From Candidatus Parcubacteria bacterium (GTDB lineage: Bacteria; Patescibacteriota; Patescibacteriia; Patescibacteriales; UBA12075), in NCBI GenBank assembly GCA_023132155.1, contig JAGLYP010000002.1, positions 6,598 through 70,597 on the forward strand: a stretch of DNA of 64,000 nucleotides, in the 5' to 3' direction. Made by a program: the position numbers and the translations under genes. Of this stretch, positions 1 through 64,000 are shown in pieces. The notes below the pieces were generated by a model that had not been told where the DNA came from, ran no database searches, and saw only the letters and a list, made by a program, of their open reading frames with translations. Position 1 is the stretch's first letter. Each line of letters opens with the position of its first letter.

Positions 1-1367
1 TGAATAGCCAAGTTTTTTAGTGAAGCATCATGAATATACGTACTGGCTTTATCATATACTTTTTTCCACTCAATAAGCGGTGAGTTAATGCCGTCAATTT
101 TTTTTATAGCTAATTGCCTTACTCGGCTTTCTTTCCATTTAGTTATAGATGGTACGGCCAGATATATAGCGACCCATTGTTCAAGTTTGAGCTGTATATT
201 CGTTCTGGTAAGAATTCCCGGTAAAATTTTATCCATTTCCGTGTCAGGATAGTCTTTTTTACACATGGTGATGATTTGTTTGAAACTGGTAATTGTAGCT
301 TCAATTCCATTGAGAGTTCCTTTGTCGTGAGAGCTAGACCATCCATGTGTGGCCATTCGCTGCTCAAATGTTTTTTTCTTTTCCTGAAGTTTATTTGTGA
401 CCATAACAAAGTGCTGTTTAAAGGCTTTACTGGAATGATCATAATGATTGAGCAATAAAGCGATTTCGTACCATTTCTCAAAAGCCACTTCTTTGGTTTT
501 TTCCTGTTTTGTTAATATTTCAAAGCATTTCTCTAGAGCAACATTTTTTATGACTTGCTCGGTGGCTTTTTCGCAGATTTCAACCCATGTTTCAAGGGGC
601 AGATTAATTGTTTTGGCTTTTTTGTGAATTTTTTTCTTGTATGGGTGTTTATAGAAATTACACTTTAGAATTTTTGCCCAATGTTTGTAGGTAATAGCGG
701 TATCAACTTTACCAGTCAATATTTTTTGCTGGATATCATATGACCATTGTGCCAAGCTTTCAATTTTAAACCAATGTTCTTGATTTTCCGCCGTTTCCAT
801 CATTTTTTCTAAAAGTGCATACTTAATGTTATCACCAAGACTGAAAAATTCATTAAACAGTTCAAACCAATCCTCAAAGGGTAGAATGGTTTTATTCATT
901 TCATCTACCGACCTAGTCCTGAATCCATAATTATATTTAAAGTTTCTAGACGCTTCCAGCCAATTTTTGACAGACGGTGAGGCTTTTGTGATTTTGTTGA
1001 ATATCATTTTGCACAATTTATCATCAGATTTGATTTTTTTGTCAGCATGCGCTTTTCGCAATGCTGCTAGCCAACTAGAAAGAGGCATATTTTCAGCACC
1101 CATCCTGATTAGAAATATCTCTTTAAGATTTTTGTTGGGTGTCGCAGTGTAATATTTAAGGGTCTGGTTGAAGCTGAGAGCATGTACGATTTTTTCAATC
1201 TGTTCGTCCATTTGTTCATTTAAGAGAACGCCGTATATTTTAAGCCACTGTTCTAAATTTGGCTCAAATGGCAAATCCTCTAAATTCGGGAAAGACACGA
1301 CAACCGCTAATTCAAAACCTAATTTTTTTTCTAAATCTTTGAATTTCTTTTTTTTATCTTTAGCCAT
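1..1367 (-). CDS. hypothetical protein with Trp-centred helical repeats; C-terminus cut by window edge (>=455 aa)
   Basis: Manual minus-strand translation from ATG at 1367 (GGAGG at 1374-1378) stays open to position 1. Absent from the ORF track because it runs off the window. Motif [EK]xW[FLVY]x[IL] recurs about every 30-35 aa (EQWLKIY, SSWLAAL, KNWLEAS, EDWFELF, EHWFKIE, KHWAKIL, ETWVEIC, EKWYEIA, EQWVAIY, IEWKKVY). Confidence 0.6.
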   Translation of the reverse strand, partial: MAKDKKKKFKDLEKKLGFELAVVVSFPNLEDLPFEPNLEQWLKIYGVLLNEQMDEQIEKIVHALSFNQTLKYYTATPNKNLKEIFLIRMGAENMPLSSWLAALRKAHADKKIKSDDKLCKMIFNKITKASPSVKNWLEASRNFKYNYGFRTRSVDEMNKTILPFEDWFELFNEFFSLGDNIKYALLEKMMETAENQEHWFKIESLAQWSYDIQQKILTGKVDTAITYKHWAKILKCNFYKHPYKKKIHKKAKTINLPLETWVEICEKATEQVIKNVALEKCFEILTKQEKTKEVAFEKWYEIALLLNHYDHSSKAFKQHFVMVTNKLQEKKKTFEQRMATHGWSSSHDKGTLNGIEATITSFKQIITMCKKDYPDTEMDKILPGILTRTNIQLKLEQWVAIYLAVPSITKWKESRVRQLAIKKIDGINSPLIEWKKVYDKASTYIHDASLKNLAI

Positions 1368-1428
1368 TTTTTTCCTCCATTTCTTAATTTAACGGAAACG
1401 CTTTTGATATTTTATAGTACGCAGATTA

Positions 1429-1776
1429 TTATTGTTTTGATAATTTGATTAATTTAACATTATTCCATCCATCGTGGTGAAAAATATCAGATAACCACAT
1501 ATCATTATATTGCTTATGAGACTTAATTCGCATGTTATATTTAATAATAATAGTCTGAATTTCTGCTGGTACATTCTGGCGATTTTGCAAAATTATTTCT
1601 ACATCTTCTCTTAATTGTTCAATTTCTGCCAACTCTCCAAAGAAAAGTATGTGCTTAACTCCTATTGATATAATTAAAAGGACAAACATTAAGCATATTA
1701 CACATTTTAATATTGGATATACGGTGTGTTGTTTCCGACAAGAGTCTGCATATTTTGATGCACTTGATTTTTCCAT
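1429..1776 (-). CDS. small membrane-anchored hypothetical protein
   Basis: 115-aa ORF with GGAG upstream of the ATG and one hydrophobic helix (ILKCVICLMFVLLIISIGV). Co-oriented with, and 61 nt upstream of, the 1367 gene. Confidence 0.45.
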   Translation of the reverse strand: MEKSSASKYADSCRKQHTVYPILKCVICLMFVLLIISIGVKHILFFGELAEIEQLREDVEIILQNRQNVPAEIQTIIIKYNMRIKSHKQYNDMWLSDIFHHDGWNNVKLIKLSKQ

Positions 1777-1951
1777 GGTTGAATCTCCTTTTTTATTAGA
1801 TTAAAGGTTTGCAAAAAATATTTATAATTAAATAAAATAATTTAATTTTTTTAACGAACGAATTACAATATATTAAAGTAGCAAAAAAACATTAATTTGT
1901 CAAGGCACATTTGTGTATTTGAATATTATTTTCATTATTTTGATTTTTTGT

Positions 1952-1980
1952 TTGCAAATTATCTTTATATTAGGTAAAAT
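1952..1980 (+). promoter_or_regulatory. sigma70-like promoter upstream of purL
   Basis: TTGCAA, 17-nt spacer, TAAAAT, about 30 nt before the purL ATG. Confidence 0.35.
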
Positions 1981-2011
1981 AAAGATATAGTCATTAAATA
2001 GATATAATATT

Positions 2012-5000
2012 ATGTATCATTTTTTTTATAAAGAAAAAAAGGATTTGGAGTATTGCTTTAATGTTAATACAAGCGAGCAATTAACTGAAAAAGAGGATGA
2101 AATATTGCGGGGAATATTAGCTGATGGCTTTGTACTGAAGAATATTCAAAAAAAGTCGTGTTTTAAAAATGATGAAGTAATAGAAATAGGTCCTCGCTTG
2201 AATGTTGCTACGGCTTTTTCAACCAACGCGATTGGAATCTGCCACGCATGCGGATTGGAAAAAGTTGTGAGAATAGAAAAATCCAGAAGATACAGGATTT
2301 TAGATGAAGTAAATAGAGATGAGTTTATAAAGAAAAATCATGATAAAATGACAGAATGCGTGTATGCTAAAACTTTGGAAAATTTTGAAACCGGAATTGA
2401 GCCGGAAAAGGTATTTGAAGTCCCGCTAATAGAAGAAGGGATTGGCGCGATAAAGAAGATAAATCAAGATATGGGATTGGGAATGGATGATTGGGATGAA
2501 AAATTTTATTATAATTTATTTGTAAACATAATTAAAAAAAATCCAAGCAATGTAGAATGTTTTCAGCTTGGTCAGGCTAATTCAGAGCATTCAAGACATT
2601 GGTTTTTTAAAGGAAAAATGGTAATAGACGAGATAGAGATGAATGAAACATTGCTTGAGATAATTTTTTCAAATCTTGAAAAAAATCCGGAAAATAGTTT
2701 AGTGGCCTTTAAGGATAATTCTAGCGCGATAAAAGGTTATGATATTTCAACTTTAATTCCGAATAGTCCTGGAAAGATGTCGCTGTATAAAAAAAATGAC
2801 TCAACTTATCATTTTATTTTTACCGCCGAAACACATAATTTTCCAACAGGAGTAGCTCCGTTTCCTGGAGCGGAAACCGGCGGTGGCGGAAGAATCAGGG
2901 ATGTGGAGGCGATTGGAAAAGGTGGCCTGGTAGTGGCAGGTACAACAGGGTATTGCGTTGGAAATTTGAATATTCCAAACTATGATTTGCCATGGGAAGA
3001 TAAGTCATTTAAGTATCCATCAAATTTAGCGGCTTCTTTAAAAATTGAAATTGACGCGAGCAATGGAGCGAGTGATTATGGAAATAAATTCGGTGAGCCT
3101 GTTATTCAAGGCTTTACCAGATCATTTGGAATGAAATTGCCGAATAATGAGCGGCAAGAATATTTAAAGCCGATCATGTTTACGGGCGGGGTCGGGCAGA
3201 TGGACGGCCGGCATCTTGAAAAAGACAAGCCAAAGAAGGGGATGCTTATAATTCAAATTGGCGGTCCGGCATATAGAATTGGAATGGGCGGAGGATCCGC
3301 TTCAAGTATGATTCAGGGCGAGAATGCTTCCGAACTTGATTTCAACGCGGTGCAAAGGGGAGATGCCGAGATGGAACAAAAGATGAATAGAGTGGTAAGA
3401 GCATGCGTTGAGCTCGGGAGTAAAAATCCGATTATCAGCATTCATGATCAGGGAGCGGGCGGGCCCTGTAATGTTGTTACGGAAATCGTAGAACCTGTAG
3501 GCGGCAAAGTTGATATACGAAAAATAAAAGTTGGCGACAACACGCTTTCCGTGTTGGAAATTTGGGGGGCTGAATATCAGGAAAGAAACGCTTTGCTAAT
3601 ACTCCCTGAAGAAATCAATGAATTTAAGGCGATTTGCGAGAGGGAGCGAACTAATTGTGAGATTCTGGGTGAGATAACGGAAAACGGCAGAATAGAATTG
3701 ATTGACAGTCTTGACAATTCAACGGTTGTTGATTTGGAGCTTGAAAAAATTCTTGGAAAAATGCCTCAAAAAGTATTTAACGATAAAAAGTTAAAAAAGA
3801 AATTTGAAGCAATTGATTATTCTGATAAATTAACAGTGGAAGACGTCTTAATCAATGTTTTAAAATTGTTATCAGTAGGTTCAAAAAGATTTTTAACCAA
3901 TAAAGTTGACAGAAGCGTAACCGGGTTAATTGCCAGACAGCAGTGTTGCGGTCCCTTGCAATTGCCGGTATCAGATATGGCCGTAATAGCTCAAACCCAT
4001 TTTAATAAAACAGGAGCGGCTATTTCAATTGGTGAACAGCCGATAAAGATGATTATTGATTCTAAGGCAGGAGCCAGAATGTCGGTTGGCGAAGCTTTGA
4101 CAAATATGGTTTGGGCGCGAATAAGCAATATTAAAGATATAAAATGTTCAGGCAATTGGATGTGGGCGGCAAAATTGGAAGGAGAAGCGTCCAGAATGTA
4201 TGATGCCGCGGTCGCGACTCGCGATTTAATGATAGATCTTGGAATAGCAATTGATGGCGGAAAGGATAGCTTGTCAATGGCGGCAAAAGTTGGTGGTGAG
4301 ATAGTAAAATCTCCGGGCGAGCTTGCGATTTCGGCTTATGCCAGCATGCCTGATATTGCAAAAGTTATTACTCCTGACATTAAAAAAGCGGGAATGAGCG
4401 AACTCTGGTTTATTGATTTAGGAGATAATAAAAATCGGCTTGGCGGTTCGGCTTTTGCCCAGACTTTAAACCAGATAGGCAATGAATCTCCTGACGTAGT
4501 TGATTCAAAAAATTTGAAAAATTCTTTTAACGCTATTCAAGAAATGATTGATAATGATATTATTTTATCGGGTCATGATAAATCTGACGGCGGGCTTGTA
4601 ACAACAATGCTTGAGATGGCGTTTTCCGGCAATTGCGGGTTTGATATTGATTGTAAAAATGAAAATACTGATGCTATTTCATTTTATTTTAATGAAGAGC
4701 TTGGGCTGGTAATAGAAGTTAGCGATGACAAAATAGAGGAATTGAATAATATTTTGAAAAAATATAACATTGATAACATAGCGTGTAAGCTCGGAAGAAC
4801 CATAAAAGACGAAATAATAAAAATAAAATATAATAATACGGAAATATTAAATAGAGATATGAAAGAATTGCGGCAAATTTGGGAAGAAACGAGTTATCAA
4901 TTGGAAAAACTGCAAATGAATTTGCGAAACGCGGATGAAGAAAAGAAAAATATTTTTGATTTGAAAAATCCGGCTTATAAATTGTCGTTTACTCCAAAAG

Positions 5001-5830
5001 CAGTGTCAGCAGAAATTTTAGGAAGCAATAAAAAGCCGAAGATCGCGGTTATTCGCGAAGAAGGAAGCAATGGCGACAGGGAGATGGTGAGTGCGTTTTA
5101 TTCTGCCGGTTTTGAAGTGTGGGATGCGACCATGTCGGACGTCTTAGCAGGTATTGCCTTAGATGATTATAGAGGAATAGTATTTGTGGGAGGTTTTTCT
5201 TACGCGGATGTTTTAGGTTCGGCAAAAGGCTGGGCTAGCACAATTAAATATAATAAAAAAGCAAAGGAAATGTTTGAAAAATTTTATAATAGAACGGATA
5301 CTTTTTCATTAGGTGTTTGCAATGGCTGTCAGTTGATGGGGCTTTTGGGTATTGTGCCATGGAGCGGAATTGAAAGCGAAAAACAGCCCAGGTTTATTCA
5401 TAATAATTCAGGCCGGTTTGAGTCGCGCTGGACGACTGTAAAGATATTAGAAAGTTCCGCTATAATGTTTAAGGATATGGCAGGTTCAGTACTTGGCGCG
5501 TGGGTAGCGCATGGCGAAGGGAAATTGAATTTCCCGGATGTTAATATTTTAAAAGATGTTAAGGATAAGAATTTGGCAACAATTGCTTATGTTGATGACA
5601 GTGGAGCGCGGACTGAAAAATACCCGTTTAATCCAAATGGATCAATAGAGGGAATTACCGGGCTTTGCTCGGAGGATGGAAGGCATTTGGCGATGATGCC
5701 GCATCCTGAAAGATCATTTTTAAAGTGGCAATGGCCGTGGATGCCAAGCGAGCTTAATAAAGAATGGGAAGTTTCTCCTTGGTTGAAAATGTTTCAGAAT
5801 GCCAGAGAGTGGTGTGAGGATAATAAATAA
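2012..5830 (+). CDS. purL: phosphoribosylformylglycinamidine synthase, single-chain large type (synthetase plus C-terminal glutamine amidotransferase)
   Basis: 1272 aa. Has the FGAM synthase motifs (ETHNFPT, GAETGGGGRIRD, duplicated AIR-synthase-like domains). C-terminal GATase has the nucleophile GVCNGCQ and HPER. Confidence 0.95.
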   Translation: MYHFFYKEKKDLEYCFNVNTSEQLTEKEDEILRGILADGFVLKNIQKKSCFKNDEVIEIGPRLNVATAFSTNAIGICHACGLEKVVRIEKSRRYRILDEVNRDEFIKKNHDKMTECVYAKTLENFETGIEPEKVFEVPLIEEGIGAIKKINQDMGLGMDDWDEKFYYNLFVNIIKKNPSNVECFQLGQANSEHSRHWFFKGKMVIDEIEMNETLLEIIFSNLEKNPENSLVAFKDNSSAIKGYDISTLIPNSPGKMSLYKKNDSTYHFIFTAETHNFPTGVAPFPGAETGGGGRIRDVEAIGKGGLVVAGTTGYCVGNLNIPNYDLPWEDKSFKYPSNLAASLKIEIDASNGASDYGNKFGEPVIQGFTRSFGMKLPNNERQEYLKPIMFTGGVGQMDGRHLEKDKPKKGMLIIQIGGPAYRIGMGGGSASSMIQGENASELDFNAVQRGDAEMEQKMNRVVRACVELGSKNPIISIHDQGAGGPCNVVTEIVEPVGGKVDIRKIKVGDNTLSVLEIWGAEYQERNALLILPEEINEFKAICERERTNCEILGEITENGRIELIDSLDNSTVVDLELEKILGKMPQKVFNDKKLKKKFEAIDYSDKLTVEDVLINVLKLLSVGSKRFLTNKVDRSVTGLIARQQCCGPLQLPVSDMAVIAQTHFNKTGAAISIGEQPIKMIIDSKAGARMSVGEALTNMVWARISNIKDIKCSGNWMWAAKLEGEASRMYDAAVATRDLMIDLGIAIDGGKDSLSMAAKVGGEIVKSPGELAISAYASMPDIAKVITPDIKKAGMSELWFIDLGDNKNRLGGSAFAQTLNQIGNESPDVVDSKNLKNSFNAIQEMIDNDIILSGHDKSDGGLVTTMLEMAFSGNCGFDIDCKNENTDAISFYFNEELGLVIEVSDDKIEELNNILKKYNIDNIACKLGRTIKDEIIKIKYNNTEILNRDMKELRQIWEETSYQLEKLQMNLRNADEEKKNIFDLKNPAYKLSFTPKAVSAEILGSNKKPKIAVIREEGSNGDREMVSAFYSAGFEVWDATMSDVLAGIALDDYRGIVFVGGFSYADVLGSAKGWASTIKYNKKAKEMFEKFYNRTDTFSLGVCNGCQLMGLLGIVPWSGIESEKQPRFIHNNSGRFESRWTTVKILESSAIMFKDMAGSVLGAWVAHGEGKLNFPDVNILKDVKDKNLATIAYVDDSGARTEKYPFNPNGSIEGITGLCSEDGRHLAMMPHPERSFLKWQWPWMPSELNKEWEVSPWLKMFQNAREWCEDNK

Positions 5831-5883
5831 AAAAGGCCGTCCTTAATGGGCGACCTTGCGAAGGGTTTCTTGTAATTGTCGAG

Positions 5884-6732
5884 CTACGTACAAACGCGGC
5901 TACGAAATGTTTGCCGGATGAATTTATTAGAATCATCCCATGTGTCTGTTTGGGCCATAGCATTCCCTAGTTTGCTGGCGGCAGTTATTGCGTTCAACAT
6001 GGTAGGAAAACAACCCTGTAGAGAATCATGCAACTTCACAAAACGATTGCCTTCATTACCTGACATCAATCGTGGTTGTTGCGACTTAGTTTCTGCTTGG
6101 TAGAACATCCATTGTTCGTCTTTATGGTTTGGATTTAGTTGTCCTTCAACGGCAATATCTTGATTTACATAGAGCATGTCGCCGTTTCTCCGTAAAAGCA
6201 ACCAGCCAAGAGAGTAGTCGTTTTGGAAATATATCGTCCCTATTTGTCCAGATAATGTTTTATCCCCGTACAGAACTGTGAATTTTTGGCCGTTTGGTGC
6301 AATATTTTTCCAATCCGGACCGTAGCAAGCAATTTTTTTATTTGTCCAGTCTGGTAGCCATCCTGTGTATCCGCAAGCAATCATTTGATAGCCAAGTTTT
6401 TCTTTTGACCAATAGTCAGGATAGTGATTATTGTGGAATTTCAGCGGAAGCTGAAGTATGTCGAAAATGATAGCTCCGCAGTCATCATTTGATATTGGAA
6501 GCTGAGTTTTACAATCAAAAGATCCAATTTCAATTTTGTAAGATTGGAGATAACTCTCGTATGAATTAAATTTGACTGTGGCAGATATTCCATCCAGATG
6601 GATGTCAAATGATGAGTGAACAAACCCAAGCCATATCCGTTTTCCGTTATCCATGATTTTGATTGAAAGTTTTTTAAAATCAGCCTTACCATAGATTTCC
6701 TCGCGTTTTTCCTGAATTTTTGAAATGATCAT
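5884..6732 (-). CDS. hypothetical protein, antisense insertion between purL and purM
   Basis: 282-aa ORF, Trp/Tyr-rich, with no motif I can name. Visibly more G+C-rich than the flanks. GGAG upstream of the ATG. Confidence 0.5.
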   Translation of the reverse strand: MIISKIQEKREEIYGKADFKKLSIKIMDNGKRIWLGFVHSSFDIHLDGISATVKFNSYESYLQSYKIEIGSFDCKTQLPISNDDCGAIIFDILQLPLKFHNNHYPDYWSKEKLGYQMIACGYTGWLPDWTNKKIACYGPDWKNIAPNGQKFTVLYGDKTLSGQIGTIYFQNDYSLGWLLLRRNGDMLYVNQDIAVEGQLNPNHKDEQWMFYQAETKSQQPRLMSGNEGNRFVKLHDSLQGCFPTMLNAITAASKLGNAMAQTDTWDDSNKFIRQTFRSRVCT

Positions 6733-6840
6733 TTTATCTCCTTTTTATCAATTTAAAGGGTGGATAATATTTATATATTACTATTAACAATTTTATACTT
6801 TAGCATATAATATTAAAGTTGTCAAGTTAGCGTTAAATTT

Positions 6841-8028
6841 ATGTCAAATACAAGCAAATACAAAGAACTCGGGGTTGATCCAGGGAAATCAAATGTAAGA
6901 AAAATATTTATTAAATATATCGCAAATGATTATCCTGATGCTTTTGTAAATATCGTAACTGATCCGGAAAATATCGGGAATGTTTTTACAATGCATACAG
7001 ATGGTGACGGCAGTAAGATTGTGCAAAGAGTATTGCATTATCTGGAAACAGGAGACGCAACAATATTTCAAGGCGCGGTTGATGACGCGATATCTATGAA
7101 TACCGGGGATATCGCGGCTAGCGGGTTTATTACGGGAAAATGGGTGGTTACTGATGTTATAAATATCAACGCGATGAACATTCCAAAAGATATAATAATG
7201 GAGCAAGTGGCCAAGCGATTTTCGGAGTTAATTAATATTTATAAAGAGAACGGATTTGATATGTTTTATTTTCTCGGAGGAGAGACCGCGGATCTGCCCA
7301 CTCAAATTTCAAGTATGGTTTTTGACGTGGGAATATATGCCAGAACCGAAAAAAAGAATATAGTTGCCGGAAATGTGAGGCCGGGCGATAAAATATATGG
7401 TTTTGCAAGCAATGGAAAGGCTAGCTGGGAAGATACTGATAATTCCGGCATGATGTCAAACGGAGTTACTTTAGCCAGGATTGATTTGATGCATAGGAAA
7501 TACGCGGAAAAGTATCCGTTTTTAAATAATAAAGAATGCGCTTATAGGGGAAAATATAAGATTAATGATAAACCAAAAATACTGAACGGAATGACAGTGA
7601 GTGAAGCAATTTTATCTCCAACCAGGCAATGGGCGATTGTTATAAAAGGAATTGTAGAAAAATTGAAAGAAAAAAATAAATTATCATTGCTTCACGGAAT
7701 ATCAATGAACACCGGAGGTGGCGCTACTAAAATTGGGCATGTCGGAAGCGGAATATTATACAAAAAAATAATGCCGAAAGTGCCCCCAATTTTTAAATTA
7801 ATCAAAGAAGAGTCAGGGGATTCTTGGAGAAATATGTTTGAGACCTTTAATTGCGGCGTGGGAATTGACGTTGTCGGTGGGAATAATCCGGAATTTCGTA
7901 AAATTTTAAAAGAAGTGTCTGAAGAAGTTCATGTTAAGATGTTTGATTTGGGAATTTGTGAGCAATTTAAAGGAGAAAAGAATAAAGTGGAAATTGAAAC
8001 ACCATACGGATTTTTTAATGACTATTAA
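6841..8028 (+). CDS. purM: phosphoribosylformylglycinamidine cyclo-ligase (AIR synthase family, long form)
   Basis: Motifs YKELGVD, DGDGSK (cf. DGVGTK), GGETADLP (cf. GGETAEMP), LSPTR, NTGGG, FNCGVG. Confidence 0.85.
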   Translation: MSNTSKYKELGVDPGKSNVRKIFIKYIANDYPDAFVNIVTDPENIGNVFTMHTDGDGSKIVQRVLHYLETGDATIFQGAVDDAISMNTGDIAASGFITGKWVVTDVININAMNIPKDIIMEQVAKRFSELINIYKENGFDMFYFLGGETADLPTQISSMVFDVGIYARTEKKNIVAGNVRPGDKIYGFASNGKASWEDTDNSGMMSNGVTLARIDLMHRKYAEKYPFLNNKECAYRGKYKINDKPKILNGMTVSEAILSPTRQWAIVIKGIVEKLKEKNKLSLLHGISMNTGGGATKIGHVGSGILYKKIMPKVPPIFKLIKEESGDSWRNMFETFNCGVGIDVVGGNNPEFRKILKEVSEEVHVKMFDLGICEQFKGEKNKVEIETPYGFFNDY

Positions 8029-8135
8029 AAAATGAATCGTAGGAACGCGCAGCGGCGCGTTCTTGCGAATTAAAATAAACGCTTATTGTCATCAAGGAAA
8101 GTGAAAAATATTTCAATTAGCACGCATTAAACAAA

Positions 8136-8172
8136 AAAAACCGCGTATTTAAACCCGCGGTTTTTATTTTTT
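8136..8172 (+). terminator. rho-independent terminator
   Basis: Stem AAAACCGCG / CGCGGTTTT followed by a T-run. A second GC hairpin (GAACGCGC agcg GCGCGTTC, 8053-8072) sits just after the purM stop. Confidence 0.6.
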
Positions 8173-8201
8173 TATAACTATCCCCAATTTTTTTGCCATT
8201 C

Positions 8202-8230
8202 TTGACATAACAAAGAAAATATGATATGAT
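8202..8230 (+). promoter_or_regulatory. sigma70-like promoter
   Basis: TTGACA, 17 nt, TATGAT, 25 nt before the 8255 start. Confidence 0.45.
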
Positions 8231-8254
8231 GCAAGGTTAAAAAAATAAATTTAC

Positions 8255-9622
8255 ATGTCTAATAATATTAAAAAAATCAATAAAAACAGGGATATTTTAT
8301 TGAGGCGCGCGCTTTGGGTAATTGTGCCGTTTTTGCTTGCTATTTTAGCGCTGGATAAGGTTAGCTTAATAACAATTTTTGGAATATTAGCAGTTTATTT
8401 GATTTTTGTCTTTGCCAAAGATAAAATTTGGTATCTATTGGTATTGGCGGTGCCAAGCCTTGTTTTTGGAAAAATTTTATATATTCCAATTACCAATACC
8501 TGGGTATACGAAGCTCGTTTCGCGGAAGTCTTTTTGGGCATGGTTTTAATAGTTTTTATTTCGGATGTATTTTTAAATAATAAAATAATAAATTTAAAAT
8601 TTGATAAGATCAGTTTTGGGCTGCTTATTTTTTTAATCGCGTCGCTTGCTTCAATATATTCGGCGCTTGACTTTCGTTTGTTTGTTTTTGCTTTAAAAAC
8701 AATTGTTTTTAGTTTTTTAGCTTATTTTTTGGCTTTGAATTTGCTTGATAATAAAAAGAAAGTCTTTTATTTTTTATACAGCATGGCAATAACCGGAATG
8801 ATTCTTAGCGCGCAAATTTTTTGGAAATTTTATCAGATGGGCTTTTCAATTGATTTCTTTTTTAATCGTTCCGATATTTTAATTCCAATCGGGCCGATTG
8901 CCACGACCGCGGCAATTTTAACTTTTTTAGCGCCGATACTTTTGGCTTTTTATTTTCAGCTTAATGATTTGAATAAATGGAAGCCGTTTGTGTTTTTGGG
9001 ATTTTTTATGAGTTTTTTCGCGGTTTTTTTAACTTTAGGAAAAGGCGCGATTATCAGTTTGTTTTTCGGCTTGTTTGTGGTTTTTTGCATGCATAAGCAG
9101 AAAAGAATTGCTTATATTTTATTTTTTATGTGGTTCGCGGCCTTGCTGTATTTCGGTTTTCAGCCCTATTTTGCCGGATTGTTCGAGCGGTTTAAAACTA
9201 CCTTGGTTGATGTCAACACGGAGTTTAGAGTGAAAGAGTATAAGTTAAGCTTTGATTTAATTAAGAATCATCCATGGATGGGGGTTGGCGTCGGCCAGCA
9301 ATTGTATTATTATAAAAAGATTCTTAATCAAGAGCAAGGTAATTTTGTAAATAATTTTATTTTGCAAACCGTAATTGATCTAGGGCTAGCCGGCCTGTTT
9401 TTGATGTTATTTATAATTAAAAATATTATAAAAAAAATAAAAGATGTTTGGCGCGCGGGCGGGAAAGAATCGGTTTTAGTTATCGGTTTTATTGCCGCAT
9501 TTGCCGCCGCGTTTTTAAACGGTATGGTAGAAGTAACGATTTATGCCTTGCCTTACGCGATTGTTTTTTGGTTAACGCTTGGAGTTTTTGAAAATGCCGC
9601 GGAAAGGGAGGAAAAACCATGA
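8255..9622 (+). CDS. O-antigen ligase/polymerase-like (Wzy_C-type) polytopic membrane protein
   Basis: 455 aa with about 10-12 hydrophobic helices and a periplasmic loop carrying HPWMGVGVGQ, typical of the O-antigen ligase family. ATGA overlap with the next gene. Confidence 0.65.
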   Translation: MSNNIKKINKNRDILLRRALWVIVPFLLAILALDKVSLITIFGILAVYLIFVFAKDKIWYLLVLAVPSLVFGKILYIPITNTWVYEARFAEVFLGMVLIVFISDVFLNNKIINLKFDKISFGLLIFLIASLASIYSALDFRLFVFALKTIVFSFLAYFLALNLLDNKKKVFYFLYSMAITGMILSAQIFWKFYQMGFSIDFFFNRSDILIPIGPIATTAAILTFLAPILLAFYFQLNDLNKWKPFVFLGFFMSFFAVFLTLGKGAIISLFFGLFVVFCMHKQKRIAYILFFMWFAALLYFGFQPYFAGLFERFKTTLVDVNTEFRVKEYKLSFDLIKNHPWMGVGVGQQLYYYKKILNQEQGNFVNNFILQTVIDLGLAGLFLMLFIIKNIIKKIKDVWRAGGKESVLVIGFIAAFAAAFLNGMVEVTIYALPYAIVFWLTLGVFENAAEREEKP

Positions 9623-10461
9623 AAAAATTATCAGTTATAATAATTAATTACGGCACGGCAGAGATGACGGAAAAGGTTATCAAGAATTTTATTGTTAAAG
9701 AAAAGTCTTTAAGTTATGAAATAATTTTGATTGATAATAAGTCTGTTGAAAAAATTAATGAAAAGAAATTTTTGGATTTGGGCGCGGAATTAATTAAGAA
9801 TCAAGAGAACCTAGGCTTTGCCAAAGCTGTTAATCAAGGAATAAAACGCGCCCAAGGAGAGTATATTTTATTATTGAACTCCGATGTATTTATTAAGGAA
9901 AACGCTATTTCTAAAATGATTGAATATTTAGAAAGCGATTTGGACGCGGCAATAGCCGCCCCGAAAATATTTTTCCCGAATGGAAGAGTACAAATTAGCG
10001 CCGGAAGATTTCCAAATTTAACAAGGGAATTTTTGCGTTTGTTTAAGCTGTATAATCTAATTCCAAAATCCACTTTAATGAGTAAAAATGAAATGGAAAG
10101 CCATCGCGAGCGCGAAATTGATTGGGTAAGCGGCGCGTGCATGCTTTTTAAACGGGAGTTGACGGACAAAATCGGTTTTTTTGATGAAAAATATTTTTTA
10201 GGGGTTGAAGATATTGATTTTTGCTATCGCGCGCGAAAAAAAGGCTTTAAAAATATTTATTATCCAATGTCAACAGTAATCCATTATCACGGATTTTCGT
10301 CCGGCGGAACTGCGGCAATCAAACGCATTAAATATGATCGAGATGGCATGATATATTTTATGCGAAAGCATTTCCCGAAAAAAGTTTTTAGTTGGATATT
10401 AATCAAACTAATGCATGATTTGAAAATTTTTTTTCTTTTCTGTCATTCCTGTAAAAGTTAA
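9619..10461 (+). CDS. family 2 glycosyltransferase
   Basis: N-terminal SVIIINYG, then IDN.S and LLLNSD (DxD region), then EDIDFCYRA. The last codons run into a GTCATTCCTG word resembling the repeat-element terminus. Confidence 0.8.
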   Translation: MKKLSVIIINYGTAEMTEKVIKNFIVKEKSLSYEIILIDNKSVEKINEKKFLDLGAELIKNQENLGFAKAVNQGIKRAQGEYILLLNSDVFIKENAISKMIEYLESDLDAAIAAPKIFFPNGRVQISAGRFPNLTREFLRLFKLYNLIPKSTLMSKNEMESHREREIDWVSGACMLFKRELTDKIGFFDEKYFLGVEDIDFCYRARKKGFKNIYYPMSTVIHYHGFSSGGTAAIKRIKYDRDGMIYFMRKHFPKKVFSWILIKLMHDLKIFFLFCHSCKS

Positions 10462-10490
10462 TTCATTGACAAAAAAACTCTCTTTTATTT

Positions 10491-10699
10491 GTCATCCTGG
10501 AATTTTTATCGTAGCGACAGCGGAGATAAAAATATCCGGGATCCAGGAGCGCGAGAATTAACTGATAATTAAAATTAACTAATGCCACGTATTAATTTAT
10601 TTATGTAATTGGTCATAATATAATAATTATACATATTACCCCTGGATCCCGGATATTTTTTCTTGTCGCTATCGCTCCAAGAAAAAATTCCAGGATGAC
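10491..10699. mobile_element. miniature (ORF-less) copy of the hairpin-armed GIY-YIG-associated element (copy A)
   Basis: Left arm GTCATCCTGGAATTTTTATC...GATAAAAATATCCGGGATCCAGG (10491-10547). Right arm CCTGGATCCCGGATATTTTTTCTTG...CAAGAAAAAATTCCAGGATGAC (10641-10699). The arms are inverted copies of each other and each folds on itself. AT-rich core of about 90 bp with no ORF. Confidence 0.7.
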
Positions 10700-10782
10700 A
10701 AAATATAGAGGTTTATTAATTTTTGTCAACGGATTTGGTTGACAATATTCAAGACATTAAAAAATTAAAAGCTAGTATAACA

Positions 10783-11781
10783 ATGAAATTAAAAATAACA
10801 CAAAAAAAATATACCCCCAAAGACGCGACAATCGCGGTTACTTATTTTTGCAATTCGCGCTGTAGAATGTGCAATATTTGGCAGGATAAAAATCCGCGGA
10901 GTTTGAAAAAGGAAGATTTTTATAACTTAAGTCCTGATTTAAGATATATTAATTTATCAGGCGGAGAGCCTTTTCTGCATCCTGAATTGCCGGAAATTGT
11001 CCGTATTATAAATAAAGTCAGTCCAAAAGCGAAAATTATCATATCCAGCAATGGATTGGCAACCGGCTTGATTATAAAAACGATGAAAGAGATTAAAAAA
11101 ATTGATTCGCGTGTTGGTATTAGAATTTCAATTGACGGATTGCGAAAAACCCATGATCGTATGCGTGGGATTGATGGAATATATGAGGCTGCTATGAAGA
11201 CGCTTGCCGGTCTTAAGATAATCGGCATTAAAAATTTAGGATTAAGTTTTACGATTATGAATGAAAATGCTGATGAATTGAAAGATATATATAATTTGTC
11301 AAAAGATTTGCAAATTGAATTGGCTTTGGCCTTGGTGCAGAATTCTGAAATATATTTTACAAAAAATGACAACCAGTTAACTTATATTGATAAAGTTAAG
11401 AGCGGCCTGAATTATATTATTAAGCAAGAATTAAAAAGCGCGAACCCAAAGCGCTGGGGGCGAGCTTTTTATGATTACGGTTTGCTAAAATACGCGGAAA
11501 GCAAAGAACGCCTGCTAAAAAGCGGCGCCGCTTACGATTCTTTGTTTATTGATTCCTTGGGAAATGTTTATCCCAGTAATTTGATAAATTTGAAATTAGG
11601 CAGCATCAAAAAAGACAAGCTGGACAATATCTGGCGGTCTGGCAAAGCGCAAGCGGTTCGCGATAAAATAGAAGCGGAAAATATCACGGAAAGCTGGATA
11701 ATTTGTACAATCCGCGGCGAGATGAAAAAAAATATATTTAAGGTTTTGTTTTGGGTGTTAAAGAATAAGTTATGTGTGTAA
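10783..11781 (+). CDS. radical SAM protein in glycan locus
   Basis: CNSRCRMCNIW (CxxxCxxC) near the N-terminus, then GGEPFL. The track starts at TTG 10723; I prefer ATG 10783 because 10723 lies just after the repeat element. The start is uncertain. Confidence 0.7.
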   Translation: MKLKITQKKYTPKDATIAVTYFCNSRCRMCNIWQDKNPRSLKKEDFYNLSPDLRYINLSGGEPFLHPELPEIVRIINKVSPKAKIIISSNGLATGLIIKTMKEIKKIDSRVGIRISIDGLRKTHDRMRGIDGIYEAAMKTLAGLKIIGIKNLGLSFTIMNENADELKDIYNLSKDLQIELALALVQNSEIYFTKNDNQLTYIDKVKSGLNYIIKQELKSANPKRWGRAFYDYGLLKYAESKERLLKSGAAYDSLFIDSLGNVYPSNLINLKLGSIKKDKLDNIWRSGKAQAVRDKIEAENITESWIICTIRGEMKKNIFKVLFWVLKNKLCV

Positions 11782-11871
11782 TGCTAATAATGCGAATAAA
11801 TGCTAATTTGCTAATTGCGAATACTATTCATTAGCAATTCGCAAATTAGCATTTATTCGCGGAATTAGCAT
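11781..11871. repeat. imperfect 91-bp palindrome, family P2 (GCGAATAAATGCTAAT words)
   Basis: ATGCTAAT..GCGAATAAATGCTAATTTGC...GCAAATTAGCATTTATTCGC..ATTAGCAT fills the whole spacer between the radical SAM stop and the GT4 start. Confidence 0.6.
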
Positions 11872-11878
11872 CGTTTAT

Positions 11879-13087
11879 ATGAAGATATTGCAAATAAATA
11901 AATTTTATTATTTTAAAGGCGGAAGTGAGCGCTATCTTTTTGATTTGTCTGAAATTTTAAAGAAAAACGGTCATAAAATTGTGCCGTTTTCTATGCAAAA
12001 TGACAATAATTTGCCAAGCAATCACGCGAAGTATTTTATTAAAGAAGTTGGTTTAAATAAATTTAATTTAATTAATATTTTTAAATTTTTTTATAATTAC
12101 GATGCCGTTAACAGGCTGAAAAAATTAATTAAAGACGAAAAGCCGGATATCGCGCATTTGCATAACATCGCCCATCAGCTAAGTCCCGCGATTATTAGAG
12201 TTTTGAAGCGGCACAATATTCCCATCGTACAGACTTTGCATGATTATAAATTAATCTGCCCCAATGCCAAACTTTTTGTTGATAATAAAAATTGCGAAAA
12301 GTGCCGCGGTGGCAAATATTATAATTGCCTGAAAAACAAATGCATGAAAGATTCTTATTTAAAAAGTTTTATGGCTGTGCTTGAGGCGTATTTATGGAAC
12401 CGTTTAATAAAAATATATGACAGGGTTGATGTGTTTATCGCGCCTAGCAAGTTTATGCGGGATAAGTGCGTTGATTTCGGAGTTCCAGCCGAGAAAATAA
12501 GAGTTGCTTATAATTTTTATGACGCACCCGTTAACAATCAGATGGAATTAGCAAGTGATGAAAAATATGTTTTGTATTACGGAAGATTGTCAAAAGAAAA
12601 GGGCGTGGATGTTTTACTGGAAGCAATGAAAAGCGTTAAACACGGAATTAAATTAAAAATAGTCGGTCCGGGGCCGGAATATAAAAATTTGGAAGAAAAA
12701 ATCAGCAAATTCAATTTGCAAGACAGGGTTTTTCTATTGGGTCCGAAATATGGCGGGGATTTGCAAACAATTATTAATCAAGCAATAGCCGTTATTGTGC
12801 CGTCGCTTTGGCCGGAGAATATGCCTTATTGCCTTTTAGAGCCGATGGCAATCGGCAAGATTGTGATTGTTTCCCGCGTAGGCGGTATGACCGAGATTAT
12901 TAAAAATCAAAAAAACGGTTTTTCTTTTGAGCCGGAAAATTTTCAGGCTTTAACAAAAATAATAAATAATTTGCAAAATTTTAATCAAGAAGAGATTGGA
13001 AAAAGAGCTATGGAAACAATAAAAAGATTAAATTCAAAAAAGCATTATCAGGAAATTTTAAAAATTTATTCTGAGTTGAGAAGATAA
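11879..13087 (+). CDS. family 4 (GT-B) glycosyltransferase
   Basis: MKILQINKFYYFKGGSE at the N-terminus. C-terminal E(x7)E-type region LLEPMAIGKIVIVSRVGGMTEII. Confidence 0.8.
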   Translation: MKILQINKFYYFKGGSERYLFDLSEILKKNGHKIVPFSMQNDNNLPSNHAKYFIKEVGLNKFNLINIFKFFYNYDAVNRLKKLIKDEKPDIAHLHNIAHQLSPAIIRVLKRHNIPIVQTLHDYKLICPNAKLFVDNKNCEKCRGGKYYNCLKNKCMKDSYLKSFMAVLEAYLWNRLIKIYDRVDVFIAPSKFMRDKCVDFGVPAEKIRVAYNFYDAPVNNQMELASDEKYVLYYGRLSKEKGVDVLLEAMKSVKHGIKLKIVGPGPEYKNLEEKISKFNLQDRVFLLGPKYGGDLQTIINQAIAVIVPSLWPENMPYCLLEPMAIGKIVIVSRVGGMTEIIKNQKNGFSFEPENFQALTKIINNLQNFNQEEIGKRAMETIKRLNSKKHYQEILKIYSELRR

Positions 13088-13188
13088 TTTTTGTTTTAAT
13101 TTTTTCAAGTAGTTTGGAAAAATTTGTGTTGGCTAAAATTGTCCCGCCTCCCAGCCCAGGTACAGAATGCCTAGGCTGCGTTTTTTCA

Positions 13189-13258
13189 ATCCCGCTAAAA
13201 GCGGGATATTTTTTATTGATGTTTTTATATATAGCCCCGCCCTTCGCGAAAGGCGGGG
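13189..13258. repeat. two REP-like GC hairpins (ATCCCGCT aaa AGCGGGAT; CCCCGCCCTTCGCGAAAGGCGGGG, family P3)
   Basis: Read directly. The second hairpin shares the CCCCGCC...GGCGGGG core with 27841-27880 and 52134-52187. Confidence 0.7.
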
Positions 13259-13340
13259 CGGCGGGTGGATGAGCGGAGCTGATTTTTTTTGACAGATTTT
13301 TACCCTCATGCTAAATTTAAAATAGAAATTTATTAAAAAT

Positions 13341-13955
13341 ATGATGAATAAAAAAATAACAATTTTAGTTTTGGTTTTAGCCGTGATGGCGGTTGTTTCG
13401 GGATGTGGGAAAAAAATAGAAAAATTTGTTACTAATGACAATATTACCAAAGATGATAATAAGTTACAGAAGACTGAAAAAAAAGCAACTACGACAGGAG
13501 AAATTATAGAATATATTGAAGGCAGTGAAATAGATATATCTAATTGGGAAATTTACCATAATAAACTACATGGATTTCAAGTAAGATATCCATTAAAATA
13601 TTTAGATAATAAAGATTATGAGATTTGGGAGATTGATAAAAATGTAAAATTTGAAGGTAACGATTGGGGCGTTAACAAATATCAAGAAACTATAATTCAT
13701 ATACAGACGTATCCCGCAGAAAAGGAAAATGATGTTTTTCAACATTTTAAATTTAGTTTTTTAAACAAGAAAATTATTTTGACTAACAATATTATAGCAA
13801 AAAGGGTTAAAGGACTGGGATGTGAAACTTGGTATATTAGACATAAAAAAAATATTTATATTATTTCTAGTAGTTTTTGTTTTGATTCTAAGGGAGCAGA
13901 GCTTGAATATTCAGAATATAGAAATATTATGAATAGTATTAAATTTGATAAATAA
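13341..13955 (+). CDS. lipoprotein, function unknown
   Basis: Signal peptide with lipobox VVSGC at residues 18-22. Confidence 0.6.
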   Translation: MMNKKITILVLVLAVMAVVSGCGKKIEKFVTNDNITKDDNKLQKTEKKATTTGEIIEYIEGSEIDISNWEIYHNKLHGFQVRYPLKYLDNKDYEIWEIDKNVKFEGNDWGVNKYQETIIHIQTYPAEKENDVFQHFKFSFLNKKIILTNNIIAKRVKGLGCETWYIRHKKNIYIISSSFCFDSKGAELEYSEYRNIMNSIKFDK

Positions 13956-14151
13956 AATAAAAAATAATCCTGTTTATAATTTAAAAGTTAAACTTCAACT
14001 AAGTTTTTAATTTTTTATTAAAATTGTAAATAGAATAGTTTTTTAACAGTTCTTTGACAACAAAATAAAATTAAGGAGGTGATAAATTAAACAAGTAAGT
14101 TGAATTATAGATGTTGGTATAAACCATTGACAACAAAAAGGAGAAACTGCA

Positions 14152-16431
14152 ATGAAAAAGAAAAAAAGTTTATTAGATTTTTGTATTATTGTGACATTTA
14201 TTGCTATAACAACGTTTTGTTTTTCTAGTAATGCTCAGGCACTTAATTATGGCGATGAAATGGGTTTTTTAAAAAATGTAATTGCCTATAGCAATGGATC
14301 CTATGCCGGCACTAGTCAAGGTAATTATCAATGTGTGGAATATGTAAAAAGATTTTATAGAGATGCTTTTGGTGTTTGTTTATTCCAGCAAGCTATCGGT
14401 GTTGCAAGAAATTATTATCTGGAATATGATGCAAGAAATTTAGATCGATTTGGTTTGGTTCGCTATCAAAATGGACAAAGTGCTGAATTACCAAAGCCTG
14501 GTGATATTTTAGTATTTAATCATACAAATAGAATTGGTCATGTGGCTATTATAAGGTATGTCCAAAATAATTCAGTATTTTTTATTGAACAAAACTGGGA
14601 TAGCGACGAATGTTTTAACAGTTTATCAATCACTGGAAATGCCAGCAATGGAAATTATACAATAACTAATAGAGAAAATTATACTGTGCTTGGTTGGTTG
14701 CATCTGTCAGTAGGCGAATATAGTACTGGTTGGCACTTTGAAGATATGTGTACTCAGTATTCTGACGAACAATCCCAACCATTTGTAGATGCTTATTTGA
14801 ACAATAATGACTCTGATATATTAGGGTTACCAACTGGCTATGTTAGCAGTATGCCGTATGGCTCAGGAGAAATATGGTGGCAGAATTTTGAAAAAAACGG
14901 TCACATATATTCTCTTGTACGTAATGATTTTGTGTACAATACAGTTCGTTTGTATTTAGGCGCTGTATATCCAGTTCATGGGCAAATAAGAAATTATTGG
15001 ATAAACGCATATTGGGTTTTTGGTCCTCCTGTGTGTAATGAATATTATTATCCAGAAGGCACAAGGGATTATGTGGTGCAATGGTTTGAACCATCTGACA
15101 ATTATTTTGTGTCAATTGCTTATCAAACCGCTACTGGCGAATTTTATGAAAATTTGTCGTGTATTAGTCCTGATGCAGAATATTTTAATCAGGATAAATT
15201 AAAAAATTGCGCGTCTAATTCTGAAGGATGTGGTGGCGGCGAAGATCCACCCCCACCCCCCGACTACACCTACTCCGGCTCCTGGATCTGCGAAGGCAAA
15301 GACAGTGACGGTCAGCCGATTAACCAAAGAACCGAGTTTGCCGCCGGAGACAGCGTATGCGCGTTAACCACTGTTACCGACATTAGCATTCCTCATCGCT
15401 GGCTAACAGAGTTTTATTGCAATGGAGGATTCTCATGGGATGATGAATCTCCTTGGCTGAATCCTAACGGAACTTGGGCAAGTTCATCTGCGGCCCCTGT
15501 TTGGGAAAATATTAATCCGGGAAGTTACACCACTGAAACATTTTTAGACACAGGAAACGGCTATGAGCTAAAGTCTGAAAATGCGTTTACCGTGACTAAT
15601 GACGGACCTGATTATGTGTTTGAATGCGCTTGCGTATGCGAAGGCTGGGAATACGGTTCGTCTGACCCCAATTCACCTGATTATTGGAATCTGCAGCCGA
15701 TTAATTCCGGCAGTGTATTTATCGCCGGAGATACAATATATTCGTTTGCGAAAGCAAGCGATATTTTTGTTGACCATAGTTGGAAAACGGAATTTTATTG
15801 CGACGGAGTATTTTCATGGGCTGATGAATCTCCATGGATGGATGTCGGAAGCGGCTGGAGTTATTCAACAGCAAAACCGCCTTGGGCTAATATAGGCGCA
15901 GGGAGTTATGAAGCCAGAGTTTTACTTGATACCGGTTCCGGGTATGAACTCAAAGCCGCTAATAGCTTTACTGTTAATCCGCCATCAGCGCAAACAATTC
16001 CTTATTCGGAATCGTTTGGCGATGATCAGGGCGGTTTTATTTTGGAAAATAATAACGGACAAGGCTCAATGAGCCAGACAACTTATGATAATCGCGAATG
16101 CTTGATGATAAGCAATAATCAAGCCGGCGAATGCTGGCATGTGCAAGCAAAAAAAGTCGGTCTTGTTATAGATAACGGAACTCCGTATATGCATCAAATT
16201 ATTGCCAAAGCTGATCAGCCGTGCCGGATTTACGTTGTTGTACAACGCGATGTTGACCCATGGGATAATCTTGGTTTGTGGCATGAGATTGATTTGACAA
16301 ATGAATGGCAAAGTTTTACTTTGCAATTCAACGCAAATGACACCCCTGATCCGTACGAAGTGCGTTACTCCATAATGATCGGGAATATTGCAGGTACTGT
16401 TTATGTTGACTTTATCGGACTGCAAAATTAA
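14152..16431 (+). CDS. secreted CHAP-domain cell-wall hydrolase with Pro linker, two tandem Cys/Trp-rich repeats and a C-terminal CBM-like module
   Basis: GGAG RBS and a signal peptide. CHAP catalytic context is NYQCVEYVKRFY ... GHVAII. PPPPP linker at 15247-15261. C-terminal beta-sandwich-like region (WQSFTLQF...VYVDFIGL). Confidence 0.75.
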   Translation: MKKKKSLLDFCIIVTFIAITTFCFSSNAQALNYGDEMGFLKNVIAYSNGSYAGTSQGNYQCVEYVKRFYRDAFGVCLFQQAIGVARNYYLEYDARNLDRFGLVRYQNGQSAELPKPGDILVFNHTNRIGHVAIIRYVQNNSVFFIEQNWDSDECFNSLSITGNASNGNYTITNRENYTVLGWLHLSVGEYSTGWHFEDMCTQYSDEQSQPFVDAYLNNNDSDILGLPTGYVSSMPYGSGEIWWQNFEKNGHIYSLVRNDFVYNTVRLYLGAVYPVHGQIRNYWINAYWVFGPPVCNEYYYPEGTRDYVVQWFEPSDNYFVSIAYQTATGEFYENLSCISPDAEYFNQDKLKNCASNSEGCGGGEDPPPPPDYTYSGSWICEGKDSDGQPINQRTEFAAGDSVCALTTVTDISIPHRWLTEFYCNGGFSWDDESPWLNPNGTWASSSAAPVWENINPGSYTTETFLDTGNGYELKSENAFTVTNDGPDYVFECACVCEGWEYGSSDPNSPDYWNLQPINSGSVFIAGDTIYSFAKASDIFVDHSWKTEFYCDGVFSWADESPWMDVGSGWSYSTAKPPWANIGAGSYEARVLLDTGSGYELKAANSFTVNPPSAQTIPYSESFGDDQGGFILENNNGQGSMSQTTYDNRECLMISNNQAGECWHVQAKKVGLVIDNGTPYMHQIIAKADQPCRIYVVVQRDVDPWDNLGLWHEIDLTNEWQSFTLQFNANDTPDPYEVRYSIMIGNIAGTVYVDFIGLQN
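15265..15981 (+). repeat. intragenic tandem duplication of a domain of about 110-120 aa (15265-15600 and 15610-15981)
   Basis: The repeats align by eye: CEGK/CEGW, AGDS.CA/AGDTIYS, H.W.TEFYC.G.FSW.DESPW, G.W..S.A.P.W.NI..GSY, LDTG.GYELK..N.FTV. Confidence 0.75.
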
Positions 16432-16491
16432 AAACAAAAAATACAAAGTGCCCTTTGGGTAGAAAAAACAAAAAAATAAATTAACATTAGC

Positions 16492-16531
16492 ATCCGATAG
16501 GCGGAACAAATTCCGCCTATCGGATTTTTTA
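16492..16531 (+). terminator. rho-independent terminator
   Basis: ATCCGATAGGCGGA acaaat TCCGCCTATCGGAT followed by TTTTTT. Confidence 0.8.
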
Positions 16532-16597
16532 TTTATGTCGGAGCTAGGGATAATAATGTTAAAATATAAGTTGTCAAAAAAATGTCAAAAAATTTCC

Positions 16598-16625
16598 TTG
16601 ACAAAACAAAAAGAAGTGCTAATAT
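16598..16625 (+). promoter_or_regulatory. sigma70-like promoter
   Basis: TTGACA, 16 nt, TAATAT, about 50 nt before the 16678 start. GGAGGG RBS at about 16657. Confidence 0.45.
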
Positions 16626-16677
16626 TTAGTATTATCTACTACTTAAATTAATTTTTGGAGGGAATTATATATGTTTT

Positions 16678-17946
16678 ATGAAAAAATATATTAAGTTTTT
16701 AGCAGTTTTTGTTTTAATATTAGCAGTTTTTTTTGTTATCCCAAAAGCGAAAAGCGATATTAAGCCGTATTACGCGGGAGAAGCGATTAATTTTCAGAAT
16801 AAGATTATTTTCGGTACTGCCAATATGGGGGTTTTGGAGATTTTTCAGTTGGAAAACGGCCAAATAATCAAGAAAAGCGTAATCAAGTCAGATGATGATC
16901 GGTATATAAATTTTTCTGATTTAATTTTTAATATTGAAAATAACCGCTTGTATATTTACGCGACTAACGGCCGTTATTTATATAAGTATGACGCTACCTA
17001 CCTTGATTCATTAAAATTAATAAAAAAAATCAAGGATAATTCCTGGGATTGGTTTCATGCTTTGTCTAAAACAAACAATAGGATTGTAACAATCGGAACG
17101 CAAGGCCTAAAATTATGGAACTATGATCCTGATATTATAAATTCATATGACATTCATAGCACCCAATCAAAAAATATCGGCGTTAGTAATGGCGCTGATT
17201 TTATTTATAAGCTAAATGAAGATAAATTTCAAGTAATTGACGGCTTGTTTAGAAATGTTGTAGCTGAAACGAATATCGCCATAAAAGATGATCATATACG
17301 CCATATGTATAATGATGAAGTTAACGGCGGAATATTTGTCGTTGACGACTCAACTTTAAAAAGAATTCTTTTTGACGGCTCTTATTTTGAGTTCCGGCAT
17401 ATTTCCGATTATGGCTATGATGTTGACGGCGTTGATGGGAGCGAATATGTTTATTTTTCCGACGGTATTGGCGTAGTAAAAATCCGCGAAGCGGATATGG
17501 CGCCGGTTGATTGGATTTATACTTCACAATTGGGCGACGGCAATGGCTGGGCAATGGGTCTCAGAGTCGTGCCTCATCAGTATGGAGAGGTAATAATAGT
17601 TTTTAATGGCAGTAATATTTTGGCGCTAGATAATAATTTGAATTTAATCGCTTATCATCAAGCGCAAGAAAGCGAGATGATTATAGTTGATCCGTTATCA
17701 TTGCGCGTGGACAAATATTGGGGCTGGGGCGGCTCCTATGTGTATGTTTACGGCAAGGGTTTTGGTTTTAATGAAGAAGTGGAAGTGAAATTTGTTAATG
17801 AAAGATATGAAGCCTTGACCAATAAAGACGGTTCATTTTCGATTAGAATTACCGTTCCTCATAAAAAATGCGGAAAATACGATATCAAAGCCACCGGTCT
17901 TGTTTCCGAAAAAACTTATAGCGTAAGTTATGAGATTGTGAGATAG
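16678..17946 (+). CDS. secreted/anchored hypothetical protein, repeat-rich beta fold with C-terminal Ig-like (IPT-like) domain
   Basis: N-terminal hydrophobic signal. The C-terminal YVYVYGKGFGFNEEVEVKF...FSIRITVP resembles IPT/TIG strands. Confidence 0.5.
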   Translation: MKKYIKFLAVFVLILAVFFVIPKAKSDIKPYYAGEAINFQNKIIFGTANMGVLEIFQLENGQIIKKSVIKSDDDRYINFSDLIFNIENNRLYIYATNGRYLYKYDATYLDSLKLIKKIKDNSWDWFHALSKTNNRIVTIGTQGLKLWNYDPDIINSYDIHSTQSKNIGVSNGADFIYKLNEDKFQVIDGLFRNVVAETNIAIKDDHIRHMYNDEVNGGIFVVDDSTLKRILFDGSYFEFRHISDYGYDVDGVDGSEYVYFSDGIGVVKIREADMAPVDWIYTSQLGDGNGWAMGLRVVPHQYGEVIIVFNGSNILALDNNLNLIAYHQAQESEMIIVDPLSLRVDKYWGWGGSYVYVYGKGFGFNEEVEVKFVNERYEALTNKDGSFSIRITVPHKKCGKYDIKATGLVSEKTYSVSYEIVR

Positions 17947-17955
17947 AATATATAT

Positions 17956-18006
17956 AAAAAAATCAAAAAAATAAGAAGCTTAGCTTCTTATTTTTTTGAT
18001 TTTTTG
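17956..18006 (+). terminator. long AT-rich hairpin terminator
   Basis: AAAAAAATCAAAAAAATAAGAAGC tta GCTTCTTATTTTTTTGATTTTTT. Confidence 0.6.
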
Positions 18007-18135
18007 CCTCTTTTTTTACCCTTGACAACATTCTAAATCTATGCTAAATTAAATTGTTTTAGCAATTAATTTTTATTTATTAAATAATTTTTACCAAGAT
18101 TAAACAAAATTTTAATATTTTTTAAAAGTAAGCTT

Positions 18136-20649
18136 ATGAAAACAGCAAAAAAACAAGAAAAAATGTTTAAAATTCTGAATATAATGCTGATTGCGGTATT
18201 TTTATTCAGTATTTCTATCTGTGTTACATCTCAAAAAAATACAGCCCAAGCTGCTGCCAATTTAATTAAAGAAAGCAGTTTTGAAGGTGATATTGACGCT
18301 TATTGGGGCACTTGGCAAGAAGAAGGTTTAGCTCGCGAATTTGAGTTTTACCGCGCCTATAACGCTCCTTACGGCTATGGATCATATTGTGCCGCGATTG
18401 ACGCTAAAGGAACACCGGGACAAGCGTTTTCAGCTTTATTGTCGTCAGGTAATATAAAAAATAAATTCGCGGTTGACGCAACTAAAGATTATTATTTAAT
18501 TTTTTATGCTCGCTCCACGGTTAATATGGATTTGATAGCATATATGCAGAGAGCTGATTCTCATGATGCGATTACCGAGCATAAAGCAAGAACCATTAAT
18601 AGCCAATGGCAAAAATATGTAATCAGCCTTTCGCCAACCGTAACAACAGACGCATTATTGGCTTTTGTGTATGGCGATATGCCTGATAATGCCACGCTAT
18701 ATCTTGACGGCATTCAAGTTATTGAAGCTAATCTTTCCGTGGCTACCGCCGAGGTAAGAGCTTATATCGGGGATGAAAAATATATAGCTATTAGAAATAT
18801 AAACAATTTTTCTGAAAATGATATAAATATTGAAGTTCCATATTATGATAATTTAACCAAAACAGCTACAACTAAAAAAATTAGCATAAAAAAAATGACT
18901 TCTTCCAACGTTTATTTTGACATGGAGGAAGGCACATATTCGGGGATAGGCAATGTTTATGTTAATGATAATTATGTGGGAAGTTTTAACTATAATGTTT
19001 TATTAAAGCTTAATGCTTTTCATCCCGGTTTTATTCGCGTTGACGAAGATATGGTTGTCAGCGGCAGCGGTTTTATGCCAATGGAATCAGAAAGCGTTTT
19101 TTTGGTGGTAAATGCTTTAAATGAAGAGAAAAGAGTGGTACAAAAATGGATTGAACCGATAACAATGGATTCCAAATTAAGCCAGATGTCGTTTAAGCTG
19201 CCGGTTGGAACGATTTCCGGATCAATGTTTATACAGACTTCATTTTTTAATAAAGACGGAGTTGAAAAAATAAATAAATCCAATTCTTTATCTTATAAAT
19301 TAAAACCGATTGTTTTCGCGACTGATTGGAGCAAAAGGGGCTATGAACATGTCGGTGATAAATTAAGAATTTACGGCAAGGGCTTAGGCACATCCCCGAG
19401 CGTGGTTTATTATGATGCCGAAGGCAATAAGCTGGATATAATAAGAGCCAAAGTTATCAGTATCGGCGATTTGGAGGAAATTGAAGTGCCAACAACAAAA
19501 AAATCCAATAGTTTTGATATTACGATTCTTTCCAATGGCGTTGAATCCGATCGGAGTGAATATTTAAGCTATTTGGCTAAGCCGAAGTTAAAGACTATTA
19601 AAACTAAATACAGCCGCGTAATGTATTCCAGCTCGGAAAGGATTCAGGCCGCTAAAATCGGCGATGAAATAACAATTAACGGCGAAGGTTTTCGATCATC
19701 GGCCATTTCCGCGATAGTGGAATTTCAAGGCTATAATCAAAGAATTATAGTAAATATTGACAATGCGGCAATTAACGCAAACGGAACACAGCTTAAAGTT
19801 ATTGTTCCTTTAGGCGCTCAGAACGGTTATATTAATGTCCGGGTAAATGAAAAAGGTTCAAATTATATGCCGATTGAGATTATTCCAACTGTGATTAGCG
19901 TTTCTCCCGACCCTGTCGTACCTGGCGAAAATATAATTATTACAGCTGACGGCGTTGGAGATAATTTGAATTTAGCAAAAATTCATTTTCAATTAAATAG
20001 CGCGGAGAAAATAACCGTTGCGCCTTACGCGATTGATTTAAGCGGAGCGCAAGCGGTTGTTTACGCTAAAGCGCCAATGGCCATGTCAAATAACGCTACA
20101 AAGGTTACTTTGCAATATGATCGCTGGAGCGATGATGGAAGTTCGGTTTTGAATGTCAGGCCGCATATTAGCGGCGCCAATATTAATATAGATAATAAAA
20201 TTTTATCCATAAAAGGCTATGGCTTTTCCATTAATCCTCGGGAAAATATAATTACATATAAATACGCTGACGAAGACAAAACGGTAATCACTCCGAATGT
20301 AAGAATGCTTGGTGTTTATCCTACCGAAGAAGGCCAGGAAATACGCGTACAAATACTGGATAATTATCATTATGGATTTGTTAGCGTTCAAGTAGGGGAT
20401 TACGCAAGCAATGAAGTAAATTTCGGTCCGACATCAATCCATAATATTGCCAGGCGGATTGAGTATGTTGAAAGCGCTAGCGCGGTAAAAGGCGTGTTAT
20501 ATATTTCCGGATATAATTTCGGTACAAGCGGCGAAGTTTATGTCGGCGATCAGCAAGCGCAAGAGCATTATCGCAGTGAGTTCTTTATTATCGCGGTAAT
20601 TGACGAGCAGTATATTGATAATAATCCAATAGTTGTAACTAGAGAATAG
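18136..20649 (+). CDS. secreted surface protein: N-terminal CBM_4_9-like module plus multiple IPT/TIG-like repeats
   Basis: Signal peptide ending AQAAA. The N-terminal region resembles the C-terminal module of the CHAP protein (W..W...Y.L.F.A......LYLDGIQV). Recurrent G(D/E)x(L/I)xIxGxGF strands. Confidence 0.6.
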   Translation: MKTAKKQEKMFKILNIMLIAVFLFSISICVTSQKNTAQAAANLIKESSFEGDIDAYWGTWQEEGLAREFEFYRAYNAPYGYGSYCAAIDAKGTPGQAFSALLSSGNIKNKFAVDATKDYYLIFYARSTVNMDLIAYMQRADSHDAITEHKARTINSQWQKYVISLSPTVTTDALLAFVYGDMPDNATLYLDGIQVIEANLSVATAEVRAYIGDEKYIAIRNINNFSENDINIEVPYYDNLTKTATTKKISIKKMTSSNVYFDMEEGTYSGIGNVYVNDNYVGSFNYNVLLKLNAFHPGFIRVDEDMVVSGSGFMPMESESVFLVVNALNEEKRVVQKWIEPITMDSKLSQMSFKLPVGTISGSMFIQTSFFNKDGVEKINKSNSLSYKLKPIVFATDWSKRGYEHVGDKLRIYGKGLGTSPSVVYYDAEGNKLDIIRAKVISIGDLEEIEVPTTKKSNSFDITILSNGVESDRSEYLSYLAKPKLKTIKTKYSRVMYSSSERIQAAKIGDEITINGEGFRSSAISAIVEFQGYNQRIIVNIDNAAINANGTQLKVIVPLGAQNGYINVRVNEKGSNYMPIEIIPTVISVSPDPVVPGENIIITADGVGDNLNLAKIHFQLNSAEKITVAPYAIDLSGAQAVVYAKAPMAMSNNATKVTLQYDRWSDDGSSVLNVRPHISGANINIDNKILSIKGYGFSINPRENIITYKYADEDKTVITPNVRMLGVYPTEEGQEIRVQILDNYHYGFVSVQVGDYASNEVNFGPTSIHNIARRIEYVESASAVKGVLYISGYNFGTSGEVYVGDQQAQEHYRSEFFIIAVIDEQYIDNNPIVVTRE

Positions 20650-20718
20650 GTAATTAGGAAACAGAATGTGTCTTGACAGAAAGCGTAAAATAGTTTTAAG
20701 TTTTTAATATAAAGATAA

Positions 20719-21843
20719 ATGAAAATAGCGATAATCGGACAAAAAGGCATTCCGTCTGTTTCCGGAGGAGTGGAAACGCATGTTGAGGAATTGTCTGTAA
20801 AATTGGCAAAAAAAGGGCATGAAGTATATGTTTATACCCGGCCTAATTATACTGATAAAAATTTGAAAGAATATAAGGGAGTTAATTTAATCAGTTTGCC
20901 AAGCATCCCAACTAAGCATTTGGACGCGATCAGCCATACTTTTTTTGCTTGTTTAGATGTGCTTCGCAGAGATGTTGATATTATACATTTTCATTCAATC
21001 GGTCCGTCGTTTTTAATTTGGCTGATTAAGATATTAAAACCGAAAACTCCTGTTGCGGCGACTTTCCACACTTTGTGCTATCAACATAAAAAATGGAAAC
21101 CGTTTGCCAGATTCAGCTTGAAACTGGGGGAGCATGTGTGCTGTAATATGGCGGACAAGGTAATTGCCATTTCCAATGGCCTAAAAGATTATGTTTTTAA
21201 AAAATATAAAAAAGAAGCTGAGTATATACCGAATGGCGTTAATAAAAGTGAATTTTATAAAGCCGAAGAAATTAAGCGAAAATGGGGGCTTGAAAAAAAT
21301 TCATACATAATTATAGTTTCACGCTTAATTCAGCACAAAGGCATTCATTACGCGATTAAAGCATTTAAAAAAATAAATACCGATAAAAAATTAGTGATTG
21401 TCGGTGACGGATTTTTTACCGATACTTACACAGAAGAACTGCGCGCCTTGGCGGTTGATGATAAAAGAATAATTTTTACCGGCAGCCAAAATGGAAATGT
21501 TTTAAAAGAACTTTTTTCAAATGCTTATGCGTTCATCCAACCTTCAGAATCGGAAGGTTTGTCTATTTCGCTTTTGGAGGCTATGTCATACGGACTGGGA
21601 GTGCTGGTAAGCGATATTCCCGAGAATCTGGAGCCGATTGAAGATACCGGTTTTAGTTTTAAAAATAAAAATGTTGATGATTTGGCAAAAAAAATAAATT
21701 ATATTATTAATCATCCGGAAGAGTTAAAAAATAAAGGGGCCTTGGCTAAGAAAAGAGTTGAAGAAAATTACAACTGGGATGTTATTGTTGATAGGGTTTT
21801 AGGGGTTTATCAGAAGGCCATTAAAGATAAAAAAGGGTTGTAA
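20719..21843 (+). CDS. family 4 (GT-B) glycosyltransferase
   Basis: KIAIIGQKGIPSVSGGVETHVEEL at the N-terminus. PSESEGLSISLLEAMSYG motif. Confidence 0.8.
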   Translation: MKIAIIGQKGIPSVSGGVETHVEELSVKLAKKGHEVYVYTRPNYTDKNLKEYKGVNLISLPSIPTKHLDAISHTFFACLDVLRRDVDIIHFHSIGPSFLIWLIKILKPKTPVAATFHTLCYQHKKWKPFARFSLKLGEHVCCNMADKVIAISNGLKDYVFKKYKKEAEYIPNGVNKSEFYKAEEIKRKWGLEKNSYIIIVSRLIQHKGIHYAIKAFKKINTDKKLVIVGDGFFTDTYTEELRALAVDDKRIIFTGSQNGNVLKELFSNAYAFIQPSESEGLSISLLEAMSYGLGVLVSDIPENLEPIEDTGFSFKNKNVDDLAKKINYIINHPEELKNKGALAKKRVEENYNWDVIVDRVLGVYQKAIKDKKGL

Positions 21844-21856
21844 ATTTTGTTATATA

Positions 21857-21900
21857 AAAGCTAAGTCAAGTAAACACCTAGCTTAGCTTTTTTATTTTTT
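21857..21900 (+). terminator. rho-independent terminator
   Basis: AAAGCTAAG ... CTTAGCTTT followed by a T-run. Confidence 0.55.
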
Positions 21901-21918
21901 TTCTGTTATTATATTTAT

Positions 21919-22284
21919 ATGACTCTCCATATAGACACAAGCAAAAATAATTTAATATATCTGGCCTTAAAAAATGGCGATGAATTAATTTTGGAAAAGA
22001 AAATTACCGTGCGATATAATCAAGCGGAAAAATTATTGCCCGGAATTGATGAGATTTTAAAATCGGCAAATAGTGATATAGCGAAGATTCAAGAGATTAT
22101 AGTTGTTAATTCAGGCGAGGGTTTTACTGCCTTAAGAATTGGCATAATTACGGCAAACGCGCTTGGTTTTGCTTTAAATATTCCGGTTTTTAGCAGTGAT
22201 AATAAGCAGATAAAAAGTAATTATGATTTTAGCGTTATTGAGCCAAAATATAAAAAAGAACCTAATATTACAACAAGGAACTAA
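21919..22284 (+). CDS. tsaB: TsaB-like protein (N-terminal domain only)
   Basis: 121 aa. IDTS at the N-terminus and SGEGFTALRIGIITANALGFALNIPV (cf. GPGSFTG[LV]RIG of TsaB). The last two codons and the stop (AGG AAC TAA) lie inside palindrome P1a. Confidence 0.55.
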   Translation: MTLHIDTSKNNLIYLALKNGDELILEKKITVRYNQAEKLLPGIDEILKSANSDIAKIQEIIVVNSGEGFTALRIGIITANALGFALNIPVFSSDNKQIKSNYDFSVIEPKYKKEPNITTRN

Positions 22285-22359
22285 GTACCTACGATTTCTT
22301 TTGTTAACTTGGGTTTTAAAACCCAAGTTAACAAAAGAAATCGTAGGTACTTAGTTCCT
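22276..22359. repeat. perfect 84-bp palindrome, family P1 (copy a)
   Basis: AGGAACTAAGTACCTACGATTTCTTTTGTTAACTTGGGTTTT | AAAACCCAAGTTAACAAAAGAAATCGTAGGTACTTAGTTCCT. Two 42-nt arms with no mismatch and no loop. Confidence 0.95.
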
Positions 22360-22530
22360 GATTAATCATTGACAAATATCAATAAATATTATAACTTATA
22401 TATGTGGTGAAAGCCCATTTTTTTATTTAATAAACTTAAAATTAACTTCCAATTACTTATTATTTTTCCTTGATAATTTAATTTTTTAAATTATTAAATA
22501 ATAAGAAAATGGATTTAAAGGAAAAAAATT

Positions 22531-23223
22531 ATGTCAACAATTCCAACAATTGAACAGATGCTTAAAGCGGGTATGCATTTTGGGCATCGCACCAGCAAAT
22601 GGCATCCTAAAATGGAGCCGTTTATTTTTGACGCTCGCAATGGCGTGCATATTATTGATTTAATAAAATCAAGAAAAATGCTGGAAGAAGCGCTTGATTT
22701 TATTAAAAAATTAGTATCTGACGGCAAAATAATCATGTTTGTCGGCACAAAAATTCAGGCAAAAAAAATAATTGAAAAAACCGCCAAAGAATGTGAAATG
22801 CCGTATGTGCATGAAAAATGGATGGGCGGCTGTTTAACTAATTTTTTAGTGATTAAAAAAGTTATTAAGAAATATAACGACTTAATTCGCGATAAGGCTG
22901 TCGGCAAATTGGAAAAATATACTAAAAAAGAAAGAGTTGATATTGATAAAGATTTGGCAAAATTAAAATTAAAAGTCGGCGGCTTAACTAATTTAAACCG
23001 TTTGCCGGACGCGTTATTTATTTGGGATATTAACGAAGAAAAAACAGCCGTCACCGAGGCTAAAAAGAAGAATATTCCCATAATCGCGGTTTGTGATACT
23101 AATACCAACCCAAAAGATATAAATTATATTATTCCGGCTAATGACGACGCCGCTAAAACAATCAAATTAATTTTAAACACCGTAAAAGATGCTATTATTG
23201 ACGCAAAGAAAATAAAAAAATAA
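22531..23223 (+). CDS. rpsB: 30S ribosomal protein S2
   Basis: MLKAGMHFGHRTSKWHPKM, and the IIAVCDTNTNP motif. Confidence 0.95.
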   Translation: MSTIPTIEQMLKAGMHFGHRTSKWHPKMEPFIFDARNGVHIIDLIKSRKMLEEALDFIKKLVSDGKIIMFVGTKIQAKKIIEKTAKECEMPYVHEKWMGGCLTNFLVIKKVIKKYNDLIRDKAVGKLEKYTKKERVDIDKDLAKLKLKVGGLTNLNRLPDALFIWDINEEKTAVTEAKKKNIPIIAVCDTNTNPKDINYIIPANDDAAKTIKLILNTVKDAIIDAKKIKK

Positions 23224-23325
23224 ATTATTTAGTTAATTGGGGAATTAGTGAATTAGTTAATTGGGATATAATTAAAATACTCTTTTAAATTCCTAATTAA
23301 CTATTCAACTAATTAACTAACACAT

Positions 23326-24120
23326 ATGGAAAAAATTAAAAAATTACGAGAGCAAACAGGAGCCGGAATAGTTGACTGTAAAAAAGCCTTGGATGAGGCT
23401 AATGGCGATATTGAAAAAGCAACGGAAATTTTGCGGAAAAAAGGCATTGCCAAAGCGGCTAAGCGCGGAGAAAGGGAAGCGGGCGAAGGAATTATTAAGA
23501 CAGCGGTTAATGATGAAAAAAACGAAGGTTATATTTTAGAAATAAACGCTGAAACTGATTTTGTCGTCCGCAATGAAAAATTTCAGGATTTTACCAATAA
23601 AGTTTTTCAAATTATTAAAGACAAGAAACCGACAGGTTTGGATGAACTTTTTGGTTTGGAAATGGAAGGCGTAAGCGTTAAAGACGCAGTTGATAGTTTA
23701 AGCGGAACTATTGGAGAAAAAATCAGCATCAGCCGTTTTGATATTTTGAGCGGTCCAACCGTTGCCTGCTACAAGCATTTAGGCGGTAGAATCGGCGTTT
23801 TATTGTCATTGGATAGGGCGGGAAAAGATGATTTGGCCTATGATTTGGCTATGCATACGGCAGCGGCCAATCCGCGCTATTTAAAACCGGAAGAAGTTAA
23901 AGAGGAAGAAGTAAATAAAGAAAAAGAAATTTATCAAGAGCAATTAAAGGCGGAAGGCAAGCCGGAACAGATTATTGGCAAGATTTTAGAGGGTAAAATT
24001 AATAAATTTTATGAAGAGGTTTGCTTGCTTAAACAAGAGTATATTAAAGATGACAAAAAAAAGGTTGAAGAAATTTTAGGAGGAGCAAATATAGAAAAAT
24101 ATATTCGTTATAGCTTGTAG
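23326..24120 (+). CDS. tsf: elongation factor Ts
   Basis: IKKLREQTGAGIVDCKKALDEANGDIEKA (UBA-like N-terminus), AETDFV, and synteny with rpsB. Confidence 0.95.
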   Translation: MEKIKKLREQTGAGIVDCKKALDEANGDIEKATEILRKKGIAKAAKRGEREAGEGIIKTAVNDEKNEGYILEINAETDFVVRNEKFQDFTNKVFQIIKDKKPTGLDELFGLEMEGVSVKDAVDSLSGTIGEKISISRFDILSGPTVACYKHLGGRIGVLLSLDRAGKDDLAYDLAMHTAAANPRYLKPEEVKEEEVNKEKEIYQEQLKAEGKPEQIIGKILEGKINKFYEEVCLLKQEYIKDDKKKVEEILGGANIEKYIRYSL

Positions 24121-24204
24121 ATTATTAGCTTAACGTAAAGGAATTTGAATATTAATATTCGGATGTCCCGCATTTGTAGCGCGGGTTCGCGAAGCGAATA
24201 ACTT

Positions 24205-25068
24205 ATGAAAATCGCTAAAGTAAAATTTATTGATTGGGACAAAGAATATAATTTTTCTTTTAATGGTTTGGAATTGAAAGAAGGCGACAAGGTGGTGGTT
24301 AAAACCGAATTAGGTTTGGAGCTGGGTGATGTTGTTGGTTTTAGCGATTTGGATGATAGTGAATATGTTTTGGAAAGTGAAGCGGGCGAGACCGATGAAA
24401 ATGGCGAGCAGACGGAAAAAAATATTATAAAACCGATATTAAGAAAGGCGGTATTGCGTGATTTAGAGAAAATGGTGTCTTTTGATGAAAAGAAAGAGGC
24501 TTTGGAAGTTTGCCGTAAAACCAAGGATCGGCATGATTTGCCAATGAAATTTATTGATGTTCATTATTCTTTTGACGGTTCTCGCGTTACTTTTGCTTTT
24601 ATTGCCGATGGCCGGATTGATTTTCGCGAGTTAGTAAAAGATTTAACAAGGCATTTTGGCAAAACCATTCGTTTGCAGCAAATCGGCATTCGTGATGAAG
24701 CGAAAATAATGGGCGATGTCGGCCATTGCGGGCAAAGACTTTGTTGCCGCGGGCATTTAAAAAATTTAGAATCAATAACATCGGAGATGGCGGATATCCA
24801 GGGTTGCGCCCATCGCGGTTCTGACAGAATCTCCGGAGTATGCGGGCGATTGATGTGCTGTCTGGCTTATGAACAGCGCGGGTATGAGGAATTGGTTAAG
24901 AATTTGCCGCCCATTGGAGCCAAGGTTAATGTTGACGGTAAGCGCGGAATTGTTGTCGGCCATAATCCCTTAAAACAAGCGGTTAAGGTTGAGTTTCAAA
25001 GCGATGGTGAAAATGGCGGCAGGGTTGTTGTTGAAGTTGATTTGAATCGGCATAAAAAACAGATATAA
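24205..25068 (+). CDS. PSP1 C-terminal domain protein (RicT/YaaT-like)
   Basis: ILRKA..RD, the IRLQQIG region, and the Cys cluster CGQRLCC...CGRLMCCLAYE. Confidence 0.7.
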   Translation: MKIAKVKFIDWDKEYNFSFNGLELKEGDKVVVKTELGLELGDVVGFSDLDDSEYVLESEAGETDENGEQTEKNIIKPILRKAVLRDLEKMVSFDEKKEALEVCRKTKDRHDLPMKFIDVHYSFDGSRVTFAFIADGRIDFRELVKDLTRHFGKTIRLQQIGIRDEAKIMGDVGHCGQRLCCRGHLKNLESITSEMADIQGCAHRGSDRISGVCGRLMCCLAYEQRGYEELVKNLPPIGAKVNVDGKRGIVVGHNPLKQAVKVEFQSDGENGGRVVVEVDLNRHKKQI

Positions 25069-25169
25069 TGCCAATCTGCGAATAAATGCTAATCTAGCGA
25101 ATTGCTAATATAATATATTCGTACATTAGCAATTAGCGGCATTCGCGTTTATTCGCAGATTGGCATTAT
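25065..25169. repeat. 105-bp palindrome, family P2 (copy b), shared by convergent genes
   Basis: Outer 22-bp arms are perfect (ATAATGCCAATCTGCGAATAAA / TTTATTCGCAGATTGGCATTAT); the inner part is imperfect. Shares the GCGAATAAATGCTAAT and GCGAATTGCTAAT words with 11781-11871. Confidence 0.8.
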
Positions 25170-27110
25170 ATTTTTTATAAATTTAAAAATATAAACCTCG
25201 CCATTGTCAATTTTTTGCCAAGAATCGGCTTCAAGTTTTGCTTCGGCAAGAATTTTATCAAAAGCCCACCAGTATTTATTTAAAACAAAATATCCGGTGT
25301 TAACCCCAACTAAATCCATGGCGGCTTCCATTGTTTTTTTATTTGGCTTTTTGTAAACCATATCTAAATAATACAGATAAAGACTGCCGCCGGTTGGAAT
25401 CGGGTAATAAAAAATTTCTTCTTCAGCGCTTTGATAATATTTTTTAAAGCCAAAACTGTAAAGGCTGGCAACGCTGGTTTGTTGGTTAGCTAAAACAACA
25501 AAATCTTCTTTTGTATTATATTCTATCCATTTAACCGCGTTTAAATCGCTTTTGCCAACTGAATAGCCGTGAGAATTAAAGTAATGGTCATAGCGCGGAT
25601 AAGAAAAATATAAAGATACGCATATTAGTAGACAGAAAAAGCCTAGAAGCGAGTATTTGATAACTTTATTTTGCGCGAGTATTTTTATTATTAATTGATA
25701 AAAAGCGATTACAATAAACGGTAGCAGAAAAAAGCAGGCCGAAGTTAAAATTCGCTTGCTGTAATTTGCTTGTTCATAGTTGATAAGAAAAGCAAAAGAA
25801 AGTTTTGTGCTTAAAAGGTAGGAAGAAAATAACGCTAAGGATGAAAAAAAATAGAGTGCTAATATTCGGCATTCTTTTTTGTGTTTCAGAGCGATAATTA
25901 TTCCGCTGATAACAAAAAATATTAAAATATATTTAATATTAAATATGAAAAAATATACTGTATTTAAAATGATATTTTCTTTGTCTGGGAGAGAAAATTT
26001 TAAGCAGCTAAAAGAAAAAGTTTCCTGGCTTGTTGAAATGTCTGCCGGTTTTTTTGTATTTTTTTCAAAAAAGAAAAAAGCTAAAGGAAGAGCCAATGCT
26101 AGACTTGAATAAATTATAAAATATCCAAATTTTTTAATTTTTAGCTTGTTATTATAAATTATGATTAAACAGCTGAAAAGCAGAGCGGGAATACCGGCAA
26201 GCGGATGGATAAAAAAAGCGGTCGCGGATAATAAAAAGATGTTTATATAATCAAGAGCGTATTTGCACTTAAGCGAGTAGGCCAGAGTTAAAATTAAAAA
26301 GACGTAAGCTAAATTTTGCGGAGTAGTAACAATTAAAAAAGAAAAAGGCAATATTAATAAAAAAAGAATTGATAGTTGAATAATTTTTTTGTTTTCCAGC
26401 CATTTTGTCAGAACTGAAAGCATAGCGGCCGGTAAAATTATCCCCCCAAAAAAAGGAACTAAAATTTTATCTAAATAAACGATTGGAATTAACGTAATTT
26501 TATTCAGCACCACCACTAAAGCGTATTGTCCTAAATAATAAAATGGCTTAGGATTGACTTCGCCGGTTTTACTGATTAACTCTTCGGTAGCTTGGTGGAT
26601 GAAGGGATCAAAACCATAACCGATTTTGTATATTATTAAAGCAATTGAAAAACTTAAGAAGTAATGAAAAATTATTAAAAGATTTGCCAAGGGCTTGTTT
26701 TTGATGATAATAAACATCAAACAAGCGGTAAGCATAAAGTATAGCGCGTAAAAAATATAGGGGATTGTCTGCCAAGGTGAAATAATAGCTTCTGCTGTTC
26801 TTGAGATAAACAATATATAAGCGGACGCTGTAAATAAAAGCAGATATATAATCGGGGCGAAAAACGCAAAAAAAGTTTTTTTCCGCTTTTCTGTTTTTAT
26901 AATGTTTGTTTTTGGTTTGATTATTATTTGCTTGTTGAATTTTTTTGTAAAGCGGAGTATAATTATAAATGATAAAAAGGCTAATATTAAAATAATAATT
27001 ACGCCGGTAATATTTAATTTATATAGGCGATAGATAATTGCTCCCCAAGAAACAAAAAGACTGAGGGCAATCAGAAGATATTTTAAGATTTTATCAAATT
27101 TAATTGGCAT
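25149..27110 (-). CDS. large polytopic membrane protein, function unknown (possibly GT-C-like)
   Basis: 653 aa with more than 12 hydrophobic helices and a soluble C-terminal domain. The last six codons (IMPICE) and the stop lie inside palindrome P2b. Confidence 0.45.
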   Translation of the reverse strand: MPIKFDKILKYLLIALSLFVSWGAIIYRLYKLNITGVIIILILAFLSFIIILRFTKKFNKQIIIKPKTNIIKTEKRKKTFFAFFAPIIYLLLFTASAYILFISRTAEAIISPWQTIPYIFYALYFMLTACLMFIIIKNKPLANLLIIFHYFLSFSIALIIYKIGYGFDPFIHQATEELISKTGEVNPKPFYYLGQYALVVVLNKITLIPIVYLDKILVPFFGGIILPAAMLSVLTKWLENKKIIQLSILFLLILPFSFLIVTTPQNLAYVFLILTLAYSLKCKYALDYINIFLLSATAFFIHPLAGIPALLFSCLIIIYNNKLKIKKFGYFIIYSSLALALPLAFFFFEKNTKKPADISTSQETFSFSCLKFSLPDKENIILNTVYFFIFNIKYILIFFVISGIIIALKHKKECRILALYFFSSLALFSSYLLSTKLSFAFLINYEQANYSKRILTSACFFLLPFIVIAFYQLIIKILAQNKVIKYSLLGFFCLLICVSLYFSYPRYDHYFNSHGYSVGKSDLNAVKWIEYNTKEDFVVLANQQTSVASLYSFGFKKYYQSAEEEIFYYPIPTGGSLYLYYLDMVYKKPNKKTMEAAMDLVGVNTGYFVLNKYWWAFDKILAEAKLEADSWQKIDNGEVYIFKFIKNIMPICE

Positions 27111-27212
27111 TATTTTTAATTGTTTTAATATTTTTAATTATATAATATTTTTCGTAATTTTGCTAATTCATCTTACGCATCACAAAAGAAAATATAAGTT
27201 AATAATAAATAA

Positions 27213-27800
27213 ATGTTTGATAAAAGTTTTCAAAAAGCGGAAAAAATATTTTTTCATGATAAAGTGTTGGCTGCTACAATTTTGAAATTAATTCCAAAGC
27301 GCGTTCAACCGAACCATATAACGATATTTCGTCTTATGGCTACGCCGATAGTAATATTTTTAATGATTTCCGAGAAATATTATATTGGTTTATGGGCGTT
27401 TTTGTTAACAGCTTTTACTGACGCGATTGACGGATCTTTGGCAAGAACAAGAAATCAAATAACTGACTGGGGCAAGATGTACGATCCGCTGGCTGATAAA
27501 ATTTTGATTGGCAGCATGGTTTTTATTATTGTGTTAAGATATGTTGATTTTTGGACCGCGATAATTATAATTGGCATTGAAATAATTATTATTATTGCCG
27601 CATGGGCAAGAAAGGGAAAAGGGCAAGAGATACAGGCGAATATTTGGGGTAAAATTAAGATGAATCTGCAAGTTTTAGGCGTGGCAATATTGCTTTTGGC
27701 GGTTGTGTTTGACTGGGCAAGCCTTTTACCTTTAGCCTCAAAAGCGCTTTATTTGGCAATCGCGTTTGCAGTTGTGAGTTTATTGACGCATGGAATATAG
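27213..27800 (+). CDS. CDP-alcohol phosphatidyltransferase family protein
   Basis: The DAIDGSLARTRNQITDWGKMYDPLADK motif matches D(x)2DG(x)2AR(x)8G(x)3D(x)3D. Confidence 0.75.
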   Translation: MFDKSFQKAEKIFFHDKVLAATILKLIPKRVQPNHITIFRLMATPIVIFLMISEKYYIGLWAFLLTAFTDAIDGSLARTRNQITDWGKMYDPLADKILIGSMVFIIVLRYVDFWTAIIIIGIEIIIIIAAWARKGKGQEIQANIWGKIKMNLQVLGVAILLLAVVFDWASLLPLASKALYLAIAFAVVSLLTHGI

Positions 27801-27840
27801 TAGGGAACAAAAATTTTTGTTCTCAAATATAAAAACAACC

Positions 27841-27880
27841 CCGCCCCTCGCGAGGGGCGGGGTTGTTTTTTTTAAGAATA
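27841..27880 (+). terminator. perfect 40-bp palindrome / terminator, family P3
   Basis: AAAAACAACCCCGCCCCTCG | CGAGGGGCGGGGTTGTTTTT followed by a T-run. Confidence 0.85.
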
Positions 27881-27920
27881 TCTGCTAGTATTAAATAATA
27901 ATTTTTAATACTATTTTTTA

Positions 27921-29819
27921 ATGAAATTTTTTTCTATAAAAAAAATTAAGAAAAATTGGCAGCTTTTGACGGTTATTTTTTTAAGCCTTGTTTTTTTTAT
28001 TGGCACAAGCAGTTTTAACTACTATACGCAGCAATTTATAGACGAAAACGGGAAAAAGCAAGAGTTTGTAAAATGGGCGTCTCCTGATGAAACAGCGAAC
28101 TATATTTTTACCAAGCTTTACGCGCAAGAAAATAAATTAAGCATTGAAGAGAACTATAATTTATTTACCAACGACATAATGCATCCGCGCAGTTTTCGTT
28201 CGGATTACGGGACCTTAAAACCGGTTAGTTTTTTGGGAATAATATTGGTTTATGGAAAAATCGCTTCAATTTTCGGATATAAAGTTATTCCATATTTAAC
28301 GCCTTTTTTCGCTTCGCTTGGCGTTATTTATTTTTATTTGCTGGTCAAAAGACTTTTTAATAAAAGCAATGCTTGGTTTTCGGCTTCACTTCTTGCGGTT
28401 TTCCCGCCATACATATATTTTACCGCCAGAAGTATGTTCCACAATGTTTTGTTTGTGGTTTTTTTGATTATCAGCTTGTATTATTGCTTGCTTTTAGCGC
28501 GCGGACGGCTTAAATATTTAAAAAGCAAATCCAAAAGTAAAATTAAATTATCAAAAAAAATAAAATTTTTTTTTAAGAATAATGAAAAAAATAAAAAATA
28601 TTATTTGGATTTTTTATTTGCGGGATTAGCCGGCGTTTTTATGGGCCTTGCCATAATTATCCGTTCCTCCGAATTGTTATGGCTTTTGCCTTTGCTTATT
28701 TTTTTATGGCTGTTCAATATTAAAAAAATCGGATTTAGCCGCTTGCTTGTTTATCTTGTTTTTTTATTATTGGCTATTTTACCGGCATTGCATTTTAATA
28801 AGGCGCTTTACTCTTCGTATTATTTGGGCGGATATTCGGAAATGAATCAGTCAATTATCGCGATTGTTGAAGCAAGTTCTGATTTAGTTGGATCAACGGT
28901 CAGGGGTGAATTTTCTTTATATGGAGAGTTATTGAATAAAATCAAGAGTGTTGTTTTTTATTTCGGTTTGCATCCGCGCCAAAGCATGGATATGGCTGTT
29001 ATTTATTTTGTAAAAATGTTTTCTTGGCTTTTTTGGGCGTCTTGCGCCGGCTTGTTGGCATTTCTTATAAATTTTCGCAAATACAAAAAAAGGCATTGGC
29101 TGTATATTTTTTCTTTATTAATAATTTCCGGAATATTAATAATATATTACGGCAGCTGGGAATTTTATGATAATCCGGATAAGACCAGGCACACGATCGG
29201 CAATTCTTATACGCGCTATTGGCTGCCGATTTATTTGGGAGTAATGCCTTTCGCCAGTTTGTTTGTAATGCGTTTTAGCCGCGCAATTGTTTCGCTTTTT
29301 AATAAATTTTATCAAGAAAAAAATAAAAACAGCGCAGGGAATTTAAATTTATTTTCTTATAAAATTAATAAGAAATTTTATTATGTTGGCTTGAGAATTG
29401 TTTTGCTGATAATATTTTTTTACGGATCATTGTCATTTGTTTTGTATGGCTCGGAAGAAGGCTTAATATTTTTAGCTCAGCGCCAAAAGGGAAGCAGGAC
29501 AGAGTGTCAACAGATTTTAAGATTAACCGAAAATAATTCCGCGATTATAACTTTTTATCATGATAAATTGCTTTTTCCGGAACGCAAAGTGATTGTCGGC
29601 TTGTTTGATGATAAAAATATGGTGGCTGAGTACGCGAATTTGGTTGAATTACTGCCGGTTTATTATTACAATTTCACATTGCCTGAAAAAGATGTTGATT
29701 ATTTGAATAACAGGCGTTTAGCTGAAGCGGGATTGGGAATAGAAAAAGTTAGGCAAATAACAAGCGATTTTACCTTATATCGGCTGGTTAAAAAAGTTGA
29801 AAAAGAGGATGGGTCGTAG
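27921..29819 (+). CDS. polytopic membrane protein, possibly GT-C (ArnT/PMT-like) glycosyltransferase
   Basis: 632 aa with many helices, a large first loop, and a soluble C-terminal domain. No catalytic motif confirmed. Confidence 0.4.
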   Translation: MKFFSIKKIKKNWQLLTVIFLSLVFFIGTSSFNYYTQQFIDENGKKQEFVKWASPDETANYIFTKLYAQENKLSIEENYNLFTNDIMHPRSFRSDYGTLKPVSFLGIILVYGKIASIFGYKVIPYLTPFFASLGVIYFYLLVKRLFNKSNAWFSASLLAVFPPYIYFTARSMFHNVLFVVFLIISLYYCLLLARGRLKYLKSKSKSKIKLSKKIKFFFKNNEKNKKYYLDFLFAGLAGVFMGLAIIIRSSELLWLLPLLIFLWLFNIKKIGFSRLLVYLVFLLLAILPALHFNKALYSSYYLGGYSEMNQSIIAIVEASSDLVGSTVRGEFSLYGELLNKIKSVVFYFGLHPRQSMDMAVIYFVKMFSWLFWASCAGLLAFLINFRKYKKRHWLYIFSLLIISGILIIYYGSWEFYDNPDKTRHTIGNSYTRYWLPIYLGVMPFASLFVMRFSRAIVSLFNKFYQEKNKNSAGNLNLFSYKINKKFYYVGLRIVLLIIFFYGSLSFVLYGSEEGLIFLAQRQKGSRTECQQILRLTENNSAIITFYHDKLLFPERKVIVGLFDDKNMVAEYANLVELLPVYYYNFTLPEKDVDYLNNRRLAEAGLGIEKVRQITSDFTLYRLVKKVEKEDGS

Positions 29820-29924
29820 AAGAAAATTAAATTTGCGTTAAAATAGCATTTTGGGGTATAATATAGGTAAGTTAATCCGCGAAAAATTAGCTGTAGATAA
29901 TTTTTTGAGTATTCAAATTACCCC

Positions 29925-32693
29925 ATGCAAAATTTGAAGAAAAATAATATTGGCAATTTTAATCAAGACGCGCGGCCGTCTCGTTTTATGCTGGATTTGA
30001 AGGCAAAGCAAAGAAAGCAGAAAGCAGAAGAAACGGAATTAAAAAAAAGCAAGAAGCCAATTAATAATTTTTTTGAGCAGATAAACAAATTTAAAGAGTT
30101 TAGCCAAAATAAATTTTGTAAAAGCAATAAAGAATTAAATCAAAAGAAAACGGCAGAGTCTGAAGAAAAAATAAAAAAGCCAAAAACATTTGCTTATAAA
30201 AAACGCAAAAATTTAATTTTAAATTATTTTAAAAATTTTCACCTTAGACAAGGAAGACATCTTAAGCGCATGGCGTTTTTTCCTTTTTTTAAGGTATTTT
30301 TTATTGCGATTAAAACAAGTTTCAAGGTTTGCCACGCGGCCGGTTTTTCAGTTTTGTTTATAGCGCGTTTTATTTTTTTCTTTTTTAAGAAAATATTTTC
30401 CGCTGTTGCCGGTTTTAAGAAAAACAAAAAACAAAAAATAAAAACCGTTGATATTAATATTGAGAGAATTTTCAAGCATAGCAAAAAGCCTAAGAGTAGA
30501 ATATCTAATATTTTTAAGCCACGTAAAGCCGGCTATTTTATTCCAAAAAGGTTTGGACATCTAAATTTTAAGCCCTTTTTAGCCTTTTTGTTAATTTTAA
30601 TTGTTTTAACCCTGCCTTTTAAAGCTTTAATTTTTTACAGTGGAATAAGCAATTTAAAAGACAGGGTTTTTGGAATTTCAGCTAACGCGGTTGAGGATAT
30701 TAAATCCGCTTCAAGCTACGCTATTGAGCGAGAGTTTGAAAAAGCGGATAGCGGTTTTACCGAAGCAAGCCGTAATTTTTTAGAAGCTAAAAGCGAACTT
30801 GATGAAATAAGTGTTTTTTTAGATACAATGGGCGCGATTATTCCAAATAAAGAATTAAAACTGGCAAAAGAAGCGGATTTATTTTTAGAGGCAGGCAGTT
30901 TAAGCGCGGAAATTTGCGCTGAATTAAGCCGCGCTTTAAACGTATTTAATGAGCCTGAGGCAAGCGTGAAAAAGATTTTTGACAATTTTCAGGATTCCGG
31001 CAGAAATTTAAGCTTAAAAACATCTCAGTTTGCCGCGGTTATTAAAGAAATTAACGCGAAAGCGCTCCCCGAAGAATATCAGGCGCTTTTTAATGATATT
31101 AAGAAAAAGATTGTTTTGATTGATGAGAATTTAAATGAATTTTTAAGCATAATTGACTTGGCGCGAATATTTTTAGGCTTTGAGCGGGATCAAAGATATC
31201 TTTTTGTTTTTCAAAATAATGCCGAGCTAAGAGCAAGCGGCGGTTTTATCGGCAGTTTTGCCTTGGTTGATTTCAGTAATGGCGAAATAAAAAATATGGA
31301 AGTGCCGGGTGGCGGCAGTTATGACACTAAAGGCGGTTTGTATGAAAAGATTATCGCGCCCGAACCTTTACATTTGGTTGATCCGCAGTGGCATTTTTGG
31401 GATGCAAATTGGTGGCCGGACTGGCCGACGAGTGCCGCAAAATTAATGTGGTTTTATGAAAAAAGCGGCGGTCCCACAGTTGACGGCATTATTAGCTTTA
31501 CTCCTACGGTTTTGGAAAAATTGTTGGAAACTATCGGAGAAATTGATATGACGGAAGAGTATGGTATTGTGTTTAACTCTGAAAATGTTTGGCAGATTTT
31601 GCAAGTTATATCAGAACAAAAAGAAAAAGATCATCCTGATTATGCCAAGTACGCGAAATTATATAAAGATATAATCGGCGAAGAAAAATTCATGTTGCTT
31701 GAACAAAAAAATGATACAGTTTCTAGCAGCGCTAATATAGTCAGAGGCACGGAAGAAATAATTAGAAAGCGGCATGAGCCGAAAAAAATAATCGGAGATT
31801 TAATGGAGAAGATTGTTTTTAAATCAAAAAATGGATTAAACAAGGATATGTTTTTCGGTTTAGTTGATGTATTTTTAAGCAATTTAAATGAAAAGCATTT
31901 TATGCTTTATTTTGTTGATGGCGCGCTGCAAAAAAAGATTATTGAATATGGCTGGTCCGGAGAAATGAAAAAAAGCAATTGGGATTATTTAATGGTAATA
32001 AATACCAATATTGCCGGCGCTAAAACCGATAAAGTTATCAAGGAAGAAATTTCGCACAAAAGCAGTGTTGCCGAAGACGGTACCATAACCAATACAGTAG
32101 CAATTACACGCAGGCATACCGGTTACGCCGGTGATCCGATACTTGGGGTAAGAAATGTTGATTGGTTGAGAGTTTACGCGCCTTTAGGCAGTAAATTGCT
32201 TTCCGCGAGCGGATTTAGCGCGCCTGACAAGGAGTATTTTAATAATCCGGAAGCATATTGGCAACAGGACGCTTATATCTCGGCGACAGAGGGCAGGGGA
32301 GTGGTTGATAAACAGTCGGGCACGAAAATTTATCAGGAAAAATATAAAACAGTTTTCGCGAATTGGTGCATGGTTAATCCTGGTGAAACGATTGTTATCC
32401 GTTTGAAATATGTTCTGCCTTTTAAAATGCGAATCGCGCAAAAAGAGAATAATTTGCAAAATAAGCTTAATCAATTTTTAAATCCTGAACAAAAAGATTT
32501 ATGTCCGCACGCGCTTTTAGCGCAAAAACAGCCGGGATCAATCGGCAGTAAATTTAAAAGCGAGCTTGTTTTGCCAAGTAATTTTACAATCAAATGGCAA
32601 TACGGGCAAGATGCGAGTAAACAAAATTCATGGCTTATTTCCGATGTTTTAAATACGGATAAATATTGGGCGGCTTTGTTGGAAATAAATTAA
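29925..32693 (+). CDS. DUF4012-like membrane-anchored protein
   Basis: Basic low-complexity N-terminus and TM helices. The motif FVFQNNAELRASGGFIGSFALVD is recalled as the DUF4012 signature. Confidence 0.55.
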   Translation: MQNLKKNNIGNFNQDARPSRFMLDLKAKQRKQKAEETELKKSKKPINNFFEQINKFKEFSQNKFCKSNKELNQKKTAESEEKIKKPKTFAYKKRKNLILNYFKNFHLRQGRHLKRMAFFPFFKVFFIAIKTSFKVCHAAGFSVLFIARFIFFFFKKIFSAVAGFKKNKKQKIKTVDINIERIFKHSKKPKSRISNIFKPRKAGYFIPKRFGHLNFKPFLAFLLILIVLTLPFKALIFYSGISNLKDRVFGISANAVEDIKSASSYAIEREFEKADSGFTEASRNFLEAKSELDEISVFLDTMGAIIPNKELKLAKEADLFLEAGSLSAEICAELSRALNVFNEPEASVKKIFDNFQDSGRNLSLKTSQFAAVIKEINAKALPEEYQALFNDIKKKIVLIDENLNEFLSIIDLARIFLGFERDQRYLFVFQNNAELRASGGFIGSFALVDFSNGEIKNMEVPGGGSYDTKGGLYEKIIAPEPLHLVDPQWHFWDANWWPDWPTSAAKLMWFYEKSGGPTVDGIISFTPTVLEKLLETIGEIDMTEEYGIVFNSENVWQILQVISEQKEKDHPDYAKYAKLYKDIIGEEKFMLLEQKNDTVSSSANIVRGTEEIIRKRHEPKKIIGDLMEKIVFKSKNGLNKDMFFGLVDVFLSNLNEKHFMLYFVDGALQKKIIEYGWSGEMKKSNWDYLMVINTNIAGAKTDKVIKEEISHKSSVAEDGTITNTVAITRRHTGYAGDPILGVRNVDWLRVYAPLGSKLLSASGFSAPDKEYFNNPEAYWQQDAYISATEGRGVVDKQSGTKIYQEKYKTVFANWCMVNPGETIVIRLKYVLPFKMRIAQKENNLQNKLNQFLNPEQKDLCPHALLAQKQPGSIGSKFKSELVLPSNFTIKWQYGQDASKQNSWLISDVLNTDKYWAALLEIN

Positions 32694-32701
32694 CAATTAA
32701 T

Positions 32702-32734
32702 AATTAAGAATTAATTATTAATTCTTAATTTTTA
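32702..32734 (+). terminator. AT-only hairpin plus T-run
   Basis: AATTAAGAATTAAT t ATTAATTCTTAATT then TTTT. Confidence 0.4.
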
Positions 32735-32745
32735 ATCAAAGTAAC

Positions 32746-35232
32746 ATGGCAAACAACGATATATTTCTTAATTCATTGATTGTTTTTATTTTTTTATTTT
32801 TGTCCGCGTTGCTTGTTCTTTTTGCCGCAAAAATTATTATTAGAAAAGTAATTTCAAAAAATGAGCATTTTGACCATATTATTTATTTAATCCGCCTGCC
32901 AAAAGATAAGCCCGGCAATCAAGAGAGGGAGGATTCTGTCCAACAGCTAAGAGAAGAGATAGCCAAGGGCGAAACTATTTTTTCCAGTATTGGCGGTTTG
33001 CGCGCGCAAAGGGGTTTTTGGGCTTGGTTTAAAGGCAGAAGCGACCATTTTTCATTTGAGATTGCGGCAAGTAAAAAGAAAATCGTTTTTTACGCTGTTG
33101 CTCCGCGAAAATTAGGCCGCTATATAGAACAGCAGATTCATGCCCATTACCCCGAAGCCGTAATTGAGGAAGTGGATGATTATAATATTTTTACGGCAAA
33201 ATCCCACGTGGTTGCCGGATTTTTAAAAGCAAGTAGAAGTTTTATTTTCCCCTTAAAGACATACAATAAAATGGAGGCTGATCCAATGAATTCAATTATT
33301 AATGTTATGTCAAAATTGGAGGTTGACGAAGGATTATCCATCCAGTATTTAGTCAGAAGCGCCAAGCCGGCTTGGCACGCCGGCGCCGCTAAAATCGCGG
33401 CTTGCATCCATAAAGGTGAAACAATGAAAGAAGCTTTAAAGAGCTTTAATAAAAATCCTTTTTTTGTTTTTTTAAGCGAAGCTATAAAGGCAGCCAAAAC
33501 AGAAAGCCCGGAAGAAAAGCAAAAAAAAATAAGCCAACAGCCGCCGCGCTTGACCGCGATGGAAGAGGAGATGCTAAAGGGGATTGAAGAAAAAAATTCC
33601 AAGGCCGGTTTGGACGTAAATTTGCGCGTAATTGTCAGCGCCAAGAACGCGGGGCAGGCGCGATTGTATCTTGATAATCTTTCCAGCGCTTATAGCCAAT
33701 ATAATTATTATGAATACGGCAATAGTTTTGGCAATAAAATAAAGATTAAAAAACAGAAAAAATTGATTAGCGATTATATTTATCGCCGCTTTGATGATCG
33801 TATCGGATTTTTGCTTAACACCGAGGAATTGGCAAGCCTTTATCATTTGCCTTTAAAAACTTCGGAAACGCCGAATATTTTATGGCTAACAGCGCGGCAT
33901 GCGGCAGCGCCTGTAAATATCCCCGGAGAAGGATTGCTCTTGGGGCGGAATATTTATCGCGGAGAAGTGTCTGATGTCAGAGTTAAAAGAGCGGATCGCA
34001 GGCGGCATACATATGTCGTCGGTAAGTCCGGTACCGGTAAATCAAAGCTAATCGCCGGTATGGCAATTCAGGATATTTTAAACGGCGAAGGGATATGTTT
34101 GCTTGATCCTCACGGCGATTTGGTGGCTGATGTTTTAAATCGTATTCCGCCGGAAAGAGCCGAGGATGTAATTTTATTCGCGCCGGCCGACACTGAAAGG
34201 CCTTTGGCTTTTAATTTATTGGAATACGATCCTAAGTATCCGGAACAAAAAACTTTTGTAATTAATGAGATGATTAAGATTTTTGATAAATTGTACGATT
34301 TAAAGGCAACCGGCGGACCGATTTTTGAACAATACGTGCGCAATGCCATGCTTTTGATTATGAGCGATCCGGCATCGGGCTCAACTTTGATGGAAATTCC
34401 GAAAGTATTGGCTGACGCGGATTTCAGGAAAATGAAATTAAAAAAATGTTCCGACCCTACTGTTGTGGATTTTTGGAAAAAAGAGGCTGAAAAAGCCGGC
34501 GGCGACGCGGCCCTGGCCAATGTAGTGCCGTATGTTACTTCAAAATTGACGCAATTTATTTCCAATGATACGATGAGGCCGATTATCGGCCAGCAAAAAA
34601 GCTCTTTTAGCATTCGGGATGTAATGGATAAGCAAAAAATACTGTTAGTGGATTTGTCCAAGGGGCAAGTCGGGGAAATGAATTCATATTTGCTCGGTAT
34701 GATTTTGGTGGGAAAAATTTTAATAGCGGCATTATCGCGTACGGATATTAGCGAGGAAAAACGCAAGGATTTTTATTTGTATATTGATGAGTTTCAAAAT
34801 TTTACCACTGATTCAATCTGCTCAATTCTTTCAGAAGCCCGCAAATATAATTTAAATTTAATTATCGCGCATCAATATTTGGGGCAATTGGCTAAAAATC
34901 AGGATACGTCAATCAAGGATGCTGTTTTCGGCAATGTCGGCACGATGATGGTGTTTAAGATCGGCTCTGAAGACGCGGAATTTTTATCAAAAGAATTCAG
35001 CCCGGTGTTTAATCAGTTTGATTTGATAAATATTGAAAAATATACTACTTATGTAAAATTATTGATTGACAATACGGCAGGCCGCCCTTTTTCAATGGCA
35101 ACCCTGTGGCCTTTGCCTGGAATTGAGCGCGAAGGCATGGCTGGAAAAATCAAAACATTAAGCCGTTTAAAGTTCGGCCAAGATAGAAACATAATTGAAG
35201 CGGAAATCAGAAAAAGAACCGTTGGCGGGTAA
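32746..35232 (+). CDS. membrane-anchored VirD4/TraG/TraD-like (type IV coupling protein-like) P-loop ATPase
   Basis: N-terminal TM helix. Walker A is VVGKSGTGKS, followed by LLDPHGDL. Walker B is FYLYIDEFQNF. C-terminal region has IIAHQY. Confidence 0.65.
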   Translation: MANNDIFLNSLIVFIFLFLSALLVLFAAKIIIRKVISKNEHFDHIIYLIRLPKDKPGNQEREDSVQQLREEIAKGETIFSSIGGLRAQRGFWAWFKGRSDHFSFEIAASKKKIVFYAVAPRKLGRYIEQQIHAHYPEAVIEEVDDYNIFTAKSHVVAGFLKASRSFIFPLKTYNKMEADPMNSIINVMSKLEVDEGLSIQYLVRSAKPAWHAGAAKIAACIHKGETMKEALKSFNKNPFFVFLSEAIKAAKTESPEEKQKKISQQPPRLTAMEEEMLKGIEEKNSKAGLDVNLRVIVSAKNAGQARLYLDNLSSAYSQYNYYEYGNSFGNKIKIKKQKKLISDYIYRRFDDRIGFLLNTEELASLYHLPLKTSETPNILWLTARHAAAPVNIPGEGLLLGRNIYRGEVSDVRVKRADRRRHTYVVGKSGTGKSKLIAGMAIQDILNGEGICLLDPHGDLVADVLNRIPPERAEDVILFAPADTERPLAFNLLEYDPKYPEQKTFVINEMIKIFDKLYDLKATGGPIFEQYVRNAMLLIMSDPASGSTLMEIPKVLADADFRKMKLKKCSDPTVVDFWKKEAEKAGGDAALANVVPYVTSKLTQFISNDTMRPIIGQQKSSFSIRDVMDKQKILLVDLSKGQVGEMNSYLLGMILVGKILIAALSRTDISEEKRKDFYLYIDEFQNFTTDSICSILSEARKYNLNLIIAHQYLGQLAKNQDTSIKDAVFGNVGTMMVFKIGSEDAEFLSKEFSPVFNQFDLINIEKYTTYVKLLIDNTAGRPFSMATLWPLPGIEREGMAGKIKTLSRLKFGQDRNIIEAEIRKRTVGG

Positions 35233-35365
35233 ATTTGCTGAAATATTTACAAAATCATTGAAATGGTTTAATATAGATATTAAGAATTTAATAAAAATTG
35301 TTTTTTTAAAGAAAAAATAAAAATTAGCTAAAATTAAATAAAAATAATTAAAATAAACAAAATTT

Positions 35366-36067
35366 ATGACTGATGCAAATATTTTATTAAATGATGATTT
35401 AGACGAAAATGAAAATACTGATTTTATTGATGATTTGGACTTAAACCATAATTTAGGCGCGGATAAAAATGAAAACGCGGAAAACGCGGAAAAAGACGAG
35501 ATAATAATAAGTAAATCAAAGGCGATTTTAATTAAAAAATTATTAGAAAATATTCAGGAAAACAGTGATAGAATTACAAAACTTTTAGCAGGTTTAATTA
35601 GCGAAGAAGATGAAAGCAGAATAAGCATTGGGCAGATGAGTGAATTTTTGAAAAGTGATGTTTCAGATAATAACGAAAGCCAGGATGAGGGCGGCAGAAT
35701 TATTGAGGGTGTGTTTGACGGAGAAAATATGATCGGTCCGGACGGAAAACAATACAGCGTTCCTGCCAATTACGCCAGTAAGTCCAAATTGATTGAAGGA
35801 GATATTTTAAAATTAACAATTACCCCGACAGGCACTTTTGTCTATAAGCAAATCGGTCCGATTGAAAGAATAAGGGTTATGGGAAATTTGGAGCAAGGAG
35901 AAAACGGCAGCTTTACCGTAGTGTCTGATGATAAAAGGTGGAATGTTTTAACCGCCAGCGTAACATATTATAAAGGGCAAGACGGTGATGAGATTATTGT
36001 GTTAGTGCCGAAAACCGGAGGCAGCAAATGGGCGGCGGTTGAAAATATTGTAAGAAAAAACGTTTAA
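35366..36067 (+). CDS. hypothetical protein, acidic N-terminus plus beta-rich C-terminal domain
   Basis: 233-aa ORF with a D/E/N-rich first 60 aa. No recognised motif. Confidence 0.45.
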   Translation: MTDANILLNDDLDENENTDFIDDLDLNHNLGADKNENAENAEKDEIIISKSKAILIKKLLENIQENSDRITKLLAGLISEEDESRISIGQMSEFLKSDVSDNNESQDEGGRIIEGVFDGENMIGPDGKQYSVPANYASKSKLIEGDILKLTITPTGTFVYKQIGPIERIRVMGNLEQGENGSFTVVSDDKRWNVLTASVTYYKGQDGDEIIVLVPKTGGSKWAAVENIVRKNV

Positions 36068-36078
36068 AATTATTTATC

Positions 36079-36146
36079 AAAAAACCTTTTTTTGCTGTTA
36101 GCCTTGGTCTTAAAACCCGCGCTAACAGCAAGAAAAGGTTTTTTGT
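36079..36146 (+). terminator. long hairpin terminator
   Basis: AAAAAACCTTTTTTTGCTGTTAGC ... GCTAACAGCAAGAAAAGGTTTTTT. Confidence 0.6.
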
Positions 36147-36184
36147 ACTTGATTTATTTTTTTAAAATAGGTAATATATAGAGC

Positions 36185-37948
36185 ATGGTAACATTATATC
36201 GCAGCTATCGCCCGCGTAATTTTAAGGAGATAGTTAACCAAAATCACATAAAAATAACTTTGGAGCATGAGATTGAATTAAATAAAATCGCGCATGCTTA
36301 TTTGTTTTGCGGTCCGCGCGGAATCGGCAAGACTACGATCGCGCGCGTTTTTTCCAAAGCGGTTAATTGCGTGAACAGAAAAGACGGAGAACACGAGCCT
36401 TGCGATAATTGCGATATTTGCGATGAGATTAACGCGGGCCGCAATATGGATATAATAGAAATTGACGCGGCCAGCCATACCGGAGTGGACAATGTCAGGG
36501 ATAATATTATCAGCGCCGCCAGGGTGGCTCCAAGCCGTTCAAAATATAAAGTGTTTATTATTGACGAGGTGCACATGCTTTCCATTTCCGCCTTTAACGC
36601 TTTGTTAAAAATTTTGGAAGAGCCGCCGCAAAATGTAATATTTATTTTATGCACTACCGAGGTCCACAAAATTCCGGCAACGATTATTTCCCGCTGCCAG
36701 CGATTTGACCTTAAGCGCATTAGCGTAACCGATATAGCCAAGAAATTGCAATATATCGCGGAACATGAAAAGATTGAAATTGGCAAAGAGATACTGGAAG
36801 CTATCGCGCGCCGCAGCGAGGGGCATATGCGCGATGCTGAAAGTCTGCTCGGACAAGTGGTGGTGATTGGCGGCAATAAAATTACGCAAAAGGAGGCGGA
36901 CTTGGTTATTCCGAGAAGCGATTTGAACGAGGCGATAAATTTAATTCAAGCCATGATTAACAATGATGCCGGTTCGGGCATAGCAATAGTGAATAATCTG
37001 CTTAATGAGGGCGTTGATTTAAAAAGATTTTTGTCTGATGTAATTGAACTGCTAAGAAAAATAATGTTAAGCAAAATTAATCCGGCTTTATCCGAGAAAT
37101 TGGGGCTTGAACTGGGGGAGTCTATTGAAGTGAAATTGAATAACGCGGGAATGAGCGCTAAATTACCTCAACTTATAATGATGATTGAAAAATTGATAAG
37201 CGCTAAAAATGATTTAAAAAGCAGTTTTATAATTCAATTGCCTTTGGAAATGGCGATTGTGGAAATTTGCAGCGGCCAGCAGGAAGTAAAATCAACAAAT
37301 TTTAATCAGCGATTTGCAAATCCTGTTTCGCCGCCGCCGGCTCCCATTCAAACCGCGCTTCATCAGAATATCGGGGATAGCGCCAATCAGCAAGATTCAC
37401 AAAAAAATAAAAATATTGAAGCCGCTGAAAGTCAAAAAGTTGAGAAAAATTTGCATTCTCAGGTATTAACAGAGAAAGTTAAAATTAGCAAAGAGGAAAT
37501 TTTGTCAAAGTGGAACGAGGTTTTGGTTTATGTAAAAAAATATAACCATTCATTAACTTTTATTCTTCGCGTCTGTGAGCCGCGCGGCATTGAAAATAAT
37601 AAATTATGCCTTGCATTCAAGTATAAGTTTCATAAAGACCGTATTAGCGATATTAGCATAAAAAATATCATTGAGGAAGTGTTATTAGAAGTGTATAAAC
37701 AGCCGATTTTGATTGAGGCGATTGTGGATGAGTCAATAGAAACGGAAACGGTTGGCGCAAGCGAAAATAATGTTTTAAATTCACCCGAAACGGAAAATAA
37801 TTCAGAAATAGCGGATAAGCCGATTGGAGACGGTAACATCGGCAATGATAAGAATTCTGTTGTTGAGGCAAATGCTTCCGGCAAAAACGAAGGCGACAAA
37901 ATGATTGACAATCTTTTAAAAACTTTTGGCGGCAAAGTGGTTGGTTAA
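36185..37948 (+). CDS. dnaX: DNA polymerase III subunit gamma/tau
   Basis: HAYLFCGPRGIGKTT (Walker A), the Zn module CxxCxxC (CDNCDICDEI), VFIIDEVHMLS, and SRCQRF. Confidence 0.9.
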   Translation: MVTLYRSYRPRNFKEIVNQNHIKITLEHEIELNKIAHAYLFCGPRGIGKTTIARVFSKAVNCVNRKDGEHEPCDNCDICDEINAGRNMDIIEIDAASHTGVDNVRDNIISAARVAPSRSKYKVFIIDEVHMLSISAFNALLKILEEPPQNVIFILCTTEVHKIPATIISRCQRFDLKRISVTDIAKKLQYIAEHEKIEIGKEILEAIARRSEGHMRDAESLLGQVVVIGGNKITQKEADLVIPRSDLNEAINLIQAMINNDAGSGIAIVNNLLNEGVDLKRFLSDVIELLRKIMLSKINPALSEKLGLELGESIEVKLNNAGMSAKLPQLIMMIEKLISAKNDLKSSFIIQLPLEMAIVEICSGQQEVKSTNFNQRFANPVSPPPAPIQTALHQNIGDSANQQDSQKNKNIEAAESQKVEKNLHSQVLTEKVKISKEEILSKWNEVLVYVKKYNHSLTFILRVCEPRGIENNKLCLAFKYKFHKDRISDISIKNIIEEVLLEVYKQPILIEAIVDESIETETVGASENNVLNSPETENNSEIADKPIGDGNIGNDKNSVVEANASGKNEGDKMIDNLLKTFGGKVVG

Positions 37949-37954
37949 ATATAT

Positions 37955-38028
37955 TCGGGGATCGTCTAATGGTAGGACATCAGGTTCTGGTCCTGGGTAT
38001 CGGGGTTCGAATCCCTGTCCCCGAGCCA
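37955..38028 (+). tRNA. tRNA-Gln (anticodon CTG), CCA encoded
   Basis: Hand-folded. Acceptor TCGGGGA/TCCCCGA. D arm GTCT-AATGGTA-GGAC. Anticodon stem TCAGG/CCTGG with loop TT-CTG-GT. T arm CGGGG-TTCGAAT-CCCTG. Discriminator G plus CCA. Confidence 0.9.
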
Positions 38029-38234
38029 CGAAAAATGGCTTCGCCATCTCGTGGCAGGCCGTATAAATAGCACATAAACCACTTACGTGAATTTCGTTAA
38101 TACTTTTAAAGAGGTATGGCGAAGTCCATTTTGAGTGAGCCGCGTGATGCGCTTGCGCATTTTACGCGGCAAGGAACGTGAATTACGCACAGGCTTGCCA
38201 TATAAAAAATACGTCTTAAAAGACGTGTTTTTTT
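38029..38234 (+). other. G+C-enriched, hairpin-dense 200-nt segment ending in a terminator; candidate small ncRNA or recombination-site relic
   Basis: Nested hairpins CCACGA..ATGGC ttc GCCAT..TCGTGG and GCCGCGT..ACGCGGC. Long-range pairing TGGCAGGCC(38052-38060)/GGCTTGCCA(38192-38200). Terminator ACGTCTT aaa AGACGT plus T7 (38211-38234). Confidence 0.3.
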
Positions 38235-38312
38235 GTGCTACAATAACAAATATAATTATTTTTAAAAAGCGGATCAGGCAGGAAATATTTAAATAAGCAG
38301 TTAAGAAATTAT

Positions 38313-38555
38313 TTAGGCCGCAATCTTCAATTTTGTTAATTTTGCGTTTAAAGCTAACTTTATATATTCAATCATCCGGCTAAATCCTGTCCGTCCGGCG
38401 CTTTCAGCAGTTTCGTCGTCCTCAAATTCTTTGACCACTTCAAAATCATTTGCTTTGGCATAATCGGCAAGCAATTTTCTTTGAGCGGGGATTGAGTATC
38501 CCTCTTGTTTTTGTTCTTTGGATGATACGCGGACGTAGATTATTGATTTTGGCAT
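38313..38555 (-). pseudogene. serine recombinase, N-terminal catalytic stub only (about 68 homologous aa)
   Basis: IIYVRVSSKEQKQEGYSIPAQ (catalytic Ser motif) and GRTGFSRMIEYI. Homology stops after about 68 aa and the ORF ends at 80 aa. No recombinase-like sequence downstream. Confidence 0.7.
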
Positions 38556-38559
38556 AAAT

Positions 38560-40419
38560 TTATAATTCCATGGTTGTCTGCTTATGCTTTTTTTCTAGTT
38601 TTTTATTAATTTTTTCTATCTTCTTTCTCTGTGTTTCAAGCATATTTTCCGTTCTTTTTGAAATTATTGTGTAATGAGATTCTGGTAATTCTTTTTTAAG
38701 AAATAAACCTTCAATATAGCGCATCCTTTCTTCAAGTTCTTGAATATTGTCTTTCGTTTCTTCATATTCTAAATCTAACGACTCTTCTTCTAGGGCGATA
38801 TCTAAAACATATGTAAATCCCCTGTATGCGGCTTTATGAATATCGGAATTACACACTTCTAATAACCTTGAAGGTACTTTTGGAATAATACCTCTGTGTA
38901 GGGCAACCCCAAAATCAAGCGAGCACAAAATTCCTGACCCTTTCCAGTTGGCTAAACTAGTTTTTCTGGATCTTGTTCTTTTTTTATCATGGATAATACC
39001 GACGGAAATTAAATTTGCTATTTCACCTGCGCTTCTAGCCGCAGTAGTAAAATATATTGTAATAGGTGTTTTTTTATCTGTATCAAGTCCGCTATTTTTA
39101 GTTTCAATACCCTTATTTCTCCGAGCAAATTTTTTTATTATTTTTTCCAATATTATGTTATCTTGATCGGTTAATGTGCTGTCGATTAATAAAGATGGTC
39201 CTTCTATAACTTGCGCTACTGCTGAAATTATATAGTTTATATCAATTTTTTTTGGAGTTTCAGTTTTTTTCTTTTCAAAATCTCTGATTAATTGTGTGTA
39301 GGCTTGTTTTAATATTTCAAGAAATCGTCTTGGCACACCTCCGGAGCAATAAGCAGCAATTGTTATTAAATTTTCATTTTCAAATACTTCGCTAATTGAT
39401 TTTTGAGTCTTTGTGTTTTTTGTCAATCTATTTTCAATTAATTGTTTAAAAAATGGCTCGTATTCATCGTTTAACTCATCTAATTCTAAATATTCCAATG
39501 TACAATCATGGCCAGGCTGAAAATTAAAATCATCCCCTCGAGTTGTTGCGGGATAATACGTGCTATGTGGAGGATAAACAGCAGCAATAAATACAATGTC
39601 AGGATTACATAAGTCCTTACCTCCACTTGCAGACCCCCTTATTTGTTTGCAGAGTCGAAAAATTTCGATTTGCATTTTTTTTGTTGATTCTGAACACTCA
39701 TCCAATAGTATGTAAATATAATTTAAGTTAAGTAATTTTTTTACAGTTTTTAGAAATGATATTAGGATATCAATTCCGTAGATATCAGATAGTTTTTGAG
39801 TCGTGTATTCTTTAATTTTTTCATCCTCAGAAACATTTTCCATTTTCGCTGTTGCAGATAGGGGCGGCATATCTATTCCAACGCCGCCTTCAGAATTAAA
39901 TTTTTTGCATACCCTTGTTATAATTTTATCTGGGTTGTCATACAAATCGCTTATGATATTATTTGCAAGTAACAATATTTTTTTTATATTTTTTTCAAGA
40001 GTAGCTTCTTCGCTTATTCCAAATAAATTTACTAATTTTTTAACCATTCCAGCTTCCGTTTCGTTTATAAATTTTTCTTTATTATCATTAATAAATTTCA
40101 TTACATATTTGATAACACTGATATATAAAAAAACTCTAAAATATTTAGGATCCTTTTTAGTTAATTGCGGCGCACTTGCGACAGTAACATATGCGGGGAT
40201 AATCCTAGTTTTGTTTAAATTATTTGATGCTTCTGTGATTATCATTTTTAATATGTGCGTTTTTCCCGTTCCTCTTATTCCTTCTAATATATAATTCCCG
40301 CCTTTTTGAGAAATCAATTTTTTAAAATCGATACATAAATCTACGTGGGTATCTGGAGAAAAACCAGAACTTTGTGCATCATGGTTAAATATTGTTGAAT
40401 CTATTTGTATTACACTCAT
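38560..40419 (-). CDS. ORC/Cdc6-like AAA+ ATPase with C-terminal coiled coil, function unknown
   Basis: Walker A GIRGTGKTH. Walker B YIYILLDECSES. Sensor-2-like GGVPRRFLEILKQA. K/E-rich coiled coil in the last 80 aa or so. Confidence 0.6.
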   Translation of the reverse strand: MSVIQIDSTIFNHDAQSSGFSPDTHVDLCIDFKKLISQKGGNYILEGIRGTGKTHILKMIITEASNNLNKTRIIPAYVTVASAPQLTKKDPKYFRVFLYISVIKYVMKFINDNKEKFINETEAGMVKKLVNLFGISEEATLEKNIKKILLLANNIISDLYDNPDKIITRVCKKFNSEGGVGIDMPPLSATAKMENVSEDEKIKEYTTQKLSDIYGIDILISFLKTVKKLLNLNYIYILLDECSESTKKMQIEIFRLCKQIRGSASGGKDLCNPDIVFIAAVYPPHSTYYPATTRGDDFNFQPGHDCTLEYLELDELNDEYEPFFKQLIENRLTKNTKTQKSISEVFENENLITIAAYCSGGVPRRFLEILKQAYTQLIRDFEKKKTETPKKIDINYIISAVAQVIEGPSLLIDSTLTDQDNIILEKIIKKFARRNKGIETKNSGLDTDKKTPITIYFTTAARSAGEIANLISVGIIHDKKRTRSRKTSLANWKGSGILCSLDFGVALHRGIIPKVPSRLLEVCNSDIHKAAYRGFTYVLDIALEEESLDLEYEETKDNIQELEERMRYIEGLFLKKELPESHYTIISKRTENMLETQRKKIEKINKKLEKKHKQTTMEL

Positions 40420-40546
40420 ATGTTTTGTTAAGTATAAAAATTATCTCCGTCTTTTTAAAATAAATTGTTAGCTAATTTTTATATTTATTAATTAATATCA
40501 ATTTTTTCCAAATTATTGCTTGCAATACATGATTTTAAATTCCTCA

Positions 40547-42106
40547 TTAATTTAATTTTGATCTAAATTTTTCAAACACCTTGCTTGTATATTGTTCCAT
40601 ATCAACAAAATTTTCTTTTTTAAGAGTTATGTCAACAAAATCTTCTATGTTGTAAGGCTTGATGTTTATCTCATTTTTTTCAGTTTTGCTTTCCACGACA
40701 GAAAAATCATAAAACTTTTTTGTGTCTTCATGAATTACCGGAGCGATAAAAGATAAATATTTTTTTGCATGATCAATAAATTCCTCGCCTGAACTTAGAT
40801 GCCTAATCACGGAAGTTGTTTCATTATTTAATTGCTGGGATTTATTTCTTATTAATGTAACTTCAATTAGCCAATACAATTTTAGAGAATAAATTTCAAT
40901 ATCACCTATATTGCCTGGCGCGTGAGAATAAGGTTTGCCTATGTGGTCGGCTTTATAATTGGGTCGTATTGCAAACTCTTTGCCGTATTTAAGCGCCACC
41001 AGTATAGTAATATAAAATTCTAATTTTAATGGTTTAGGTATTTCCTGAAATTCTTCAATGATTTCCTTTTTCGAATCAATTAAATTTATGCTTTGACAAA
41101 TTATTTTTTCATTTATTTTGTAAGTATTTATAATATTGAATACTTTGTTTGCGTATTCTTCACCGTCTATTCGATCAACTTCACGATATTTTTCTACAAT
41201 CGCCAAATATTCATCGTTGGTGCTATCTAATTTGTTAAAATATTTTTTTGCGTCTTCCTTTTCTGTTGAGTCCAATGAGAACTCAACGGATAATATTTTT
41301 TTAATGTAGTCTAATTTATTTTCATTAATTTGCATTAATTTAATTCCGTCATAACGAATTGTCACAAACCCGGAAATAATTAAAACTCGTCTTACAACAT
41401 CTGGATAATCCCTAACTATGGTTTCTGTTTTATTTGTAGCGCCATAATTTTTTCTCACAAAATTTTCTGCAGCGTTAGCGTCTTTGAATTTATTATTTTT
41501 TATAATATTTAAAAATTCCCTAACATCACCATCGCAACTGAACATGGACACAATAAATTGCTCATAGCTTAAAGATTTATTTTTTTTACGCAAAGTAAAA
41601 AGGACTTCAAGGATAAATTTGAAAAAATTATAATCATTTTTTATATTTCTATAAGGAGATTTACGATTTGATTTCATTGCCTGAATTGAAAAAGCCTCTT
41701 GTTCATCAATTTTTTCCTCAATTAGCATTTTAGCAATTTTTGAAAATTTAAATTCTTCATTATATTGCGCATAAACCATTCCTAATTCTGACATGGTTCG
41801 CATGTACGTCCAGAATCTTGAAGTGTATCCAGCAGGAAAGCCGCCGTCTGCTCTTCGCGTACTATTTACTTTAATAACTTTATTTTTAATATTAGCTACG
41901 GTCGAAGTTTCTGTAATAACTATTCCGTCACTCTTGAATTCTCCGATTAAATATAGATTGCTGACAATCTCCAGTAAACGTTTCTTGTCTAAAATTTTAC
42001 CTTCATATTTTTTTAAAGCCTTTAAAATTCCTAAATATCTTTCAGGATTTCTAACAGCAGTTTCAAAAGCCATTTGTTTATAAGTAGGTTTTCTTTTTGT
42101 CGTCAT
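40547..42106 (-). CDS. AlwI/MlyI/PleI/N.BstNBI-family type IIS restriction endonuclease-like protein
   Basis: Recalled family motifs: N-terminal RNPERYLGILKALKKYEG (cf. RSPEK...L..L..FEG of N.BstNBI) and catalytic region HAPGNIGDIEIY...LIEVTL (cf. HAAGNQPDMEII...GEVTT). Operonic with two adenine MTases. Confidence 0.7.
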   Translation of the reverse strand: MTTKRKPTYKQMAFETAVRNPERYLGILKALKKYEGKILDKKRLLEIVSNLYLIGEFKSDGIVITETSTVANIKNKVIKVNSTRRADGGFPAGYTSRFWTYMRTMSELGMVYAQYNEEFKFSKIAKMLIEEKIDEQEAFSIQAMKSNRKSPYRNIKNDYNFFKFILEVLFTLRKKNKSLSYEQFIVSMFSCDGDVREFLNIIKNNKFKDANAAENFVRKNYGATNKTETIVRDYPDVVRRVLIISGFVTIRYDGIKLMQINENKLDYIKKILSVEFSLDSTEKEDAKKYFNKLDSTNDEYLAIVEKYREVDRIDGEEYANKVFNIINTYKINEKIICQSINLIDSKKEIIEEFQEIPKPLKLEFYITILVALKYGKEFAIRPNYKADHIGKPYSHAPGNIGDIEIYSLKLYWLIEVTLIRNKSQQLNNETTSVIRHLSSGEEFIDHAKKYLSFIAPVIHEDTKKFYDFSVVESKTEKNEINIKPYNIEDFVDITLKKENFVDMEQYTSKVFEKFRSKLN

Positions 42107-42113
42107 ATGAATA

Positions 42114-43019
42114 TTAATAATTAGTAATCAAAACCTCCTTTATCTTTTTTTTCTTGTTATTATGATAGCTAATATAATTACTTATTATTTTATGTGCTTT
42201 ATATTTTTTCATCCATTTAATTAATAATTCGTTTCTATCTCCGTTATAGTGTGTTACATTTGAGAGCGCGAATTTTACCCCTTGTTTATTTAATGAATCG
42301 GCTAAATCTAATAAATCAGCTTCTGATTTTTTATCCCAAAGTTTGTTGTATTCACTTGCAGCAATTAGGTATGGCGGATCTAAGTAGATAAAATCATTCT
42401 TTGTAATTTTTTTTCTAGAGAAAAACGTCCGAAAATCTTTTGTGCTTAAATATATTTTTTTATCAAAAACAAAATCAAAATAATTATTTAAAGCGTTGAC
42501 AACATTTTTGTTAAAATCCACGTTACCAACTGGCAGATTAAATTTGCCACCTCCATTAAATCTAAGCATTCTGTTAAAACCGTAAATAAGCAAAATATAC
42601 AAAATTAACGGATTGTTTTGTTTGTTCTTGTTGACCTGTACTCTGAGTTTTTCATAGCCTTCTTTGTTGAATTTGGCAAAATAAGTTTTAACCCACTCTT
42701 TTCTTAGAGTGGCCGGAATTATATTTTTTTTATATGATCTTGATAAATTGTATTTGTAAATTATTTTTTCAACATCTCGAAAAAATTTATTAGGATTTTT
42801 AGCGCTCTTGATTAAGAAGTTATGAATGTTAACAAGATTTTTATCAATATCATTCAAATAATATTTATTTGCGTTTATATTTAAAAAAACTGTTCCTCCG
42901 CCAGTAAAAGGTTCATAAAAATTATTTATTTTATTTGGAAACAAATCAATTAGCTGTTTCATCAGCTTATATTTATCTCCGACATAAAATAAAGGTGATC
43001 TTTTTATTTTTTTATTCAT
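42114..43019 (-). CDS. D12-class (Dam-like, alpha) N6-adenine DNA methyltransferase
   Basis: FYVGDKYKL, EPFTGGGTV (motif I), FNRMLRFN..GKFNLPVG, and LDPPY (motif IV). Confidence 0.85.
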   Translation of the reverse strand: MNKKIKRSPLFYVGDKYKLMKQLIDLFPNKINNFYEPFTGGGTVFLNINANKYYLNDIDKNLVNIHNFLIKSAKNPNKFFRDVEKIIYKYNLSRSYKKNIIPATLRKEWVKTYFAKFNKEGYEKLRVQVNKNKQNNPLILYILLIYGFNRMLRFNGGGKFNLPVGNVDFNKNVVNALNNYFDFVFDKKIYLSTKDFRTFFSRKKITKNDFIYLDPPYLIAASEYNKLWDKKSEADLLDLADSLNKQGVKFALSNVTHYNGDRNELLIKWMKKYKAHKIISNYISYHNNKKKKIKEVLITNY

Positions 43020-43020
43020 G

Positions 43021-44823
43021 TTAAACCTTGGTTACAAATAAATATTCTTTATGATTGTTAAAATTTGTGTTGCCAGCGTTAAAATGTCTATATTTTTTTT
43101 CAAAAATTTTCGTTTTGCCTTTTTTTGCTAATATGTCTTTAATCTCCTGAAGTGTAATTTTATTTTTTGATGAATTACTTTTTGATTCGTAAGTATTATT
43201 ATATGAAACCACAAGATATTTTACATTAAGGTCTTGAACTAATTTATTAAATTTGTCTTTAGCTTGAACTCGACAATAATCGCTCATATTTTCAGGCTCT
43301 GGCTTTAAGGCTACTCCATATAGGCTTGGTTTATCCCATTTCGTCAAAGTTTCTAAAACATGATAAAAACGGCTGTATTGTCTTGAATTATATGGTGGGT
43401 CTATATAAACAATATCTGCGTTAATTTTTTTGGCAAGTTGATTTGTATCTTCTCTATAAATAGAAATATTTTTTACACTAATTGGATCTATTGGTCGCAT
43501 AAAGAATTTATCATCAATAAAATCCTTTTTAAAATACGCATCATAGTGTCCAACAGTATTTGCAATTTTGTCAATTGAATATAGTAATGACGAAATAAGC
43601 ATGTAATATTCCTTGGTTGTCAAATTATCTTTGTTATCTTCAATATTATTTCTAATGGTACCAATAATTTTTGATGAATTTTGACTAAAATATTTTCCGC
43701 CAAAATTTTTAGAAAAATAATTATCACTTAGATTTTCTCTTTCAATACTATTATAGTCTTTGATTATATTTTCAATTTTTTCTTTGTTCCATTCACCGTT
43801 CCCAAAAAAGGCTTGATAAATGGCATAATTGGAAAATAAAAAATCATTCAATATTATTTTTTTAAAATGTTTTGCTGCGACAGCAGAGACAACGCCTGTT
43901 CCCGCGAATACATCAACAAACGAATCACCGCTGCACTCTTTTTCAAGAATGGAAAAAATCCACTCAATTAATTTATATTTACTGCCAATATATCTACGAT
44001 TTTGTAATTGAATATAATTTTTTTTAACTGGTGGTATATAAAAATATGTTTCTTGAATTTTTTCAGCGTTTACTTCATAAGTTGGTTTTTCCGCTTCCAT
44101 TAAATCAAATAAAGTTCCTTGTACACCATCTGCTACATAGTCAACGTTTGCGCTTTGACCTTTTAATTTATTATAAAAACTATAACTACCCTTGCTGGCT
44201 GTAATTATAAAGTCTATAACAGGAATGCCCATTAAATCACTAGCGCCTGTTATTCTTTTAACAATTTTGATATCTTTTTCACTCGGATTTGGATTTCCTG
44301 AAGGATGATTATGTACTAGAATAATACACGCAGCATTTAATTCAACGGCTGGTTGAAAAATTTCTCTTGGGTGCAATAAACTCTTATCCAAAAGACCGAC
44401 ACTTATTATTTCCTTTTTAATTAAAATATTTCTGGCATTTAAATATAAGCATACCAAATACTCCTTTTTTTTGTCCCTTAAATCATAAGTTAATGATAAA
44501 ATATTTTTTGAGTTTTTTATTATTATTTCATTACTTTCTTTATCTTCATAAAATCTTTTTACTAACGAAATAGCTGAAATTATTTGCAAAGCCTTGGCTT
44601 GTCCAATACCGGAAATTTTTAGAAGATCATCAATGGAAATATTTAGAAAATTATTACCAAATTTTTTTATTATCTGCTGAGAAAGTTTTTGTACATTTTT
44701 ACCTTTTATGCCGCTTCCTAGCAGGATAGCTAATAAATCACTTTTGGAAAGCGAGTCAGGACCTTTTTGCAAAAATTTTTCCCTAGGCCTATCAACTTGT
44801 GGAATGTCTTTTATCTTTGGCAT
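43021..44823 (-). CDS. fusion protein: RadC-like JAB/MPN domain (aa 1 to about 225) plus D12-class N6-adenine DNA methyltransferase (aa about 270-600)
   Basis: RadC motifs DRPREKF, GIGQAKA and HNHPSGNPNPSEKD. MTase motifs RYIGSKYKL, DVFAGTGVV and YIDPPYNSRQY. Confidence 0.8.
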   Translation of the reverse strand: MPKIKDIPQVDRPREKFLQKGPDSLSKSDLLAILLGSGIKGKNVQKLSQQIIKKFGNNFLNISIDDLLKISGIGQAKALQIISAISLVKRFYEDKESNEIIIKNSKNILSLTYDLRDKKKEYLVCLYLNARNILIKKEIISVGLLDKSLLHPREIFQPAVELNAACIILVHNHPSGNPNPSEKDIKIVKRITGASDLMGIPVIDFIITASKGSYSFYNKLKGQSANVDYVADGVQGTLFDLMEAEKPTYEVNAEKIQETYFYIPPVKKNYIQLQNRRYIGSKYKLIEWIFSILEKECSGDSFVDVFAGTGVVSAVAAKHFKKIILNDFLFSNYAIYQAFFGNGEWNKEKIENIIKDYNSIERENLSDNYFSKNFGGKYFSQNSSKIIGTIRNNIEDNKDNLTTKEYYMLISSLLYSIDKIANTVGHYDAYFKKDFIDDKFFMRPIDPISVKNISIYREDTNQLAKKINADIVYIDPPYNSRQYSRFYHVLETLTKWDKPSLYGVALKPEPENMSDYCRVQAKDKFNKLVQDLNVKYLVVSYNNTYESKSNSSKNKITLQEIKDILAKKGKTKIFEKKYRHFNAGNTNFNNHKEYLFVTKV

Positions 44824-44826
44824 ACT

Positions 44827-44986
44827 TTATTTTATTAAATCATCTTCAATCTCAATAATATCATCCCTATTAATATCCAATGCCTCTGCAATTGAATCAA
44901 AAAATAATCCGTCATCTCTTAATTTGTTGCAGGTTTCAGACGAGCATTTAATTTGAATTGTTATTTTATCATTATTTTTATTCATA
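44827..44986 (-). pseudogene. frameshifted small HTH (XRE-like) regulator, 4 nt upstream of the RadC-MTase gene
   Basis: ATG at 44986 opens MNKNNDKITIQIKCSF then TGA. The +1 frame continues SETCNKLRDDGLFFDSIAEALDINRDDIIEIEDDLIK* (helix-turn-helix-like). One extra T near 44940 breaks the frame. Confidence 0.45.
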
Positions 44987-45121
44987 GCATTTTATTTTAT
45001 TAAATCATCAATACCAATTTCCAAGACTTTGGCAATTTTAAAATTTTATTACACTGTTGTAAGCATTATTATATCACAATTTTAATAATAGATAAACAAC
45101 TAAAAAGTTGTGTAATAAAAG

Positions 45122-45337
45122 CTAAAATTCACAAGCAACCCCATCAGAATCGTCATCCAAATTATGAACATCATAACCGACTTTTTGCATACAACAATCA
45201 TACATATCACGCGCCTTACGGCGCGTTTTAAAGTCCGCGCAATTATAATGGTCAGAGCGGCAAGAACGGGCTATGTTAATTTTTGCGGAATAAAAATGGA
45301 CAAAAAGGTTAGCATAAATTAAAAAATGTACGTACAA
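45122..45337 (-). CDS. Excalibur calcium-binding domain protein (short, possibly a fragment)
   Basis: C-terminal NCADFKTRRKARDMYDCC....DVHNLDDDSDGVACEF matches the Excalibur DxDxDGxxCE signature. Confidence 0.55.
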   Translation of the reverse strand: MYVHFLIYANLFVHFYSAKINIARSCRSDHYNCADFKTRRKARDMYDCCMQKVGYDVHNLDDDSDGVACEF

Positions 45338-45629
45338 ATGTACGTACTCCGCCCGTACATAATTTTTTATCCAGACGTAATAGCATATTAATAAGCAAAC
45401 CGGCTGTTTGCTTGCTTATCGGCAATTCCGAAATAATAGCTGATAAACGAGCGCCCTCTAAAAGAGAATTTTGATAGGCAAACCAAGTCCGAGAAGGCTC
45501 GATATGCGCTTTTACATATCACATTGCCGAAGTAATAGATGATTTTTCCAAATATGACCTTGGTAGTTTTCATTTTTTACATAAACAAGTTCCATATATA
45601 AACTTCTATGATTTTGAATTAGCAAAGAA

Positions 45630-45659
45630 AAAAGCCTTTTCGCGCGCGAAAAGGCTTTT
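45630..45659. terminator. perfect 30-bp palindrome, terminator of the 45689 gene
   Basis: AAAAGCCTTTTCGCG | CGCGAAAAGGCTTTT, flanked by A/T runs on both sides. Confidence 0.75.
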
Positions 45660-45688
45660 TGCTAATATTTTTTATAAATATCGCCTTT

Positions 45689-46354
45689 CTATTTATTATT
45701 TCCATTCCCATTCCCATTCCCCATGGAAATAATTGTCTGTTTGAATAGATTGGCAAGCTCTATTGGAATTTTTTTTATTTTTTCTTGTATCAGTTCGGAA
45801 ACCCAAAGCTCAAGCGGCCCGTCCTCTCTCAAATAAATTTGATAGAGTTTGTTGTAAATTTCCGAATTGTATTCTTGAAGTACGCAGAAAAGGATTTCTC
45901 GCAATTGATTAATTGTTTCTTCAATTTCAAAAAATTCATCTTCTTTTGCCGCGAAAATTTGATTCATATCCAATAAATCAATAATGCGCTTATCATCCAT
46001 GTCTTTTTCATTTCCATTCTGCGCGTCTAACACCTCAATTTTTTTTTCTATCTCCTCTGATTCTCTGATTAGGCAAACGGCTTTTTTGTTTAGTTTTTCT
46101 AATTTTTGACAGACTTTAGCCACTTCCGGGTGCAGTTTGCTCCAATCGCGGGTTGCAGGTTTAATTAAAAATCGTGTAATCGAAATTTCATCTTGGCCAT
46201 TAAGGGTAATTGCCAAGGTGGTGCTGGTCGTCCGCAGGTCTTTAATACTTTCTTTGGTTTTGAGTTTGACGTCAGTAAACTCAGTCAAGTCATGTCCGTT
46301 TAAGATGAGGTTAAAGATAGTGCTTGGGTTGCTTACGGAAACGTTTTGTATCAT
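45689..46354 (-). CDS. hypothetical protein with coiled-coil middle and (GN)n tail
   Basis: 221-aa ORF with GGAG upstream. The C-terminus MGNGNGNGNNK is encoded by an imperfect hexanucleotide repeat (GGGAAT-type units on the coding strand, about 45703-45726). Confidence 0.5.
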   Translation of the reverse strand: MIQNVSVSNPSTIFNLILNGHDLTEFTDVKLKTKESIKDLRTTSTTLAITLNGQDEISITRFLIKPATRDWSKLHPEVAKVCQKLEKLNKKAVCLIRESEEIEKKIEVLDAQNGNEKDMDDKRIIDLLDMNQIFAAKEDEFFEIEETINQLREILFCVLQEYNSEIYNKLYQIYLREDGPLELWVSELIQEKIKKIPIELANLFKQTIISMGNGNGNGNNK

Positions 46355-46556
46355 AGCAATTCTCCTTTTTATTTAATGGTTGTATGTTTTGGCGTGATAT
46401 AATCTTGGTTTGATATAGAAAAATAGAACACATTTTTTGATATTTATGAAATGATCGCACCCCCTTAGTTTTTTTGTTTAAATATTATTAAACTTACATT
46501 ACATTAAACTCATCTTAAAGTCAATTGGGCAGTTTTTAAATAGTATTTTAATAGTA

Positions 46557-46585
46557 TTGACATAAGCAAAGAATACGATTAATAT
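46557..46585 (+). promoter_or_regulatory. consensus-like sigma70 promoter
   Basis: TTGACA, 17 nt, TAATAT. Confidence 0.5.
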
Positions 46586-46638
46586 ATAATAATAGTACAA
46601 ATATTATTTAATTTATGCGTGAATACTAAAATATTTAT

Positions 46639-46761
46639 ATGGCAAAAAGAAGTACCGGGGTTGGGAAGAAGAAAAAAACACATTCCCACAAAACCGCAAA
46701 GCGGCTTGAAATCAAGCGAGTTATGCTTGAGGAAAAGGCTAATAAAAAAAAGTGTAAATAA
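46639..46761 (+). CDS. candidate 40-aa highly basic small protein
   Basis: MAKRSTGVGKKKKTHSHKTAKRLEIKRVMLEEKANKKKCK. It lies between a near-consensus promoter and a GC hairpin. No clear SD. A different frame from the 67-aa ORF in the track. Confidence 0.3.
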   Translation: MAKRSTGVGKKKKTHSHKTAKRLEIKRVMLEEKANKKKCK

Positions 46762-46769
46762 CGATACAA

Positions 46770-46790
46770 AACCCCGGGAACCCCGGGGTT
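46770..46790. terminator. GC hairpin shared by convergent transcripts
   Basis: AACCCCGG gaacc CCGGGGTT. Confidence 0.55.
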
Positions 46791-46826
46791 TAGTTGTTTT
46801 TTCTGCCAATTTAGGCATTTAACCGA

Positions 46827-48275
46827 TTATTTTGGCGGTGGCGGCACAAAACAGCTAACATTATCACTCTCGTTACCGCTAGTGTCAATTGCGTAAATTA
46901 TAGCATCGCTATTCAGCATTATGTGGGCGGAAATGGCTCCGGCTTGTCCTTTGGCGCTTCCCATGGGCTTTAACTTTGGCGTTGCTCCCGGACTTTCCGT
47001 GATTTTAACCTTATCGCCAGGCGCGAAAGGCCCGAACGGACCGGCTCCATATTTATCAGTTACAAAAATTTCAAGTGTTTCGTTAACATTGTCAACGGCC
47101 AACAGTTCATAGAATCCATCTTCATTTTTTCCTCCTTTGGATCCCGGCAGAGTAGTGCTTCCGGCTGGCGGGATTTTTTTGCCGTGCGGATTAACCGTTT
47201 CAACACAGCTTGCCTCCGGCGGAGTGGTGTCTGGCACGTAGATTGAAATTTTTTGGCGCCCAATCGGTTTTCCTTCTTCAGGGTAGCTATTGGCGATAAA
47301 TGTGACGATGCATTCCAGAGTTTTACCTTGAAGTTCCGGATCATCGTCTACGGCAATTGTTTCAGTAAAGTCAACAGTAGCGCCTCCGAGAACGTCTTTG
47401 TGGACAATTGGATCAAGCGTCACTGAAAGGCCTTCGTCGCAGTCGCCTTCCTTAATATTCCACCACACGTCAGTGGTTACTTCTTTAAGTCCGTTTAAGA
47501 TTGCCTCGGCGATATTGGCGCCGTCCGGACTTAAGGGCTGTACAGAGCCTCTGGTAGCGGCAGCCAGTACATCAAGCTCCGAATCAGTACCTGTTGCCTT
47601 AAGGCCGATTACAACGATGTTCTGAGCTTGAAGTGCGGCGATTGTTGAGGTTGCGTTATTGACATGCGGCTTGCCAACGCCGGGCAAGTGAAATGTCGCG
47701 TCAGTAGCTACTACAAGGACGCGCTGAACACCTGGTGTGATAGCTGGATCGCGCCATCCGCAGTCAGGCGTACCATCTCCAGGTCCTGTCGCGGCAACAA
47801 TAGCGTCGTACTGGGCTTCCGGCCAATCTCCGCCGCCGGCCGCGGTTAACGCGTTAACGCCGTTCATCCATGCATCTTTATCAGGACTCATGGTGCTTAA
47901 CAAACGATAAACATGATCGCCTGGAGAGCCGTAAGGCGGTTCATAATCACGAAAACCGGCAACAGCGAATTGAGCATCCGGACTTTCCGCTGTAATAGCA
48001 TCATAAATATCACTGGATGTAGTACCCTGCAGATTGTCAATATCATCCCAAAATGAGCCGGTTTCATCTTCAAGCAGACAAATATCCACAACAGTAGGAA
48101 CTTCAGGCGTGGTTATTTGTTTTTTTACTACCATGGATCCGCCCGGAGGCAACTCGCCCTCCACTGAAGGCGGTTCAATTTGTCCGTTAGCTCGCGATAC
48201 GCTAACAGCATTAGAGAAAACCATGCCCATACCGATAATAATGGTAAAGACAAGAAAAATTTTAGGTTTTTTCAT
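46827..48275 (-). CDS. secreted VWA/integrin-beta-like domain protein
   Basis: GGAGGG RBS and a signal peptide. MIDAS-like LEDETGSF (DxTGS) after a beta strand. Pro-rich C-terminus ending PPPPK. Strongly G+C-enriched relative to the window. Confidence 0.5.
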   Translation of the reverse strand: MKKPKIFLVFTIIIGMGMVFSNAVSVSRANGQIEPPSVEGELPPGGSMVVKKQITTPEVPTVVDICLLEDETGSFWDDIDNLQGTTSSDIYDAITAESPDAQFAVAGFRDYEPPYGSPGDHVYRLLSTMSPDKDAWMNGVNALTAAGGGDWPEAQYDAIVAATGPGDGTPDCGWRDPAITPGVQRVLVVATDATFHLPGVGKPHVNNATSTIAALQAQNIVVIGLKATGTDSELDVLAAATRGSVQPLSPDGANIAEAILNGLKEVTTDVWWNIKEGDCDEGLSVTLDPIVHKDVLGGATVDFTETIAVDDDPELQGKTLECIVTFIANSYPEEGKPIGRQKISIYVPDTTPPEASCVETVNPHGKKIPPAGSTTLPGSKGGKNEDGFYELLAVDNVNETLEIFVTDKYGAGPFGPFAPGDKVKITESPGATPKLKPMGSAKGQAGAISAHIMLNSDAIIYAIDTSGNESDNVSCFVPPPPK

Positions 48276-48720
48276 ATTGTTGGTTTTTCAAAATCCCTCC
48301 CTTTATTTTTTTTGCGCGTGTTGTTAAATAGAGAACATTTGGAATAAGGCAAGGAAATTGGAAATTATTAATTATTAATTATTTAAGCTTCGACCTTTAG
48401 TCTTTTAAGCGTAATAATTAATACCGTTAAAGTTCTTGCCGGAGTTACATGCAATAAATTTAAAACTTAGCATAAAGATATTAAGGATGTATTAATTTAC
48501 AAAATAATTGCCTTATTTTAATATTTGTGATATTTTTAGAATAAAGAAAAATTATTTTAGGAAAAGACCATTCCGTTTGTATTAAAATTAGAAAATGATT
48601 TTAATCAGCCATATGACGGAATTTACGGATGAAATTAAAGTTGATGATTATTTGGATTTGGGCAAGTTGTAGGAGTTTTTTTAATAAATTATTAATATTA
48701 TTTTGATTTAATATTAATAT

Positions 48721-49755
48721 ATGGAAGAATGCCTTAATTACAAAAAAATAGACTCTCAAACTCTTCAATGCCAAACATGCAATCATTTTTGCGAAATCAA
48801 AGAAGGAAGAGTGGGAATATGCGGGATACGCCAAAATATAGGCGGGAAACTTTATTTATTGGCATATGGAAAAGCAACGGCAGCGCATGTTGATCCAATT
48901 GAAAAAAAACCGTTTTTTCATTTTTTGCCGGGATCGTTCGCGTATTCATTCGCGGCAATCGGCTGTAATTTCCGCTGTAAAAATTGCCAAAATTACGATA
49001 TTTCTCAAATGTTCGGACTTAAAGGCCGTGTTGGAGAATACGGTAAATTAAATTGGGGTTATTTTCTCTCTCCCAAGAAAATAGTTGAAGAAGCATTAAA
49101 AAATCAGTGCCAAAGCATCGCCTATACCTACACGGAGCCGACTGTCTTTATGGAATATGCTCTTGACACAATGAAGCTGGCAAAAGAAAAAGGATTGAAA
49201 AATGTCTGGGTTTCTAATGGATTTATGTCAGATAAAACGCTGGATGAAATAATCCCTTATCTTGACGCGATTAATATTGATATTAAATCCTTTAACGATG
49301 ATTTTTATAAATCCAACTGCGGGGCCGGAGTTCAGCCAATTTTGAATAATTGCAAAAGATTAGCAAGGGAAAAAATATGGCTGGAAACAACAACCCTTGT
49401 CATACCAACTCTTTCTGATAATGAGGAAATGCTGCGCCAAATTGCCGGATTTATAAAAAATGAATTAGGTGATTTTGTGCCGTGGCATATAAGCGCTTTT
49501 TCAGGAGAAATTTCATGGAAGCTTCAGAATATTCCTGATACGCCGATTAAGACAATTAAAAATGCCTGCCAAATAGGCGAAGAAGAAGGGCTTAAATATG
49601 TTTATGGGGGAAATGTTCCGGGAAGCGGCATGGAAAATACTTATTGCCCCAAGTGCGGTAATATAATTATTAAGAGAGATAATTATTATATAAGCAGACA
49701 GGATAAAAAAGGAAATTGTCCTAAGTGCGGTGAGAACATTATAAAATTTTATTAA
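48721..49755 (+). CDS. AmmeMemoRadiSam-system radical SAM enzyme (PflA-like activase fold)
   Basis: N-terminal Cys cluster CQTCNHFC..GICG. Radical SAM motif GCNFRCKNCQN. C-terminal CPKCG...CPKCG. Confidence 0.8.
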   Translation: MEECLNYKKIDSQTLQCQTCNHFCEIKEGRVGICGIRQNIGGKLYLLAYGKATAAHVDPIEKKPFFHFLPGSFAYSFAAIGCNFRCKNCQNYDISQMFGLKGRVGEYGKLNWGYFLSPKKIVEEALKNQCQSIAYTYTEPTVFMEYALDTMKLAKEKGLKNVWVSNGFMSDKTLDEIIPYLDAINIDIKSFNDDFYKSNCGAGVQPILNNCKRLAREKIWLETTTLVIPTLSDNEEMLRQIAGFIKNELGDFVPWHISAFSGEISWKLQNIPDTPIKTIKNACQIGEEEGLKYVYGGNVPGSGMENTYCPKCGNIIIKRDNYYISRQDKKGNCPKCGENIIKFY

Positions 49756-49783
49756 AAAGTTATAAAAATATTAAAAAAATTAT

Positions 49784-50560
49784 ATGATATGTTTTGCCGC
49801 GATTGCTCCGCATCCTCCCGTTATTGTTCCCGGAATCGGGAAAAAACATGATTTGGAATTAGTTTCCCAAACAATTGAAGCCATGGAAAAGCTTAGGGAG
49901 AATTTGGAAAAAGCAAATCCGGATGTTATTTTGATTATTTCTCCTCACGCGCCGTTTGAGCCATGGTCTTTTGGAATAAACTCGGCAAAAATCCTTGAAG
50001 GAAGCTTGCTGGATTTTGGCTTGGAAAAAACTTTTAAATTTGAAAATGACTTGGCGCTGGCGGAAAAAATCCTCAATGCCAGCCTGAAAGCGGGAATTGA
50101 TGCTCATTTTTATGCCGGTTTTCTTGACCACGGCGCCTTAGTTCCTCTTTATTATTTGGCTAAAAATATTAAGGCCGAGCTTATCCATCTTTCTTTTTCT
50201 TTTATGGATTTTCAAGTTCATTATGATTACGGAAAAATTATTGGAAATATCTGCGCGCCCGACCCGCAAAGAATAGCCATAATTGCCAGCGGTGATTTAT
50301 CGCATCGGCTTGTCCCCGGCGCTCCGGCAGGATATTCTCCTCAAGGAAAAATTTTTGATAAGAAAATTATTGAACTTTTGGGACAGATAAAGGTTGAAGA
50401 AATTTTAAATCTTGACCGGGAATTTGTTGGAGAAGCGGGAGAATGCGGCTTACGCTCTTTTATTATTCTTTTGGGAATATTAAAAAGCAAATACAATTTC
50501 AGGCTTCTAAGCTATGAAGGGCCTTTCGGGGTTGGTTATTTAACCGCCCGGTTAATATAA
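49784..50560 (+). CDS. LigB/Memo-superfamily (class III extradiol dioxygenase-like) protein paired with the radical SAM enzyme
   Basis: AAIAPHPPVIVP, LIISPHAP and SGDLSHRL metal-ligand-like motifs. Adjacent to the AmmeMemoRadiSam enzyme. Confidence 0.5.
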   Translation: MICFAAIAPHPPVIVPGIGKKHDLELVSQTIEAMEKLRENLEKANPDVILIISPHAPFEPWSFGINSAKILEGSLLDFGLEKTFKFENDLALAEKILNASLKAGIDAHFYAGFLDHGALVPLYYLAKNIKAELIHLSFSFMDFQVHYDYGKIIGNICAPDPQRIAIIASGDLSHRLVPGAPAGYSPQGKIFDKKIIELLGQIKVEEILNLDREFVGEAGECGLRSFIILLGILKSKYNFRLLSYEGPFGVGYLTARLI

Positions 50561-50654
50561 TTATATTTATTAAAAAATAGATATCAATAAATTCACTTTA
50601 ATTTTTATTAATAATATGCTAAAGTAAGAATATTAAATATGTATTTTTTAAGCA

Positions 50655-51068
50655 ATGAATAGCCTGAAATTATTTAATATTTTTTATATTTTTCAAAAAA
50701 ATTCAGCAAACGCGTTTTCTTGCGTTTTTGCTTTTTTTTATGTTAAAATTTATTTGGCTTTTTTGATTTTTATTAATATTTTAATTTGGCTATTTGCCGG
50801 GTACATTAAAACGGCAACAGGCGTGGAGCAGATTGCCTTGCATTACACGGTTGATTTTGGCATAGATTTTTATGGGGACGCCAGACAAATATTTATAATT
50901 CCGCTTTTAGGATTGATAATTATTTTATTTAATTTTATAATAGTTTTAATTTTAAGCCAAAATAAGGACTTTATTTTGCTTTCGCACATATTACTGCTCG
51001 CGGCTATGCTGTCCAATATTGTTTTGCTAGCCGCGATTTTATCGGTGTATTTAATAAATTTTAGATAA
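50655..51068 (+). CDS. small integral membrane protein
   Basis: 137 aa with three or four hydrophobic helices, immediately upstream of mraY. Confidence 0.4.
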   Translation: MNSLKLFNIFYIFQKNSANAFSCVFAFFYVKIYLAFLIFINILIWLFAGYIKTATGVEQIALHYTVDFGIDFYGDARQIFIIPLLGLIIILFNFIIVLILSQNKDFILLSHILLLAAMLSNIVLLAAILSVYLINFR

Positions 51069-51075
51069 AATATTT

Positions 51076-52125
51076 ATGGAAGATTTTTATATTATAAAAA
51101 TTTTATTTTTTACGGCCTTGGCTTTTGTTTTTACGATTGCGTGGACTCCGCTTTTAACTTATTTTTTGTATAAATATAAAATCGGCAAACAAATCAGGGA
51201 TGACGGTTCAACTCCGTTTTTTACAAAATTACACGCCCACAAGGCAGGCACGCCGACAATGGGGGGATTGTTAATATGGGGAACGGTTTTAATATTTAGT
51301 TTAGCCTTTTTTTATTTAGCAAAGTTTTTGCCATGGGAAATATTCAAGCAATTGAATTTTTTATCGCGCGCGCAAACTTTATTGCCGCTTGGCTGTTTAG
51401 TGGCTTCCGCTCTTGTAGGACTGGCTGACGATTATCTTGATGTTAAAAAAATGGGGTATAAAAAAAGAGGTATAAAATTTATGAATAAATTATTAATATA
51501 TACCTTTATTGCCCTTGTTGGAGCGTGGTGGTTTTATTTTAAGTTGGATTGGAGCCTTATTCATATTCCTTTTGTCGGTTTTGTGCAACTGAATTTATGG
51601 TATATCCCATTTTTTATCGCAGTTGTGGTTGGAACGGCTTTTTCCGTAAATCAAACCGATGGTTTGGACGGTTTGGCGGGCGGCACGCTTTTGAGCGCTT
51701 TTGCTTCATACGCGGTAATCGCTTTTGCGACAGGCAAATACGACTTAGCTGTTTTTTGCGGCGTGATTACCGGTGCTTTATTGGCTTTTCTTTGGTTTAA
51801 TATTAATCCCGCGCGTTTTATTATGGGTGATACCGGTTCAATATCTTTGGGAGTAACATTGGCTTTAGTGGCTTTATACACTAATACGGTTTTTATATTG
51901 CCGTTTTTAGGGTTAATTTTTGTGATAGAAGCTTTGTCTACTATTGTTCAGATTTTATCCAAGAAATTTCGCGACGGTAAAAAAGTTTTTTTGTCAGCGC
52001 CAATTCATCATCACCTTGAGGCCAAGGGCTGGCCGGAACCGAAAATCGTAATGCGCTTTTGGCTTTTATCAGGAGTTTTTTCCGTTGTCGGTTTGATTAT
52101 ATTTTTATTGGATAAGACTTTATAA
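51076..52125 (+). CDS. mraY: phospho-N-acetylmuramoyl-pentapeptide transferase
   Basis: KAGTPTMGG, NQTDGLDGLA, GDTGS and APIHHH motifs. Confidence 0.95.
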   Translation: MEDFYIIKILFFTALAFVFTIAWTPLLTYFLYKYKIGKQIRDDGSTPFFTKLHAHKAGTPTMGGLLIWGTVLIFSLAFFYLAKFLPWEIFKQLNFLSRAQTLLPLGCLVASALVGLADDYLDVKKMGYKKRGIKFMNKLLIYTFIALVGAWWFYFKLDWSLIHIPFVGFVQLNLWYIPFFIAVVVGTAFSVNQTDGLDGLAGGTLLSAFASYAVIAFATGKYDLAVFCGVITGALLAFLWFNINPARFIMGDTGSISLGVTLALVALYTNTVFILPFLGLIFVIEALSTIVQILSKKFRDGKKVFLSAPIHHHLEAKGWPEPKIVMRFWLLSGVFSVVGLIIFLLDKTL

Positions 52126-52133
52126 TTATTAAA

Positions 52134-52187
52134 GAGACTAAGTCGCTACCCCGCCTCTCGCGAGAGGCGGGGTAGCGACTTAGTCTC
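52134..52187. repeat. perfect 54-bp palindrome, family P3, in the mraY-ftsW spacer
   Basis: GAGACTAAGTCGCTACCCCGCCTCTCG | CGAGAGGCGGGGTAGCGACTTAGTCTC. Confidence 0.95.
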
Positions 52188-52200
52188 GGTTACACATGAG

Positions 52201-53349
52201 GTGGTTTTAAAGAAAAAAGTAAAAAAAATTTTAGGTCAAAGAGTCGGTTATCATGAACCGGATAACGCGTTAATAATTGTTGTTGGAATTATCTTGCTTT
52301 TTGGCCTTATAAGCCTGTCTAGCGCTTCCGCTATAATGGCTTATTCTAATTTCGCGGATGTTTATTATTATTTTAAGCATCAATTAGTCGGCTTGGGTTT
52401 TGGGATTGTTGCTTTTATTTTTTTCTCGCGCGTTGATTATCACATTTGGCGCAAATACGCGTTTTGGTTTTTAGTCGGCTCGGTCGTTCTGCTGTTATTG
52501 GTATTTATTCCCGGTCTTAGCAGACACTATGGAAAGGCCAGGAGCTGGATTAATGTTTTTGGCTTTTCATTGCAGCCGGCGGAATTTGTAAAATTGTCAT
52601 TTCTTTTGTATTTGGCGGCTTGGCTGGAAACAAGAAAAAAGAATTTAGGCGATATTTCGCAAGGCATCGGCTCTTTTGTGGCTGTGCTTGGGCTGATTGC
52701 TTTTTTAATGATTTTACAGCCGGATATCGGAACTCTTTCAATTATAGCGATAACATCTTTAATTGTATATTTTGTCGGCGGCGGGAAAGTTAAGCATATT
52801 ATTATAATAGGAGTTTTCGGCTTGCTGGCTTTTGCTTTAATGGTTCAAATTAAGGACTATCAGCATGATCGTTTTAAATGTTTGCTTGATCCGAGTTATG
52901 ATAAAAAAGGCGTTTGTTATCAAGTCAATCAATCTTTGATTGCGGTTGGTTCCGGCGGAATAACAGGACGCGGTTTAGGCGCGAGCCGCCAAAAATATAT
53001 GTACCTGCCGGAGGTTAGCGGCGATTCCATATTCGCGATTATCGCCGAAGAAACCGGCATGATTTTCAGTATTTTGTTAATAGCCGCTTTTTCTTTTTTA
53101 TTTTACCGCGGTTTTTTAATTGCGAAAAAAGCACCGGATGATTTTGGCAGAATTTTAGCTATTGGCATTGTGAGTTGGATTGTAATTCAAGCAATAATAA
53201 ATATTGGCGGGATTATTAATGTTTTGCCAATGACCGGCGTGCCTTTGCCGTTGATTTCGTATGGCGGATCCGCTATATTGGCGACATTGGCCGCGATTGG
53301 GATATTGGTGAATATTAGCAAGCAGACTCGGCGTTCAATTAAAAATTAA
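52201..53349 (+). CDS. ftsW: SEDS family lipid II flippase/PG polymerase (FtsW/RodA)
   Basis: GTG start. LQPAEF.K, PDIGT, and the PLPLISYGGS motif. dcw synteny. Confidence 0.85.
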   Translation: MVLKKKVKKILGQRVGYHEPDNALIIVVGIILLFGLISLSSASAIMAYSNFADVYYYFKHQLVGLGFGIVAFIFFSRVDYHIWRKYAFWFLVGSVVLLLLVFIPGLSRHYGKARSWINVFGFSLQPAEFVKLSFLLYLAAWLETRKKNLGDISQGIGSFVAVLGLIAFLMILQPDIGTLSIIAITSLIVYFVGGGKVKHIIIIGVFGLLAFALMVQIKDYQHDRFKCLLDPSYDKKGVCYQVNQSLIAVGSGGITGRGLGASRQKYMYLPEVSGDSIFAIIAEETGMIFSILLIAAFSFLFYRGFLIAKKAPDDFGRILAIGIVSWIVIQAIINIGGIINVLPMTGVPLPLISYGGSAILATLAAIGILVNISKQTRRSIKN

Positions 53350-53386
53350 AAATTACACCCGTCAAGCGAGTACAAGCGAATTAAGA

Positions 53387-54493
53387 ATGATTAATAAAAA
53401 GGTCAAAATAATATTAAGTGGGGGCGGTACCGGCGGGTCGGTTACGCCGCTTTTGGCAATGGTTGATTTGTTGAAGCGCGGAAAGTTTGAAAGGCATACT
53501 GAAATTGAATTTCTTTGGATTGGGACTAAAGACGGGCAGGAAAGGCAGTTGGTTAACTCGTCTGGAATTCGGTTTATGTCTATACCGGCGGGTAAATTAA
53601 GGCGTTATTTGTCATTGCAAAATTTTTTGGATTTTTTTCAAATTTATCTTGGTTTTTGGCAGTCTTGTTATATTATTTTAAAAGAAAAACCAAATTTAAT
53701 TATTAGCGCGGGTTCATTTGTGAGCGTGCCGCTTGCGTGGGCGGCATGGTTTTTACGCGTTCCGGTTTTGATCCATCAGCTTGACGCGCGTCCGGGGCTG
53801 GCTAATAAATTAATGGCTCCGTTCGCAAAAACAATTTCAGTAATTTTTAAAAAGTCTTTGGCGGATTTTGGGAAAAAGGCGGTTTTAACAGGCAATTTGA
53901 TTCGCAAGGAATTTATTGAAAATAAAATCAGTAAGCGCGAGGCAGCGCAAAAAATCGGCATGCGGACAGATAAACCGATTTTGCTCGTTATCGGCGGTGG
54001 AACAGGAGCGGGAGCGATTAATGATTTTATTTTGGAAAATATAAGCAGTTTGACAAAATTTTGCCAGATTTTGCATATAACAGGCAAAGGCAAGTCAAAC
54101 AAAAAAATGGAAGAAATAATGGAAAAAAATTCCGGTTATAAATTTTTTGAATTTTTAGATGCTTTCGGTTTAATCAAGGCGTTTGCCGCAGCGGATATTA
54201 TTATTTCACGCGCCGGAATGGGCACCTTAACCGAATTATCCTACATTGCCAAACCGGCAATTATAATTCCCATGCCGAATTCGCATCAGGAAGAAAACGC
54301 TGAAATTTTTTCCAAGGAAGAGGCGGCCGTAGTTTTAAATCAAAAAGAATTGGATGGCGAGGTATTGCTAAATAATATAAAAAAGATTTTAAAAGATGAG
54401 GAGTTAAGAAATAAATTAAAAAATAATATTAAAAAAATTATTAATACGGAGTGTGGGGATGAGATTTTTAATATTGTTAAAGGATTGATTTGA
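53387..54493 (+). CDS. murG: UDP-N-acetylglucosamine--N-acetylmuramyl-(pentapeptide) pyrophosphoryl-undecaprenol GlcNAc transferase
   Basis: GGGTGGSVTP at the N-terminus, VIGGGTGA, and SRAGMGTLTEL. Confidence 0.9.
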   Translation: MINKKVKIILSGGGTGGSVTPLLAMVDLLKRGKFERHTEIEFLWIGTKDGQERQLVNSSGIRFMSIPAGKLRRYLSLQNFLDFFQIYLGFWQSCYIILKEKPNLIISAGSFVSVPLAWAAWFLRVPVLIHQLDARPGLANKLMAPFAKTISVIFKKSLADFGKKAVLTGNLIRKEFIENKISKREAAQKIGMRTDKPILLVIGGGTGAGAINDFILENISSLTKFCQILHITGKGKSNKKMEEIMEKNSGYKFFEFLDAFGLIKAFAAADIIISRAGMGTLTELSYIAKPAIIIPMPNSHQEENAEIFSKEEAAVVLNQKELDGEVLLNNIKKILKDEELRNKLKNNIKKIINTECGDEIFNIVKGLI

Positions 54494-54519
54494 GAAATTG
54501 CAGTTTGATTTTCTCTCTT

Positions 54520-55000
54520 GTCATCCTGGGGCTTGACTGGAGCAACAGCGCGCCCAACGGAAGTGCCCTTGGGGTAGAAGTCAAGAACCCGGGATCCAGG
54601 AGAAAAAGCTCAAACTATAAATTAATTTTCAAAGACGAAAAAAGAATACATTTATTACACATACATTTTAGCAAGCAAAAGAAACGGGACATTATATATA
54701 GGAGTAACAAACAGTTTATATTCAAGAATATTACAACATAAGCTAAAACAAAATAAAAACAGTTTTACGGCAAAATATAATACAGATAAACTTGTTTATT
54801 ATGAAGAATATCAAAATATTCAAGACGCGATAGCCCGTGAAAAAAAATTAAAAAGATATAAAAGACAGTGGAAAATAGAATTGATTGAAAAGGATAATCC
54901 CGTTTGGAGAGATTTTTTTAAAGACATGGAATGAGCTTTTACCCCTGGATCCCGGATATTTTTATTTCCGCTGCCGCTCCAATAAAAATTCCAGGATGAC
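54520..55000. mobile_element. hairpin-armed element carrying a GIY-YIG nuclease ORF (copy B, putative autonomous copy)
   Basis: Left arm 54520-54600 (GTCATCCTGGGGCTTGACT...AGTCAAGAACCCGGGATCCAGG). Right arm 54944-55000 (CCTGGATCCCGGATATTTTTATT...AATAAAAATTCCAGGATGAC). The termini are inverted repeats, shared with copies at 10491-10699 and 62851-63000. Confidence 0.75.
54626..54934 (+). CDS. GIY-YIG nuclease (UPF0213/YhbQ-like), open frame without a canonical start codon
   Basis: Translation is ..KKEYIYYTYILASKRNGTLYIGVTNSLYSRILQHK...KYNTDKLVYYEEYQNIQDAIAREKKLKRYKRQWKIELIE... (GIY...YIG, catalytic R, E). No ATG/GTG/TTG between the upstream in-frame TAA (54623-54625) and the domain, so it is missing from the ORF track. 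Confidence 0.7.
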   Translation, partial: FSKTKKEYIYYTYILASKRNGTLYIGVTNSLYSRILQHKLKQNKNSFTAKYNTDKLVYYEEYQNIQDAIAREKKLKRYKRQWKIELIEKDNPVWRDFFKDME

Positions 55001-55037
55001 AAAAAACGGGAACATTCGTTAAAATGACAAAAAATTT

Positions 55038-56339
55038 ATGAAAAATTGCAGCTTAATTATAAAAGGAAAATATGTTTTAACAATGGATGACAAAATGTCT
55101 GTTTTTAATGATGGGGTTGTGGCGGTTGATGATGATGAAATAATAGCAATTGGCGAAAAGGAAATTTTAGAAAAGTACAAGAGTGAAAAAATTATTGATG
55201 CGGGAAACAGTATTATTATGCCGGGGCTGATTAATACGCATACGCACGCGGCCATGGCGTATTTTCGCGGGTTAGCTGATGATTTGCCTTTGCCGGTATG
55301 GTTGGAAAAGCATATTTGGCCGGCTGAGGCTAAATATGTTAATAAGAATTTTGTTAAAAAGGCTTCAGCGCTTGCTTGTTTGGAAATGATAAAATCGGGA
55401 GTTACTTGTTTTAATGATATGTATTTTTTTGAACAAGAAACCGCTTCGGTTGCAAGCCGGATCGGAATGCGCGCTTTAATCGGCGAAGTAATATTGGATT
55501 TTCATACGCCAAGCTGTAAAACTCCAAAAGAAGCGCTGAAAAAAACAGAAGAAATGATATTAAAATATAAAGACAGCGAATTAATTTCAGTGGCAGTCGC
55601 GCCTCATTCTATCTATACTTGTTCAGAGGAAAATTTAAGCAAATCGAAAGAATTAGCAGACAAATATTCAATTAATTTGCATATACATATAAGCGAAACT
55701 GAAAAAGAAAATAAAGATTGTTTGAGAGATAATGAAAAAAGTCCGGTTAAATATTTGGATGAGCTGGGAATTTTGAATAATAAAACAATTGCCGCGCACA
55801 GTATTTGGCTTGATGATGAAGATATTGAGATATATAAAAATAGGCAGGTAAAAATAAGCCATTGCCCGATTAGCAATATGAAATTAGCCTCCGGTATTAT
55901 GAATTTTAAAAAAATGCGTGAATCGGGTTTGGTAATCAGTTTGGGAACGGACGGCGCGGCAAGCAATAATACTTTGGATTTATTTTCTGAAATGCGCGCT
56001 TGCGCTTTATTGCATAAAGTAAACAATTTGAATCCGGAAATAGCCTCTGCAACTGAAATCGTAAAAGCCGCGACAATTAACGGCGCCAAGATCTTGGGAA
56101 TGGATGATAAAATCGGTTCGCTTGAAATTGGCAAAAAAGCTGATATAATAACTGTTAATTTGAATAAGCCTCATTTGACCCCGATTTATAATCCATGTTC
56201 GCATTTGGTTTACGCGGTTAATTTAGCGGATGTGGAGAATGTGATTGTTAACGGCAAGCTGATTATGCAAAACAGGGAAGTTTTGGGTTTGGATGAGGAT
56301 AGAATATTAGAAGAGGCATGTAAGTTCAAAAGGAACTAA
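55038..56339 (+). CDS. mtaD: amidohydrolase, 5-methylthioadenosine/S-adenosylhomocysteine deaminase-like
   Basis: MPGLINTHTHAAMAYFRGLADDLPLPVWLEKHIWPAE, HISET, and GTDGAASNN. The last two codons and the stop lie in palindrome P1b. Confidence 0.75.
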   Translation: MKNCSLIIKGKYVLTMDDKMSVFNDGVVAVDDDEIIAIGEKEILEKYKSEKIIDAGNSIIMPGLINTHTHAAMAYFRGLADDLPLPVWLEKHIWPAEAKYVNKNFVKKASALACLEMIKSGVTCFNDMYFFEQETASVASRIGMRALIGEVILDFHTPSCKTPKEALKKTEEMILKYKDSELISVAVAPHSIYTCSEENLSKSKELADKYSINLHIHISETEKENKDCLRDNEKSPVKYLDELGILNNKTIAAHSIWLDDEDIEIYKNRQVKISHCPISNMKLASGIMNFKKMRESGLVISLGTDGAASNNTLDLFSEMRACALLHKVNNLNPEIASATEIVKAATINGAKILGMDDKIGSLEIGKKADIITVNLNKPHLTPIYNPCSHLVYAVNLADVENVIVNGKLIMQNREVLGLDEDRILEEACKFKRN

Positions 56340-56414
56340 GTACCTACGATTTTTTTTGTTAACCTGGATTTTAAAATCCAGGTTAACAAAAAAAATCGTA
56401 GGTACTTAGTTCCT
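56331..56414. repeat. perfect 84-bp palindrome, family P1 (copy b)
   Basis: AGGAACTAAGTACCTACGATTTTTTTTGTTAACCTGGATTTT | AAAATCCAGGTTAACAAAAAAAATCGTAGGTACTTAGTTCCT. Fills the whole mtaD-murC spacer, ending 2 nt before the murC ATG. Confidence 0.95.
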
Positions 56415-56416
56415 TC

Positions 56417-57874
56417 ATGCAATATATTATGGATTTAGAAAATATTAAAAAAATATACATGATAGGCATTAAGGGCGTGGGCATGACTATGCTCGCTCAG
56501 TTTTTGGCTTCAAAAGGATATAATGTAAGTGGCTCCGACGTGGATGAGGTTTTTATGACTGATGAAGTTTTGAAGACGGCCGGAATAAAATTTTATAATG
56601 GCTTTAATAAGAATAATGTTCCATTAGACACTGATTTAGTAATATATTCAACCGCCCATGAAAAAAACAATAAAGAGCTTGAATTTGTAAAAAGCCGCAA
56701 TAAAAAAATAATGACTTACGCCGAAGCGCTTGGCGTAGTTTTTAAAGATTATTATGGCATAGCGGTTTGCGGATCGCACGGCAAGACAACCACGACTGCT
56801 TGGCTAGCTTATGTTTTAAAAAAGGCTAATCGCGAGCCGAACGCAATGATTGGCGCCAGAGTGGAGCAGCTTGACGGAGCAAGTATTATCGGCAGTTCCC
56901 AATATTTAATAATTGAAGCTGATGAATATCAGAATAAATTAAAATATTTGGAATCGCGCGCGGTTTTGTTGAATAATATTGATTATGACCATCCGGATTT
57001 TTTTCCTACTGAGGATGATTATAATCAAGTTTTTATTGAGTTTATTAAAAAGATTCCGAAAAAGGGCTGGGTGGTTGCCAATTTTGATGATCCAATAATT
57101 AGAAAAATCGCTCTGGTAAACACGCGAGCGAAAGTTATCAGCTATGCGATAAACGAGTCGGCTGATTATGTGGCTTATGATATTAAGCAATTAAATGACA
57201 AACAATATTTTAAAGTAAAAATCGGACCAAGCGTTTTTGAAGAAAATGATTTATTAGCGGATACGGAACTTGGGAATTTTTCAATTCAATTGATTGGCGA
57301 GCATAATATCTATAATGCTCTGGCGGTAATCGCGGCGTCAATTGAATTGGGGGTTGACTTGGTGGATATCAGGACTTATTTAGATGAATTCAAGGGAACG
57401 TCCAGGCGCATGGAAATGATGGGAAAATTTAACGGCGCTGTTATTCTTGACGACTATGCGCATCATCCGACAGAAATTAAAACCACTTTAAAAGGCGCGC
57501 GGCAAAAGTATGGCAATAAAAAAATCCGCGTTGTTTTTCATCCGCATACTTTTACTCGCACAAAAGCCTTGTTTGATAATTTTGCTAAAAGTTTTGACGA
57601 TGCCGATGAAGTGGTTGTTTTGGATATTTACGGGAGCGCTCGCGAGGAGCATGGCGGAGTGCATAGTAGGGATTTGGTTGAAAAAATAAAATCACAAATC
57701 CCCACTTCACTAAAGCTACGCGGGGCAAGCACAAATCAAAAATTAAAAATTCATCATATTCCAACATTAGACAAATGTGAAAAATATTTGCGCGGTACAA
57801 TTCAGCGTGATGAAGTTATTATTTTAATGGGCGCGGGGGATGTGTTTCGGATCGGGGAAAAATTGGTAAAATAA
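56417..57874 (+). CDS. murC: UDP-N-acetylmuramate--L-alanine ligase
   Basis: IGIKGVGMTMLA, GSHGKTTTT, DDYAHHP and GAGDV. Confidence 0.9.
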   Translation: MQYIMDLENIKKIYMIGIKGVGMTMLAQFLASKGYNVSGSDVDEVFMTDEVLKTAGIKFYNGFNKNNVPLDTDLVIYSTAHEKNNKELEFVKSRNKKIMTYAEALGVVFKDYYGIAVCGSHGKTTTTAWLAYVLKKANREPNAMIGARVEQLDGASIIGSSQYLIIEADEYQNKLKYLESRAVLLNNIDYDHPDFFPTEDDYNQVFIEFIKKIPKKGWVVANFDDPIIRKIALVNTRAKVISYAINESADYVAYDIKQLNDKQYFKVKIGPSVFEENDLLADTELGNFSIQLIGEHNIYNALAVIAASIELGVDLVDIRTYLDEFKGTSRRMEMMGKFNGAVILDDYAHHPTEIKTTLKGARQKYGNKKIRVVFHPHTFTRTKALFDNFAKSFDDADEVVVLDIYGSAREEHGGVHSRDLVEKIKSQIPTSLKLRGASTNQKLKIHHIPTLDKCEKYLRGTIQRDEVIILMGAGDVFRIGEKLVK

Positions 57875-57885
57875 AATGGAAATAC

Positions 57886-59214
57886 ATGACATACCATATA
57901 ATCACAATCGGTTGCCAGATGAATAAGAGCGATTCGGAGCGGATTGCCGCTTGTTTGGAGGATATGGGTTATCGCGAGTCTGAAAATAGGAATCAGGCTG
58001 ATTTGGTAGTACTTACGACTTGCGGTGTTCGGCAATCAGCTGAAGATCGGATTTATGGTTTGGTTCCGAAAATTAAAAAAGAAAATAAGGACGTAAAAAT
58101 ATTGCTAACCGGATGTTTATCTGAACGGAAAGATGTTATTAAAAGATTAAAAGAAAAAATTGATATTTGGCTGCCGGTAAATCAAATTTCAAATTTAAAA
58201 CAAGTATTAATTGATTCAGGTTTTAAGAATTCAGAAATTGAAGCTTGCGATTATTTGAAAATAAAACCGAAATATACTTCAAAATTTAGCGCGTTTGTGC
58301 CGATTGGCAATGGCTGTGATAATTTTTGCGCTTATTGCGTTGTGCCTTACGCGCGCGGACGCGAAGTTTATCGGGATGTGGAAGAGATTTTGAATGAAGT
58401 GGAAAGTTTGATTAAAAAAGGATATAAAGAAATAATTTTGATTGCGCAGAATGTAAATAGCTATTATTCTGAAATTACAAATTACAAATTACAAATTACA
58501 AATAAATCACAAATATTAAATTCAAAATATTTAAGATTTTTTGATTTACTAAAACTGGTAAACAGTATCCCCGGGGATTTTTGGGTGCGGTTTGCGAGCA
58601 GTCATCCGAAAGATATGAGTGATGATTTGATTTTGGCGATTTTAGAATGTGAAAAAGTTTGTAAGCACATCCATTTGCCGGCGCAGTCAGGGGATAACGG
58701 AGTTTTAAAGTCTATGAATAGGAAATATAAAATTGAGCATTATTTGGATTTGATTAGAAAAATTAAAGATAACACAAAAAGCAAATTGCCGGTAGCGCTT
58801 ACCACTGATATTATTGTCGGTTTTCCCGGTGAGACAGAAGAACAGTTTGGCAATACTATAAAATTATTTGAAAAAGTAAAATATGACATGGCCTACATCG
58901 CGCGGTATAGTCCGCGTTACGGAACAGCTGCGGAAAAGATAAAGGATAATGTTGGGGCGGATGAGAAAAAAAGAAGGGAAGGAGAGTTAATGAAAGTATT
59001 AAGAAAAACCGCGCTGAAAAATAATCAAAAATATTCAGGCAGAACGGTTAAAGTTTTGGCTGAAGGCAAAAATAAGAAAGGAATTTTGTTTGGAAAAACC
59101 GAAACAAATAAAACCGTTAAATTTTGGGGGGATAAAAATTTTGTTGGAAAATTTGTGAGTGTTAATATAACAGCAGTGGAAGATTTTAGTTTGAGCGGTG
59201 ATTTACAAAAATAA
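57886..59214 (+). CDS. miaB: tRNA-2-methylthio-N6-dimethylallyladenosine synthase (MTTase family)
   Basis: IGCQMNKSDSE (UPF0004 Cys). Radical SAM motif GCDNFCAYCVVP. C-terminal TRAM domain. Confidence 0.85.
   Translation: MTYHIITIGCQMNKSDSERIAACLEDMGYRESENRNQADLVVLTTCGVRQSAEDRIYGLVPKIKKENKDVKILLTGCLSERKDVIKRLKEKIDIWLPVNQISNLKQVLIDSGFKNSEIEACDYLKIKPKYTSKFSAFVPIGNGCDNFCAYCVVPYARGREVYRDVEEILNEVESLIKKGYKEIILIAQNVNSYYSEITNYKLQITNKSQILNSKYLRFFDLLKLVNSIPGDFWVRFASSHPKDMSDDLILAILECEKVCKHIHLPAQSGDNGVLKSMNRKYKIEHYLDLIRKIKDNTKSKLPVALTTDIIVGFPGETEEQFGNTIKLFEKVKYDMAYIARYSPRYGTAAEKIKDNVGADEKKRREGELMKVLRKTALKNNQKYSGRTVKVLAEGKNKKGILFGKTETNKTVKFWGDKNFVGKFVSVNITAVEDFSLSGDLQK
58472..58499 (+). repeat. (AAATTAC)x4 heptanucleotide tandem repeat inside miaB
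   Basis: Read directly. Encodes part of EITNYKLQITNK within an apparent insertion relative to MiaB as I recall it. Confidence 0.9.
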
Positions 59215-59215
59215 A

Positions 59216-59245
59216 ACCCCCGCCAATAAAAAACTGAACGGGGGG
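59216..59245. terminator. convergent-gene hairpin
   Basis: CCCCCG ... CGGGGGG between miaB (+) and the 59251 gene (-). Confidence 0.5.
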
Positions 59246-59250
59246 CTCTG

Positions 59251-60030
59251 TTAAGCGTATAATATTGTATAAGGACAGTTGCCGGTAGTGGCAGTCAAGA
59301 GAACATCATGTTCTTGCAATTTACAAAATATCAAATTTCTTTCCATTTCCTGTCGGCGGTGAGAAAAAAGAATGTTTCTATCATCACCGTTATTGGTGAA
59401 ATTCCCAAAAGTATTATGATGGGAACAAATGTTAAGTAATTTGATATTGTCCGCGGCAATTCCGGATTCCATAAGTTTATAGCCAATTAATCCGGCTAGG
59501 TTAAATTGATATTTTTTCGGTTTTCCATTTTTCTTGAAAAATTTTTGATAGCCATGGTTTTGGCTGAAAGCGCCAAATACATCAAGGCCTACTTCGTAAC
59601 AATCTTGGCATATTCCAGAATAGATAAGTGCTTTTAGATTTTCAATTTTTTTATCTAGTGCCAATTTTACATAAGGCATAGTCCATTCTATTATCATATC
59701 AGCCAATGTAATGTGGCTGCAATGGATTATGCCAATATGATTTTCCGGCATTTTTTTGTCTTGATATAGCAGCGCGTCGCGTTCAAAACTTAAAAATTCA
59801 TCATTAGCCTCGTTAATAAGCGACATGGCAGAATCATGGCGCGGAATTATGTGCAGGCAAGAGCTGGCCCAAGCTTCTTTTGCTAAATTTTTAATTTTTT
59901 TTTGGTTTTTTTCAGTGTTGCCATTTTTTGAGCTGAAGTCGCCAAATTGAGTAGTGGTTAAACCAAAAAAAATGTTTTCATCCGAGAAAGTTATAGCTTT
60001 ACCGTCTTGTGAAAGAACACAATTTTTCAT
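59251..60030 (-). CDS. YfiH/PgeF-like (DUF152, laccase-domain) protein, divergent
   Basis: Family-like spacing of DALLY..., IYSGICQDCYEVG, NLAGL...L.ESG, C(S)HH and LFSHRR. Several canonical residues are not obvious. Confidence 0.4.
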   Translation of the reverse strand: MKNCVLSQDGKAITFSDENIFFGLTTTQFGDFSSKNGNTEKNQKKIKNLAKEAWASSCLHIIPRHDSAMSLINEANDEFLSFERDALLYQDKKMPENHIGIIHCSHITLADMIIEWTMPYVKLALDKKIENLKALIYSGICQDCYEVGLDVFGAFSQNHGYQKFFKKNGKPKKYQFNLAGLIGYKLMESGIAADNIKLLNICSHHNTFGNFTNNGDDRNILFSHRRQEMERNLIFCKLQEHDVLLTATTGNCPYTILYA

Positions 60031-60121
60031 TTATTCCCCCTCCTGTTTTTTATTGTTGTTTATGAAAAATGTTTAATTTTATTTTTTTATGTTAACATAA
60101 AATTATTAATAATTCAAGTAT

Positions 60122-61111
60122 ATGAAAAAAAAGAAAAAAGTGGTGGTGATTGTCGGAACTACTGCCAGCGGTAAGACCGCGTTAGCCGTGGATTTAGCCT
60201 ATAAATTCGGCGGAGAAGTGATTTCAGCCGATTCCCGGCAGGTTTATAAATATATGGATATTGGTACAGGTAAAGATTTGCAAGAATATATTTTAGAATT
60301 TCCAATTTCCAATTTCCAATTTCCAATTTTAAAATTTAAAAATAAAATTAAGATTAAAATTCCACATCATTTGTTAGATGTTGTTTCGCCAAATACAAGT
60401 TTTGATTTGGTGAAATGGTTAAAAAAGGCAAAAATTTCTATAAATGATATTTTAGATAGGGGGCGATTACCGATTGTTGCCGGCGGTACAGGCCTTTACG
60501 CGCAGGCTCTGGTGGATAATTATAATTTAAGTAAATATGGAGAAGACAAAAAATTACGGGAAAAATTGGAGAAGAAAGAAAAGACAGAATTATTTAAAAT
60601 ATTATTAAAATTAGATGAAAAATTTGCAAAAAAGCTTAATAATAGCGAAAAAAACAATAAACGAAGATTAATTCGATATATAGAAATATGCAGGCAGGGA
60701 GAGAAAATTAAAAATAAAAACTTAAATAAAAACAATGAATATGAATTTTTGCTTATTGGCATTACTTGGCCGCGGGAGATTCTTAGAAAGAAAATATACA
60801 AAAGATTAATAGAGCGTTTAGAAAAAGAAGATATGATCGGGGAGGTTATTCGGCTGCATAAAGATAAAAAAGTAAGCTGGAAACGGCTTGAATCTTTTGG
60901 CTTGGAGTATAGATTTATTTCCCAGTATTTGCGAAAAAAACTAAGTTACGATGAAATGGTGGAGAAATTAAATATTGCTATCGGCCAGTTTGCCAAAAAG
61001 CAGATTACTTGGCTGCGGCGATGGGAAAAGCAAGGCGCTAAAATTTATTGGGTTAAAAAAAGACAAGAAGCTGAAAAATTATGTAAAAATTTTTTGCGCA
61101 TTGACAATTAA
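60122..61111 (+). CDS. miaA: tRNA dimethylallyltransferase
   Basis: VVIVGTTASGKTALAVDLA, ISADSRQVYKYMDIGTGK, PHHLLD and GGTGLY. Confidence 0.9.
   Translation: MKKKKKVVVIVGTTASGKTALAVDLAYKFGGEVISADSRQVYKYMDIGTGKDLQEYILEFPISNFQFPILKFKNKIKIKIPHHLLDVVSPNTSFDLVKWLKKAKISINDILDRGRLPIVAGGTGLYAQALVDNYNLSKYGEDKKLREKLEKKEKTELFKILLKLDEKFAKKLNNSEKNNKRRLIRYIEICRQGEKIKNKNLNKNNEYEFLLIGITWPREILRKKIYKRLIERLEKEDMIGEVIRLHKDKKVSWKRLESFGLEYRFISQYLRKKLSYDEMVEKLNIAIGQFAKKQITWLRRWEKQGAKIYWVKKRQEAEKLCKNFLRIDN
60297..60324 (+). repeat. (AATTTCC)x4 heptanucleotide tandem repeat inside miaA
   Basis: Read directly. Encodes EFPISNFQFPI within an insert of about 20 aa between the GTGK and PHHL motifs. Confidence 0.9.
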
Positions 61112-61155
61112 ATAATAATATGCTAATTTATTCTATTGTAAGATAAGCATATTTT

Positions 61156-62013
61156 ATGAATATTCAAGAGTATATAAATGTCTTAAAACAAAAAAAGCAG
61201 ACTGTTTTTTCGGCTGTGGCTTTGTTTTTGGCCTTTGCCGTAATTTTGACTGTAATCCAGCCCTTTAAATACGGTTCAGAAGCGAAAATATTAGTAGTGC
61301 AAAAAACCCAATACGGCATAGACCCTTATCAGGTTAATAAGGCCAATGAATATGTGAGCGATGTTTTAGCTGATGTGATAAGCACTAATTCTTTTTTTAA
61401 TGAAGTAATTAATTCCGGTTTTGATGTTAATCGCAATTATTTTCCAGCCAGATTGGAGGATCAAAATAAAAAATGGAAAAAAACAGTAAAGGCAAATTCC
61501 AGCAGTCGCGGTATTATAACTTTGTCTGTTTTTCATGAAGACAAATATCAAGCCGATCAGATAATCCGGGCGATAAATGCCGCGCTTAAAGACAAGCATA
61601 CGCTTTATCATGGTTCAGGCGATCAGGTGGAAATAAGAATAATTGGCCAGCCTTTTACTTCGGAATCGCCGGTTAAACCGAATATTGTTTTAAATTTATT
61701 ATTTGGCGTTTTGTTCGGACTGTTGTTTGCCTTGACTTACGCTTATTTGTTTCCAGAAGATAAATATAATTTGCGTTTGTGGCCGAGAAAAAAAATCAGA
61801 CAAAGACATGACGAAGCGCAAGAAATGGATCTTGGCAGAGGCGTAAATAAGAGCGAGAATTATGACGTGGAAGAAGCGATTAGAAAATTGCGCCAAAGAG
61901 AGAAAATGCAAGCTTTTGTTCCGCAGCAGAATGAAAATGAAAACTATAAAAATAACGATGATTTGGATTATGACGATATATCAGGGCAGGGGGATATGAA
62001 GAATATTCTGTAG
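61156..62013 (+). CDS. Wzz-like polysaccharide chain-length determinant domain protein
   Basis: N-terminal TM helix after IQEYINVLKQKK, a periplasmic domain, a second TM helix (LLFGVLFGLLFALTYAYLF), and an acidic tail. Confidence 0.5.
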   Translation: MNIQEYINVLKQKKQTVFSAVALFLAFAVILTVIQPFKYGSEAKILVVQKTQYGIDPYQVNKANEYVSDVLADVISTNSFFNEVINSGFDVNRNYFPARLEDQNKKWKKTVKANSSSRGIITLSVFHEDKYQADQIIRAINAALKDKHTLYHGSGDQVEIRIIGQPFTSESPVKPNIVLNLLFGVLFGLLFALTYAYLFPEDKYNLRLWPRKKIRQRHDEAQEMDLGRGVNKSENYDVEEAIRKLRQREKMQAFVPQQNENENYKNNDDLDYDDISGQGDMKNIL

Positions 62014-62328
62014 AGTCTTAATGCGGTTTTCAATTTTTTGTGTTTCGTGTTAGATTTGAATAAAGTTAAAATATCTAATATTAGCTAAAATATTTCTAAG
62101 GCAAAACCCATTGACAAAAATAATTTTTTAGTGTAAGTTGTTATGTTATAATTGGTTAATAAATATTTTGTCCTTTAAATAAAAAACAGGGAGGTAACTC
62201 CAATTCATCTCCCTAAATTTTTTAGAGCTTTTAAAAAGTTTTGAAGGGAGGTGGTAATTTCAATTGTCAATTAAGGAATTAAAAATTACGAATTAATTTT
62301 TTTTAACCACAAAAATGGAGGAGTTATC

Positions 62329-62706
62329 ATGAAGAAAATTTTTTACGGAGTTTTTATTGCAATTTTTTGCGCACTGTTTATCGTCCCGGCCATGGCAGCG
62401 GATGTACTTGTCCCAACGGCATCTGGCAATGATGTAATTGTGCCGCATACTCTTATTGAGACGATTGATGGTTGGGAGGAAGGCGAGGTACAATGTGCTT
62501 TCCATGACCTGGTTGGTGCAAAATCCCGAGTACCTATGAATAGGCGGGGTAATAACTGGATCATCATAGGTGGCCATGGAGCCGACATCCATCCTGTCGT
62601 CGTGATAGACGGCAAGGATAATTGGACCAAGCTGGAAAATCTTTGGTCCATGACTTCGGACTTCGTCAAATATCGGGATGCTGGTCCTTGTATTCATGTT
62701 GATTGA
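62329..62706 (+). CDS. small secreted hypothetical protein
   Basis: GGAGG RBS and a signal peptide ending AMAAD. G+C-enriched relative to the flanks. Confidence 0.45.
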   Translation: MKKIFYGVFIAIFCALFIVPAMAADVLVPTASGNDVIVPHTLIETIDGWEEGEVQCAFHDLVGAKSRVPMNRRGNNWIIIGGHGADIHPVVVIDGKDNWTKLENLWSMTSDFVKYRDAGPCIHVD

Positions 62707-62740
62707 TCTCTTTTGCCCGGCCCGACAACGGCCGCTTCAA

Positions 62741-62781
62741 GGGGTATTTCGCTTGTATTTTAAGCGAAATACCCTTTTTTA
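62741..62781 (+). terminator. rho-independent terminator
   Basis: GGGTATTTCGCTT gtatttt AAGCGAAATACCC followed by TTTTTT. Confidence 0.8.
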
Positions 62782-62850
62782 TTTTTCCTGATTTCAATAA
62801 AATATTTAATTTTGCTATAATAAATCGTAAGAGCCTTTTCATTTCTTCAT

Positions 62851-63000
62851 GTCATTCCATGGGCGCGGAGCGCAACCTGGAATCCAGGAGGGCGAGAAAT
62901 AAATAAACAATAACAAATAAGTATAGTACGTGCATCTTACCCCTGGATCCCGGATATTTTTTCTTGTCGCTTAAGTTCCAAGAAAAAATTCCAGGATGAC
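62851..63000. mobile_element. miniature (ORF-less) copy of the hairpin-armed element (copy C)
   Basis: Left arm GTCATTCCATGGGCGCGGAGCGCAACCTGGAATCCAGG (62851-62888). The right arm (62942-63000) is 53/59 identical to copy A's right arm, and all differences fall in the hairpin loop. Confidence 0.7.
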
Positions 63001-63047
63001 AAAAGAGAGGGATGGCGTTGTGCGAATTGTAGTCTAATTATTTTTTT

Positions 63048-64000
63048 ATGAATTTTCATAAATTAAAATCAACCTTAAGAGATTTGCAAGAGCCGAATTT
63101 TCGGTATAAGCAAATCGTAAGCGCCTTTTGCAAGAAAGGAGTTTTGGACTATTCGCAAATCAGCAATATTTCCAAAAAATTGGTAAAAGATTTAAAAGAA
63201 AGAATAAAGCCGCTTAGCTTTAGTGCTGAAAAAATTTATTCCGCAAACAACAATCTTTCCTTTAAAGCGCGATTAAAATTAAATGACGGTGAATTGATTG
63301 AAACGGTTTTTTTATCGCCCTTGCCGGGCGCTTGGTCTGCTTGCGTATCCAGCCAAGCCGGATGCAAGCTTGCTTGCAAATTTTGCGCCACGGGACAAAG
63401 CGGCTTTAAAAGAAATTTAAGCTCTGAAGAAATAACCGATCAGGTAGTTTTTTGGAAGCATTTTTCGCGCGAAAAAAAATTAAACGGCAATTTTTCAAAT
63501 ATAATTTTTATGGGCATGGGTGAACCGTTTATGAATTGGGATGAAGTTAAAAGCGCTATCAAACAATTAGTTGATCCTGAATTTTTCGGTTTTGGCTCCC
63601 GGCATATCTCGGTTTCTACGAGCGGAGTTGTTGACGGCATAAAAAAACTTGCCAATGATTTTCCGCAAGTAAACTTGGCAATTTCATTAATATTTCCCGA
63701 AGATAGTTTGCGCAGTGAGTATATGCCGATAAACCGCAAATTTAATCTTAAAAAATTGCAGTTAGCAATATCTTCTTATTTAAACAAAACTAATCGCAAA
63801 GTTTTTTTGGAGTATGTTATGTTAAAAGGTATTAATGATGATTTAAAACAGGCGGATAATTTGATTGATTTTATAAATACGATTGAAAACGGCAGGAAGC
63901 TGTTGCATGTGAATTTAATTCGTTATAATACAACTATGGTTGAATTTATTCCGTCTGATCTGGGCACGGTAAACAAATTTAAAAATCATTTACTAAGAAA
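63048..64000 (+). CDS. rlmN: 23S rRNA/tRNA (adenine-C2)-methyltransferase RlmN (radical SAM), C-terminus cut by window edge
   Basis: Manual translation gives MNFHKLKSTLRDLQEPNFRYKQIVSAF..., SSQAGCKLACKFCATGQ, MGMGEPFMNW and ISVSTSG. Absent from the ORF track because it runs off the window. Confidence 0.85.
   Translation, partial: MNFHKLKSTLRDLQEPNFRYKQIVSAFCKKGVLDYSQISNISKKLVKDLKERIKPLSFSAEKIYSANNNLSFKARLKLNDGELIETVFLSPLPGAWSACVSSQAGCKLACKFCATGQSGFKRNLSSEEITDQVVFWKHFSREKKLNGNFSNIIFMGMGEPFMNWDEVKSAIKQLVDPEFFGFGSRHISVSTSGVVDGIKKLANDFPQVNLAISLIFPEDSLRSEYMPINRKFNLKKLQLAISSYLNKTNRKVFLEYVMLKGINDDLKQADNLIDFINTIENGRKLLHVNLIRYNTTMVEFIPSDLGTVNKFKNHLLR

Follow-up and report, generated by a model that had tools for sequence, protein, structure and literature searches.

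Organization of the copy C locus

The window, which is the whole 64,000-nt stretch of Candidatus Parcubacteria DNA that was analyzed, carries three copies (A, B, and C) of an element formed by a pair of inverted hairpin modules, TGTCATCCYGG...CCGGGATCCAGG. Copy C lies between a gene for a 125-aa protein and rlmN, whose product is a 100% match to P0001, named RlmN. It is a 205-bp non-autonomous element of the Ssn/SRM kind, comprising two inverted hairpin modules bordered by outer arms. Pyrimidine tracts comparable to that of its left arm are found in copy B (TTCTCTCT) and at locus L084. The reverse complement of its right arm bears the arm motif of the family, AATTCG..ACAA...CTCTCTTT, and this arm resembles an arm of copy A (P = 0.03) and arms in the CAZDHZ01 genome. 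The terminator-like hairpin that follows the upstream gene is conserved where loci are element-free.

Table 1. Coordinates of features at copies C, B, and A in the window (L numbers designate loci in other genomes)
Feature	Position	Strand	Remarks
Copy C locus			
Upstream 125-aa gene	62329–62706		
Intrinsic-terminator-like hairpin of the upstream gene	62739–62777	+	Same hairpin in L034; alignment
Ancestral intergenic sequence TTTCAATAAAATATTTAATTTTGCTATAATAAA	62792–62824	+	Near-identical and uninterrupted in L034, L035, L036, L040
Extended −10-like box TGcTATAAT	62813–62821	+	Inside TTTCAATAAAATATTTAATTTTGCTATAATAAA
Microhomology R1, GCTATAATAAA	62814–62824	+	Like rlmN GGTATAAGCAAA (63103–63114); sequence, alignments
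First 15 nt of the insert, TCGTAAGAGCCTTTT	62825–62839	+	14/15 copy of rlmN 63115–63129 (codons 23–28); not at empty sites
Left outer arm, pyrimidine-rich, CATTTCTTCA	62840–62849	+	Adjoins core
Left hairpin module, short, SRM-like, TGTCATTCCATGGGCGCGGAGCGCAACCTGGAATCCAGG	62850–62888	+	
Internal spacer of non-autonomous element	62889–62941	.	Kept in other Parcubacteria copies (L031, 88% identity)
Right hairpin module, long, SRM-like, inverted	62942–63001	−	Minus strand reads TGTCATCCTGGAATTTTTTCTTGGAACTTAAGCGACAAGAAAAAATATCCGGGATCCAGG
Right outer arm AAAGAGAGGGATGGCGTTGTGCGAATTG, inside insert	63002–63029	+	Not at empty sites
Ancestral rlmN leader TAGTCTAATTATTTTTTT	63030–63047	+	Collinear with empty sites
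rlmN, first 317 codons	63048–64000	+	Runs past window end; full protein 341 aa; Pfam Radical_SAM, RlmN_N
Template segment	63103–63129	+	R2 GGTATAAGCAAA (63103–63114), then TCGTAAGCGCCTTTT (63115–63129)
Copy B			
Left target duplicate TGAGAAATTGCAGTTTGATT	54491–54510	+	Includes murG stop; one copy at empty sites
Core: hairpin module, GIY-YIG (Ssn-like) ORF, inverted hairpin module	54519–55001	+	Modules at 54519–54600 (+) and 54944–55001 (−)
GIY-YIG ORF	54635–54934	+	Start mutated, ATG to ACG
Right target duplicate TGAAAAATTGCAGCTTAATT	55039–55058	+	Amidohydrolase gene start (ATG 55038)
Copy A			
Long form, degenerate outer ends TGTCATTCC...TTCAAGACA	10441–10756	+	Inner core 10490–10700

Element-free relatives delimit the insertion

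Orthologous rlmN loci that lack the element were found in relatives whose RlmN proteins are 81 to 86% identical (L034, L035–38, and L040). The 205 bp from 62825 to 63029 have no counterpart at these empty sites, and the sequences on both sides of this segment are collinear with them. At L034, L035, L036, and L040, the intergenic sequence TTTCAATAAAATATTTAATTTTGCTATAATAAA runs straight into the rlmN leader.

These comparisons alter the original prediction, in which the sequence to the left of copy C was a degraded copy of rlmN codons 17 to 28 whose intact counterpart lies to the right. That reading of a decayed gene copy is mostly wrong. The first 17 nt of the supposed relic, AATTTTGCTATAATAAA (62808–62824), are ancestral intergenic sequence that has not changed, and only the 15 nt that follow are gene-derived, so that the finding becomes a 15-nt scar at an insertion junction. 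About half of the left string is thus a putative promoter rather than decayed codons. Indeed, AATTTTGCTATAATAAA resembles an extended −10 box, and its conservation suggests a promoter role; a sigma-70 scan of 62650–63150 yielded no full two-hexamer site. Furthermore, no duplicate of rlmN codons 1 to 22, the start codon, or the leader is present left of copy C, and the element therefore does not lie between a decayed and an intact gene 5′ end.

The left junction carries 15 nt derived from rlmN

The likeness itself between the left flank of copy C and rlmN was borne out. When 150 to 200 nt of left flank were compared with the downstream 390 nt, the local alignment of 62808–62839 with 63096–63129 (AATTTT-GCTATAA-TAAATCGTAAGAGCCTTTT versus AATTTTCGGTATAAGCAAATCGTAAGCGCCTTTT, respectively) scored 39, exceeding every score from shuffled sequences (mean 18.2–18.6, SD 2.5–2.7, maximum 29–34). 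A search of both strands of the whole window with the 34-mer returned the rlmN site as the top non-self match (score 39; runner-up 26), and the core 15-mer TCGTAAGCGCCTTTT, allowing up to two mismatches, occurs in the window solely at 62825–62839 and 63115–63129. As originally proposed, the likeness is more than coincidence and is connected with how the element inserted. Both copies of the 15-mer are present in the NCBI record of the source genome (L041) and in two further, independent metagenome assemblies of that organism (L042 and L043), and thus the duplicate is not an assembly artifact.

The template segment in rlmN, which encodes RlmN_N domain sequence, is kept in the element-free relatives. 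Therefore, rlmN served as the source, and the tract at the junction was copied from it. In the ancestral sequence, the template for the 15-nt tract lay approximately 85 nt downstream of the junction. The rlmN-derived tract begins exactly where the microhomology between the putative promoter and rlmN ends (TATAATAAA versus TATAAGCAAA), such that R1 (GCTATAATAAA) at the junction and R2 (GGTATAAGCAAA) in rlmN each directly precede the copied tract.

The elements share features with Ssn/SRM repeats

A consensus fold computed with RNAalifold from 30 modules contains 14 pairs, wherein the lower stem is nearly invariant and seven pairs exhibit double compensatory changes. In copy B, the two modules flank an ORF of approximately 99 aa that matches Pfam GIY-YIG (4.6e-15, residues 7–80) and no other domain, and for which no NCBIfam match or PDB relative was found. 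The same layout, with intact ATG-start GIY-YIG homologues between the modules, is present at L008, L019, and L021. No known transposase (DDE, HUH, serine, or tyrosine) was detected between modules, where GIY-YIG was the sole ORF found. A classical IS-derived MITE was rejected as an identity for the element, given that there is no fixed-length target-site duplication (TSD) abutting terminal inverted repeats (TIRs) and no cognate transposase. A structured RNA or ribozyme was likewise rejected, as Rfam searches at the gathering threshold gave a tRNA only; at the E-value threshold, Rfam returned only sub-threshold matches typical of AT-rich sequence. The 20-mer of the family also occurs in metagenome-assembled genomes of Parcubacteria, Gamma- and Alphaproteobacteria, Bacteriovorax, and Cloacimonadota. 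A general scan with this 20-mer yielded 37 loci, none of which is a copy from the source organism, and a metagenome scan with a pattern specific for C-type copies revealed no further ones. When seven C-type copies were aligned with MAFFT, the core alone aligned.

Paired inverted hairpins associated with a single small nuclease gene, and recognized as folded single-stranded DNA, are known from REP/BIME repeats with their RAYT proteins (IS200/IS605-like) and from REPINs. The elements described here share with REP/BIME-RAYT systems the presence of inverted hairpin pairs that far outnumber the flanked nuclease gene. However, the RAYT nuclease is of the HUH type whereas the nuclease here is GIY-YIG, and a peel-and-paste process is without support here. 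Neisseria dRS3/NIME and Correia MITEs also are short palindromic intergenic repeats that form mosaics near gene starts. Neighboring partial elements create flanking repeats at L059 and L082, as in the Neisseria mosaics. Correia elements are bounded by defined TIRs of 26 bp and duplicate a TA, whereas the junctions observed here are variable, with 0, approximately 20, or 21 nt duplicated, or with a seemingly templated 15-mer.

The architecture of copy B matches the published Ssn/SRM system, in which GIY-YIG nucleases are associated with hairpin motifs in NTS-ssnA-NTS units (Chenal et al., Nat Commun 2025, PMC11893778). That study, which likens the system to REP/BIME repeats with RAYT, reports that single-stranded DNA is cleaved and that transformation is affected in Neisseria, hypothesizes mobility only, and finds that the motif repeats outnumber the gene by far and are nearly always intergenic (PMC11893778). 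Common to both systems are a single-domain GIY-YIG protein of about 94 to 100 aa with inverted hairpin repeats on both sides, directional 5′ GTCAT and 3′ ATCCAG(G) sequences around the stem, and repeats that are far commoner than the gene, almost all intergenic, and spread across phyla. The NTS sequence is CGTCATTCCCGCGMAVGCGGGAATCYRG, whereas the modules here read TGTCATCCYGG-stem/loop-CCGGGATCCAGG, with an upper stem that is much longer and variable (37–94 nt). Moreover, unlike Ssn/SRM units, the modules here occur as inverted pairs of a MITE-like kind that bear additional outer arms. The SRM pattern HGTCWYN(0-2)YYVSBRHN(0-5)WNVSBRGN(0-2)RNCYNB, which as a control matches the NTS and one proteobacterial module (L005), gave no matches in the window because the stem-loops exceed its length limits; the GTCAT and ATCCAGG flanks are kept. 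Literature searches with the motif strings, or for links of GIY-YIG with MITEs or Patescibacteria, returned nothing relevant.

Junctions differ among copies

As originally predicted, approximately the first seven codons of the downstream gene are present in duplicate around copy B. The two repeats, TGAGAAATTGCAGTTTGATT and TGAAAAATTGCAGCTTAATT, are identical at 17 of 20 positions, a value that alone is not above chance. Empty sites (L082, L083, and L085) contain a single copy, ATATGAAAAATTGCAGTCTAATT, so the duplication of approximately 20 nt is real. At this site, the murG stop codon overlaps the start codon of the next gene (ATGA). Only an insertion that duplicates this junction spares both genes, which amounts to a filter imposed by selection and does not argue for targeting. 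L082/L083 also hold a C-type copy upstream of murG, which was considered as an additional pair and set aside, as a different gene occupies that place in the window.

No flanking duplication is detectable at copy A, where the score is at chance level and the empty sites (L086 and L087) likewise reveal none. A gene-end duplication at all three copies was therefore rejected, and the claim that two of the three elements in the window display the pattern holds as an observation for copies C and B. Copy A now provides the last codons and the stop codon of a glycosyltransferase gene. Its outermost ends are of the TGTCAT type, which would fit the cut ascribed to Ssn nucleases, in single-stranded DNA just 5′ of the motif and on one strand only, without proving it. 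A perfect 21-nt flanking repeat at L002 lies directly after the stop codon of the upstream gene. Thus, the duplications at junctions range from none (boundaries of copy C) and none detectable (copy A) to approximately 20 nt (copy B) and 21 nt (L002). Such irregular, noncanonical junctions are a trait of the family.

A comparison of left and right flanks at 37 loci gave similarities above the 95th percentile of a cross-pair null at nine loci and above the 99th at four. Part of this excess over the null comes from neighboring partial elements in mosaics (L059), and the numbers therefore do not translate directly into target duplications.

Origin of the copy C junction

With a probability of roughly 0.6, we favor a reading in which an element of the Ssn/SRM kind inserted upstream of rlmN and the 15-nt tract was produced by microhomology-primed templated synthesis. 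The element would have inserted between the −10-like box and the rlmN leader, to yield a left junction in which the putative promoter ending in TATAATAAA is followed by the tract from codons 23 to 28 and then by the element. The left DNA end may have mis-annealed on the rlmN segment where it resembles TATAAGCAAA, been extended by approximately 15 nt, and then been joined to the element. The same product could arise from gene conversion or a short-patch template switch, either at the time of the insertion or shortly afterward. A second weak homeology, between the arm motif of the element and the same rlmN segment, may have aided the process; the reverse complement of the right arm is weakly like this segment (CAATTCGCACAACGCC versus CAAATCGTAAGCGCC, P = 0.07).

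Templated synthesis is the most likely route because the copy starts exactly at the end of the resemblance between the putative promoter and rlmN. The junction tract, a copy of a nearby segment at 14 of 15 positions that directly follows a microhomology, has the form of the templated filler at microhomology-mediated end-joining (MMEJ) or template-switch junctions, wherein a short tract copies nearby sequence right after a microhomology between the end and its template. For eukaryotes (polymerase theta), filler of this kind at repair junctions has ample documentation, and for bacteria much less. Its characterization is chiefly from eukaryotes, whereas at copy C we infer it for the insertion of a bacterial repeat element, as we do the underlying process, break repair or template switching, and when it took place.

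The closest workable form of the decayed-copy idea is a long duplication of the target, part of which was deleted later; this explanation fits the sequence equally well, and we consider it unlikely. Approximately 96 to 105 nt, from the leader (around −18) through codon 28, would have been duplicated to the left of the element, and approximately 85 to 87 nt would then have been lost by slippage between the imperfect direct repeats TATAATAAA and TATAAGCAAA, so that codons 23 to 28 remain. This series of events gives the observed sequence exactly, target duplications do occur in the family (copy B and L002), and the end points of the deletion fall at a microhomology of 9 to 10 nt. However, two events are required, the duplication would be four to five times longer than the approximately 20 to 21 nt found at other sites, the deletion must begin within a few nt of the left edge of the duplicated segment, and an allele keeping a longer duplicate was not found. 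All four places that encode an identical RlmN are occupied alike, the next relatives are empty, and there are no intermediate alleles among them. For this reason, one-step templated synthesis and duplication followed by deletion are inseparable.

A chance origin is more doubtful still. Under this explanation, the 25-nt left arm is wholly element sequence, formed by a diverged mirror of the right arm (AATTCG..ACAA..GCC) and a pyrimidine tract, and both the resemblance of this arm to codons 22 to 28 and that of the putative promoter to codons 17 to 21 are accidental. The family arm motif AATTCGCACAACGCC does share 12 of 16 positions with the rlmN segment, and the arms of the related copy L082 hold AAGCCTTCATT, which is vaguely like GAGCCTTTTCATT. 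Likewise, a fold of the single-stranded DNA pairs TCG and GCC of the left arm with CGA and GGC at mirrored positions of the right arm, and thus part of the 15-mer could be element-derived. However, the 14-of-15 identity is ungapped and in register with the promoter similarity, for which our own base-composition calculation gives a probability of approximately 2e-8 at fixed register, or approximately 1e-3 when the family motif is granted. The left arm scores 32 against rlmN, compared to 11.4 ± 2.4 for shuffled sequences (0 of 5000 reach this score), and it is significantly similar neither to the right arm as an inverted partner (P = 0.65) nor to the arms of copy A (P = 0.32). Among the 85 loci, the 15-mer was seen only in rlmN genes and at the junction of L041–L043, and in no other copy of the element. 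The 15-mer was therefore rejected as a part of the element.

Integrative elements that rebuild their target gene, such as SXT/R391 in the 5′ end of prfC and phage 21 in icd, encode a site-specific recombinase and bring their own replacement for the gene end. After integration, the intact gene stands on one side and a displaced partial copy on the other, which is the picture originally drawn for copy C. In contrast, the intact 5′ end at copy C is the original rather than element-borne, the element has 205 bp and no gene, and only 15 nt on the left are gene-like. A dedicated mechanism that aims at gene 5′ ends, with the native end decaying and an intact copy on the right, is thus very improbable: all three copies in the window do lie 20 to 90 nt upstream of a plus-strand start codon and in two of them sequence of the downstream gene is repeated in the left flank, but the collinearity of the right side of copy C with the empty sites means that the element supplied nothing, promoter rather than gene makes up the first half of the relic, codons 1 to 22 have no duplicate, copy A has none either, the duplication at L002 follows a stop codon, the 205-bp element lacks a recombinase, and purifying selection in a compact genome itself predicts an intergenic position. 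Tolerated insertions near gene starts are expected because compact genomes leave intergenic sites only, and targeting of gene 5′ regions, as had been argued, does not follow from these data.

Implications for the mobility of Ssn/SRM elements

The insertion of copy C places 205 structured bases between rlmN and a conserved −10-like box. For each of copies A, B, and C, the occupied site is matched by an empty orthologous one. These three pairs demonstrate insertion, in a Parcubacteria lineage, of SRM-type elements, whose repeats also flank Ssn GIY-YIG single-strand nucleases. This bears on the question, raised in the Ssn study, of whether and how NTS-ssnA-NTS units move: mobility is hypothesized there, whereas orthologous occupied and empty sites reveal insertions here. 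The irregular junctions point to repair-mediated copying rather than classical transposition. We tentatively suggest that Ssn/SRM units might be genuinely mobile in Patescibacteria via break repair or template switching, and not by strand transfer of the transposase type. If true, this would explain the variable outer arms, the downstream duplications of approximately 20 nt at copy B and L002, and the 15-nt copy of rlmN, and the occupied and empty pairs would represent the first insertion footprints for the Ssn/SRM family.

Similarity between the left flank of copy C and rlmN

Copy C, one of three related hairpin-repeat elements in the window, lies upstream of rlmN, and the original prediction held that the sequence to its left is a decayed copy of about codons 17 to 28 of that gene. 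Its observation is confirmed and its interpretation is partly supported; the look-alike is probably a scar left where a repeat element of the Ssn/SRM type was inserted. Both strings (62808–62841 and 63096–63132) are present in the sequence. Local alignment of the left flank with the downstream region pairs AATTTT-GCTATAA-TAAATCGTAAGAGCCTTTT (62808–62839) with AATTTTCGGTATAAGCAAATCGTAAGCGCCTTTT (63096–63129) at a score of 39, against a mean of ~18 and a maximum of 29 to 34 for shuffled sequences. When the 34-mer is compared with both strands of the whole window, the rlmN site is the top non-self match (39 versus 26 for the runner-up), and the 15-nt core occurs in the window only in this flank and in rlmN, even with up to two mismatches allowed. 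The downstream gene carries Radical_SAM and RlmN_N domains and matches a Parcubacteria protein named RlmN at 100%. Because its ATG lies at 63048, the segment 63096–63132 corresponds to codons 17 to 28. Besides the NCBI record, two independent assemblies of this organism from metagenomes contain both the look-alike and the rlmN original.

Element-free rlmN loci define the copy C insert

The nearest RlmN relatives (81–86% identity) were placed on their contigs for comparison of the upstream region. In the element-free loci L034, L035–38, and L040, a small gene, a terminator hairpin, and TTTCAATAAAAT.TTTAATTTTGCTATAATAAAAATAGTTAATATTTTTTTATG continue directly into rlmN. Collinearity of the window with these empty sites ends on the left at ...GCTATAATAAA (62824) and resumes on the right at TAGTCTAATTATTTTTTTATG (63030), leaving an insert of 205 nt. 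Because the insert begins only at 62825, the first 17 nt of the proposed relic, AATTTTGCTATAATAAA, are ancestral intergenic sequence rather than a remnant of codons 17 to 22. Moreover, the rlmN leader, start codon, and codons 1 to 22 have no duplicate left of copy C, and only 15 nucleotides there are gene-derived. Within AATTTTGCTATAATAAA is an extended −10-like box (TGcTATAAT), kept in all relatives, which we infer acts as a promoter; a simple scan called no full promoter in this region. The new sequence on the left side is a 25-nt arm, composed of TCGTAAGAGCCTTTT and then CATTTCTTCA.

The 125-aa gene farther upstream has a signal-peptide-like N terminus, no Pfam match, and a G+C content that by eye exceeds that of its surroundings. 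Its position is held in relatives by unannotated genes of 128 to 134 aa.

Origin of the 15-nt tract

The 15-mer is identical to its rlmN counterpart at 14 of 15 positions, for which we calculate from base composition a probability of ~2e-8 at fixed register. The left arm scores 32 with rlmN, against 11.4 ± 2.4, and its similarity to the mirror of the right arm is not significant (P = 0.65). No other element copy among 85 loci carries the 15-mer, which is not a family feature. That rlmN is the source follows from the conservation of its segment in element-free relatives, and in the ancestral sequence this template was ~85 nt 3′ of the point where the element inserted (L034 coordinates). The copied tract starts at the very base that follows GCTATAATAAA at the junction and, in rlmN, GGTATAAGCAAA; a start directly after such shared sequence appears to be what templated synthesis primed by microhomology classically leaves behind.

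Because the 15-mer is gene-derived, foreign to the family, and begins right after microhomology, the relic can be read as a junction scar that would consist, in order, of the promoter, 15 templated nucleotides, and the element. The right-arm mirror image CAATTCGCACAACGCC is weakly similar to the same rlmN segment (P = 0.07), and this resemblance could have aided a template switch between the element arm and the gene. Alternatively, a target duplication of ~100 nt might have lost ~85 nt by deletion between the two short repeats that precede the 15-mer and its template; assemblies with identical RlmN yielded no intermediate allele.

Features of the window discussed in the text (window positions)
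Feature	Position	Description
Glycosyltransferase ORF	9619–10461	ends ...LKIFFLFCHSCKS* (10430–10461)
Copy A	10441–10756	insert of ~316 nt; empty sites L086, L087
Long imperfect palindromes	11781–11871; 25058–25176	GCTAAT/GCGAAT-type words (ATGCTAATAATGCGAATAAATGCTAATTTGC...)
Perfect 85-nt palindromes	22275–22359; 56330–56414	AAGGAACTAAGTACCTACGATTT...AAATCGTAGGTACTTAGTTCCT; 93% identical
Perfect 27+27-nt palindrome	52134–52187	G+C-rich; GAGACTAAGTCGCTACCCCGCCTCTCG / CGAGAGGCGGGGTAGCGACTTAGTCTC
Copy B duplicates	54491–54510; 55039–55058	17/20 identical
Copy B	54519–55001	~99-codon GIY-YIG ORF between modules (Pfam 4.6e-15)
Copy B ORF	54635–54934	ACG at 54635–54637
Copy B right arm	55002–55037	
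125-aa gene	62329–62706	
Copy C insert	62825–63029	
15-mer	62825–62839	
Copy C core	62850–63001	short, non-coding
rlmN match to 15-mer	63115–63129	

Element architecture and relationship to the Ssn/SRM system

Each of the three elements is bounded by inverted modules comprising TGTCATCCYGG, a variable stem-loop, and CCGGGATCCAGG. Over 30 modules, the lower stem is near-invariant and 7 of 14 predicted pairs exhibit compensatory double changes. The copy C core shares 82 to 88% identity with its counterparts from other Parcubacteria genomes. A 20-nt piece of the module was detected in 37 metagenome contigs as well as in MAGs from several phyla. Besides Parcubacteria, the MAGs carrying this piece, CYCCTGGATCCCGGATATTT, are labelled Berkiellales, Alphaproteobacteria, Bacteriovorax, and Cloacimonadota (L001, L005, L007, L011, L030, L032, L033), which reflects either striking conservation or else horizontal spread or mis-binning. 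Proteobacterial module versions such as CGTCATTCCTGCGAAAGCAGGAATCCAGG are reminiscent of Neisseria dRS3.

The window elements resemble the Ssn/SRM system in gene type, in their flanking inverted hairpins, and in a GTCAT...ATCCAG(G) frame, but have much longer stems, and for this reason none of the window's modules matched the published degenerate SRM pattern. We file them as a probable long-stem form within the Ssn/SRM kind. Chenal et al. 2025 (PMC11893778) defined the NTS (CGTCATTCCCGCGMAVGCGGGAATCYRG) together with a broader class, the "Ssn-related motifs" (SRM). SsnA is a small GIY-YIG protein whose gene lies between repeats of this type; it cleaves single-stranded DNA immediately 5′ of the motif, and the NTS-ssnA-NTS layout was likened to an insertion sequence, mobility not being demonstrated in that study (PMC11893778).

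Other repeats are present in the window. The two 85-nt palindromes differ from each other in compensatory fashion and form a family distinct from copies A, B, and C. The long imperfect palindromes, one of which is directly 3′ of a radical SAM gene, represent a third repeat family, and the 27+27-nt palindrome is located just past a gene ending at 52125.

Target duplication at copy B

The copy B ORF begins with ACG where homologous copies (L008, L019, L021) have ATG (KTKKEY versus KMKKEY), and thus this GIY-YIG (Ssn-like) gene, the window's only coding copy, may be inactive or have an unusual start. At the empty sites L082, L083, and L085, the murG stop overlaps or directly adjoins the start of an amidohydrolase gene (...GATTTAATATGAAAAATTGCAGTCTAATTATT...). 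The same stretch is found on both sides of the copy B insert as a true ~20-nt target duplication, wherein the left duplicate retains the murG stop and the right retains the next gene's start. Another relative, L084, has a short non-coding version at this junction with TGAAAAATTGCAG on both sides, indicating either an insertion hot spot or a single old insertion that has lost its gene. The L084 element spans 393–541 and differs from copy B in its outer arms; amidohydrolase identity is 82%.

The element terminus ATGACAAAAAA (54996–55006) recurs at 55024–55034 within the copy B right arm, which also contains AACATTCGTTAAA, a sequence resembling the copy A arm motif in direct orientation. This arm may represent part of a second element.

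Copy A and the question of gene targeting

No flanking duplication is detectable at copy A relative to its empty sites. The glycosyltransferase gene now terminates inside the left arm and ends differently at those sites; therefore, the insertion replaced its last codons and stop.

The original prediction took the recurrence of flank–gene similarity to indicate a reproducible insertion mechanism directed at the 5′ regions of genes. The recurrence is real: in addition to the copy B duplication, left- and right-flank similarity exceeds the 95th percentile of a cross-pair null in 9 of 37 elements surveyed in other genomes, and the 99th in four. The element at L002 has a perfect 21-nt flanking repeat just past a stop codon, and the strong similarity at L059 is a neighboring partial element. 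Aimed insertion is not borne out, because irregular target duplications and mosaics account for the recurrence and because an intergenic site near a start codon is the outcome expected from selection alone in a compact genome.

At L082 (430–720), two 22-nt hairpins, one reading GCCCAGGCATGAATGCCAGGGC and the other the same sequence inverted, enclose a C-type element. A further TGTCAT-type module adjoins this element, and the whole forms a NIME-like mosaic of palindromic units.

The pairs of occupied and empty sites, together with the irregular junctions, offer useful clues to the spread of these elements.
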